A DNA stretch of 64,000 nt, from NCBI GenBank assembly GCA_025786725.1, contig JAHLTZ010000008.1:62001-126000 (forward strand), read 5' to 3'. Made by a program: the position numbers and the translations under genes. Below are positions 1-64,000 of this stretch, piece after piece; the stretch's first letter is position 1, and each line of letters begins with the position of its first letter. This stretch comes from Syncephalis fuscata S228 (Eukaryota; Fungi; Zoopagomycota). The notes beneath the pieces are model-generated. The model worked only from the letters and a program-made list of their open reading frames with translations. It had not been told where the DNA came from and searched no databases.

Positions 1-1352
1 CAAGCAATCCTGGCACATCCCAACACGCATCGACGATAACACAGTCACGTGTATCACGATCGGCAATCAGATAAATAAAATTGCGCATCACACCGGCAAA
101 TTCAAATATCTTATTTTGTATGGGCCGTAATGATTTAATAACTGCATAATCTCGACCTGCTAACAACTGCAGGGTAAATAATCCACTTTCTTGATCCTCT
201 AATTTAATCTGTGCATTAGCCACACCAACCCGTGCATCTGGATTAGTAGGATCGCGTTGTAAACACTCCTCGTAACATGATAATGCTTCTTCATACTGTC
301 TTAGACCCAGTAATGCTTCACCTTTTCTATAAAAACCTTTTCCCCAGTCTGGCCGTATACGAATAGCAATCTCTGCGTCTGCCTTGGCCTCCTCGTAGTC
401 ATTAAGCATGCATCGAGAGGCTGAACGATTAGCATAGAGTAGGGCGGTAAAATCGGCCGTCTCTCCTCCTTTCCTTGTTAACTCGGCCAGCTTTTCATGA
501 GGACTAAGCGGCGCCGATGATTGATAAATGCTGCTTGATTTATTGCCATCCACGACAAGTCGAATAGCCTTGCTATACTCGGATAATGCGGCTCTATATC
601 GTTTACGATGAAACTGTTCATTGGCCCGACAGGTAAGACGATATAGATGTCTGTCTGGTGCTAATGCTCTAAACTGTGAATTACCACCGCTTAATGAAGC
701 ATATGGATCAACATCTAACGAAGCAATGGATCCATAGCCAGATAATTGACTTGACATACTATGTATTGTGCTTGTATGGTGTGGATTTGACTGGTCATCC
801 GATAAGGCAACCGATAATCGATTGGTACTGCCATTCTCATAGTTTCCCATCACAGATGGTGACAATGTAGTCGATGACGAGACTGTATCGATAGTTGATA
901 AAGTGGTGACCGACGGTGATGGTCGGAGTGAGCTTAAACGCTTCTTTAATCCTAATAGGCGATGGCCTCCACCCATAGTATCTGTGTGACTAGTGTTATT
1001 GATGTTATTCGTGTTATGGTTGTTTATTTCGTTTAAATGATGATTGCTACTATTGATATCGCTATTGTGGTCACTAGAATGGTCACCAAGAGTATTAATA
1101 TGATTTATATTATGATTATTAGTGGGTGGTGGTAGTTTGTGTCGTCGTCGTCGTCGTCGTCGTAGTTGTAGTAGTGGCTCTATTACTGTCACCAAAATCG
1201 AATACACTACTGCTACTGCTTTGACTTCTACCCTTAAAGCTACCAAAACGGCCAAGATTAATACCGCCAACACTGGTGCCTCCACCTTCACGAACAGATG
1301 ATGTAGACGGAGATGCTGTAGTCGATGCAGTGGACATGGACGACATGAACAT
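1..1352 (-). CDS. TPR-repeat + metallo-beta-lactamase-fold (glyoxalase II-like) fusion protein; 3' end runs off the window
   Basis: Manual translation: Ser/Thr/Asn-rich N-terminus (1-nt frameshift near 1125-1145 in a Thr repeat), TPR motifs (ANEQFHRKRYRAALSEYSKAI; LYANRSASRCMLNDYEEAKADAEIAIRIRPDWGKGFYRKGEALLGLRQYEEALSCYEECLQRDPTN), then QLLAGRDY...MRNFIYLIADRDTRDCVIVDACWDVPGLL, typical of an MBL-fold hydrolase N-terminus. Most of it is absent from the ORF track because the frame has no stop in the window. Confidence 0.75.
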
Positions 1353-1584
1353 TAGTCCCAAAAGAGTGGTTACGTGTACAAGTCAATATAAATAAACTAA
1401 CGTATAAACGGTAAAGTAGGAAATAGATTAGTAAAGGAATAGTGATGATAGCCGTTGTATAATAGCGAAAGAAGAAGAGGAGGAAAAGTGACGGCGGTGA
1501 ACATCAACCGCTCTTGATGGTAGAAGGTGCCGTATAAGAGATGTAGAAGTAGACAAGTAAGCAAACAAACAAACAGACAGACAA

Positions 1585-1585
<1 letters not shown>

Positions 1586-1623
<38 letters not shown>
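1586..1623. repeat. (TAGA)n microsatellite
   Basis: About 9 tandem tetranucleotide units seen directly. Confidence 0.9.
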
Positions 1624-1624
<1 letters not shown>

Positions 1625-2800
1625 ACGAAAAGAGCGAGAGTAAGAGTGAGAGGTAGAAGAGTAAGTGAAAGAGAGCAAAACACCAATGTATATTGTATAA
1701 GTAGACTGTTCAAGGAACAAGTGTTAAAATGGCGTATCTCTTTCTTTACTATCAATGTCACAGTATTGTTTAAAGTAGTCGGTGTATTCAATATTCAATC
1801 TCCACGCCATTGATACTCCTCAACTATGCATACGTACGCACGTCCATGACATTAATAACAATACATCTATCCTATAATGTTTTGTCATACTATTCTATCT
1901 ATTCTATTCTATTCTATACATCTATCTATTTACTATTCTATTCTATATATCTATCTATTTACTATTTTTCATTAAATAACAATAATATTATTCAATATTG
2001 CTTCCTTTATCTCTTCTCCTCTTTCTCCTTTTACTTGAATGTATAGTGCTCACTCTCTCTTTATTTCTCCTCTATTTGTCCTTATTGACGCATCATCGAT
2101 GGTTACGCACGCACAAACATACCAATACAAGGAAAGGGGACAGTTTAAATAAATGAAAATAGCCGCTACATCTACTTATTTTACCCACCCCATTATAATA
2201 TAACTATTTACCTTAAATAAAAGACCACTGTAATTAATAACTATTACTATTGCTAGTATTACTATTAACAGCAATTGTAATAGTAATAACGATAGTAACT
2301 ATCAAGGGTAATGGTGCGTATTTAGATGGTTGCCTCCTTACACATACTAGTATGAACGTAAATTGCAACTGAAATAATAGCCACACATACACAAAGTATG
2401 GCAATTATAACAGCACTAATAAAAATAATGCTGATATAATTAAGAGAAGAGAAAGAGATATGGGAAAAGAGGAAATAAAACTCTAACAAACAGTACTAAG
2501 GTATGCACTCATATACTAGGAAGAGAAGGAACTATCTGTTAATCGTGTGGTCAATAACTAGTCCTAGTGTTGTTGTATGCATGGCACAGATAGGCAGAGG
2601 AGTAAACAGGTGGTGCCTTTATCGTAGACAGGTTAGTTGGCGTGAAGTGAAAGTGTGGTCAAGGCAATCTGGCCATGTGGTATATCAACAACTATACAAT
2701 GTCACATGATAGAGTGCAAAGTATTGAACACTATTTCATCTTTTCATCGTAAAAGTATAGCTTGGCAGTTGTCTAAAATATAGTCATTTGCACACTTTAT

Positions 2801-4179
2801 TTATCCATCATCTACACCTATTGTATCGTCACCATGGCTTATAAATGGTATTGGAAAGAATCTACATGGTAATTAGTACAGATTGAATGATGTACACCAC
2901 TAGTTACTTACCCTCCTCCACCCATCATGCCATGGGAGTGACGCGAGAAATAGTCAAAATCAATACCAATGGCACAGGCTAATACAACCGCCCGTTCATC
3001 GCCGGTTAATGGGTTGGTGGAGACTTCGTTTCTGGTATGGCCTTCATACGTTGTTAAGTAGTCGGGATGGAATAATAGTGCATATTGGCCTGTATCCGTA
3101 AATATCTATTACCGCATTTATATTAGCAAGTAGGTGGCTTATACAATTTGATCCTATTTACTTCACGAGCAAATCCACCAAATCTTCTATCGACACAGGC
3201 CATAACTTTGTCTTGTTCATCGGTCAGTTCGAATCGCCAAGCTAGAAAACCTGCATCCACTTGAGCAAATTGATCATGTCTAATGGTTTCAATGCTTATT
3301 AATAAATCAATTATGGCATAACTATTAAATAGACTTGCCTTATAAATAGTTCATAGCGACGACGCCATAAATGCCATTGTTGAATAACTTGTCCTATAAG
3401 TCTGTCCTGCGCATCCATAACATAGATATGTGTATTAATCCATGTCCATGGACGATGCAGCTAATACATAGGCGATTAGCTATGCCAAGAATACTAAAAC
3501 GTTGATTACCTTAAGTATTACTTGGCCGTCATTATCGACAATAACCGCTTTAAATGGCCTATGAGTTCGTAGTAGCTGACGAGCAATAGCTGAACTAAAT
3601 TTACTTTCTTCTTCTGCTAAATAGGCCACTGGTCGACCTTGATCGTCCTCGATACTATACCGATTAGCTTGTTCAAATCCCTAATAACAATTAATCGATA
3701 CGTATAGTGAATAGCTCGATTGGCTCTACCAGAAATATATTAAGTGGTTCTAGTTGACGTCGTATTACTAATGCTGCTGCATAGCGCATAGACCATTCCG
3801 TCCATGTTAATTGTTGTTCTGTATTCTCTGTAACTGTAGATGAATCAATCATTTGTTGTTTATCACCAACATCAGATGCTACTCGGCTTTCTCTTAATCG
3901 AGCAAGTCTTCGATTACGCAAATCTTTACCATAGATATTAGCTAACCATTAAATACAAATACAAATACATATAATAATAATAATATAACCAGCTGACTAA
4001 CCATCAACACCACGAAAAGAGCGACGATTGAACGCCAGTGTTCGTCTGCTCTCCATAAAATGGCTACTATATTGCTGAATAGGCCGATATGGGCACTGGC
4101 CGCTTTGACAGATACCATTGCTAGGCACGGCGGTAATTAGGCGGCCAACACCCTTTAGCCACCCACGGGAACTATACAT
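2801..4179 (-). CDS. Phospholipid scramblase family protein (Aim25-like, probably mitochondrial), multi-exon
   Basis: Spliced translation gives RRQLEPLNIFLGFEQANRYSI, RQLLRTHRPFKA, QQWHLWRRRYELF, FGGFAREIFTDTGQY, ERAVVLACAIGIDFDYFSRHS. N-terminus is Arg-rich. Confidence 0.85.
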
Positions 4180-4378
4180 AAGGCTTTAGATCTGTTCAAT
4201 ACCAATATCGTATGCTGATACAAGAGAAAGAAGAGGACCGCCCAGCTATAAAGATAATAGAGTGCGATATAAACACTTGTTCTAATCAACGGGTATAAAT
4301 TCCATTGGATCAAAATTCAATTGAAATGTAAACTTTTCTATAATAAAAATCTATTTCTTTCTCATTCTTTTGTTTACA

Positions 4379-4531
4379 ATGCCTCTACCAAACTTTCGAC
4401 GCATCTATGCTTCATTCCGTACACCGGAAGAGGAACGCCGTATATCACGCGAAGCATTCTTTAAATGTGTGGGATTTGTTGTTGCTTGTGTAGCCATTAC
4501 TTGGATGGCTGGTAAACAGCGAACTATATAA
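4379..4531 (+). CDS. 50-aa microprotein with C-terminal hydrophobic segment (Tom5-like architecture)
   Basis: MPLPNFRRIYASFRTPEEERRISREAFFKCVGFVVACVAITWMAGKQRTI*. Good start context (acaATG); GC-richer than its flanks; below the ORF-track length cut-off. Confidence 0.5.
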   Translation: MPLPNFRRIYASFRTPEEERRISREAFFKCVGFVVACVAITWMAGKQRTI

Positions 4532-4675
4532 TTAATACCAACGTGGCCATCGATACTAAAGACAACACACAAACATTGAATACTATAACACTACTATAAA
4601 TATACTGTTATATAGATGATACTATATAATTGCTTTACAGCCATCACTATAACTGCTCTAGTATAATTTATTGGT

Positions 4676-6653
4676 CTACATAATTACACAACTATCCAAA
4701 TCAGTAGCATCTGGCTTATCCAGCTTACGTTGGGTCACTTGAAGAATGGCTAATAGTGCATGAATATCGCATCCACCAGTGCTATTTATAAAGTTATATA
4801 AGCCTCTACTATTGCTATTAGCTGCTACTTACCGCGTTCTTCTAGTGTACGTTCTCGATCTTCATCTAGTTCCAAGTTTTCGGGTAAATGGGCTCTTACA
4901 ATAGCACATAGCTCTTCAAGGGCACTGGGATCGGTTTCCTTTAGAATACGTGGTCTTAATCGTTCATAGGCCGCTTGAATAAGACGACTAAAGTTAATGG
5001 ATAGTGTTTTTTATTGTTGGTAAAAAATACACTATATAAAGAGCGTTCTTCTGAACCCATTGTAGTAACAAATGTTAAACTATCAAGTGCCTAAATGATT
5101 ATAATTACCGTTAATGACATTTAATACTGTTAATTAATAAACTAAATCAGTCATACCATTTCTACTAATGATACATCAGGCTGATCAATAATAGCCAGTC
5201 GTTCATCGGTTAAAGGTCCTAATAGACGTTGTCTAATATCAAGATAGCTTTCTTGACAAGCTTTTAATGCTTCTTCACACCTAGTATATAGCGGTTATTT
5301 TCTGTTCAGTTTATTCAATAAACAACATACGTTGTATCTTGAAGAGCCAGTTGCTCTAATTTCTCCAATAGTGGACGTAGTTCTGGCGTACTAGCTCTGA
5401 ACTTTACATACAACAAAGGCAGTAAAGCAGATTCACTTTGACGTTCACTCGGTGTCTGTAGAATAACAGCAATATTAGTTAATTAGTACAAACAGTATAT
5501 TGTCACTTACTTTTGCTTCTAATTTACGAGCAACTTCACGCGCCATACTCATCCATGCATCAATCGCATGTTGTCGGATTAATTGGCCGGCTTTGGCTCG
5601 ACATTCAATAAACTTATCCAAATAAGCTCCTGCTTCCCGATAGCTTGCCTATAATACAAATAACCATGGTTATCATGGTTATTTAGCTGCTTTATTCGAA
5701 CGACAGGCATCATTACCTTAGCCGTAAGAAATACAATCGATTCCTCCATAGCATTGAGTGTTGGTAGAAAGTCTGAGCGTAAACAAACGAATCTAGTTGC
5801 TTCTTGTTCATCTACATCGACATTCTGTGAATCGGCGTCAATCATGGCATCTAACGGAGAACCTGGCATTGGTGACCATCCCGGTGAAGTGGGTGGCAAT
5901 GGCATCATACCAGCCGCATTAGCCGGGTCAATTAGTCGAACTAAATGCGATAATCGGTCAAAATAGTCCAGCTGTTTGGCAACTGCATCGCCAACAAGAC
6001 TAAATGTGCCTAGTGTATACATGTATTAAAATAAGGATATTTATATATAGTGTTGGTTATAGTTACCTGTCGCTCTAACAAACGCTCCGAAGCCACAGCT
6101 AATGAAGTAGCAGTTTGCCGTATACGCTGCTCTGAACTGGATAGATGGGTCAGCTCCTTATTAAGTCCCAATAATGCATCTAACAATGTATCGCATCGAT
6201 TTACAGCACTATTCAGCCAATGTTGATGCTGACTATACAATTATGAATACAAAAATGATAAATTTAATTACTAGTACTTACCGATACTTTTCATCTCTCT
6301 GCCTATCATTTGTGGTAACTATCGTTTGAATTGAATCACGTTCTATATTATTGTTAGTTATTATAAATGATATATAGATATATAGCCATATACTAACCAT
6401 CCACCGGTTGTTCAAAAGCAGTTATTTTATCCTGGCTTTTAGATTGGTTCTCCTCTGTCTCTTCGTCTTCTCCACCTTCAGTTATACGAATAAATAATGC
6501 GTCTAGACTATTAACGTTGTCCAGTTCTTTAACCAATGCATCATAGTCGGCACTTGGCAAAGTATATAATGTGTCCCAATCTTCTAGACGACATCCTGTC
6601 CGACCTACACGATTCGGTCGAGGGGACGCGGTACGTCCTTGCAGATACTCCAT
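4676..6653 (-). CDS. COG3: Conserved oligomeric Golgi complex subunit 3 (Sec34)-like, apparently C-terminally short, multi-exon
   Basis: SLAVASERLLERQ, KQLDYFDRL, FLPTLNAMEESIVFL, EAGAYLDKFIECRAKA, LLYVKFRA, CQESYLDIRQRLL, YERLRPRILKETD follow the Sec34/COG3 N-terminal pattern. Confidence 0.75.
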
Positions 6654-6797
6654 GGTACGAATAGAGAATGTTAAGTGGCTATTATGTAGAAGGGGTCAAT
6701 GACGTGGTATAAACTAATGAGTTTAACAATTAACAATAAATGTAATAAATTGTAATAAATTGTAATAATTAATGTATTTTATTGATGGATGCCATCA

Positions 6798-7365
6798 TTA
6801 GACAGATCCAGATTCCTTGGGCGTTTTAGTAAATAACTGAATGGCATGAATACCAGCCTGTATTTCTGGATTGATTTCTTTATATACTAGACGATGTCGT
6901 TGCGGTAACGACTATATGTATTATATGTATTACATATATATTATGTTTAGTATATTAAGAATAATAACATTAGCTAGTTCATACTTTGCCTTCAAACATC
7001 TCCGATATCACGTTGATTCTAAATAACGTTATTACTATTAGATATCAACAAGCATCTACTAAATACCTGAAATGAGTCTCACTTGGAAATGAGTCATTGA
7101 TAACTTGTAATGTACGCGGTGCCAATGCAGCTGTTAACTAGTAATACCAATACAGAAAAAACTAAGCGGATGCAACTATCTGTATTAAATAGCTTACTTT
7201 CTTTTCCATGCTAAGTGTCAATGGTCCTTTACGTGGTGCCTTGTTGCTTTCGTCTGCATTGTCTATCTGGCTTGTAAAGCCACGTCGCGCAATGGCCGTT
7301 GGCAATAACGAGGAGGATCTTGCAACGATTGCTGCTCCGTAAGCCAAGCGAGTATATACCAACAT
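6798..7365 (-). CDS. BolA-family protein with mitochondrial presequence (paralog 1)
   Basis: Presequence MLVYTRLAYGAAIVARSSS...RRGF; spliced core KGPLTLSMEKK|LTAALAPRTLQVINDSFPSETHF|RINVISEMFEGK|SLPQRHRLVYKEINPEIQAGIHAIQLFTKTPKE. Confidence 0.85.
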
Positions 7366-7472
7366 GACGATACAAGATCAATAAAGAAACAAAATAGAGT
7401 GCTAATAAAATACATATTGATCCACTATACTACGAGTGCCACATTTCTTTTTACTACGAAATCTACCACTTC

Positions 7473-8155
7473 ATGTTTTTACTTGGCCGATCAGTTTCCC
7501 GGCATTTGTGGAGTCGCACTATTGCACAGTCAACGCGCACTTTTACTTTAACTCGTTCTGCCGCGCTTTTATTCTCTACGCGCAGCACCATGGCTTTGTC
7601 AGGGCCACTTCAACAGAGTATGGAAGAAAAGGTGTGCATAGTTACCACACTAGGTATCATTATTTGCCATTCTTTTCATTGCTCATCAGTGCATATATAT
7701 TGATTGCTTAGATTCGCGTCGAATTCAATCCAACCACGTTGGAGGTAAAAAATGAATCGCACCTTCATAGACACCACGCTCCCATGCAAGGCGTAACCAG
7801 CACCGAAACACATTTCCGGTAAGTTACCGCCACACCAAGTGTAAACACGTGTATAATGGTTGCAATATCACGCGACTGGCGTTTAATTCTATTCAGTATG
7901 ACGATTGTGTCTTCTGTGTTCGAAGGCAAGGTAAGACAATGGTTCGGAGACAAGGCTATAACGTCGCTTGTGTCCGTTGAAATTAAGTACTGAACGTGTA
8001 ATAACTTAGCTACTATACTTTAGTCGTTAATGCAGCGTCACCGAGCAATTTACAAGCTGCTTGCTGATGAATTGGCTGCGCAGGATGGCGTGCACGCTTT
8101 GGCTCTAGTGACAAAGACTCCACAAGAATACGCCAATATGTCGTCATCTAACTAG
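7473..8155 (+). CDS. BolA-family protein (BolA1/Bol1-type) with mitochondrial presequence (paralog 2)
   Basis: Presequence [29 protein letters not shown]; core [11 protein letters not shown]|[35 protein letters not shown]|[11 protein letters not shown]|[35 protein letters not shown]. Confidence 0.9.
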
Positions 8156-8584
8156 TATTGTTATAAGCATTAATTGATGGGAATACGCGTGGTGCCACAA
8201 TTTACGCCTATTATGCCTTGCCAGTAGCATGTGTTGTGCGTGATCCGTCGTAACAATTAAGCGAATATAAATAGTATAAAAGAACCATGGGATACATCCC
8301 TTTTTGTTAGTGTTAGCATGTGGTAGTTATAATAAAACCATTTCGGTCACAAACTGCCTTAATGAGTACCAATTTAGCAGGCAAATGATAATCACATTTC
8401 TTTAGCCATTAATCATCTATCAATCTGCATTTAATAACCAAGTGCTTACGCCAGTATTTAAGTCGCGCTTTTCGCTAGCTGTTTGCCAATATTCAGTAGC
8501 TTTTTTCTTGTTATTTTGTTTTAGTTTAACGCTCACACTTTTAACGTCCATACCTCCAACATCCATTCTAACCTTAAGCTTATT

Positions 8585-9167
8585 ATGCATTTCAGTCTAT
8601 TACCCACAATCATTATTCTCGGTTGTCTATTTGCAACAATTATTATTAATGTTAACTCAGTAGCTTCGTTGCCGACACAGAGCGGTCGAAGGGAACGTTC
8701 CGACGAGCTGCGAAAGGCTGCCATCATAAATGGCTCATCCCCCTCGACATCAAACCCAGCAATTGATGATCTAAACGTATCATGCCATCCGACAAATATT
8801 TCAAAAAAGACGGATTTTACGTATATCCTGAAGAGTGGTTTGGCTACAGTAATAAATGGGCTATTGCTCATGGATACTACGCTGCTTCGGCTAGTGTTTA
8901 TGGCCAACCTGGCTATGCCGAAGAAGTTGCTGTCTATATTACCTGTACGAATAGTCTGAAACTATACAATCTACTGGCAACAGGTCGTAAGGTGTGCAAA
9001 ATTACTGCTTTGTTTGTATTTGTTTACTAACTGTTGACATTTAGCTTATGCAGATGCGCTGGCAAAAATACCCCATTGAGATACCAGGCACTGGTAGACG
9101 TGGAATTGCAACACTTCAATCGTTTCAGCCTGATCCTCAATATGCGTGTAATGTTTTTCTATATTAA
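8585..9167 (+). CDS. Small secreted protein family member 1, copy A (1-nt deletion near 8775 relative to copy B)
   Basis: Signal peptide MHFSLLPTIIILGCLFATIIINVNSVAS; one phase-0 intron; ctaaacgt in A versus ctaaagcgt in B. Confidence 0.7.
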
Positions 9168-10403
9168 AACATAATAATAGTAATATTAATAAAAGTTTTA
9201 TGATAATAACATTTTAAGCTTATCTGTATTTATGGTTTATCAGCCATAACCTGTGACAAACACTAAACCAGCAATGATTCAATATCCATCACAGACTAAT
9301 ATGGCAAATTGCAATCTAGCATTAATATCAAATATTAATTTTATGGTTTGCTCTGCGGTAGCTTGCATTACATCTTCAACAATTTTTGGTGTGTGCATCT
9401 GCAATAAATAGCAAGTTAAATTGAGTTAAAATGTGTTATATTCAAATTAAATACTGCAAGATTTCTATGGCATTTAACAACTAAATGTTCCATGGCATTG
9501 ATAGTGGCAAAGATTGGCAAGTTGTTACATTATATGTTGGTTTATGATCGATATAATGTAAAATATAGACACTACACTGCTCATGAAAATCACAACATAT
9601 GGCGAAAGTATTTCATTTTATGATAACAAAAACAGCGAGCACAGTGTAAGAAGAAAAGTACTTGTTGTGTTCTAACCTACAGTCAAGTATTCAATACATG
9701 TAGAAAAATACAACATATCTAAGAAATGAAAATGTAAATAAATTCAGTGGCAAAATAATGTATTGCAATGATAATTAAATTTAAAACTACTAACTTAATT
9801 GGCAGCAAATGTAATGCATCATTTATGAAGCTGTACTGTTTTATAAATACTGGTAATCACCATGATTGATACATTGTAACAAGGGGGTTGTAACTACTCC
9901 GCTTGTTACATATTGCAATATGAGCTATTCAGTTCATTATAGTTGAATCATGATAATTAATGGCCAATAGGAAACAAAATTAGTATCAAAGCATTGTCAA
10001 CCAACATATTGTGTTTTAACCGCTAGATAAGTACAAGTAAATATCAGAAATTAGCATTATAAGATAACGCTAAGATAAGGTGCTGCTTGGCTAGCTGAGT
10101 TACAATTTGTTAAATAGAGCTGTAAAAATATAAATATTAGTGTGATTGCTTTTATAAAACATTATGCCAATCGGCATTATTGTAACGCAACTATGTAATT
10201 GAATTTCCTTGTTGCCATAAAAAGTAAATTGATACACGTGAAACAGCTAAAGAAAAATTATATCGTTTTGCTTATGGTATCGGAGTTTTATAATCTTGAT
10301 GCCTTTGAATTGCTTTTTAAAATAAATAGATAGATTTTTCGGACTATTTTAGTTTTCAATATTAACCATCCATTACACTAGTAGATTTTACAAACAAACA
10401 GAC

Positions 10404-11028
10404 ATGCATTTTACTAGAACAGCTTTTGTATCAGCTTGCTATGGACTGGCGATCTACGCCAGCCTTATAGCTACTAGTTCGGCTTCTCCAGCTTCTCCAC
10501 TTGAGAAATATATAATGAAAAAACAATTAGCCGAAAAACAATTAGCCGAAACACAATTCGCACCAATAGACAGCCCAGAATCATCGACAATCAAAGTATC
10601 ACTTTTCGATGCCATCAGTGCAGCTTTACCACTTGGATTTAAGTTCTATTGGGACAAGTACAAACTGAGCTTCCCAAAAGAATGGAAAAAAGACGCTAGT
10701 GGTGGCTGGGCATACACCTATGCAGTACTATCCTCCAAAGGTTCAAGGTTATATTACACCGGACAGAAAAGCGCCTATGTGATTTGCACCGATAACACTG
10801 AGCTATTTTCAGACTTTAGCAAACAGCTCAATGTAAGTAAGCGCTGTGTAAATAGTATTATGTGCTGACTTTTACTAGGATGCATCAGAAAAGAAAGCAT
10901 TGCGGACGTTGACTATTCCAGGATTAGCCGGTTTCATAACAGAGCAGCAGCCTTCCTTTAAGCCGACTAAACAAATCAGCTGTTTGCCGGTGTATTATCA
11001 ACATGCTTTGTCTAAGAATAAGCTGTAA
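10404..11028 (+). CDS. Small secreted protein family member 2, copy A (~192 aa, intron 10833-10878)
   Basis: Signal peptide MHFTRTAFVSACYGLAIYASLIATSSA; exon 2 DASEKKALRTLTIPGLAGFITEQQPSFKPTKQISCLPVYYQHALSKNKL*. Confidence 0.75.
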
Positions 11029-11276
11029 CGCCGACAGGTTAATGGCAGCATACACATGCTTTGTTTCACTATTACCTTTGCCATAATAGTGTGTCGCTTG
11101 AAATAGAAATATACATGCAAAGCTGTAACTCTGATTCATGTACATTTTTGGCTACTCCAAAAGAGATACTTTGAAGCAACGTTACACGATCACAATAAAT
11201 TTCTTATTTAAATCAAGCCAAATTTGCATTAGATACCAATAAAAAACTCAGTAGACGATTCCTATCCACAACTGAA

Positions 11277-12010
11277 ATGCGCTATACATTTACGATTCTT
11301 GCTATTGTCAGTTGCCTCGTTGCTTTTTCTAACGACGGATTATTGTCACCTGTCAGTGCTGAGCCAATTCCCGAAAGCAGAAGAAACCAACTAACTACGG
11401 CACAAGTACATGCTAATACTTTAAAATTCCTACAATCTAAAAATGAGCATCCTATTGAGCCGGAAAAGTTTTTGAGCGCAATAGAAAGTGCTATACCATA
11501 TAAGTTGCTTTATGAAGGCCAAGGATTTAAGTTGAAATTCACCACGCCTTGGACAATTAATCAATCAAAAAACTTTGTGCGAGAATCTGCTTATTACAAA
11601 AACGCAAGTCCATCGCTGTTTCGTGTAGAAAAGAAAATAGAAATTTATGTTTAATGTCCTAGGCTTTTCCAGGATTATCAGGTAATAGTAAATAAACTAA
11701 AGGTAAGACGGTAGTTTTGATCGTTATGGACTGATTAAACTGACTGTATTTTTTGCAGAAACTAAAGGAACCAGAAGATCCAAAGAAATTGAAAAATCCA
11801 AGGCAAAAAATAGCTCCACTAAAAATCCCAGGTACAGATGAAATTATGGTAGATAAATTGGCAACTTTTATGCCTATTAAGCAAGCTACTTGTATGGTGT
11901 TCACATTTAAAAAACCAAATTCTCCAGAAAGCAATTTGCCATCAAACACTGATCCATCCTCAAGCGATAAGAGTAAAAGCAAAAAACTCTGGCCATTGAA
12001 AAGACTATAG
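11277..12010 (+). pseudogene. Small secreted protein family member 3, copy A; in-frame TAA at 11652-11654, frame stays open across intron 11703-11758
   Basis: Signal peptide MRYTFTILAIVSCLVAFS; IYV*CPRLFQDYQVIVNKLK|KLKEPEDP...KIPGTDEIMVDKLATFMPIKQATCMVFTF. Confidence 0.65.
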
Positions 12011-12303
12011 TCCTCTTAAAACTAACAATCTTTTAGAAATAAACAAATATATTTAAATGCATCATACAGTTGCTTTAATTATCATTACCATATTCGGTAA
12101 TTATAATTTATTTATATTAACATTATAATTCATCGTGCTTAAAGTCATTTGTATTACCATTTACTAAATAATTATAACCACAACATATATATTAATTAAT
12201 TTATTAATTTTGTATTAGTCCTTACAAGAAAGCCAGCAACTTATTGCAATAACAATTCGATTAAAGCATAACTGTTTTTTGCTAGAAAAGTGTTTATAAC
12301 ACA

Positions 12304-14502
12304 CTAAAAGTTGGGACAATCTCCTTCATTGCCCCACCATTCCAATTTAACTTCCTTGTACTGGAAGGCAAAGAAAATAATAACACCAGCAAGCGCAATA
12401 CCAGAATCCATACCAGCCGATAGAACATAGTTGAATCGGCTCCACCAGGCGTTACGGTAGCGATAGACGACAAACTGGAAGACGAAGGCTAAAAGGAACC
12501 AGCTGGTGTACATACCAGGTTGAGTAGGTGGCATGATGGCAGTACCACTGATGAACACCGGGATGTGAATGTATTTAAACCATGAGTTGGGATACCGACG
12601 GGACAGAAGCCAGAATGGCACTGGAAGCAAAAAGCCAATAAGGAAGCACCAGTTAAGAGCAGAGTAAAAGCCAGACGAACCAAACATACGGTCTGGACCA
12701 ATGACACCCCAAATGACCGAGGCAGAGTAGACGATACGGGCATTAGAACAGTTCCATACTGGCTCATCTGGCTGACAAATATTAGGAATTAGATTGAACA
12801 TGAGATAAGCAGTGCCAAGATTGACAAGACCGGCGATGATTGTGCCGACACTTTGGGCAATAAACATGTGGCGTGGCGGAATCTTCATGTAATGGCCGAG
12901 CTTCAAATCGCCAAGGAAGATAATACCTTGACACATGGAAATGTTGCCGTATGTCTTGAAAGTAACATTAGCAATGGCACGACCAGGTAGAATAAAACCG
13001 ATAATCAGCTCCGTAATAATGTTAAGACCAGGTGTTTGATTGGTAACGGCTGTAATGATACCAACAGGAATGATAAAAATGGCGGCGAGGGCAACGGCAA
13101 GAATGAGACCCCACCATGGCAGATCGATACCGAATACTTCGCACACGACAATGGCCACTGCAGTATTGGCAACAAACATAAGGCCATACCACCAGTCTGG
13201 CACTTCGTCGTAGCGGTCCATCAACTTGGCGTGAATATCGTCACTTTCGGAACGAGAGTCGCGGAAACGGGCCATGATTTCCTTGCCATGATACAGGATT
13301 GTGTGTGAAATAACGGCGGCTAGACTAGCAAAACTAACACCATATGTTACAGCAAACATAAAGGACATTTGTGGTGGGCCAACCTCGGCGTATTTTGCTT
13401 CATTAAGCTGCAATTTTTTGTCTAGAAGCGAGGTGGTTGGATAATCTTTGAATGTAGAAGTAAACAGAGCGGTACTAAAAATGGGCATGCTTTGAGCATT
13501 CCAAATATTATTGAAAAATCCATAGGAAATTAAAATCCAGGCGAATACAATGAAGCCAGCAAATATGTTGGCAGCAACCCAGAATGGTACAGCCAATGGA
13601 GACAAAAGGAAAGATGAAATGTAGTTCCAGTCAAATGATATCGCGAGTAGACCAAGACCACGAGTGCCCGAACCAAGCTGGTTGGCCAGTTTGTTATGTG
13701 GAGCAAAGTAGCACAAAAGGGAGATTGTGCCAAGGAAGGTAGCCAAGTAACCGGGAAGGAAATAGTATAGAAAACTGCCCAAAGCAGCAAACCCGAAGAA
13801 ACGAAGACGCGTCATTTGGCCAGGCGCAACGTCGTCAACATCGTGCAAAGTACGGAAAAGTGTGACGTTAACAAGCTGGGCAGGCCATATCATAGCACTT
13901 GGACGAATCAGGAAACGACGGGCCATACCAGCCAAACCGTAACCGAGACATTGTGTTGTGACGACAAGCAAGAACGATGGAAAGAAGCCAAGATCTTGTC
14001 CGTAGTAGATGCGCTTAATCGTGACGATATCAATGGCATAGGCAGTACCGGCAGCGGCATTGGCACATCCAGTAATCAATACGTGCTCCTTAACGTTGAA
14101 GGGGCCCGGATTAAGGTTGAATGAAAAGCGACCTGAGCCAACAATGCGATTAGGCAAAGTGCGAGCCATAAAGACACCGAGTGGATAAGAGAGCAGCTGA
14201 GCCACCAGGACTGACACCGTAAGTGGAGTTTCACGGAACAAGAAGAACTGGTTGATGAACGACAGTACAACGGTGAAAAAGGTACCTAGGACCCAAAAGC
14301 GGAATGTCATACTAGGCAAAGTCGGGTCATCTTTGTTACTGACAGTGGCCCGAACAATATCAAATGGTGAGTCTTCCTCCTCGAGGTCCTTTGATGGCAC
14401 GGCAAAATCTTTCTCCAAATCGTCCTGCTGAGACTTTTCCGCAGGATGCAACTCACGCATCGCCGGCGTGTGGCTATACTCGTTACTGTTGGGTGGGCTC
14501 AT
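12304..14502 (-). CDS. OPT-family oligopeptide transporter, copy A (intact, intronless, 732 aa)
   Basis: OPT motifs SPFDIVRATVSNKDDP, NPGPFNVKEH, DLKLGHYMKIPPR; many transmembrane segments. Confidence 0.95.
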   Translation of the reverse strand: MSPPNSNEYSHTPAMRELHPAEKSQQDDLEKDFAVPSKDLEEEDSPFDIVRATVSNKDDPTLPSMTFRFWVLGTFFTVVLSFINQFFLFRETPLTVSVLVAQLLSYPLGVFMARTLPNRIVGSGRFSFNLNPGPFNVKEHVLITGCANAAAGTAYAIDIVTIKRIYYGQDLGFFPSFLLVVTTQCLGYGLAGMARRFLIRPSAMIWPAQLVNVTLFRTLHDVDDVAPGQMTRLRFFGFAALGSFLYYFLPGYLATFLGTISLLCYFAPHNKLANQLGSGTRGLGLLAISFDWNYISSFLLSPLAVPFWVAANIFAGFIVFAWILISYGFFNNIWNAQSMPIFSTALFTSTFKDYPTTSLLDKKLQLNEAKYAEVGPPQMSFMFAVTYGVSFASLAAVISHTILYHGKEIMARFRDSRSESDDIHAKLMDRYDEVPDWWYGLMFVANTAVAIVVCEVFGIDLPWWGLILAVALAAIFIIPVGIITAVTNQTPGLNIITELIIGFILPGRAIANVTFKTYGNISMCQGIIFLGDLKLGHYMKIPPRHMFIAQSVGTIIAGLVNLGTAYLMFNLIPNICQPDEPVWNCSNARIVYSASVIWGVIGPDRMFGSSGFYSALNWCFLIGFLLPVPFWLLSRRYPNSWFKYIHIPVFISGTAIMPPTQPGMYTSWFLLAFVFQFVVYRYRNAWWSRFNYVLSAGMDSGIALAGVIIFFAFQYKEVKLEWWGNEGDCPNF

Positions 14503-16004
14503 GTTGTCATAAAATAATAGAGTAAAATGTTACTCAGCTAAAAAAAATTGAATTGAAAGGTTTTAAAATATGTTGTGACTGGTTAAAAAGCAGCTGCGGA
14601 TTGGCTCATAAATACCATAAATAAGGTAGCAGTCAATAGATTCAATTGTAACTAATTGTTTCAAGTGCAAGCTTTTTAATAAAAAGCAAAAATAACAAGC
14701 AAAAGCAATAATAGTCGTGTTGATAATTTATAAGCAAATTTGCTAAAATAAAACGTAAGTGCACAGCGTTGGAAACTGTGCGGCAGATAGATGTATAGAA
14801 GAAAGAAGGCAAATGAGACAGATGCTAGATTTGTGAATAGTTGCGACGAGACAAGCGGAAATAGCGGATTTTTATAGTGTTTTTGTAGTTGGCGTAAAGA
14901 TGAAACAGCTAGTTAACAGTTGCCAATACGCTGCTTCACAAAGTTACTCACCTGCCCATACTATAGACATAACATTACAGTCAGCCACAGTAAGCAAAAG
15001 GTGACGAGTGAAACGCTGATTAGACAACATGAGAACACTTGTGGATAGTGAAATGTTGACGAAAGTTGGAGCAATGCTTGTGTAGTGTATGTTGGTTTTA
15101 GCTAAATGCCTAACACCGCTAAACTGGTCGTTAGTGCAGCGTTCAATGGTGTGACCGCGGCGTTTTTTTCGCCATCAATAAATAATATTACATCAATCTA
15201 CTTTGCTGTATAACAAAAAATATGACGCAAATAGTCTTTAGAATCATACATTACGCGTGCTAATAATAAATTTTGAGTAACATGTAACTGTGTGTCGTGT
15301 AAGCAGAATATTTCATTAATTGCAACAACAAAGCTTATCCCTCATTCTGGGTAATATAAATGAATAAAACTATTTTGTGTCATTTGTTTGGCACAAACAG
15401 AGGCCATATCGCCCAATGAGCAACTTCGTTTTGCAAGAGATCATGTGAACAATATGTGGAGTCGCCCAATTGTGCACAGATGTACCTATCCTTATTCAGC
15501 TTTTAGCGCTATTTTGAGGCCTTGTAACCGCTAATGCTTACATTAGGCTGCTTTACCAATAGCTATTAATAATACACAAATAGAATTCATCAAATTATTG
15601 GCTATTGTTTTATTACCTAATATGCCATTACTCCTATAACCGTTTTCAGACATTACTTTTATCCCACGGCGTTTGATATTTACGCTAATAATAGTTATTT
15701 CTAGTCAAGGCCAAACTCGAAGTTTCACATCCACAAATAGCTGTATATGGCGGGTTTGCTAAACAGTAATACATATTTGGCCTAAATTAGTAGTAGCACT
15801 ATTTATTGATCAACAAACAAGGCATTTCTACGCGTCAGGTCTTTACACTCAAGGTGTGCAGGTTAAAAATACCTTTATGTTTAGTAAAAAATTATTGATT
15901 TGTCTATAGCTATTAGATGCTGCCAAGTTTTGATAAACGATCAGATAGAGCGCAAAATTATAAATAAAAATCAGCATGCTGCGTTTTAATTATGGTAGAT
16001 AGAG

Positions 16005-16090
16005 GAGGTGTTACTAGCCCAGTAGTTAAGGCAGCGTCTCCCAAGCTGAAGGCTTTGGGTTCTTTAGTTTGAATCAATCCTTAAGTGGAA
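16005..16090 (+). other. Degenerate tRNA-like sequence (possible tRNA pseudogene or SINE head)
   Basis: A-box-like TAGCCCAGTAGTTAAGGC; CAGC..CTCCCAA.GCTG anticodon-arm-like (CCC); B-box-like GGGTTC...TTTGAATC; no clean cloverleaf. Confidence 0.3.
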
Positions 16091-16389
16091 ATCCCCCAGT
16101 TTTTCTAGTTAAACAGGCTCAATTAAATTAAATAAGTGGGTCTAGAAACAAGACCTTGGCCAGAATAGCTGAAAAGAAACAATTGGAATTAACTTCAAGA
16201 GAATAGTGCTGTTTAGCACCATTTAAAAGAAGATGACCTCCGCGTAAAGTTTATATGGACCGGATTTTGTGCAAAAACGTGGCTGTCCACCCATTAGTTT
16301 AGAGAAGTCCAAAATAGTAGGAAGCAGCACAAATTCTTTAATTATGCACAGCAGGACTCATAAGTTTTCTAAAATAAAATAAAAATAAA

Positions 16390-17864
16390 GAGAAATTAAA
16401 AAATACGCCGCTATTAAATTTTAGGGGAATTTTGAAAATACATTGTTTTAAAATTTCATTATAATAAGGTCCTCTTTTCAAATTTTATTTATTGAAATAT
16501 ATTGTTTTAAAAAATCTACCAAATGTCTACCAAGCTATTTTAAAATGCCATATTTAACAATATTGAAATACTGAAGGCCTCTGTTGACAAGTTTAATCTT
16601 GTTAGCAATTGAAATTTTAAGAGGAAAAACAGTGATTCAACAAGATTACAGCTCATTTGTCTTCATGAAGACCGTTCCAGCAACAAATATTGGTTTATTT
16701 CGGCTGCTAGAAAGCAGAAAACCAGCCTATTAAAGACTGCTCAATGCAATCTTGAACGTTTTGACGACTATCCATACAATTCTGGTAATAATAATATTAT
16801 ATTTATTACTAAATATACTGCAAATAATGTTGCTACACTTTCAAATGTAAAATCAACATATATACAAGTAAAAACATCAAGATAAGCGCATGTGTAATTA
16901 GTTAATATACACTAACAATTGCAATGATCAACAGATGCTATTGTTTGTTATTAGTATTAAATGACTTTGACTTATAGCAGTAGTTTAAATAAACAGATTT
17001 ATAACAAAAGTTGTAATTGTATTGTTACGCTTCTTGTTTTAAAAATCGCAACTTGGATGACCAAGCAACACATTATCCTGTCGCTATCCTATAACGTTAA
17101 TTTCTGATGCTTATTAACGCTTACCTTAACGCTCAGAATACAATGTGTTGTTTGGTTGTATTGCTTTTATAATAAGATTATTCCTTATTGGTCGTTAATT
17201 ACCACAGTTTAACTATAATAAACTGAATAACTTGTATGACACTAAGTAGAAATAATATTGGACTAGAAACTTGATTATTCCTTTATTGATATTGAACAAA
17301 GCTATCATTATATAGTAAACACAACTAATAATAGAACCTGAATGCCTTGTGGTATTTCATCATTAGCGCAGCATATTAGTTCAGGTGGCTGCTCATATGC
17401 TCACAACTAACAAGTAGCTACTCGTCATATTGTTGTAATAGGCATTTGTTACTAGTAATCAGTACTAATATTTGATAGTTATATTATTTTTGTGATCAAT
17501 CACACGATATATCACTTAGTCACACTTTTACAAGACCCTGTCCGGAATATCAGAACAGTAATAATATATATTTTGATAATAAGCTAAAATGAATTGAATT
17601 ATAAAATCAATCTTTATTGAAAAACAAATACAAACTACTAATGGAACGGCTATCAAGAAAAGAAAACGTGTTATTAAAGAATGGTTAATTTGTAGTAAAC
17701 GCCATTACAAGAAAACGAAGTGTGGGGTAAATAAAAAACAATATATTTAATAAATAAAATTTGAAAAGAAGGACTTAGTATAATGAAATTTAAAAACGGT
17801 GTATTTATTTTATAAAAAACAGGAAAATAAATAAATTTAAAAAGTGTATTTTCCAAATTTTTCC
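16390..17864 (+). mobile_element. Decayed Mutator-like element (MULE) with long imperfect TIRs and a MuDR N-terminal domain remnant
   Basis: About 16390/16424-16508 is an imperfect inverted repeat of about 17733-17864 (aaatacattgttttaaaatttcattataataaggtcctcttttcaaattttatttatt versus reverse complement aaatacaccgtttttaaatttcattatactaagtccttcttttcaaattttatttatt), with G...C termini. 16544-16790 translates NAIFNNIEILKASVDKFNLVSN*NFKRKNSDSTRLQLICLHE...WFISAARKQKTSLLK, resembling the MuDR DBD_Tnp_Mut domain. Confidence 0.7.
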
Positions 17865-18121
17865 TATAATAAAGCCATTTCGGTCACAAACTGCCTTAAT
17901 AAGTGCTAATTTAGCAGGCAAATGATAATCACATCTCTTTAGCCATTAATCACCTATCAATCTGCATTTAATAACCAAGTGCTTACGCCAGTATTTAAGT
18001 CGCGCTTTTCGCTAGCTGTTTGCCAATATTCAGTGGCTTTTTTCTTGTTATTTTGTTTTAGTTTAACGCTCACACTTTTAACGTCCATACCTCCAACATC
18101 CATTCTAACCTTAAGCTTATT

Positions 18122-18705
18122 ATGCATTTCAGTCTATTACCCACAATCATTATTCTCGGTTGTCTATTTGCAACAATTATTATTAATGTTAACTCAGTAG
18201 CTTCGTTGCCGACACAGAGCGGTCGAAGGGAACGTTCCGACGAGTTGCGAAAGGCTGCCATCATAAATGGCTCATCCCCCTCGACATCAAACCCAGCAAT
18301 TGATGATCTAAAGCGTATCATGCCATCCGACAAATATTTCAAAAAAGACGGATTTTACGTATATCCTGAAGAGTGGTTTGGCTACAGTAATAAATGGGCT
18401 ATTGCCCATGGATACTACGCTGCTTCGGCTAGTGTTTATGGCCAACCTGGCTATGCCGAAGAAGTTGCTGTCTATATTACCTGTACGAATAGTCTAAAAC
18501 TATACAATCTACTGGCGACAGGTCGTAAGGTGTGCAAAATTACTGCTTTGTTTGTATTGTTTACTAACTGTTGACATTTTAGCTTATGCAGATGCACTGG
18601 CAAAAATACCCCATTGAGATACCAGGCACTGGTAGACGTGGAATTGCAACACTTCAATCGTTTCAGCCTGATCCTCAATACGCGTGTAATGTTTTTCTAT
18701 ATTAA
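18122..18705 (+). CDS. Small secreted protein family member 1, copy B (intact, ~173 aa, intron 18530-18591)
   Basis: Signal peptide; exon 2 MHWQKYPIEIPGTGRRGIATLQSFQPDPQYACNVFLY*. Confidence 0.75.
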
Positions 18706-19934
18706 AACATGATAATGAGTAATATTAATAAAAGTTTTATGATAATAACACTTTAAGCTTATCTGTATTTATGGTTTATCAGCCATAACCTGTGACAAAC
18801 ACTAAACCAGCAATGATTCAATATCCATCACAGACTAATATGGCAAATTGAAATCTAGCATTAATACCAAATATTAATTTTATGGTTTGCTCTGCGGTAG
18901 CTTGCATTACATCTTCAACAATCTTTGGTGTGTGCATCTGCAATAAATAGCAAGTTAAATTGAGTTAAAATGTGTTATATTCAAATTAAATACTGCAAGA
19001 TTTCTATGGCATTTAACAACTAAATGTTCCATGGCATTGATAGTGGCAAAGATTGGCAAGTTGTTACACCATATGTTGGTTTATGATCGATATAATGTAA
19101 AATATAGACACTACACTGCTCATGAAAACCACAACATATGGCGAAAGTATTTCATTTTATGATAACAAAAACAGCGAGCACAGTGTAAGAAGAAAAGTAC
19201 TTGTTGTGTTCTAACCTACAGTCAAGTATTCAATACATGTAGAAAAATACAACATATCTAAGAAATGAAAATGTAAATAAATTCAGTGGCAAAATAATGT
19301 ATTGCAATGATAATTAAATTTAAAACTACTAACTTAATTGGCAGCAAATGTAATGCATCATTTATGAAGCTGTACTGTTTTATAAATACTGGTAATCACC
19401 ATGATTGATACATTGTAACAAGGGGGTGTAACTACTCGCTTGTTACATATTGCAATATGAGCTATTCAGTTCATTATAGTTGAATCATGATAATTAATGG
19501 CCAATAGGAAACAAAATTAGTATCAAAGCATTGTCAACCAACATATTGTGTTTTAACCGCTAGATAAGTACAAGTAAATATCAGAAATTAGCATTATAAG
19601 ATAACGCTAAGATAAGGTGCTGCTTGGCTAGCTGAGTTACAATTTGTTAAATAAGCTGTAAAAATATAAATATTAGTGATTGCTTTTATAAAACATTATG
19701 CCAATCGGCATTATTGTAAACAATATGTAATTGAATTTCCTTGTTGCCATAAAAAGTAATTGATACACGTGAAACAGCTAAAGAAAAATTATATCGTTTT
19801 GCTTATGGTATCGGAGTTTTATAATCTTGATGCCTTTGAATTGCTTTTTAAAATAAATAGATAGATTTTTCGGACTATTTTAGTTTTCAATATTAACCAT
19901 CCATTACACTAGTAGATTTTACAAACAAACAGAC

Positions 19935-20558
19935 ATGCATTTACTAGAACAGCTTTTGTATCAGCTTGCTATGGACTGGCGATCTACGCCAGCCTTATAG
20001 CTACTAGTTCGGCTTCTCCAGCTTCTCCACTTGAGAAATATATAATGAAAAAACAATTAGCCGAAAAACAATTAGCCGAAACACAATTCGCACCAATAGA
20101 CAGCCCAGAATCATCGACAATCAAAGTATCACTTTTCGATGCCATCAGTGCAGCTTTACCACTTGGATTTAAGTTCTATTGGGACAAGTACAAACTGAGC
20201 TTCCCAAAAGAATGGAAAAAAGACGCTAGTGGTGGCTGGGCATACACCTATGCAGTACTATCCTCCAAAGGTTCAAGGTTATATTACACCGGACAGAAAA
20301 GCGCCTATGTGATTTGCACCGATAACACTGAGCTATTTTCAGACTTTAGCAAACAGCTCAATGTAAGTAAGCGCTGTGTAAATAGTATTATGTGCTGACT
20401 TTTACTAGGATGCATCAGAAAAGAAAGCATTGCGGACGTTGACTATTCCAGGATTAGCCGGTTTCATAACAGAGCAGCAGCCTTCCTTTAAGCCGACTAA
20501 ACAAATCAGCTGTTTGCCGGTGTATTATCAACATGCTTTGTCTAAGAATAAGCTGTAA
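19935..20558 (+). CDS. Small secreted protein family member 2, copy B (1-nt deletion in the T run just after ATG)
   Basis: atgcatttact in B versus atgcattttact in A; otherwise apparently identical. Confidence 0.65.
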
Positions 20559-20806
20559 CGCCGACAGGTTAATGGCAGCATACACATGCTTTGTTTCACT
20601 ATTACCTTTGCCATAATAGTGTGTCGCTTGAAATAGAAATATACATGCAAAGCTGTAACTCTGATTCATGTACATTTTTGGCTACTCCAAAAGAGATACT
20701 TTGAAGCAACGTTACACGATCACAATAAATTTCTTATTTAAATCAAGCCAAATTTGCATTAGATACCAATAAAAAACTCAGTAGACGATTCCTATCCACA
20801 ACTGAA

Positions 20807-21540
20807 ATGCGCTATACATTTACGATTCTTGCTATTGTCAGTTGCCTCGTTGCTTTTTCTAACGACGGATTATTGTCACCTGTCAGTGCTGAGCCAATTC
20901 CCGAAAGCAGAAGAAACCAACTAACTACGGCACAAGTACATGCTAATACTTTAAAATTCCTACAATCTAAAAATGAGCATCCTATTGAGCCGGAAAAGTT
21001 TTTGAGCGCAATAGAAAGTGCTATACCATATAAGTTGCTTTATGAAGGCCAAGGATTTAAGTTGAAATTCACCACGCCTTGGACAATTAATCAATCAAAA
21101 AACTTTGTGCGAGAATCTGCTTATTACAAAAACGCAAGTCCATCGCTGTTTCGTGTAGAAAAGAAAATAGAAATTTATGTTTAATGTCCTAGGCTTTTCC
21201 AGGATTATCAGGTAATAGTAAATAAACTAAAGGTAAGACGGTAGTTTTGATCGTTATGGACTGATTAAACTGACTGTATTTTTTGCAGAAACTAAAGGAA
21301 CCAGAAGATCCAAAGAAATTGAAAAATCCAAGGCAAAAAATAGCTCCACTAAAAATCCCAGGTACAGATGAAATTATGGTAGATAAATTGGCAACTTTTA
21401 TGCCTATTAAGCAAGCTACTTGTATGGTGTTCACATTTAAAAAACCAAATTCTCCAGAAAGCAATTTGCCATCAAACACTGATCCATCCTCAAGCGATAA
21501 GAGTAAAAGCAAAAAACTCTGGCCATTGAAAAGACTATAG
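20807..21540 (+). pseudogene. Small secreted protein family member 3, copy B, with the same in-frame TAA (21182-21184)
   Basis: Apparently identical to 11277-12010. Confidence 0.65.
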
Positions 21541-21833
21541 TCCTCTTAAAACTAACAATCTTTTAGAAATAAACAAATATATTTAAATGCATCATACAGT
21601 TGCTTTAATTATCATTACCATATTCGGTAATTATAATTTATTTATATTAACATTATAATTCATCGTGCTTAAAGTCATTTGTATTACCATTTACTAAACA
21701 ATTATAACCACAACATATATATTAATTAATTTATTAATTTTGTATTAGTCCTTACAAGAAAGCCAGCAACTTATTGCAATAACAATTCGATTAAAGCATA
21801 ACTGTTTTTTGCTAGAAAAGTGTTTATAACACA

Positions 21834-24030
21834 CTAAAAGTTGGGACAATCTCCTTCATTGCCCCACCATTCCAATTTAACTTCCTTGTACTGGAAGGCA
21901 AAGAAGATAATAACACCAGCAAGCGCAATACCAGAATCCATACCAGCCGATAGAACATAGTTGAATCGGCTCCACCAGGCGTTACGGTAGCGATAGACGA
22001 CAAACTGAAAACGAAGGCTAAAAGGAACCAGCTGGTGTACATACCAGGTTGAGCAGGTGGCATGATGGCAGTACCGCCTATGAACACCGGGATGTGAATG
22101 TACTTGAACCATGAGTTGGGATACCGACGGGACAGAAGCCAGAATGGCACTGGAAGCAAAAAGCCAATAAGGAAGCACCAGTTAAGAGCAGAGTAAAAGC
22201 CAGACGAACCAAACATACGGTCTGGACCAATGACACCCCAAATGACCGAGGCAGAGTAGAAGACACGGGCATTAGAACAGTTCCATACTGGCTCATCTGG
22301 CTGACAAATATTAGGAATTAGATTGAACATGAGATAAGCAGTGCCAAGATTGACAAGACCGGCGATGATTGTGCCGACACTTTGGGCAATAAACATGTGG
22401 CGTGGCGGAATCTTCATGTAATGGCCGAGCTTCAAATCGCCAAGGAATACAATACCTTGGTACATAGAAATGTAACCGTATGTCTTGAAAGTAACATTAG
22501 CAATGGCACGACCAGGTAGAATAAAACCGATAATCAGCTCCGTAATAATGTTAAGACCAGGTGTTTGATTGGTAACGGCTGTAATGATACCAACAGGAAT
22601 GATAAAAATGGCGGCGAGGGCAACGGCAAGAATGAGACCCCACCATGGCAGATCGATACCGAATACTTCGCACACGACAATGGCCACTGCAGTATTGGCA
22701 ACAAACATAAGGCCATACCACCAGTCTGGCACTTCGTCGTAGCGGTCCATCAACTTGGCGTGAATATCGTCACTTTCGGAACGAGAGTCGCGGAAACGGG
22801 CCATGATTTCCTTGCCATGATACAGGATTGTGTGTGAAATAACGGCGGCTAGACTGGCAAAACCAATACCATACGTTACAGCAAACAAAAAGGACATTTG
22901 TGGTGGACCGACCTCGGCATATTTTGCTTCGTCAAGCTGCAAGTTCTTGTCCACAAGCGAGGTGATTGGATACTTTTCAAATTTAGAAGTAAACAGAGCG
23001 GGACTGAAAACGGGCATGCTTTGAGCATTCCAAATATTATTGAAAAATCCATAGGGAATGAGACCCCAGGCGACTATAATGAAGCCAACAAATATGTTGG
23101 CAGCAGCCCAGAATGGTACAGCCAATGGAGACAAAAGGAAAGATGAAATGTAGTTCCAGTCAAATGATATCGCGAGTAGACCAAGACCACGAGTGCCCGA
23201 ACCAAGCTGGTTGGCCAGTTTGTTATGTGGAGCAAAGTAGCACAAAAGGGAGATTGTGCCAAGGAAGGTAGCCAAGTAACCGGGAAGGAAATAGTATAGA
23301 AAACTGCCCAAAGCAGCAAACCCGAAGAAACGAAGACGCGTCATTTGGCCAGGCGCAACGTCGTCAACATCGTGCAAAGTACGGAAAAGTGTGACGTTAA
23401 CAAGCTGGGCAGGCCATATCATAGCACTTGGACGAATCAGGAAACGACGGGCCATACCAGCCAAACCGTAACCGAGACATTGTGTTGTGACGACAAGCAA
23501 GAACGATGGAAAGAAGCCAAGATCTTGTCCGTAGTAGATGCGCTTAATCGTGACGATATCAATGGCATAGGCAGTACCGGCAGCGGCATTGGCACATCCA
23601 GTAATCAATACGTGCTCCTTAACGTTGAAGGGGCCCGGATTAAGGTTGAATGAAAAGCGACCTGAGCCAACAATGCGATTAGGCAAAGTGCGAGCCATAA
23701 AGACACCGAGTGGATAAGAGAGCAGCTGAGCCACCAGGACCGACACCGTAAGTGGAGTTTCACGGAACCAGAAGAACTGGTTGATGAACGACAGTACAAC
23801 GGTGAAAAAGGTACCTAGGACCCAAAAGCGGAATGTCATACTAGGCAAAGTCGGGTCATCTTTGTTACTGACAGTGGCCCGAACAATATCAAATGGTGAG
23901 TCTTCCTCCTCGAGGTCCTTTGATGGCACGGCAAATCTTTCTCCAAATCGTCCTGCTGAGACTTTTCCGCAGGATGCAACTCACGCATCGCCGGCGTGTG
24001 GCTATACTCGTTACTGTTGGGTGGGCTCAT
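21834..24030 (-). CDS. OPT-family oligopeptide transporter, copy B (1-nt frameshifts near 23935 and 22007)
   Basis: Three ORF pieces (23836-24030, 21824-23929, 21834-22178) reconstruct a full paralog of copy A. Confidence 0.9.
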
Positions 24031-25804
24031 GTTGTCATAAAATAATAAGTAAAATGTTACTCATCACTAAAAAAATTGAATTAAAGGCCTTGAAAATATG
24101 TTGTGACTGGTTAAAAAGCAGCTGCGGACTGGCTCATAAATACCATAAATAAGGTAGCAGTCAATAGATTCAATTGTAACTAATTGTTTCAAGTGCAAGC
24201 TTCTTGATAAAGCGCAAAAATAACAAGCAAAAGCAATAATAACCGTGTCGATAATTGATAATCAAATTCGTTAAAATAAAACGTAAGTGCACAGCGTCGC
24301 TATTGGTATCGTCAGTGACGCGAAAACTGTGCGGCAGATAGACGTACAGAAGAAAGAAGGCAAATGGGATAGATGATAGATCTGTGAATAGTCGCGATAA
24401 GAGACAAGCAAAAATAGCGGGTTCTTATAGTGTTCTTGTAGTTGGCGTAAAGGCAAAACAGCTGGTTAACGGTTGCCAATTCGTCGTTTCACAAAGTTGC
24501 CCACCCGCTCATGCTATAGGCATAACATTACAGTCAGCCACAGGGAACAACAGGTGACAAGTGAAACGCCGATTAGACAACACGTGAACACTTGTGGATA
24601 GTGAAATGTTGGCGACAGTTGGAGCAGTGTTTGTGTAGTGTATGTTGGTTTTAGCTAAAGGCCTAATATTGTTAAATTGGCCATTAGTGCAACATTCAAT
24701 GGTGTGACCGCGGCGTTTTTTTCGCCATCAATAAATAATATTCCATCAATCTACTTTGCTGTATAACAAAAAATATGACGCAAATAGTCTTTAGAATCAT
24801 ACATTACGCGTGCTAATAATAAATTTTAAGCAACATGTAACTGTGTGTCGTGTAAGCAGAATATTTCATTAATTGCAACAACAAAGCTTATCCCTTATTC
24901 TGGGTAATATAAATGAATAAAACTATTTTGTGCCATTTGTTTGGCACAAACAGAGGCCATATCGCCCAATGAGCAACTTCGTTTTGCAAAGATCATGTGA
25001 ACAATATGTGGAGTCGCCCAATTGTGCACAGATGTACCTATCCTTATTCAGCTTTTAGCGCTATTTTGAGGCCTTGTAACCGCAATGCTTACATTAGGCT
25101 GCTTTACCAATAGCTATTAAATACACAAAATAATTCACCAATTATTGGCTATTGTTTTACTACCTGATATGCCATTACTCCTATACCGTTTTCAGACATT
25201 ACTTTTATCCCACGGCGTTGATATTTACGCAATAATAGTTATTTCTAGTCAAGGCCAAACTCGAAGTTTCACATCCACAAATAGCTGTATATGGCGGGTT
25301 GCTAAACAGTAATACATATTTGGCCTAAATTAGTAGTAGCACTATTTATTGATCAACAAGCAAGGCGTTTTTACGCGTCAGGCCTTTAAACTCAAAGTGT
25401 ACAGGTTAAAAATACCTTTATGCTTAGTAAAAATTTATTGATCTGTCTATAGCTATTAGATGCTGCCAAGTTTTGATAAACGATCAGATAGAGCGCAAAA
25501 TTATAAATAAAAATCAGCATGCCACGCCTTAATTATGATAGATAGATGGATAATCTATTCCAAATGACTGATAATGCAGGATAGTAAACTTCCTACCCCG
25601 TCCCTTACATAGCGGCTTGATCTCCTTTAAAATTTTGGGCCCGCTGTTGCAAACTGCACTCTTGTAGAAACAAACAAGCAAAGTTCTCCCCTTCCTAACA
25701 CGATGGGACCAACATAAAAGCCAATGGTGTACAAAGTCGTTAAATAGGTGATTATTTTTGTTACAAGTTTTATTATTCGAGTTTCAGCGTTTAGTTTAAT
25801 CACA

Positions 25805-26602
25805 ATGCAGTCGCTTAATCTTTGTTCTCTAATTGCCTCGGCCGTGCTTAGTGCCGCACTATTTACTCATGCTGCCAAGCTACTGGCGCCCAAAAGCCCG
25901 TTGCCACCAAACCATGTTGCACCGCTTGTTTCCCGTCTAGGAGGTTTGTGTAGTCTAGGATCGTCATTGGCAGCACAGCCATCCTGTGTCACTGGCCTAG
26001 TTTGCCGAGTAGATCGTAGTCGATCGGACAATGTCGGCATTTGTTCCGAACCCACCCGGGAGTTGAACGGGCTGCCGAGCACCGAGGGCGAGTCGTGTGG
26101 TGGTGTTGTTGCGCCCGTAAAACAGTGTGCTACAGGACTTGTATGCCGTGTTGGAGCGCAAGTGACGTCAGATAGTACGGGAAAATGTACTAAAATAAGC
26201 GCAATGCGTCCCGTCACGCCTGTGCAGTCGCCGTTACCTCGCGCGAATGATGTAGCAAAAGAGCAGCCCAGTGAAATTTGCCCACCAAATCAAAAACTAT
26301 CGCTCGTCAGTGGTAAGTGTACTAGTCTAAACAGTATACCGGCACAAGAGAACGAAGAATGTGGCGGTCCATTCTCTGATGCACGCCAATGTGCCACCGG
26401 GCTTATCTGCCAGTTCCAAATTCCTACACCACCTGATGCTACCGGTCGATGCAAACTACCGCCGGCGCAAGTATTTTCTAAGGAAGGCGAAGAGTGTGGC
26501 GAGTCGTTTTTCCTTGCCAATCAATGTGCAGCAGGACTTGTGTGCAAATACGATGAAGGCGAGTTTATTAACGTCTATGGAAGGTGTGTTCGCACGTCGT
26601 AG
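25805..26602 (+). CDS. Secreted cysteine-rich protein with four 4-Cys repeats (GExCG...QCAxGLVC...GxC; IGFBP-N / small protease-inhibitor-like)
   Basis: Signal peptide MQSLNLCSLIASAVLSAALFTHA; four repeats such as EGESCGGVVAPVKQCATGLVCR...STGKC, separated by Pro-rich linkers. Confidence 0.8.
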   Translation: MQSLNLCSLIASAVLSAALFTHAAKLLAPKSPLPPNHVAPLVSRLGGLCSLGSSLAAQPSCVTGLVCRVDRSRSDNVGICSEPTRELNGLPSTEGESCGGVVAPVKQCATGLVCRVGAQVTSDSTGKCTKISAMRPVTPVQSPLPRANDVAKEQPSEICPPNQKLSLVSGKCTSLNSIPAQENEECGGPFSDARQCATGLICQFQIPTPPDATGRCKLPPAQVFSKEGEECGESFFLANQCAAGLVCKYDEGEFINVYGRCVRTS

Positions 26603-28248
26603 TCCAAGTAAACTGGCCTACATGACAATGATACAAATCTATCATGATTGAGAGTCTCAATGAATTGTAAATATTAGGAATAAATTTGTAACTTTTAATT
26701 ACTCATTTTATTAACATAATTAAATGTTTTTATAATTGTATATCATTATAATGTATAAAAAGTAAAGCTTTACTTTTTATAATCATCCATTTTAATAATA
26801 ATAACAATTGCTCGTTTATTATCTTATTTCTTTCTATTATTATTAGTATAATAATAAATGTGTATTGCGCTCTATTTCATTTTTAATTTTAAGTTTTTAG
26901 ATCCTAACATTTATTAACCAAATAAAATAAAATGTTCCATGCCATAATATTTTGTACATTACTTAAAATTATTGATTTAAACTATTATGATTAAAGCATT
27001 AAATTATAATGTGATTTGGTAGCTAAATGATTACATTTGCCAATATTTGCGCAATTAAACCATTCATCCATTCTACTGAACATGGTGTTGGGTGGCAAAC
27101 AACATCAGCCATAAAAAACCGTCACTATTATAGATTTGCTATTCAGCTATACCACTCTTACTTGATATTTATATTACTATATAACATTCTATTATATAAT
27201 AGATACGTTTTATTCGCCATATATTTCAATCCACTCTATGCATGCCATTCATTGAGTTATATATACACTACAGCTGCAACACTACTACCCATACCTTCGT
27301 TGTATATTTATTTTATTGTATATCATTTCGTCATATAGTGCCGCACACTATTCACAATTGTTGTCTATTTTTTCTAGTTTATTGATTATAAATTAAAACT
27401 TACCGCGCTTATTTGAGCACATATATATGCAATATGACTTTATTGCAGCCTCGTCAATTAAGTCGTAACACCAAGTCAAAGGAAAACGCCAGCCATTAGG
27501 TAGAGTTCATGTGCAATGACCATGTGACGAAATACTGAGAAAGCGCCAAGGTGAGGGATAGAAAAGTAAAGCAAGACTATGCCTACTAAATATGTCAACA
27601 CCACCGCATGTCATTCGGCTATGCATGCAATAATCAACTTGCAGCAGACTGTGTAGAATAGGCATGTCACGATACAACCGTTATATCTTATAGAATATGA
27701 GAATATTTGTTTTCAAGTACATTCCCCGGACTGCACCAAACAATCATGCGTTTACACTTACCTACCGTCCGATACGTGTACACACTTGAATAAATTTAAT
27801 TAATTTTATTGTGGTAAAGCCTCGAAAAACACCATGTCAATATAGTACAGGTGCATAGCCTTGTATATTTGTCGTACAAAGCATGTGACACAGTTACCGA
27901 TTTATTACAATTAATAATGAATCACATGTAGAATAAAGCCTTGAGACTAGGCAAATTAGTAACGACATGGCCGCTATTGTAAACATGCAGACCACTGTTA
28001 TTCAATCAACAATGGTGATGATAATAGCAACAGTAACGCCGACGAAAGCGTCGACGACAGCACCAAGACCAACACTATTCTGCATGGCGTCACAACTTGG
28101 CAAATATCTCTTATAAACGAAGCATTAATTGTGCGTACTTTATTCATCTTCAAGCTTTATATCTTTTGTTTTTATTTTATTATATTTAGCAATTTTCATT
28201 TTATATAGACTACTATCCAACTAACTTGACAGTTGCACGTAGTATAAT

Positions 28249-30240
28249 ATGTTTTGCCATTTCTTTGATCTATTAATACCCTCCAAATGTCGAAAACAAT
28301 GTGCCCGATTACGGCGTCTGTGTCGTCGCAAAAAAATGAAAAGCACAAACACGCAAAGTCAACTACTGAGCAATAGAGTCTATGGAACCGAATTATCGAC
28401 TCTTAATTATTGTCAATATTGCATTTCTAACATAAGTGATCGATGGTCCGAATTACCGACAGAAATACTACTGCAAATTTCCAGCTGGCTGGATCCTTTA
28501 TCAGCATTGGCTCTTTCACGGGCTACTCGGCGCTTGCGTGAAACATTAACGGGTGATAATGTTGGCTGGCGTCAACACTACAAGAAAATGTATCCATTGA
28601 GTAGCTATCGCGAACGAGAGCTATTGACAAAACTACGTCGCAGCAAACGCATTTCCACAATTAGTCGACTAGGACTTGAGACGGCTGACGGCGGCTGGCT
28701 TGAAACAATGGCGAAGCGTGCCTCAACCGAGCATCGATGGCGCACTGACGCTGGCATTATTAGCACGGCCTCGCTGCAGCCACTTGCCATTGCACCTGTG
28801 CATAAACCGGAAAAGAGGTACTTTTCACATGGCTGTAACGAAACTATCGATAGTATCCACGAGGAAAGCAGGCGTAATAGTAGCCGAGGTTCAAGTAGAC
28901 ACTCGAAAAGCCTGTCGGTCAAGTCTTTATTTCCATCCTCGTTGTGGCTACACGCGGCCGTCGAGTTTACCGTTGCACTTTACAATGGAAGACTATACGT
29001 GCGTGGCCAGAAAACATTGACTTGGCGGCGCTTACTACCCGCCATGCCAAAGAAAAATGTACACAGTCCAGCAGTCATTCGGTCAGGCGATGCCGTCACC
29101 GAACTAAAGCATATGGCGATTGAGGGTGTTAAGGTACATGGCCGCTATGTACGTGGTCTTGGTTGCCTCGACTCCGGCGATTATTGGGACTTTTTCTGGG
29201 ATGCACTACCAAGTGATAGTAGTATTGTTGATTGCAAGGCAAAACGAGCATCGAGTACAATAGCGCATCAACTTTCATTTGCCGCTTTCCGCGAAGGTGC
29301 AATGGAAATTGTTGGCGATCAATTGTTACTTCAAGATTTTGGTGCAACATCACCATTAGCAATCTATGATTTACGCTCACTTGCAACTCAGCAAACAAGT
29401 GCTCCTAACATTCCTCGACCGGCTTCGATGGATTGGCTACAAGGTGAACAAGCATCGCTTGCCTCTTACATGGCATCTGAAAGCTTACCCGGCTATTTGT
29501 TGGCCGCTAAGCTTCATGCAACCGCTACTATAATACGATGTTTTTCGCTTGATCTTAACCATTGGTCGGATCCGCTAAAGTTTATGCATGCTGTTGATAT
29601 ACCCATTTATACAAACGGCTCCTGCTCCTGGATTGAGCTGGCTGCCGGCGGTTTCCACAAAGAATGCGCGATCGTCTATGGTTATCAGACAAATTTGTCG
29701 GGCGACAACAGCTTTTTAATGCGGCTTAATCCAACATTGGGTACTTGCGAATGGTATGCAGAAATCACTCAGTTGGAAATTGCTACTGTGCGCGTGCTAC
29801 TCGATTGCCAACGCATTGTTCTACTTTCTAGTGAAAGTCAGCTATTAATTCATGACCTGACGACTGGTCAGCCATTACATCGGTTATCGTTCCAAGTTTC
29901 GCGAGGTCCACGACTCGACACATTAGATCATATATTAGGATCACTACTTCTGGTATCTGACCATGCTGTCAGCACTGAGGATCCCTCTGGACAAACGATT
30001 GTACTTGTCGATGTCGCGCAAGGCCGCGAACTTTGGCGTCGTCGTATTCAACGCACCGAATCCATTGGTCATGAAGATATACCGACAAACATGCAGCGTG
30101 CATCACTTCTTGACGCCACTTTGATGCTGATACCGCCACGGCTAACGGTTTGCGCAACGCATATGCTTGTTTCTACTTTGTCTAGACGCACAATTATTGA
30201 ATTAGCATTTTCGGCAGATAATATTTACAAAGCCTCATAA
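28249..30240 (+). CDS. F-box protein with putative beta-rich C-terminal region (intronless, 663 aa)
   Basis: WSELPTEILLQISSWLDPLSALALSRATRRLRE is an F-box motif. Confidence 0.8.
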   Translation: MFCHFFDLLIPSKCRKQCARLRRLCRRKKMKSTNTQSQLLSNRVYGTELSTLNYCQYCISNISDRWSELPTEILLQISSWLDPLSALALSRATRRLRETLTGDNVGWRQHYKKMYPLSSYRERELLTKLRRSKRISTISRLGLETADGGWLETMAKRASTEHRWRTDAGIISTASLQPLAIAPVHKPEKRYFSHGCNETIDSIHEESRRNSSRGSSRHSKSLSVKSLFPSSLWLHAAVEFTVALYNGRLYVRGQKTLTWRRLLPAMPKKNVHSPAVIRSGDAVTELKHMAIEGVKVHGRYVRGLGCLDSGDYWDFFWDALPSDSSIVDCKAKRASSTIAHQLSFAAFREGAMEIVGDQLLLQDFGATSPLAIYDLRSLATQQTSAPNIPRPASMDWLQGEQASLASYMASESLPGYLLAAKLHATATIIRCFSLDLNHWSDPLKFMHAVDIPIYTNGSCSWIELAAGGFHKECAIVYGYQTNLSGDNSFLMRLNPTLGTCEWYAEITQLEIATVRVLLDCQRIVLLSSESQLLIHDLTTGQPLHRLSFQVSRGPRLDTLDHILGSLLLVSDHAVSTEDPSGQTIVLVDVAQGRELWRRRIQRTESIGHEDIPTNMQRASLLDATLMLIPPRLTVCATHMLVSTLSRRTIIELAFSADNIYKAS

Positions 30241-30740
30241 TTGTTCTGGCCCTACTGTGCACAGATACACCAACAATCATTATTTCATTTTCTTCCGTTT
30301 CTTTCATTTTTCTGGTTTTACTTTTGTTTTTATAATATATGTTTGTTGCATCTATTTCAGTTCATTTCTATGTTTATTCATTATTATTTAATTTTGCAAC
30401 ATGCATTATATTTTAAATAGTAACTGCACTGTTTCGTTTAATATTAAAAAATAACAAACAAACAGCAAATAGCCCGCAGTTTTAAAATCATTCATAATGT
30501 TAACCGCTTTGTATTTACAAAACTGATCAAAATAACTGCATGAAAATTTAGTCATATTAGAATTAATTCAATTATCACATTTAATAATTGCATACTAGTA
30601 TTGTAACTAAACTTTTAATTATTAACAATAATAACAACTTTACAAATAAGCATTATCGCCATCAACAATTATAAAGTAGCCAAATATTTAATTATTATTA
30701 AATGACTGTGCGGATCAAATGTACAACTATAGAATAGCAA

Positions 30741-31077
30741 TTATTTATCATCATTGATATATGCTAATAATAATTTTCTGTAATCTCCTGAAGTTTCTCC
30801 CTAGCAATTAAAACAGTTGGTTAGTATAATGGCCAAAACACTTTAATAAACTTACCTCAATTCGTTTTCGAAGTGACTTTCCATATCGATGAATATACGC
30901 GAGCTTGACGTGTTCCATGAATGGTCCACGATTTCGAACAATCACTCGCGATAGCGACGTTCGTTAGTGCCTAGACCGGCCATGGCTGACTCGAGTAGTT
31001 CAGCAACATAAAGTGGCGCATTCTGCACACATTGTACTAAATATTGATATTAGCTATTGTCAGAAAACTGTATCAAC

Positions 31078-31112
<35 letters not shown>

Positions 31113-31891
31113 ATGCCGATAAACCACGTTGTAGATCGCCGTTAAGTTCCTTTTTAATTATATCTTCAATACGACGTTGATATCGCTGGGCATATGCTTG
31201 AAATACATTGCGCAAATGAGCATCTGACCGACCGACGAGTAGTTGAATAAGTGTAACCTCATCTCGACGAACATCACCATGGAAGCAGCGATGAATAGCA
31301 TCTGCATCGGGAATTGGGTCATACATGCCATTTCATCACGCTGAGCCTTTAGAAATAAATGATCAGAAATGCAAAAACAGCTTCAAAATTAACACTTACT
31401 TGGCAGAGTAGCGTAAAAAGATACTCGGCATTACCGCTAAACTCGCTGCGCATTTCGGCAACCAAATCTTTGTTATATAAACCGCGGAAAGTCTGTGCCA
31501 AATACTGCATATCAGCATTTGGACGACGAATCATTACCTAGTGGTAGCAGCGATGTTTATTAAAACATGGTATATTCGAATTGCTTATTACACTAACCTC
31601 AATGATAACTCCTTCTCGAGTGCCAGCTCCCTTGCTTGCTTCCCTTATTAGCTCTGCATCATATACGCACGGATGCTTACACCCATTAACTAATGCTTTG
31701 CCAAAATCACCGCTTGTTTCCTTCTGTAGGCGTGCTATCATATCTTCCTTCCGGTTATGCTGATACCATTGGGCAATTGATTGTATTTGCGCCCAGTCTC
31801 TGTGGCCAAGGATATGAATGAGCGTTTTTTCGTCGGTGCCAAAGCCTTTACAGGCACGATAAATGGCCTCCGCGTCGTCGCTGGCTGACAT
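30741..31891 (-). CDS. Annexin (four repeats, minimal N-terminal tail), multi-exon, with apparent indel errors
   Basis: DAEAIYRACKGFGTDEKTLIHIL, KETSGDFGKAL, ASKGAGTRE, AMAGLGT, GETSGDYRKLLL. Confidence 0.92.
31080..31109. repeat. (AC)n microsatellite at an annexin intron donor
   Basis: Seen directly. Confidence 0.9.
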
Positions 31892-33313
31892 TTGACTTTT
31901 GTTTGTAAAAAAGTAGTTAAAAAATAAAGTAGTAAGTTTTGGTCGATAAGAAAGATAAGTCTGAGTAAAATGCATGGCTCATCTCAAAGGCCCGTTCCAC
32001 ATTGGTCAAAACGACACGTGTTCTTCGAGAATGATTCATCTGCTTAACGACCACATGTGCACCATGAGCTGATTGAATATAGTTAAATGACTAGTTTTAT
32101 TACAAGTATTGCTCATTGCAAACTTTATTGATATAAAATTTGCCAGTGAATAATGCTGGCCTTAATTAGCACAAAGTAATAGCTTAATTATAGCATTATT
32201 AATTTGATTACCAAATATGGTAATTGAATTAGTTTCAATATGCTAAATTCCATCACAATTATTCTGATCATCTTTATAACCATAATTAATTAGTATGATT
32301 ATTACAGCTATAATTGCTTTAATTCAACTGTTTTATCTTATTAAATATATATTATTTCAGTTTATTAGCGATGTGGCTCTTATTAGAGTTTCTACAGTAT
32401 TTTAAATATCTAATACTGTTATTTAAATAATAATAAATATAATAAAGCTACTAAATACTAGTTACATAATTTTATTGATTTACTATTTATTATTTGAAAG
32501 CTACCTTGTCTGGTTTCTTTTTCTTTCTTTGGTTGCTTAATTAATCCTTCATTTTATGCAAGTGTTTTGTAATTTATCTCCGCATTGGACTATGTCTATT
32601 ATATTCGCTACAGTCGGACTGGACGACTAGCACTATGGCATAGGCATGCAGCAAGGTAGACGTGTGCATGCATGGTTTGGTCGCTTGTTGAAAGAATGTT
32701 TAACGCTTGGGAATTTATAGCAATGTTTGCTGCTGTCGCCACAAGTTTTACTGAAACACAAACTGGTCTACTTGGTCATCAGTACTATATTGATTGTACG
32801 GCTCCACTAGCAATCTATCGTTCTAACTTGTAACGACGTTTAGACGGGACAATATGTGAGACAAGACGTCTGTTCTGGCAAATCATTGGCTGCCTTGCCG
32901 ACTTGACCTGTAGACTGGCTAATACTCACTCATAAGTACTTTTGGTGTATCTTCGTTTTGCTAACGTCACGACCCTGCAAAGCTCGTATTAGCATAAAAT
33001 ACTTACATTATAAACTACAAGACTACTTCAAAAGGCTTTTTAGTTAAATGTGGTCCGAGTGTTGGCCTGTTTTCTAATAGACTGTTATTTGTGAATGGAA
33101 GCTTTTGTATCACCCACCTGGTCATTTGGGCATGTGTGCATTCTTCAGGCCCTTGCCGCATCCACTTGTTCTTTTTATTATTTTACTGCTTATCATTTTT
33201 CTATCTTGACAATAGCGTCACCGTAGCTTTATTGTTTTCTATCAAGGTAAGGGTATTTAAAATTAATAATGGCTAGATAAATATTTTATAATATAATAGG
33301 TAGTACAGTACCG

Positions 33314-34811
33314 ATGCTTACATCTAGTAAACCCGCTGTAGAAGAGAAGCCGTCATTCCTTGGCTATGACTACGAAGAAAATGAGATTGTATTCACGCTC
33401 GATGGTAACGTGAATGGTGGTACACTTAAAGCGCTTGTTGAGCGTTGTACACTTCACGATACACTCGATACGACATTTATTAACAACTTCTTACTTACGT
33501 ATCAATCATTTACGACATCGGAAGAGTTTATGGAGCTGTTATTTAAACGATTTCAAATTCAGCCACCGTCTGGTTTAAGTCCTGAAGACTTGGAGCTATG
33601 GAGCAAGAAGAAGCAAACACCTGTTCGTCTACGGTAAGTTAATTGTACTATTAATACATTATATTATTAGCTAATTTATTGATTTACTCCTTATAGTGTT
33701 TAATATTATAAAGCAATGGCTTGAATCTGGTTATCACGAAGAAATGACTCGGGATTATTGATTAAACTAAATGACTTTATTAAAACAACAATGACACCGT
33801 ATAGTAATACGTGCCATTATTAAACCTTATTGAGATGCGACAAAAGAAATCGACAGATTACACTTTACATAAACTAGTGCGTAATACTAAAGAAGAAGCA
33901 CCACAACCAATATGCCCAAGGATTTGAAGAAGATTGAGCTCTTGATATTGATCCTATCGAGTTTGCACGTCATCTTACTATTATGGACTCGCAGTTGTAT
34001 AACAAGATTACACCTGTTGAATGTTTAAACAAAGCATGGTCCAATAAGAAAATTCGTGCTCTGTTAACATTAAAGCAATGATTGAAATTTCAAATCATCT
34101 TACGCATTGGGTAATTGAATCAATATTGCAAGAGAAGGATGCACGTAAGCGTGCCCAATTGATCCAACATTTTGTAGCCATTGCTGATGTAAGTCCTTAT
34201 TGTAAACATTTGTATTACTAATATCTAATATAGTTTGTTATCATTAGCACTGTATGAGGCTGAATAACTATAACAGTTTAATGGCTATTCTAGCTGGTCT
34301 CAACTCGGCTCCCATTCATCGTTTGAAGCAGACACAGGAACAGGTGTCTACTGAGACGACAGCTGTCCTCGATCTGCTAAAAGCAAGGATAAATCAAGCG
34401 AATAACTTTTCGACTTATCGCGAAAGTCTTCACTTAATTGATTCACCTTGTGTGCCATTTTTGGGTAAGTTACTAATAATAATAATATAACATTACTAAT
34501 ACTACTTTATAGGTGTCTATTTGACGGATTTAACATTTATTGATGACGGTAATCCGGACAAACTAAGTGACACTAATTTGATCAACTTTAGCAAGTACAG
34601 CAAGTGTGCTGATGTGATTACTGAAATCCAGCAATATCAGAATCTGCCATACTGTCTTACAACAGTACCAGAAATCAAAATGTTCCTTGAACATAACTTG
34701 CAAGGTGACCGTGATATACAAGATCTCTATAACATAAGTCTAGAGATAGAACCACGTAGTCAAGAAGATGAAAAGATCGCCCGTCTATTACATGAAAGTG
34801 GCTTCCTTTAA
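33314..34811 (+). CDS. Ras guanine-nucleotide exchange factor (REM + CDC25 domain), multi-exon, with apparent indels
   Basis: [76 protein letters not shown]. Confidence 0.93.
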
Positions 34812-35495
34812 GTAATCATCTCCTTTGTCGTTGTATATCATTTACTATCAGTATTAGATGTCTATTGATCGTGTTAACCATAATGACATGCACTTAATTA
34901 ACTGACTGATTTGACCCTTGGTTAAATATAGTGCAAATTATGCCGATCATTGATTTGTTCGCCGTCTAATAACAACAATGTTATGATAACGAGTAAACTG
35001 AATTTATTTTAATTAACATAATACAGTTTTAGTTTAGTCTAAAGCATATTTACAAATGTGTATATTTATTTTGTTCACTCTTTAGTATAAACAAAATGAT
35101 AGCCATGTATCCGACTCTATGATGTGTCATTTCGCATTATTAAGCAACTTTTATGAGCAACTCGTTAACTATTTATTATTCAGTATGTATGTATATTCTT
35201 TAACCATTCACATTATTTATATTTCATATTCATACTATGATATATTCATTCTATATTCTAATAAATAAAAAGATAAGACATTATACAATACTAATTACTA
35301 CATGTCTCTAGTAACATATCAATTAAACTAAATAACTAATAACTAATATTACATACTTTTGCTTTCTCGTCATCTTAACATTTATAGATATTGTCTGTTC
35401 AATAATACTAATGCGTTGTAAAAAATCAACAAAAACAAACAAATAGCGACTGACAAGTGGAAAGCAAGTGTAAGCAATAGTTTGTTGTGGTATTA

Positions 35496-38324
<2,829 letters not shown>

Positions 38325-38684
38325 AGCCCCGCCACTAGTGGCACCAGTCGTGCGTTTAAATGCCTGTGCAGCCATAGTAAAGTAAAACCGACAAGATCAA
38401 CCAACCAATATAATAGTGACGAGGTGAACAATAATAAAAAAGAACAGCGAATCTGTCCACCACCAATAACTGTGTTGTTAATATCGTGCCAGTATTAGTA
38501 GTAGCAACAGTAAATAGCAACAAAACAATAACACTGTACACTATGGAGAAAGAAACGCGAATCCTTTTAACAGATACAAATGTGTAAAAAAAGAAAGATT
38601 TTATAGACGCGTGTTAATATGCTTTTATAACCACATTCTTGTCTCCGCTTCATTCCATCATAGACTACACTATTGGCACTATGC

Positions 38685-38958
38685 TTAGTCTTCAGTAGTT
38701 GTATCTTGTATAGCTGGTATGTCAGTCTTTTGTGCCTTCTCCTCTTGTTCTTTCCATTGGGTCTCCAAGTGATCTGTTACAAATAAACCAAGCGAGCCAA
38801 TAACTAATCCTCCTAAATAAATAAAAAGTATTAATCTATTAACATAGTACAAAAATAGATTCAATAACTATATATACCTATACCAAAAAGAATACGTGTT
38901 TTGGTGAAAGATTCAAAAAAGTACGAAATATATTGGGTTGAGGTGTTGGTGTAGACAT
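38685..38958 (-). CDS. Small single-pass membrane protein (2 exons), function unknown
   Basis: MSTPTPQPNIFRTFLNLSPK(T)RILFGI|GGLVIGSLGLFVTDHLETQWKEQEEKAQK...; needs one homopolymer indel correction. Confidence 0.55.
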
Positions 38959-39120
38959 ATTGTTATGGTTATGGTTGTTATTGTTAATAGAAAAGTGTAG
39001 AAAGTGAATAAAACAATACTATAAATGATTTACGATGAATCGTGATATTTATTAATATTAAACGTGGATTAAGTAAACATACGCAGCATATTAATGTTTA
39101 TAGTAAGTATTTATTAAAGA

Positions 39121-39530
39121 TTAAGCAGTAGTAAACGAACTTTCAGGTGGAATAGATTCTTTTGGATGTTTTGCTTCCATATGCGCTATTAAAAGTTTGT
39201 AATTCGGTACACCCAACTATAATATAATATGGTTAACTAATCATCCATTTAATCTAATATTATATGTGTCTATATATATATATAACGTATATATACATAT
39301 ATACTAGTGTTATTTGTCAGTACGAATAACTTACCTTGCATTTAGGACATGCAATCTTTAAACCAGCAGCACGGGCACCCAACTGCGATGTGCCACCTTT
39401 ATGTTTATCGGCCAGTTTCTGAGCTTTTTCCCTTTATATAAATGACATATATATGTAATAAGTATTACTATAACACTATATAGTAGTACAACATCTACCT
39501 CGCCTGTTCCTTCTGCTTTCCGCGAGTCAT
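39121..39530 (-). CDS. 4F5/ZNF706-like (At2g23090-like) small zinc-finger protein, 3 exons
   Basis: MTRGKQKEQA|REKAQKLADKHKGGTSQLGARAAGLKIACPKCK|...NYKLLIAHMEAKHPKE. Confidence 0.85.
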
Positions 39531-39773
39531 AGTAATAGCGTGTTATAGTAAAAGTAAAGCAAAGGTAGTTAAAAACAAAGAAAGAAAGAAAGAAGGAATA
39601 TTACAAAGACGATGAGAAAATGACCATCATTTAATGTAAATTAAATATTTAGTAATTTCTATACATTTTGTACACTATTCACTTTTAATAATACTTTTTC
39701 TTTTTTTCTTATTTATTTATACAGTAGTTGTAGTATATCCATTGCTTATCGTGCTTCGTTTCTGTCTTCTTCT

Positions 39774-41236
39774 ATGTCTACCTCGCGTTCTCTACATAAA
39801 GCATTGGTGTTTCTGACGCCATTTCGTCACTCTATTCCTCAGTGTCCAAATAGAGTTGTAGGTAATTTAGTGCGTCATATCGCTATACGACTAGAACAGC
39901 GCCTATCTATTCAACTACCACGCAAGCTATTTGGCCTACAAATCACCTGCTACCAATTGATGTTAGAGGCGTGAGATAGTTGAAATAGGACAATGGTCAC
40001 TGTAGAGGATAGAAAGCTGCGTAAAAGTGTTAAGAAACACGGTATAAACTGGCAACAAGTGGCAAAAGATATTAAAGGACGCTCACACGAACAATGTGCC
40101 GCTCGTTGGCTATTACTTGATCGTAAAACATTAGAAATTAAAGAAGATCATCAACAAAGCAATATAGCAAATACAGATTTAATTTCATCTAATCGTACAG
40201 AAACAACCAATTTATTACCAAAGATTCGTATAGTACGTAGACAAGCCAATCGATATTGGTCATCACAAGAAGAAGCAATATTACATGATACAGTTGCCGA
40301 ATGTGGTACTAATTGGCTTACGGTGGCTAAACATTTACCAGGTCGTTCGCCCAATTCATGTCGTAGTCGATGGTACTCCTCGGTGGATAGTGACAATAAA
40401 CGAGGTCGATGGACACCAGAAGAAGATGACACGTTACGAAAGGCAATATCCAAGTGTCCGCAAGGAGCCTGGACAAGAGTTGCTAGTTACGTACAGGCCG
40501 TACTAGTCAACAATGCCGTACACGATGGAATGAACACTTGAATAGCCACCGTCATGCCAAAACACCTACAATTACTAAAGCAGCTACGATGACGCGTAAA
40601 GGTCGATGGAGTGAAAGGGAAAAGCAACGATTAAATGAATTGGTGTCAAAGTATGGATTTCTATGGACTGCTATTGCTTATCAATTAAAGACGCGTACCG
40701 CAACACAGTGCCGCGATCAATGGCGTTCCACTTTAATGCCCGGTATTAAATTGGGCCACTGGACGGAGGAAGAGGATGCGCTGTTGCGTCAAGGTGTTAA
40801 AAAGTATAAACGGCGTTGGAAACTTGTAGCCGCTATGGTGCCGGGTAGAACGGCTAGACAGTGCTGTGCCCGATGGGATGCCTCTATTGATCCACGTTAC
40901 GCTCACTCTTCATGGACACTGGTTGAAGATGAACAATTAATGGCCGCCGTCATTAGTACACCAGGTGATCCGGAGCATATTGGATTTGATTGGCATGCGT
41001 GTGCCCATCATTTAAATCATCAACGCAATGCTCGACAATGTCGTGAACGCTATCGACGACTTGTACTTCTCGGCAAGACTGATTTAATTAGTGAGACTGA
41101 ATCACTTACCCATCGATTATATCAGTCATTTTTATCGGAACGCTATTTAGGTCATGCATCTAATGATGTACAGACAGTAGCACCAAACGATAACGATAAT
41201 GAAACAGAAACTGATTTATTTAGCATAAATACATGA
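39774..41236 (+). CDS. Multi-repeat Myb/SANT protein (about 6 repeats), split by apparent frameshifts
   Basis: Repeated W(T/S)xEEDxxL...W..VA...PGR(T/S)xxQCR.RW motifs across the ORFs 39993-40541 and 40538-41236. Confidence 0.85.
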
Positions 41237-41401
41237 CATTATACAACAGCCAATGAAATACTAATTATGTATAATAAATAACTTGTTTTTTACATTTATT
41301 ATATTGTGCAATGATTTAAACGACAGTTTATTAAAGTAAAAGGAAAGAAAGAAAGAAAGGAAAACGGAAAGAAAGCAATAATCATTTTACTAGTCTCTTA
41401 T

Positions 41402-44400
41402 TTATAGATTATATACTACGATGATAAGGCGTCCTTGAACATAGTAATCGGGATTCATCATAGGATCATACTTTTTTTCTACACGAGGTATTGGTCTTGG
41501 TCTGTAAGGTGAAAGACTTTCACTGTAATACTGGAATCGTCTCTTGGGTGTCCAGTTTTTTGGTTCATTAAATGGCGACTCCAAAGATAACGTCTCTTGA
41601 CTAACGTTAATAATGAGTATTTAATATACATATATACACAATACATATATAATGGTAAGAGTCAATAAGTAGAATAGAATATAGTATATAATCACCTTAC
41701 TCGACTAGCCAAACTGGCTATGCCTCCAATAACCTCAACTACATCATCACTATCGTTGGCTCTTAAATGTACACCCACATAGCATCTCTTAGTATCATTA
41801 ATATAGCCTTCAACCAGCGGATCTACAGTTTGCATGAATTGTTTAGGCGTGGCTAGATCAATAATGACCACCTGTGATAATACATCATTATCATCGGGAC
41901 TAGCTCTAACTGTTTTAGGCAGTTCAGTATTTTCGTAGACTTGATAAGCAAGATAACAATTTTCCATAGCCATTTCATCTAAAGTAAGATACTTTTTATC
42001 GTCAAGCGTCTCTTCCACAGGCAATTCGTGGCTTCTATAGTTATTCTGTCCACTTAATTGTTCCTCTGGTGGTATAATATTGGCCGGTTTCTCTTCTGGG
42101 TGTTTATCATTACGGCATGACTTTTTGGTACGTAATAATGATCGGGCCGCATAGGCTGGATGGTCAAGTGTGTGGGAGGTAATACGATATACGTAGATTT
42201 CAACTACTTGTAAGTCACAGTCCACTTCAGGTTCTTCTAATTCAAATCGGAAACAAGCGGCAAATCCTTCACCAGGATGAGTGGCAATGGGTGTTATGTC
42301 AGCCACATAGACACTTTGTTCTTGGGGTAGATTGATGCGTCTAATACCTTCGCCTATACATTGACCACCCAATACTAGTACAGATGATGACACAATCTTG
42401 ACATCCGCATGTGAATTAATAAACTTGAAGCGTAATTTGTCTATTAAGTAAACCACCATTAGTACTGTTAATATACCTATTTATAATCACTTACTAGATT
42501 TAGTCTTCATGACTGTATTGGCTGGCATCGCTTGTGATCGAGTGGTGGAAATGACTGTGCTAGCAATATTGGGTCCACCAAAGTTCAAAAAGTGCTTAAT
42601 GCCTATTTGACCACTACGCACTAATGGTAGATTGTACTCGAATAAACCACCAGGTAGAGCAATAAGATCAACTCTAACAACATCGAGGAAGCGTGCCACA
42701 GCTGCGCCGTCGTCCAATTTATTTGGATTATCCATAAAGCCGTAAACGACCGAAGTACCGGCTCGGCCCATCAAACAACTATTGACGACATATTGACGGT
42801 GTTGACTAACTGGACTTGTAGACTTTAATTCCTCGACGGCATAAACGGAACGATAGGTTCTATTGGACTTTAATCTTAATTCAAAGATATCATATCGTTT
42901 TGGTTCCATCACTTGTTGGTCACCTGGCGTTGAGAGAATACACGTTTACCAAGAATGGTGTTTCATAGATGCGCCGCAACTGCATAACAGAATGTTCATC
43001 GTGTTCTACAAGTTGTAGCACATCTTCTTCCTCCCAGATCATATAGCGAGGAATAATACTATTAATCTTTAATAATGCTTGGTAATTCTCCCAGCTATTA
43101 ATAAACAAGTTAGTATTCAGCATGGTCAACAATCTATAGTAGCTTACTAGAAACCAGAGGCTGGTGCATATAGCATATAGCCTGTATATACATCTTTGAA
43201 TTTAGATTCTAGCGGGGGTCCAGGCATATTGATGAATATATCCAAGACAGCCGGTTCCAAATAACCTGGCCTTTAATAGCAAAATAAAATATTAATAAAA
43301 ATACTATTATTAATAGATAATTACTTACTCGCCAGCATGGGCGCACCAACAGGTGGCATAGGCCGTTTCTCTTCTGTATCAGCTGGTGTAGATGTACTCG
43401 CTTCATTGCTATCATCAGTATTGTTGTTGTTGTTGTTAGGCACAATAGGCACGACATTTGTTTGGACACCGGCTTCTAAATCGGTGTATTTCTTGGCCGC
43501 ACTCATATGTCTACCGTACATTAGACCATTTGGATGTTCACGCATATGCTCATCCCGTCCCGTAATCTTGGCCACGAGATTAAACGATACGTCATCGGTA
43601 GTGGATACGTCCATTCTTGTACTTGACCGGCCAATACAAAGTTGCCAGTCGTATCAAAGAATTGCTTTTGACTAAAGCCACGGGCTGGAAAGCCTGGACT
43701 GGCGGCCTTTAATACCATAGCAGCCACTTTATAGCGATGATCACCTTCTTGTTCATGCTTTTGTTCAAGGGATGGTACCGGTTTATTTGGATTCACCTGC
43801 CAGGAAACAACGAGATAGTATCGATCCGATCGTTTTTTCTCTACTTTGTTGACTACATCTACCGTAGTCATTACTTCATATACAATATTACCACGGGATT
43901 TACAGTCTAGCGTTGATAGGAAATAGCCAGTACCTGGCTTGTCCATCGATACGCTTTCGGTTAAATCGTCGCCAACCATGCCGGTAACGACAAAATGACT
44001 CGCTTTACGCAGTGTAACATTTGGATGATTGACAAATAGATTGACAAATAAACTGTCTTCTGGATCACACACAATGTATGGCGGTGGATGAAGTCGATCT
44101 TCAAACGAACTTTGCTTCTGAAGTCGGCGATGAACATCCGCTCTATAAATACAATGCTATATTAACACTTATTCATACTAAATAGCCAATTCACTTACCG
44201 AGGTGCTACGAAAAAGTGCGGTTCATGATAGCACACCTTCTCACTCTCTAGCAATGGCTCCATCGAAATAATAAGTCTACTACGACTGCCTTGAGCAATA
44301 GTAGCTCTAACGATAAATGTTTCATTTTCAATGGCACCACCATGAAAGATAGGACAGTTATGCGGCATAAGCCGATGTCTAAAGTTCCAGTCATACGCCT

Positions 44401-44785
44401 TTTTCAGCGGTCCTTTATGCCGTACTAAATCGATGTTGGGTTCACATTCGGCCAAAGTCATAAAATGCTTTACTTCATTGTCGCCAATTGGCACATAAAA
44501 GGCAAATACGGCGTAGACAGGTGTTTCGGGCTGTACATCACCTTTGCCAACAATGCCTAATGCAAATACACCTTGACATGACACGGTGCCGTTGGCCGAT
44601 CCAAAACTAAAGCTAGTGTGACGGTTATCGTGAAAGACGAGTGGTTCAGCGATATTTGTCGGCTCATTCGACTCCATATGATACGCGATGTCTTTAAAGC
44701 GAAATAGCGGGTGACTACACGTTACGCGCACGTCCATCACTGGGACGGTAGGCCCGTCAGCAACCTTTTCATCTTCAACGGTCAT
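41402..44785 (-). CDS. Large multi-exon protein of unknown function with apparent tandem beta-sandwich domains
   Basis: Consecutive minus-strand ORFs joined by canonical introns; no signal peptide; recurring beta-strand-rich pattern. Confidence 0.65.
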
Positions 44786-45046
44786 GATGGTATAGTGGAA
44801 CAGATAGTATAGATAGTATAGATAGGATAGCTGTCAAATAAGAAAACAGTTAAAAGACACACAAATAGATACAATAAGGGAAAAGCGACCGTAAAAATAA
44901 AAATGAGCGTTGCTTCTAGTTAATAATAGCTGTATATCAACTGACACCTGTATTATTGGTGACGCAACGCAAAGGCCTCGTAAAAGACAATGAAAATGTG
45001 TTACAAATAATACTAATTTGGAAATGTTACAGCGTAAAATGTTTAT

Positions 45047-48000
45047 TCATTTTTTCAAACACCATTGTTGAAGCAAATCATAAAGTGTATGTTTTGCTAC
45101 AGGTTTGGTTAAATAGTCATCAATACCTATTCAATGTATTCAATGTATTCAATGTATTCAATTCATATGATTAGTTAGTGTAAAGTGTCTATTATTAATT
45201 ACTATTACTTACCATTCTCAAAACACCGCTCACGTATTCGGTCACCGCTCATGCCCGTCAAGGCAATAATAGGAACACGTGGTCTGCCTCCTAAACGTTC
45301 TCTTTGACGTATTTTTGCTGCTGATTGAAACCCATCCATACCTTTAATCAATTAGTTAATAAATATTGTTATTAATATGTATATATATATTTATATATTT
45401 ACCGGGTAACTAGTGAATAAGTAATAAAATATATAGTCATTAAATAAGCAATCAACTAATTATAGTACATTAACTTACTTGATAGTCCATAAATATTAAA
45501 TTATAGTTTTTCTCTAATGCCAGGTTATAAGCTAATAGATATCAATAGTTATGAGTATTATAATAGTAATTAATAACATTATTAAATCACTTACCGTCTT
45601 CTCCATTAGTTGCATGTTCTGTTTGATAACCAAGTCCTTCAATCATACGGCACATTAACTAAAGTATTATATTATATTATATTATATTATATATGTGTAT
45701 ATATTGGTTAATAAACGGTTATAATATTTTTATAATATACTTGCTTTAGCGTTTAATGGATTATCCTCGACTACTAGAATAGTTTGTAAGTCTCTTTTTT
45801 CATTTTGTTGTAATGATTGATTAATTAAATTGGCCTCTTCACTATTAGTTTTTAGTCGTTTTCCTCGTCGATGTTGTCGTTGTTGTTGTTCATTGTCATT
45901 ACTATCTTTATTGCTATTGTTATCCTTTATATCAGATACAACATCTTGCATAGGTGTAGTATCATGATAGGAAATAGATTGCACATCATCAATTATATGG
46001 CTACTATTACTATTACTGCCACTGGCATGCACATAATTAGAAGAATAATGTGCCACTGGTACAGGTGCTATAGGCATTTGTATTTGATCAATAGACTTGC
46101 TACTACTGCAATTACCATCACTATTGTTGTCGTCGTCATAACTATCACTGAATAAACGTTTATGCTCTTTCTTTTTAGATATTCGTGTCTCTTGTAACTG
46201 TCGGTGTAATTGAACAATTCTTATCCAGTTTAATAGTTGTTTAGTAATGTCATGTTGTCTAACAGGCTTTACTATTTCCATAGTTGTCCATTCTGTATTT
46301 GTTAATACATCAATATTAAATATAGGATGGTCGCTTTGGTTAGAACCAATAGGCAGTAGAAATAGACTACAACCATAACTGTCAACATCAATATTGGGTC
46401 GACTTGTTAAAGCATAGTGATCTTGTCCAGTAGTAAACATTTTTCTTTGAACTGTTGCAGTAATATTAGTAGACTGTGACGCCGACGATTGAGCAAATAT
46501 ATCTAAAGATGAAGATAAAGATGATGGTGCTGATGATGGTGTAGTTATTGTAGATCCTGTAGGTGCTTCTTTGTAGTCGCTTGGTACAAACCATATGACA
46601 TGTTCTGCTAGTTTAGTATGTACTTCTTTTGAACTCTTGCCAAAACATTCACATAATATCTGTTCAGTGGTTAGATCGGATATAACAATATTACAAACAT
46701 AAAGATGTAATTGATCTTCAAATGGTAAAATCTGTTCTTTAGGTGGCACTATAAAGACATGAATATCGGCAAATTTCCATCCTCTTAACTGTTCCTTAAT
46801 CATTTCGGCCACTTCAGTATGTTTAACCACTATACCGACTAGTTCATCTTCTAATTGAGTAAATGGATACATGCCATGACTATGATGCATAAGAGCGGAT
46901 GCTGGCCTCTCTAATCTCATAGGCGATGCAATAGTGGGTGTAGTTACTGGTATAACGCCAGTAGAGGATACAAATGGCGACACTACACTGCCATCGTCAA
47001 TACGTTCAAGTTCAGCCACATTAACGGTGAATTTAAAGGTGGATCCTTTGTTAGGCACTGAACTGTCCAGCCATACATCACCGCCCATATTAAGGGCCAA
47101 TTCCTTACAGATAGCCAGTCCTAATCCTAGATTATATCAGTACATTAATATACCGATATATCAAATTAAGATTTAATTACTATTTACTTACCACTACCAC
47201 TTGTACGATGGTGACTATCACTTAATTGCATAAATCGTCGAAATAGTAATGGTTGTGCCTCAGATGGAATGCCTAATCCATGATCTTCAACAGAGAATTC
47301 GAGAATGATCGGTTTACCAACACAATATTGAGATGACTCAAATGGTCGTTGTTGTGTTGTATTGCTCTTAAATACTTGTGAACCTGCTCTATTGGTTTCA
47401 TTGGATGTCTGATCGTGATAATCACCCATAACTGTATCGGAATGAATGGCTGATTTGGCTACTACTACGCGTATTACAATAAGACTATGCTTAGGAGAGA
47501 ACTTGATAATAGTTAATATAAATACACTATTCTATTTATGTATCACTAGATAGCTTACCTTGATGGAGTTTGATATAAGATTACCAAGAATTTGCCTAAC
47601 TCGAAAATCATCGGTTAAAATTACATCTGGACAATCAATAGCCACTAAAGGTACCAATTCTAATGACTTTTGACGGGCCATTGGCGATAATAGACCTAAC
47701 AGATATCAATAGATTATAGATATTTGTTTAAATGTTTAAATTACTTACGAAGTGTTTCATCAATAATACCACGAGCTGAACAATTAACTAGTTGGAAATC
47801 CATGGTATTTGATTGGACTTTTGATAGATCAAGTATTTGATTCACTAGACGTAATAACATTTCTCCACCATTACGAATATCTTGACAGTGTTCTCTTTGA
47901 ATGGAGGTTAGCTCCGTTTCTTTTAATAAATCAACAAAACCTAGTACGCCGTTTAAAGGAGTACGCTAAATATTAAATATTAAATATTAATATTAATATA

Positions 48001-50336
48001 TATATATATGTGTAGATATCTACTTATGACTTACCAATTCATGAACTACATTACTATTGTAGTATTAATTGATCAATTGTAAGTAGTTATATTGTATCAA
48101 TAAGTATGCAATTACCTGAAAAGCATCGTTTTTTCCGCAAATTCTATTTCTTTTTGTTGGGCTGCTTCTGCCTCTTTGTTTTGTATAATGACCTGATTAC
48201 TATTGTATTGTTGTGCCTGTAAACTTAATGCCTCTCCTATATGTGCACCCAATACTTCTAATAAAGCAATATCTGCACTGGTAAAGGCCCGTGCGTATGA
48301 ACATTGATGAACACCAATAAGACCATTATATTCACTGGCTATTGATAGTAATATTAATATTAATAACTTACACTATTGTTAATACTGTTATTAATTAACT
48401 TACCGGGATTTTTGGTTCTTATATTCATGGATGACTATAGTTGTTGTGTTATTTGTATAATTACTGATTATATAATAGAAATACTTACTCGAATATGAAA
48501 CTGATGAAGAAAGTCTATAATATGCAGAAATTTAGGATCGTGTAACGAATCGTTCGATATAAGACTATTAGGTGATCTTGGCCCGTAGGTATAGGCCTCT
48601 GTCTTCATTGGAGTTCTCTTTACAGGTATATAGGTTGTCATATCAAATTCTTGATTCAGTGTAATTGGTATACTATCATTACTTCGATATTCAGCCACCA
48701 CTCTAGATAATTGGTTATTAGCTGTATAATAGCTATTCAATATAAATTACTTTGTAATATAGCCAAGTGGATGTTGTTCACTACTATCTGGCTGACTAAA
48801 ATGAATGATCATACAACGATCTGCTTTGAAAGCACGACAAATAGTCTTGGCTGTCGCTGCTATTATCTATCATATCATATCATATCATACCATATAATGC
48901 AATTAAATATTAATAATCAATATACACATAACAACTTACTTGCTCCGGCTCCATATGACTATTGATAGCTTTAAACATACGGTTGACAATAAGTGCTCGA
49001 GCTACTTCATTCTTGGCATGTATTTCATGTCGATACCGTTCTATAATGTGGGCAGCACAGCTGGCAGCATATTGTAGACAATAGGATCCGCTGTTAGTCA
49101 TCATTGATTCACCTATATAGTAGCTTCTAGGCGAGTTGGTCTGTGACATAGTCGGTGTATCCATAGATGAGACCGTTGATACAGATGCGTTATTATAGGC
49201 CCCACTCATAGAAGATCCATTTCGACCACCCAATAGCGATAGCAGTGTATGAGCACTATGCCGATAAACAAAAAACTGAGGCCTCGTATTAGGCGATGCA
49301 GTAGCGGGCAAAGGCGATGCCGTATTTAATATACGCGATATGCTAGTAGGGGATAGTTTGGTTTTTAAGCAAAGGGCGGCAAATGGTTGCCCATTACGAG
49401 AAAATGGAATGCAAAGTGTAGCCGTTTGTGTAGTAACGTGCAGATACTCTATCAATGTCGGTTCAGCTGAAGTGACAAATTGATAAACCTTTAAAAAGGA
49501 TTGAATCAAATCAGCTCGACGTAGTGGTGTATCTGAAGTGCCGCCATAAATTTGTATAATACGAATGCCTTCTTTGGCTGGATTGGCCAGTCCAAATTCC
49601 TCTGAATCATCGTTGGCAGTCCCTTCAGCCTCCATCTCTTCAGTTACAATATTGGTACCTGGTATCTTGTCCTTCCCTTCTCCTCCTACTCCTCCTGCTT
49701 CGGCTATCGACTCTGTAGTATCTGTGGTAAATTGTGAAAAGGCAGGCCTGTCCGACGGGCCTCCATCCGATGCACCATCTAAATATAGTCCCAATCCAGC
49801 AATTGCCTCTGCATCGGCGTTGGGGTCGGGTGTATCGACAGATGTAAGCATTTGATCTGCTATACTCGTCAGTGACAGTAAACCTGAATCCCAGTAAACT
49901 ACCCAGCCTGCATCATATTGAAATAGTTGGTGAAGTGCTTTAAGCATAAATGTACTCTATCTTCCAGACTCGTATGAACAGCTACAATAGCACCATTTAA
50001 CGATTCGTAAAATTGCGCCAATATTTGTGCTGTGGTGGCTTTTCCCGTATATCATTGCCAATAGTTGAAATATCTTTGAATAAAGAAAGCGGCGTTATAT
50101 ATCGTGATGCAGCTGGAGACGATTGTCTCTGTCATAAGTTAATTGGTAGCAACATCGATATTAAAGTTAATTGTAACGCGTTAAATATAGCTACTTACAG
50201 TAGGCAGACGGACCGTTCGCGTCCCTCCACTTATTAATTGCGGTTGCGGTATACTGAGCGTATCAGTAATTGAAGAAGTAGCAGTAGCGGTGCCGCTATT
50301 GTTGCATGTTGGCCTGACTTGGTTCGAAGAGGCCAT
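45047..50336 (-). CDS. Hybrid histidine kinase (GAF-HisKA-HATPase-REC), many exons
   Basis: H-box NVVHEL|RTPLNGVLGF, N-box RQILGNLISNSIK, G1 VEDHGLGIP, G2 GSG|LGLAICKEL, REC ILVVEDNPLN...IFMDYQ|LP|GMDG...YLTKPV. Confidence 0.93.
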
Positions 50337-51279
50337 GAGACGGCGATAGAAGCAAGATTACAATAACAATAAATACTAAATACCCAGTCAAGTTAATTCC
50401 AAACTCCGTTAATAAAGAACGTTGTAGCTTAAAAGGCAATTTATACTCAATGACTAAACAAAGTCCACTCGGTCTTTCTTATAACTTTCTTTTACCCAAT
50501 AGTTTATTTATACTTACCAGTTTATCAATAGTGCCTAAATCAAGCAGGAAACGATAAGAAATAGGCGAAGTAGAACAGTAGAATAATAAATAATATTTGC
50601 TCACATTAATCTTGAAGTAACAACAATACTGTCGGTCACAGGAAAGACAAAACAAAGGCGATTTTATGTGCGTGGTGTGCATGTGTGTGTGTGTGCACTT
50701 CTGTATACACGTGAATGGATATGTGTGTACACTAGAAATGTGAGTGGTGTATTAACAATGTGTAACACTGAATTTAGTATATTTAAACTTATCTAAACTA
50801 TTGACCAAGAAATAAAATCTGGTTATTATAAAATTGATAATGTAATAATATTGATTATTAAATGTATTTATTTTACTAAATACTTTTTTCAAACTACCAA
50901 ATGTTATAATCATTCAGTAGCTTATTTATTATATTAATGGCTATACAGGATATAGTTGATGTATAGAATTGACTGAATACGCAGTTTAATCAATTATCAA
51001 TTTGAATCGATGAAATGCATAAGCACAAAGACTCGATACACTTTATAAACTAATGCTTAGACAAAACTACATTTAAACAACTGACTACATAAAATAAGTA
51101 TTATGGCATTTAAATGGGAACGTTGTAATGACTGATGAAAGCAGTATCTTGAATACAACGTGACTCATGATGTATTTAGTGTGATGATATATAACCAATA
51201 ATACAAAACATCTGACTCCTTTTAATTATTTTATTTTAGTGATTTTCTTTAGTTACACTTGATATTTTGCTATTTGACT

Positions 51280-52977
51280 ATGTCTAAACGGACACCCGCC
51301 ACCACCACCACTACAGTATTGGTATTGGCAGCTAATACTGCTCCTTCACCTACTACGGGCAAGGAAAAGATATCACCACCCTTGTTATTGTCGATATTTA
51401 ATGCACCATCGACATTTACTACAGGTCTGCTGCCAGGGCACTCAACAGATATCGATCCATCTATGGCTGACAATATGAAGCAAGAAAAGGATAATATCGA
51501 CTCAGATACTAAAACTGCAAACAACCAGCATCAACAACTAGATAATCTAGGCACTGGATTGGGCAAGCCTCGATGTGCAGCATGTGGCAATCTTGTTTTT
51601 ACAGATAGTCAGGAACAACGAGCACATTTTAAGCTGCCCTTTCACATTGAGAATGTACGAAGACGACTGCATCAGATAGGCAGGCCATTAACAGCTAAAG
51701 AATATGAATTCTGGTTAACCGGTAAGTATGGCTATTCACTACAAAGCAATAATAAATGGTATACTGATAGATAGATGAAATAGGTTACTGGGTTGAGTCT
51801 GATGGTGATACACAATATGAGACATGTAGTGAAGATAACTCGACATCATCGACGGAAGAAGAAGAAGAAGAAGAAGAAAATGAGGAAGAGGAGAACGAGG
51901 AAGAGAAGGATGAAGAAGCAGAGCAGAAGATGGTTTAAGTAGTGATTTAGAGGCGTCATCAATAAATAAGCACAAAGTATTAACAAATCAAGGCACACCA
52001 ATGTTCTGGATGCAACATGATGATTATCCAAACCATCGTATTGGTATCTATAAACAAGTAGCACTACCGCAACGGCTATTACGCTATTATGATCGACGAC
52101 AACAACAGGAACAACAAGAACAACAAGAGACGGTCAATATAACAGATCAAGTATTAAAATGGCTAAAAACTGCTCGTAAAGCACCACCACCACCAACAAT
52201 ACCAGGAACAAAAGCAGCAGTAGCAACAGCAATAAAAGCAACAAAAACAACAAAAACAAAAGCAGTAGCAACAACAACAGTAACAACAACAGCTATCAAT
52301 AACAATTATTGGACTTTAATTCTATTTGTAGCTGGTCATTTTGCCGGTGTTGTATTTGATACTTGCACAGAAAAAATAGTTGCTCATAAAACATTCCACA
52401 AGTACATGGGTAATAGACTATAGCAAAAAAGTCATTGACACTATTAACTAACGAGTATTATTATTTATAGTAAGGAAAAAACGAGGATTTGCTCAAGCAA
52501 CCCATGATAAAAAGACGGGAGGTAAAGCAAGTTCTGCCGGTGCCTCACTGCGTCGTGATAATCAACGTACTTTAGAACTCGTAAGTCTCTATTATTATAT
52601 TTTACAGCACACTTATGTTATAGCAATGATAGTCGGTTGGAGAGTTATTAGTAACATGGCGTCCTTTAATAGACGCTAGTGAACGTATCTTTATTCGAAG
52701 TAGCGCCTATCATTTATCTACTTTATTCTCAGTGGACAGTCCAATAAAACGTGGTAAGTAACTTGTATATATATATATATTAATTTATTGAATTAACTAA
52801 ATAATCAAATAGATGACGATCGGGTGCGTAAAATACCATTTGAAACAAAACGACCAGTAAGTCATTTATAGCATTCAGATGATACCTATCGGCTAATGAT
52901 GGCTGTAGGGCTATAATGAAGCTTGTCACGCCATTGATAGGCTTGGTCGGTTCTATATAGAGCCTACATCTACCTAG
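51280..52977 (+). CDS. Vms1/ANKZF1-like protein: C2H2 zinc finger + VLRF1 domain, no ankyrin/VIM tail visible
   Basis: CAACGNLVFTDSQEQRAHFKLPFHIENVRR; AGHFAGVVFD...HKTFHKY|VRKKRGFAQATHD...SSAGASLRRDN; DDRVRKIPFETKRP. Confidence 0.85.
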
Positions 52978-53336
52978 TGCAATTGATATGTACGTCTATA
53001 GAGTAGTTGCTACATTTATATTTTTTTTGTTACATCTACCATCATATAGTTTGCGTTATTATATCTTGCGAGTTCTTTTACAATAGTGTAATATTAATAT
53101 TATTGTTAATTATTATGACTATGACTAAATATCAAAATGATTACCTTAAAATCATTTAAATGCTATAGATAAACGTATATCGTCTACTAAAAGGCTATTA
53201 CATAACTACCAAATAAACCATTGTTTCTGGTAACCATTTAATTAATGAATTTTATTAATTTTATTTATTTATTGACTGATTAATATAGCTATTGATTATA
53301 CTATTACTGTCGTACTGCTATTAATAAAACAATACG

Positions 53337-55129
53337 TTAAATCCAGCGACGTTTGACTAGAAACACCACAATGGCCACCCATGCTGCAGCCCCTACCAAT
53401 GTAGTGGGTATTAAGAAACGGCCGAAGAAACGACGAAATGAAAATGGACGACCGACTGCCCCTTGACTTTTATCTCCATTAGAATACCGACCTTTATTGC
53501 TACCACTAACTGGTGGCGGCCATTGACCGACCAAATGAATCATTTGCGTCTCTAATCGACGTACACGAGCATTAAGAGCGGCAATGGTTGCGGCACTATC
53601 TCCTCCCTCGGAGGCTGATTGTGGTGTAGTAGTACCACTAGGTGTAGGTGAAATGGACCGAGTGGTTACATCTACTAATGCCCGTTGACTCGGTGTACCT
53701 ATCGGCTGCGTAGAAGCAATAGCCGCTTTTGTAGTATCTTCAGTCACAGTTGCTGTATTTACAACAGCATTGTTATTTATGTTAGATGGCGCTACAGTAG
53801 GGAAAAGCTGAGATTGCTCATACTGTGTCGAATTAGACAGCAATTTACTTAGACGCTCGAATGACTGTGGAAATGCCTTATGGGCCACTATATAATATAA
53901 CATAATCAAATAAATGAATATATATATATTCATAACTGTCTATTCACTTACCATGTTTGACTACACTGGCTGGAATCCATCCTCCTAAATCACCATCAAT
54001 AATTTGTATGACTCGTGTAATGTTAGGCATATCGGGATCTGGCACTGTAAGTTGACCCGCAATACCGGCCTTCATTCTTATTACTGATGAACCAGAGATA
54101 CCCGCTGGACACTCTGGATGCTCTACACTACATGTAACATTCATAAATCCTCTTCTTTGCTCATCTGGTAATACTCGACTATGCGATAGAATACATAGAT
54201 CGCGTGCCGATGTTGGCCATACTGCACGTAATAGTGCATACTGAACATAGGTGTGTTCGTCAAATTGCTCCAAACGATGTGCTTTCTCACACATAGGGTC
54301 CCATTCAGGTCGACGTGGGGCATCAGCCAGTAAATCAAATGCCATACCAACAGGTGCCGGTAGTGTTGTTACAACTCTGTAACAAAAATTAAGTGCTCGG
54401 TGTTTGTAAATACGTAATAGTCGTGGTGTGTTCTGTTCAACTAGTGTTTCCCATAGTTCTGAATCAGCTTCTGGTTCGCCAGGCCGTGTACCTCGTTCAA
54501 TATCGGCCAGCTTTAGAAATCGTTCACATATATCGTTACATTTATCTGTGTATTGATGTTGTACTATTGTTTTTGTTGGAGTGGCTGTTCCATCATCTAA
54601 TTATCATTGTATTAACATATAATAAATATTAATATTATACTATTTACCTTGTTCAGAAGTGTGTGGTGATCGATGAATCAACGTTGCTGTGTCATCACTT
54701 GTTTGGTCGTGGCTATTTGATGTCTGTTGTATTAGCGCATTATCAACTGCTGTAGATATGGCCACTGGTTTGGTAGAAGCAGTAGAATTATGCGTATAAT
54801 GATCTTTTTGTCGTTTTCGCGCACCATTCTCTAACACGGCTACTTTGTTCGGTCGTGTTAAACCGAGCCATGTTCCTAGCCAGGGTAACCAGGCATAGGC
54901 AATAAACTGAAAGAATGTATAGTGCAGTCCGTCCAACGCATAGCCAAAACATACTAGGATCGCTCTTTAGTTAGTGTATTGTCGTATTGATGATCTAGAT
55001 CTGTTAGTGCCATCTACCTTGATTGAACAAATAAAGAAGAGGTGCCGGTACAACGACGAATAGAGCATAAAGAAGCAATGCATTGAATTGATTGCGATTA
55101 CGTATCATTACTGCTCGCTTAGTTGGCAT
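53337..55129 (-). CDS. START-domain lipid-transfer protein with N-terminal and C-terminal transmembrane segments
   Basis: RRPEWDPMC, VWPTSARDLC, SVEHPECP, DLGGWIPASVV; hydrophobic N-terminal exons; C-terminal tail anchor. Confidence 0.85.
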
Positions 55130-56583
55130 GATGAATAAATGAACAACAACAGTGTAATCTGCTGTTAAGTAGAATGTTAAATAGTATTAAATTGAAACGA
55201 TGAAAGTAAAAGTTACACATGTAGACGGGTGCGTGGGGACTGTTCTTTTAACAACGACTACTGAGAGGCAAGCGTGTATCAGTTGATAATATCACGCCAC
55301 AAGTGAAACATCCAATGATGACAAGGTGAATCATGTGTGCACGTATCAAGGGGTGCGTGATTTATTAGATTTTACTAGTATATTCAGTATGTTAGTTGTG
55401 CATGCTGCTTGGTGGTCTAGGCATGATATCATTCATACTGCATCTGTTAACTTTACTTGAAGATACAATTGATAGAATACATCAAGTAGTCATCGATACA
55501 TATTGGTTGGCCATATTATTTATTAATTTGTATTAAATCACTGTTTAATGTCGAACGATACATATTCAATTAGACCAATATCAACCTATTTATTTGGTAA
55601 GATGGTGGTTATTACAAAATTTAAGGAGCAATATGTTTTATATTTAGCACATCTTTTAAATTGTTATTCGTTTTATAATATCAATAGTTTTGCGATACAA
55701 TGCATACCTACAAATAATCATTACTACTGTTACCATCCTGACATCATGACCATATTATTATAATAATGTGCTTAATAAATATATTGTGCTATTGGACAAT
55801 TTTTTAAGATCACATATAAACAGATAAGAGTATACGTATATCGAATATTAATACCAATTTTACTAACAAACGAGTAAATACTTGTTACTTGTAAACATAT
55901 AAGCATTGACACGAACTGATATTGCTGCGTTAACAATGAAATGCTACAAAGTATTCGGGTTCTATTATTAACTATATCTATTATGAAATGACATCTTTAT
56001 TTAGCTTTATAAAGCAATATAGTTTTTAGTTCCATCTTATTTTCCTTCAATGCGATACAAGTTGTTTAGTTTATTATAGCTGAATCGGGATAATTAAGAC
56101 AAACAAGGAATAAGTTTAGTATTAAATATTACTAAATAGTCAACATGCACTGTTAAAATGCTTAAAGATTAAACTGTCAGTCAAATGATAATATTACTAC
56201 AGCAGTCCCGCTATATTTGGCAAATAATGAAGCGTGCCTGTACACTCTATTGTTAATAAAGCTGCTTGGTTGTTATTTGCTAGTTATTGAATCGAAATAA
56301 TGCTATGCACAAATAAAATAGTCTGGCTACATATATTTAAATTTGAAATGTTTGTTTATTACTACAAGGTTGCATAGTTGAATAGACACAACTAAGCGTA
56401 GGCTTGTTGCTAATATAATGCTTCATTGGTTGTGGAATGAGTAAATTGGAGCATTGGCGGGAAATGATACGCAAGTGCACTAGACGGCAGTCGTATAATG
56501 CTTTTGCCTCTTGGTGAATATATATAATATATTGGAGTGGCAGCTCAATTGCACCACCAATGCTAGTGCGTTGAAGGTATTAG

Positions 56584-56778
56584 TTAGTGTTTCTTGGCAT
56601 CTTCAGGACATGAGCAATCAAAGTTGGGAGGGCCATTAATGCAAATTCGGGTGCAATGGAATCGTTTAGCTAGTGGTGCGGCATCGCGACGAGCTAGAGC
56701 TGGCTTAGCATCCACCATGGCTGTGGTGGCTACAAAAGCTACGAGAAGAGTGCAGACGGCAGCAATGGAAAGCTTCAT
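56584..56778 (-). CDS. Secreted prepropeptide (64 aa) with Kex2-type sites; predicted mature 25-aa 4-Cys peptide
   Basis: MKLSIAAVCTLLVAFVATTAMVDA|KPALARR DAAPLAKR|FHCTRICINGPPNFDCSCPEDAKKH. Confidence 0.85.
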   Translation of the reverse strand: MKLSIAAVCTLLVAFVATTAMVDAKPALARRDAAPLAKRFHCTRICINGPPNFDCSCPEDAKKH

Positions 56779-56978
56779 AGTGATATTGATTTGTTGAAAC
56801 AAACAAGTATAATAAAAGTGGAGTGTATTTAATGTAGAGCAGATAGTATTGAGTACTTGGCAGAAAGTAGAGTGTATTTGTGATATCGCTAGTCAGTTGT
56901 GCAAACCATGAGCTCTATTTAAATCTTTGGCTATTATTGAGATTGGTATGTGACGATGAATAGCATCCCATTCTCTAA

Positions 56979-57010
56979 AGTTCACTGCCCTTAGTTCACT
57001 GCCCTTAGTT
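56979..57010. promoter_or_regulatory. 14-bp tandem motif (AGTTCACTGCCCTT)x2 upstream of the peptide gene, mirrored at about 58102-58133; TATA-like ATTTAAATAG nearby
   Basis: Seen directly about 200 bp upstream of each ATG; a regulatory role is inferred. Confidence 0.35.
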
Positions 57011-57582
57011 TTCCTACATTCTTGCAAGGCCTAGCCAACTGCTCGAATCATCATATCGGCCACAAATTGTTTGATAAAATTCTAGACTATCCATATTTGA
57101 TCGTATTCGCCTTAGGCATTTACTGCTATTAGTAAAAGCACTTATATTTCTATTGACTAATTTGCTACAAATAACACGATTAATTACTTAATTAATGCAC
57201 CATCGTTATACCATCTTTGTTTAACACTGTCATTAGTTTAGTTCAATTTCAGCAGCTATAAACAAGCATCGACCGCAACATACTGTATGAAATATTTTAT
57301 TGTAATACAATATGAAGCAATAAAGCACATCTAGACAGCAACTTAAAAGGCCTGCATGTAAAAATGCAGCGTATATTGCATGTATACAAGATATACAATG
57401 GAATTGACCTTGTACAGCAATTTGAAGTGTAATATATTAGTGGATCAACGAATTAATAGTATTAGGTCTAGCCCCTAATCTAATATGCACAAGCAGCATG
57501 CAGATTGTGCAGCAATATCAATTCTATAACCACATGGCGGTGTGTCATTAAATACAGGTTGAATGAATTTCTGGCACATAAT

Positions 57583-58980
57583 GCTATAGAATTGAACCGC
57601 TACACAATCTGCATGCTGCTTGTGCATATTAGATTAGGGGCTAGACCTAATACTATTAATTCGTTGATCCACTAATATATTACACTTCAAATTGCTGTAC
57701 AAGGTCAATTCCATTGTATATCTTGTATACATGCAATATACGCTGCATTTTTACATGCAGGCCTTTTAAGTTGCTGTCTAGATGTGCTTTATTGCTTCAT
57801 ATTGTATTACAATAAAATATTTCATACAGTATGTTGCGGTCGATGCTTGTTTATAGCTGCTGAAATTGAACTAAACTAATGACAGTGTTAAACAAAGATG
57901 GTATAACGATGGTGCATTAATTAAGTAATTAATCGTGTTATTTGTAGCAAATTAGTCAATAGAAATATAAGTGCTTTTACTAATAGCAGTAAATGCCTAA
58001 GGCGAATACGATCAAATATGGATAGTCTAGAATTTTATCAAACAATTTGTGGCCGATATGATGATTCGAGCAGTTGGCTAGGCCTTGCAAGAATGTAGGA
58101 AAACTAAGGGCAGTGAACTAAGGGCAGTGAACTTTAGAGAATGGGATGCTATTCATCGTCACATACCAATCTCAATAATAGCCAAAGATTTAAATAGAGC
58201 TCATGGTTTGCACAACTGACTAGCGATATCACAAATACACTCTACTTTCTGCCAAGTACTCAATACTATCTGCTCTACATTAAATACACTCCACTTTTAT
58301 TATACTTGTTTGTTTCAACAAATCAATATCACTATGAAGCTTTCCATTGCTGCCGTCTGCACTCTTCTCGTAGCTTTTGTAGCCACCACAGCCATGGTGG
58401 ATGCTAAGCCAGCTCTAGCTCGTCGCGATGCCGCACCACTAGCTAAACGATTCCATTGCACCCGAATTTGCATTAATGGCCCTCCCAACTTTGATTGCTC
58501 ATGTCCTGAAGATGCCAAGAAACACTAACTAATACCTTCAACGCACTAGCATTGGTGGTGCAATTGAGCTGCCACTCCAATATATTATATATATTCACCA
58601 AGAGGCAAAAGCATTATACGACTGCCGTCTAGTGCACTTGCGTATCAGTTTCCCGCCAATGCTCCAATTTACTCATTCCACAACCAATGAAGTCATTATA
58701 TTAGCAACAAGCCTACGCTTAGTTGTGTCTATTCAACTATGCAACCTTGTAGTAATAAACAAACATTTCAAATTTAAATATATGTAGCCAGACTATTTTA
58801 TTTGTGCATAGCATTATTTCGATTCAATAACTAGCAAATAACAACCAAGCAGCTTTATTAACAATAAGTGTACAGGCACGCTTTATTATTTGCCAAATAT
58901 AGCGGGACTGCTGTAGTAATATTATCATTTGACTGACAGTTTAATCTTTAAGCATTTTAACAGTGCATGTTGACTATTTA
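57583..58980 (+). repeat. Right arm of the large inverted repeat
   Basis: Reverse complement of 56133-57530. Confidence 0.95.
58334..58528 (+). CDS. Identical second copy of the secreted prepropeptide
   Basis: Translation identical to 56584-56778. Confidence 0.85.
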   Translation: MKLSIAAVCTLLVAFVATTAMVDAKPALARRDAAPLAKRFHCTRICINGPPNFDCSCPEDAKKH

Positions 58981-60437
58981 ATTAGCTGTGCTTATTTACA
59001 AATACGCCATAAATAGTATTAAAACTATTATTATTATAAAACCATGATGGTATTGATTGGATAATGTTAATTTTTAATGTTTACCAACACTTACTTTGAC
59101 GTTCAAATACAATATACTGGTTAGTTAATATTGTTTTGATACTAAACATATTTTTTATTATCATTAATTATCTTGGTTTAGCTATACTAAATTGAATAAT
59201 TGTATAACACTAATTAGAAATAAACTAAATTAGATGTAGGATTTTGAAGTTTTAATCTGATTATTTTACACTACACATTCGATTAACTGATAATAATTTA
59301 CACAATCGATTTTATAACACACTTATCACAATCTACTCATACAAATTATTACAGCGCACTCATAAGAATTATTATAAAACACTTCATAAGAACTAACGCC
59401 TGTACAATGATCATATATATATGGACATCGTCATTAACGTATCATCATCATCAGTATCAATATCATTATATAATTTAAAATATTCTACTACCAAGTTTAC
59501 TACTATACTCAAAATAGCGACTTTAATGGCAATAATTAACACATTGGAATTATAATAATCATAAACATGAATTAGACAACAAACAATTGATTGGATAATA
59601 TTTATTCTTTTCTTTAAGCTAAATAGAGGACCTGTAGCAAAAATGGTATACCAATCAAGCAACAATGAATTGTTTTCATTGGATAATTGCAAAAAACGCA
59701 CAACACGAAAGAGAAAAAGGAAAGGAAAGGAATCAAATAGAGGGAGGACACGCAATACAATCATATAAATGATTGAGAAAATACGAAACAGTTATATGAA
59801 GAGGAATGACAAGTGAAATGAAAATACAACGACACAAGTGTCAGAAATAAAAGTGCAATGAAAGTAGAGCAGAACAGTAGCAGTGGTGGTGGTGATGATG
59901 ATGATGGTGGTGGTAATACCATAAACAGTAGAGATGGTACAGCTATAACTGTAATACGAACAAGTGATAACACAAAGGTCGAGAGCAATGGCAATGTGGC
60001 ATAGCGAGAAGGGAATGCGAACATTGCAGCGCGATATTCGCGAGTAAAACAACAACAATAACAATGATGATAACAATAATAAATATCGTTACTACGATAA
60101 TAGTGTTGAGAGGTGGTGGTATAGCAGCGGTGGCTTACGAGATAAGTTGAAGAAAACAAATGGTGGCGTGCAATTAAAGAACACGCAATAACGCATTGAT
60201 AACAACTTGATGAGTAAAAGAGACATGAAATCCCGTAAAAAGTGGGTCATATCAATAAACTTAAAAGTGGTACACAAGAATTGAAAGAAAAAGAAAAAAC
60301 GCACCTAAAGTTAGGTAATTCACATAAGCTATATGCAAAAGGATATAGCCGAGTTGTACGCGAATAGAACACGTTAAGGGTTGGAGAGGGGATGGAGGTG
60401 GAAAGGAGAGGAGAGGAAAGAGGAAAAGACTGACCCA

Positions 60438-61868
60438 TTAACCAAATCGTAATGGAGATGTCGGTAGACCATCTGGTGTAGCACCGTCGGCCGCATCTTT
60501 ATGTTTACGAAATAGATTACGTAGTGTTTTTAACGAAGGTGTTCGGAATACTAGACTACGTGAACGTTTGCGGCGACGGTCAGGATCGGCCGGTGCTGAA
60601 CTGTTAGATGCAGCACTAGTATAGCCACCATCGAGTTCAATGGCATCAATGCCATTTAAACCATTGCCTAGATAGGCACTATGAGCACGGGGCCGGACTG
60701 CATTAGATCGTGTAGCTGATGCTAAACGAGCAGCGGTGGCCGCAGTCATCGATGGTGTGGGAACTGGAGTGGCAATTGTTGCCGGTATTGGCATAGGTGG
60801 GACCGGATCCATTGGTGGTGGACTGACGTCAAAATAAGAGCCAGATGGTGGAGAGCTGCTTGGTGAATACGACATCATGGGTGGTGGTGATGGTGATCCT
60901 GTAAATGATCGGTTTACTTCCGGATCACTTTCATCGCCACTAGGTGGAAAGTTTAATGCACCACGGAATAGGTCGGCTGGTGCTGTGTCGCGCTTACGAC
61001 GACGAAGAGCTTCAGCCGGAGACAGTTCAGCAAGCTCAGCATCGGTAGGTGGTAGGAATGCAGATCCACCAAATGATGAAGCTGAAGCAATGCTAGCTGG
61101 TCTAGATGGATAGCCTGGTCGTCTTTCCTGCCATGAATGTGGTCGTGGTCGAATAGAACGCATTGCTGCATCGGCACTGCCTCGACCGGGTAGACGTACT
61201 GCTAGCACGGTAAGATCATCAGAAGCATACCGAACAAGTGCTGAAAGAATAACCGATGAACAGACATCAGATAAATGAGGCAACATATCTGCAGGCCGTT
61301 TTGAATCACGTCGCAATAGTTCTAGCAGCCTTGTACGATAGGCCATGAACTGTGGTTGTGACAGATACTCACGACGTGGTGCTAAAAACCGATCTAACTC
61401 AAGGGCCGGGTCCCGACTGCCCCAGCGCCGACGGTTATTAGGAATCTGATATTCAGGTGGAATAATACCACTACGAATGTTGACAGTGAAGCGGGATAAC
61501 TCTTCAACATCCATCAAGTCCTTAATACCATCTGTGACAAACATAAGCGTCGTATTAGGTGGAAGACGAGCCAATGGCAATGAGTAGACATTAGTACGCG
61601 ATAATGTCCATCCTGAGTGATTAAAGTTGCCTATTATAATATTGTTAGTAATTAGATTGATTAGTTAGTTAGTTAATTAATAACTTACCAAGTGTATTTG
61701 TCATACGCAATGCATATCCTGATCGATCGCTGACAACCAAATAGACATTGCATCCCATTTCGCGTACAGTTTTTACACGTCCTTGCAATTCTGTATAGTC
61801 ACGACGAAGTGCTCGCAAGTTTTGTCCTATAATAATTAATTAATTATAATTAGTTACAATTAGTTACA

Positions 61869-61902
<34 letters not shown>

Positions 61903-63250
61903 TCATTTAGTAATAACTATTTACCTTGTCGTAGTTTAACTGGATACATGTCAAGTGTATCCTCAAATGAGCATACATTTAATACATTATCTTTACCGCG
62001 TCGGCACCATACACGCATAGGTAAACCGTCTGGATCGGCCATAAACATACTGGAGTCGCCAATGCTACAACAAAACAAATGGCCGCGATATAAAATACCA
62101 AGACAAAGTGTACTGCCATTTTCTGCGCATACATCTGGATCTAAATCAGCGACAGCTTCATTTAATCGCTGATGTAAATCGCCTAGCGCAGTTGTTACGC
62201 GACGTGCCACATCTTCATCGCCATTTTCAGTGATGCTAATGGCTTCTGATTCTAAAATCGACTGAACAACATCTGGCAACACTTGGTCAAGCAAGTCTAC
62301 AAAATGACGTCCATATGATACATAGCCTGGCCTAACTAGACGTTTACTATGAATAAATGCATATTAGTAATGCTATATGTTCCGCCAACCTATTATACTT
62401 ACTCAATAACTTCACCATGTCCATCAGCCACATAGAAACAACGAGCCCATCGACCGCCGACTTGTAGATCAAATGTGCTTGCATTATCTTCGTTCATAGT
62501 AATGCCGTTAGGATAAACGTGCTTTTGACCCGCCAACGACTCATAATGCAATTCAAGCGGACCTTCTTCAAATTGACGTAGACTTTCATCTGAATCTGAT
62601 TCATCGTCAATATTTACGGTAATACCCGTTGTTGCCATATCATCGTCGTCATCATCGTCCATTTCTGCATCGGCAAATACTGCATCATCGCGTTCACTTA
62701 AACCGCTTACAGTATCGTCGTCATATGCACGCGATGACATTGTTTCTGTGCCATACAATGAAGCAGGCGGTGTAGCAGTACCTCGCGATGAAGTAGAGCT
62801 ACGCAGGCCCAATCGGTCGCGCATAACGCTGCCAAAGCTAGCCCGCTTCAAACTATTATTAGATATCTTTCGGCCTGGCGAGGGACTGCTTTTACGAGCT
62901 AACAATAGGCTGCCCAAGTTAAACCGGTTGGCAGATGCACCATTATTGGATACTGGATTGATACGCGGACTTGGTGGCGGACTTCCATTGACCGAAGAGG
63001 CAGCAGAGGACATAGTCACTGGCGTGGCTGGTGATTGCCGTGTTGCTGCGCGTGAATTTGAACGAGAATTGCTCGTTGCGGTGGCATTGCCGGTATAGGA
63101 ACGCTCTTCACTGCGTAACCGACTCGTACTACGATGTCGTTTACCATGACCGTCGACTGGTGAAGATCTACCGTTACGAGGTAAATCTAACGAACGACTA
63201 GGTAATTCCACACGAATTCGTTGTCGTGATCTCAAATCTGGTGAAGCCAT
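60438..63250 (-). CDS. PP2C/PPM-type protein phosphatase-like with long disordered N- and C-terminal regions, multi-exon
   Basis: FYVADGHG, GSTLCLGIL, CSIGDSS, LRMTNTL|G, LMFVTDGIKD, DDLTVLAVRL. Confidence 0.85.
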
Positions 63251-64000
63251 ATTCTATTATTTATAGTGCTATTGTAGCTATAACAGGCTGAGTTAGTAAA
63301 GAAAACGGAATATTACAAACAAAATTAAGTATTCGGAGTGTCAAAATGACCAACAAGCCATCCAACTCAGTGTATGCAAGAACGTGCAGCACCGTAGATT
63401 GGCTGTCGCATTAAACATTCAGAAACCAACTCAGCTACTTACCAGTGACAATATTGAAACAAACAGTCAATACCGATGGTAAATACGACTCGTGCGTGTA
63501 TTTTTAAATAAAGCTATATTGCCTGTCTACGTATTGCAATAGTGTTGAAATACTTTGATCTTTGTGCGCCAACAAGCATTCACTATAGAAGAATAGATCG
63601 CATACATAGACCGGTTAGTCAATAGTTTGGCAGTATGCATATATGCGTGCAGGAGAATGCGCGTGTAGACAAATATGCACCAACACATGCCTACACGCAT
63701 TGATAGTTGTGCTTTACAATAGTGCTACTTACATAGAGTAGAAATACCAAAGTCGTTGAAAAGGCAGTATGCACGTAATAGTGTTGTTGTTGTTTTAACA
63801 AAAAGCAAAGAACTAGGAAAGCGTCCTCAAGGCAGACCAGCGCGTATGAAGAAAGGAAAACTCGCAGAATATAGTGCTAAAAAGAAAGGAAATGGCAGTG
63901 GTATAATCGCTGTAGCAATAATACTAGACAGTGCAATATAGCAATAGCAATGCTAGTAGCAATGATAGTAGTAGTAGAGTAGTAGTAGTAGTAAGTAGTA

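Follow-up and report, generated by a model that had tools for sequence, protein, structure and literature searches.

A family of small, putatively secreted Syncephalis proteins with a predicted protein-kinase N-lobe fold

Can the N-lobe of a protein kinase exist as a secreted protein of its own, with no C-lobe attached? This question is raised by three neighboring genes (g1, g2 and g3) of Syncephalis fuscata in the window analyzed here, which is a stretch of 64,000 nucleotides from contig JAHLTZ010000008.1. A sequence-only reading had interpreted their products as secreted half-kinase effectors or decoys and attributed them to a parasitic fungus, and S. fuscata indeed parasitizes other fungi. 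The arrangement described in that reading, three tandem genes of two exons each on the plus strand, was confirmed as follows:

8585-9167, plus strand: g1, two exons
10404-11028, plus strand: g2, two exons
11277-12010, plus strand: g3, two exons

Gene family and gene architecture

Judged from their alignments, g1, g2 and g3 are true paralogs with about 22–25% identity, and two further paralogs, g4 and g5, are located elsewhere in the S. fuscata genome. The similarity is beyond chance; the pairwise phmmer P values reach down to about 1e-6 for each exon separately, with exon 1 giving 5e-6 for g1-g2, 2e-5 for g2-g3 and 6e-12 for g2-g4, and exon 2, scored independently, giving 1.4e-6 for g1-g3 and 6e-6 for g2-g3. 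The shared blocks (I/L/M)P..F..W, Y(I/V)xC, IPG and F.P..Q..C...(F/Y) that had been pointed out earlier are present in the alignments, and the family alignment contains six invariant residues, which are W94, Y125, C128, P156, F170 and C178 in g2 numbering. The phase-0 intron noticed at a similar position lies exactly 15 codons past the first invariant cysteine (Cys+15), and it is common to g1–g5 and to both orthologs from Syncephalis plumigaleata. The family introns range from 46 to 61 nt in length, and the proteins are small (approximately 155–210 aa). As had been proposed, every gene starts with a hydrophobic, signal-like segment (12-residue Kyte-Doolittle maximum of 1.7–3.0); all members carry small residues ahead of a plausible cleavage site and harbor no later hydrophobic or membrane stretch, from which we infer that the family proteins are secreted.

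The triplet g1-g2-g3, about 4 kb in length, occurs four times on the contig (copies A to D) with 97.6–99.1% identity. All three genes had been taken as functional; only g2 is intact in copy A, the copy considered above, and all four copies of g3 are pseudogenes. For g2, the features are as follows:

10404..10832, plus strand: g2 exon 1, intact, 143 codons
10833..10878, plus strand: g2 intron, 46 nt, GT..AG, phase 0, Cys+15
10879..11028, plus strand: g2 exon 2, including the stop, identical in all four copies
19935..20558, plus strand: g2 copy B, with a 1-bp deletion in codons 2-3 that puts the ATG out of frame

The g2 intron is required by the annotated product, and the spliced g2 product matches KAI9597032.1 (P0001; 192 aa) exactly. 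The annotated product of copy B, KAI9597036.1, is shortened at its N-terminus to 155 aa and has no signal peptide. No RNA contigs were found on g2.

The first gene of the triplet consists of the following features:

8585..8991, plus strand: g1 exon 1 in copy A, encoding the signal-like N-terminus, a linker and the front of the N-lobe-like core
8992..9044, plus strand: g1 intron, 53 nt, GT..AG, phase 0, 15 codons past the invariant cysteine
9045..9167, plus strand: g1 exon 2, encoding IPG ... F.P..Q..C..FLY and then the stop; the predicted hinge marks the end of the protein
18122..18705, plus strand: g1 copy B (exon 1 18122-18529, exon 2 18583-18705), with an intact frame

One base is missing after position 8775 in g1 copy A, and therefore its signal-peptide part and its core lie in different frames. 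This base is kept in the other three copies; copies B and D read through, with an exon 1 of 136 codons, and copy C is also damaged. A spliced RNA contig from run X5 with a depth of 144 covers g1, lacks exactly the 53 nt of the intron and carries the extra G after 8775. Frame-intact g1 mRNA is abundant, and the transcription and splicing of this gene are directly observed. An intron restoring the frame of g1 copy A was considered and rejected, as no AG occurs between the core-frame stops and the conserved block. The 59-nt intron of the annotators (8777-8835) would delete the conserved hairpin, and it is absent from the RNA contig.

The third gene has the following features:

11277..11702, plus strand: g3 exon 1, part of a pseudogene, with an in-frame TAA at 11652-11654 that interrupts it
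11703..11758, plus strand: g3 intron, 56 nt, GT..AG, phase 0, Cys+15
11759..12010, plus strand: g3 exon 2, encoding a Lys/Ser-rich tail, then the stop
20807..21540, plus strand: g3 copy B, with the same TAA as copy A

The TAA occupies the "x" position of Y(I/V)xC, where copies C and D have the codon CAA, and a DNA contig from run X2 has the T at 11652 as well. The gene is dead in all four copies: A and B share the TAA, C has both a TAG and a frameshift, and D is frameshifted twice. Positions 11842-12010 in exon 2 are covered weakly, by an RNA contig with a depth of 2.8. The 24-nt intron that the annotators placed in g3 (11649-11672) would remove the invariant cysteine and is implausibly short against the 46–61 nt of the family. 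In these gene models, lesions are masked by introns that are implausibly placed or implausibly short, and for annotation practice the locus illustrates how damage can be hidden in this manner.

Copies, constraint and orthologs

The damage described above raises the prospect that the genes are functionless, decaying remnants of truncated secreted kinases that are kept only through recent segment duplication. In accordance with this, g3 is broken by different lesions in its four copies, g1 is damaged in copies A and C and g2 in copy B, g5 is interrupted by a frameshift and a TGA, relics of the family are found on C334, and the annotation needed "introns" of 24 nt and 59 nt to cross lesions. However, between-copy divergence is 0.3–1.7% in coding against 1.4–3.3% in non-coding DNA, with 2–4 indel columns in the former versus 15–30 in the latter, and dN/dS between copies is 0.2–0.5, hence below 1. 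The abundant, correctly spliced g1 mRNA argues in the same direction. Moreover, g1 and g4 maintain intact frames, the invariant residues, the same intron and conserved synteny in two species, and we therefore consider functionless remnants an improbable explanation for the family.

When 1.84e9 proteins were searched exhaustively with an HMM, six matched, all of them from S. fuscata or S. plumigaleata, and g2 exon 1 as the query of a word-index protein search retrieved nothing but its own protein. The g1 gene and P0009 of S. plumigaleata are positional orthologs adjoining BolA; they share 26–34% identity, compared to 52–86% for the adjacent BolA exons. Likewise, g4 and P0008 of S. plumigaleata are syntenic at 28% identity, with a RING-finger gene and a membrane-protein gene as neighbors. 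By these sequence comparisons, the family is restricted to the Syncephalis lineage and fast-evolving.

Predicted fold and sequence-level searches

The check by AlphaFold models and structure search that had been suggested for this locus was run on g2 and on P0009, the g1 ortholog of S. plumigaleata, and both models matched kinase N-lobes. The models were built on shallow alignments of 10–11 rows. The g2 model has a mean pLDDT of 69.5 and a pTM of 0.60, with most of the 10-residue blocks of the core between 84 and 91, while three of the five g2 models have a pLDDT near 42; the P0009 model has a pLDDT of 58.7 and the same order of secondary-structure elements as g2. A wide, unfiltered VIA search of 48,161 PDB chains was then inspected for its best 50 rows. 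For the g2 model, all of these best 50 rows were protein-kinase-like N-lobes; Z was at least 8 in 11 rows and was highest for YabT (6g4j; Z 9.6, rmsd 2.5 Å over 98 residues, chain 3-110). The model also aligns with PknB of Mycobacterium tuberculosis (1mru) over residues 3-95, the last of which presumably reaches the hinge. For the P0009 model, the best 50 rows were likewise all kinase N-lobes, with a best Z of 8.0. The aligned kinase ranges span the N-lobe and stop at about the hinge in most g2 rows. The best Z values of 9.6 and 8.0 lie modestly above 7–8, which is what the tool typically gives as its best value when there is no clear match. Foldseek and the ESM Atlas gave weak pointers to kinases, and the Atlas feature search with the g2 core yielded no usable match.

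The five-stranded antiparallel sheet with the alphaC helix that a kinase origin would lead one to expect is indicated by both predicted models, and the models support a protein-kinase N-lobe fold for the family core. The proteins were correctly predicted to stop at or shortly after the hinge without HRD or DFG; they end 0–45 residues past the beta5-equivalent strand, and no C-lobe is present in the family. As for the placement of Y(I/V)xC at the site of the beta3 VAIK, this motif lies on the strand ahead of the helix, the cysteine falls at or next to the site of the beta3 lysine in the predicted fold, and the lysine itself is lacking. No invariant glycine, lysine or glutamate corresponding to the GxGxxG loop, the beta3 Lys or the alphaC Glu was found in the family alignment.

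At the sequence level, every method was negative for kinases, an outcome that the sequence-only reading had itself named as counting against its hypothesis. Scanning all exons and four full-length members against Pfam at E ≤ 10 gave chance rows only and no Pkinase, a search of PDB sequences with the family profile yielded a single chance row and likewise no kinase, and the HMM search of 1.84e9 proteins contained no kinase among its matches. Profile searches of the S. fuscata genome with the exon-1 and exon-2 alignments detected family members and relics and no kinase. The hhalign comparison with eight canonical kinase N-lobes from the same genome was non-significant in local, relaxed and global modes (P 0.34–0.41), and the proposal that the C-terminal endings mirror kinase beta4-beta5 did not reach significance by itself in this comparison; the sole local pairing, also non-significant, matches beta4-beta5 in the right order. 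The 30 kinase loci examined in the genome are all ordinary cytosolic kinases, and at least about 25 Pkinase matches in the genome are confined to model positions 9-112. Since all sequence methods were negative, it is the predicted fold that points to descent from a kinase.

This division between fold and sequence could also mean that the family is a real, secreted and lineage-specific one whose likeness to the kinase N-lobe is convergent or a modeling artefact, the core being a small alpha/beta fold with a single disulfide and no tie to kinases in evolution or function. The uniformly negative sequence and profile tests would agree with that, as would the shallow alignment, the mixed confidence of the models and Z values only somewhat over the background of the tool. 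Nevertheless, two targets each gave 50 kinase N-lobes among their best 50 rows, with near-complete coverage of the lobe ending about the hinge, and Foldseek and the Atlas point in the same direction. The correct order of the single hhalign pairing, though non-significant, and the many N-lobe-only kinase matches in the same genome speak against it too, so that convergence or artefact appears unlikely to us without being negligible.

Proposed origin and role

Taken as a whole, the explanation that we favor, with slightly better than even confidence, is that of a secreted, disulfide-braced, non-catalytic, N-lobe-like family of Syncephalis, probably derived from a kinase and a candidate for effector or decoy functions. 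Each protein would consist of a putative signal peptide, a poorly ordered linker of approximately 35–60 residues and a core of approximately 120 residues. In the models, the core would run from an N-terminal helix and hairpin through beta strands, an alphaC-like helix and two more strands to a stop at the hinge. Such a core cannot be catalytic, because it is devoid of the glycine-rich loop, the invariant Lys, the Glu and the C-lobe. The two invariant cysteines are predicted on the beta3- and beta5-equivalent strands, which are neighbors in the kinase sheet, and may pair as a disulfide that keeps the isolated lobe stable in the extracellular space. Functionally, the proteins would most likely be binding modules without enzymatic activity that the mycoparasite secretes, in other words candidate effectors or decoys. 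Judged from the models, the family is probably descended from a kinase, and its ancestor may plausibly have been among the expanded signal-peptide kinases of the S. fuscata genome. A more speculative scenario, which we hold only tentatively, is a stepwise truncation from a full secreted kinase through a pseudokinase and a half-kinase cut after the DFG to a stand-alone, secreted, disulfide-braced N-lobe, which would form a new effector module that occupies host partners docking on kinase N-lobes or pairs with host kinase lobes.

To our knowledge, kinase-fold proteins that have lost catalysis, which include signaling scaffolds and virulence factors of parasites, retain both lobes. A literature search for N-lobe-only kinases and for secreted kinases of Syncephalis returned nothing relevant, and no secreted protein made of an N-lobe alone is described there. 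Eukaryotic protein kinase (ePK) N-lobes (PF00069), such as those of YabT 6g4j, CLK2 5unp, DYRK1A 2vx3, PRPF4B 4ian and PknB 1mru, resemble the Syncephalis family in their predicted order of elements, and approximately 82–98 of their residues superpose with the g2 model at 2.4–3.6 Å and Z 7.3–9.6. The family differs from them in having no C-lobe, Gly-rich loop, beta3 Lys or conserved alphaC Glu and no HMM or profile-profile similarity to kinases, and in having a putative signal peptide and two invariant cysteines. The Toxoplasma rhoptry kinases (including the ROP5 pseudokinase, 3q5z) and Plasmodium FIKK kinases, as outlined in PMC3682881 and PMC12137140, would be comparable as signal-bearing, lineage-specific, expanded and fast-evolving kinase-fold proteins of parasites, and ROP5B is among the structural rows with Z 6.9 for the g2 model and 5.8 for the P0009 model. 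However, the rhoptry and FIKK proteins have a full two-lobed domain that is recognizable by sequence, whereas the Syncephalis family has one lobe only and is unrecognizable by sequence, and the host of Syncephalis, unlike those of these parasites, is another fungus.

A further analogue is HipS of the HipBST toxin–antitoxin system, which, according to the outline in PMC9325769, is a separate small protein matching the N-terminal part of a kinase. HipS is bacterial and cytoplasmic, has the HipA-type kinase fold and works with the HipT chain encoded adjacent to it, whereas no partner chain is known for the Syncephalis family. Such a stand-alone bacterial kinase subdomain with a partner chain offers a precedent for the reading that the proteins, once in the secretory pathway, have their targets in the parasite and not in the host; they could, for example, partner with or regulate kinases or pseudokinases that the parasite secretes, or be wall- or membrane-associated factors. 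A conserved multi-pass membrane-protein gene adjoins family genes in both species, and oligopeptide transporter genes lie near them in S. fuscata, which would fit a function of this kind. On the other hand, no partner has been identified, and the fast divergence of the orthologs relative to BolA seems more typical of host-facing proteins; we thus regard an action on the parasite itself as highly improbable.

If the prediction of secreted, kinase-derived N-lobes is true, an N-lobe could fold and serve alone outside the cell, and the family would represent a natural case of a kinase that has decayed into a binding module and can no longer be recognized by sequence. In addition, the family would supply candidates for the molecular exchange, almost unknown so far, between zoopagalean mycoparasites and the fungi that they parasitize.

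The gene triplet and its shared structure

The window comes from a 29.4-Mb assembly (contig C350:62001-126000) of Syncephalis fuscata, a zoopagalean fungus that parasitizes other fungi. Three neighbouring two-exon genes, g1, g2 and g3, are arranged head to tail, all on the plus strand:

g1: exon 1 8585-8991, intron 8992-9044, exon 2 9045-9167 (+)
g2: exon 1 10404-10832, intron 10833-10878, exon 2 10879-11028 (+)
g3: exon 1 11277-11702, intron 11703-11758, exon 2 11759-12010 (+)

The spliced product of g2 is 100% identical to KAI9597032.1 of S. fuscata (P0001). Searches and alignments with g1 and g3 were made per exon, unjoined, with broken genes kept broken, and only annotated database proteins (P0001, P0005-P0009) served as full-length queries. 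The three genes share only about 22-25% identity, yet they can be aligned end to end, and pairwise phmmer gave small P values for exon 1 (g1-g2, 5e-6; g2-g3, 2e-5) and, scored apart, for exon 2 (g1-g3, 1.4e-6; g2-g3, 6e-6). By these comparisons they are a genuine family, as the sequence-only reading had proposed. The shared phase-0 intron, which that reading placed at a similar position, was found in every member exactly 15 codons past the invariant Cys of the Y(I/V)xC strand. All members have a hydrophobic, signal-like N-terminus (a putative signal peptide) without a membrane segment further on. The family alignment has six invariant residues, W94, Y125, C128, P156, F170 and C178, and no invariant Gly, Lys or Glu.

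Four copies, their lesions and the read evidence

The observation of three genes was real but incomplete, as the fourfold occurrence of the block and its frame lesions were missing from it. The 4-kb triplet is present four times on C350 (at 70.3, 79.8, 131.9 and 157.6 kb), with the first two copies inside the window. The copies, called A to D, are 97.6-99.1% identical, counting intergenic DNA:

window 8300-12300 (copy A)
window 17840-21840
C350:131930-135930
C350:157600-161600

An oligopeptide-transporter-like ORF follows each in-window triplet (12304-14502 and 21824-23929, both on the minus strand), so the duplicated unit exceeds three genes.

Each copy carries its own set of single-base lesions. 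In g1, copy A as assembled lacks one base after 8775 relative to copies B, C and D, so that signal part and core no longer share one frame; copy C has a 1-bp deletion of its own, and the frame reads through in copies B and D. In g3, copies A and B contain an in-frame TAA at 11652-11654 (CAA in copies C and D), copy C is interrupted by a TAG plus one frameshift and copy D by two frameshifts, so that g3 is broken in all four. The g2 gene is intact in copies A, C and D and has lost its start-codon frame in copy B. Between the recent copies, substitutions amount to 0.3-1.7% in coding against 1.4-3.3% in non-coding sequence, and indel columns number 2-4 against 15-30, with dN/dS of 0.2-0.5 from very small counts.

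Two of the lesions are masked by the deposited gene models. KAI9597031.1 bridges the g1 frameshift with a 59-nt 'intron' (8777-8835) that drops the conserved hairpin block, and KAI9597033.1 and KAI9597037.1 bridge the g3 stop codon with a 24-nt 'intron' (11649-11672) that drops the invariant Cys.

Contigs of public runs were aligned to window positions 8500-12100. One RNA contig from run X5 (564 nt, depth 144) covers 8501-8989, continues to 9116 and omits exactly the 53-nt GT..AG intron, demonstrating both transcription of g1 and the modelled splicing. The 59-nt 'intron' of KAI9597031.1 is not skipped in this contig. The extra G after 8775 is present in it, giving an intact frame. Over 8501-9116 the contig differs from each of the four assembled copies, combining variants of A, B and C/D with a unique base at 9086, and represents either a slightly different genotype or copies that the contig builder joined into a mosaic; with the copy variants mixed, it is assigned to no single copy and gives no verdict on whether copy A really lacks the base. 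Coverage of g3 exon 2 is weak, by a contig of depth 2.8. No RNA contig among those over 8500-12100 lies on g2, which is not evidence against its expression. DNA contigs of another run bear out the T of the g3 stop codon and the copy-D deletion at 11403.

Predicted fold and relation to kinases

AlphaFold2, run on P0001 with the family alignment, gave a model with a mean pLDDT of 69.5 and a pTM of 0.60, and with values of 84-91 for most 10-residue blocks in its core (residues ~64-186); the pLDDT of three out of five models, however, was close to 42. The elements follow in the order helix, hairpin, two long strands, helix and three strands. In a Foldseek-independent comparison with 48,161 PDB representatives, protein-kinase-like N-lobes filled all of the top 50 rows, 11 of them with Z ≥ 8, the best being YabT (Z 9.6, 2.5 Å, 98 residues, chain 3-110), CLK2 (9.5) and DYRK1A (9.1). 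M. tuberculosis PknB was aligned over 3-95, which we take to reach the hinge. Foldseek returned almost only kinases (E 0.03-0.1), and the ESM Atlas returned kinase and APH clusters (TM ~0.4). For P0009 of S. plumigaleata, the most distant member, the model is weaker (pLDDT 58.7) but has the same element order, and its top 50 rows are likewise all kinase-like N-lobes (best Z 8.0). The search tool warns that models without a true match often reach a best Z of 7-8, so the case for the predicted fold is carried by how uniform the rows are and by the coverage of the full lobe, not by the Z values. Two predicted models thereby support the earlier proposal of a kinase N-lobe. Of the two invariant Cys, C128 is on the strand that precedes the helix and C178 on the final one; because the kinase equivalents of these strands, beta3 and beta5, adjoin each other, a disulfide between the two can reasonably be predicted.

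At the sequence level, the kinase link was absent from every profile search: from Pfam at E ≤ 10, the family profile against PDB sequences, the exhaustive search of 1.84 billion representative proteins, the own-genome searches and hhalign against eight N-lobes of the genome's own kinases (P 0.34-0.41). The proposed likeness of the C-terminal ending to kinase beta4-beta5 recurred, in that the best local hhalign pairing was this same stretch (IPG...F...C..Y with HPN...F...L.V.EY), and the relaxed alignment was co-linear, but both are within chance. It is the predicted fold only that points to a kinase ancestry; the proposed descent from a secreted kinase family and the decoy or effector role are hypothetical.

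An own-genome Pkinase scan gave about 25 or more matches confined to model positions 9-112, many in open frames of ~117 codons, among them (with ~20 more):

C157:27787-28131
C134:6167-6493
C330:9924-10244
C1:999257-999559
C350:727772-728074

They resemble members of a multi-copy kinase family, or exons that carry an N-lobe, and may be the source of the present family. A tandem array of STE20/PAK-like kinases with many short introns was also seen at C179:126369-131513 (-) (L060, L075); these are ordinary cytosolic kinases without a signal peptide.

In the literature searched, no secreted protein made up of an N-lobe only was described. The nearest concepts are the secreted pseudokinases of parasites, which are full-length whereas the present family is predicted to be N-lobe only, and the split kinase HipS/HipT, which is bacterial whereas the present family is fungal, from Syncephalis.

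Other members in S. fuscata and S. plumigaleata

Profile searches of the own genome revealed three further loci:

g4: contig C317
g5: L049:902-1617 (C350 ~170.0-170.7 kb), pseudogene with an exon 1 frameshift and a TGA 11 codons past the Cys
relics: L034:1166-1581 (C334 ~12.8-13.2 kb) (-), short remains of two tandem members, one a fragment of YIICT... type, the other a g3-like N-terminus

The intron of g5 is still at Cys+15, and its exon 2 is recognisable (IPG...F.P..Q..C). The exhaustive HMM search gave six proteins, four S. fuscata models and two from S. plumigaleata, KAI8056137.1 (P0009) and KAI8055294.1 (P0008).

In both species, genes for multi-pass membrane proteins of a family without a Pfam match adjoin the present genes. 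Those beside g4 and P0008 (41% identical across the two species) are oriented head-to-head with them, and the one beside P0009 is tail-to-tail:

L020:3614-4354 (+), at g4
L081:8361-9101 (-), at P0008
L080:11102-11914 (-), at P0009

A weak exon-2-like match (E 0.02) at L081:12982-13089 (+), ~2.3 kb downstream of the P0008 gene, is possibly what is left of a second member. Counterparts of g2 and g3 are absent from the S. plumigaleata locus.

A BolA gene immediately precedes both P0009 and g1, which are 26-34% identical against 52-86% for the neighbouring BolA exons, and P0008 and g4 (28% identity) are both flanked by the multi-pass membrane-protein gene and a RING-finger gene. The orthologs at matching loci, with their low identity, indicate that the family is older than the species split and fast-evolving.
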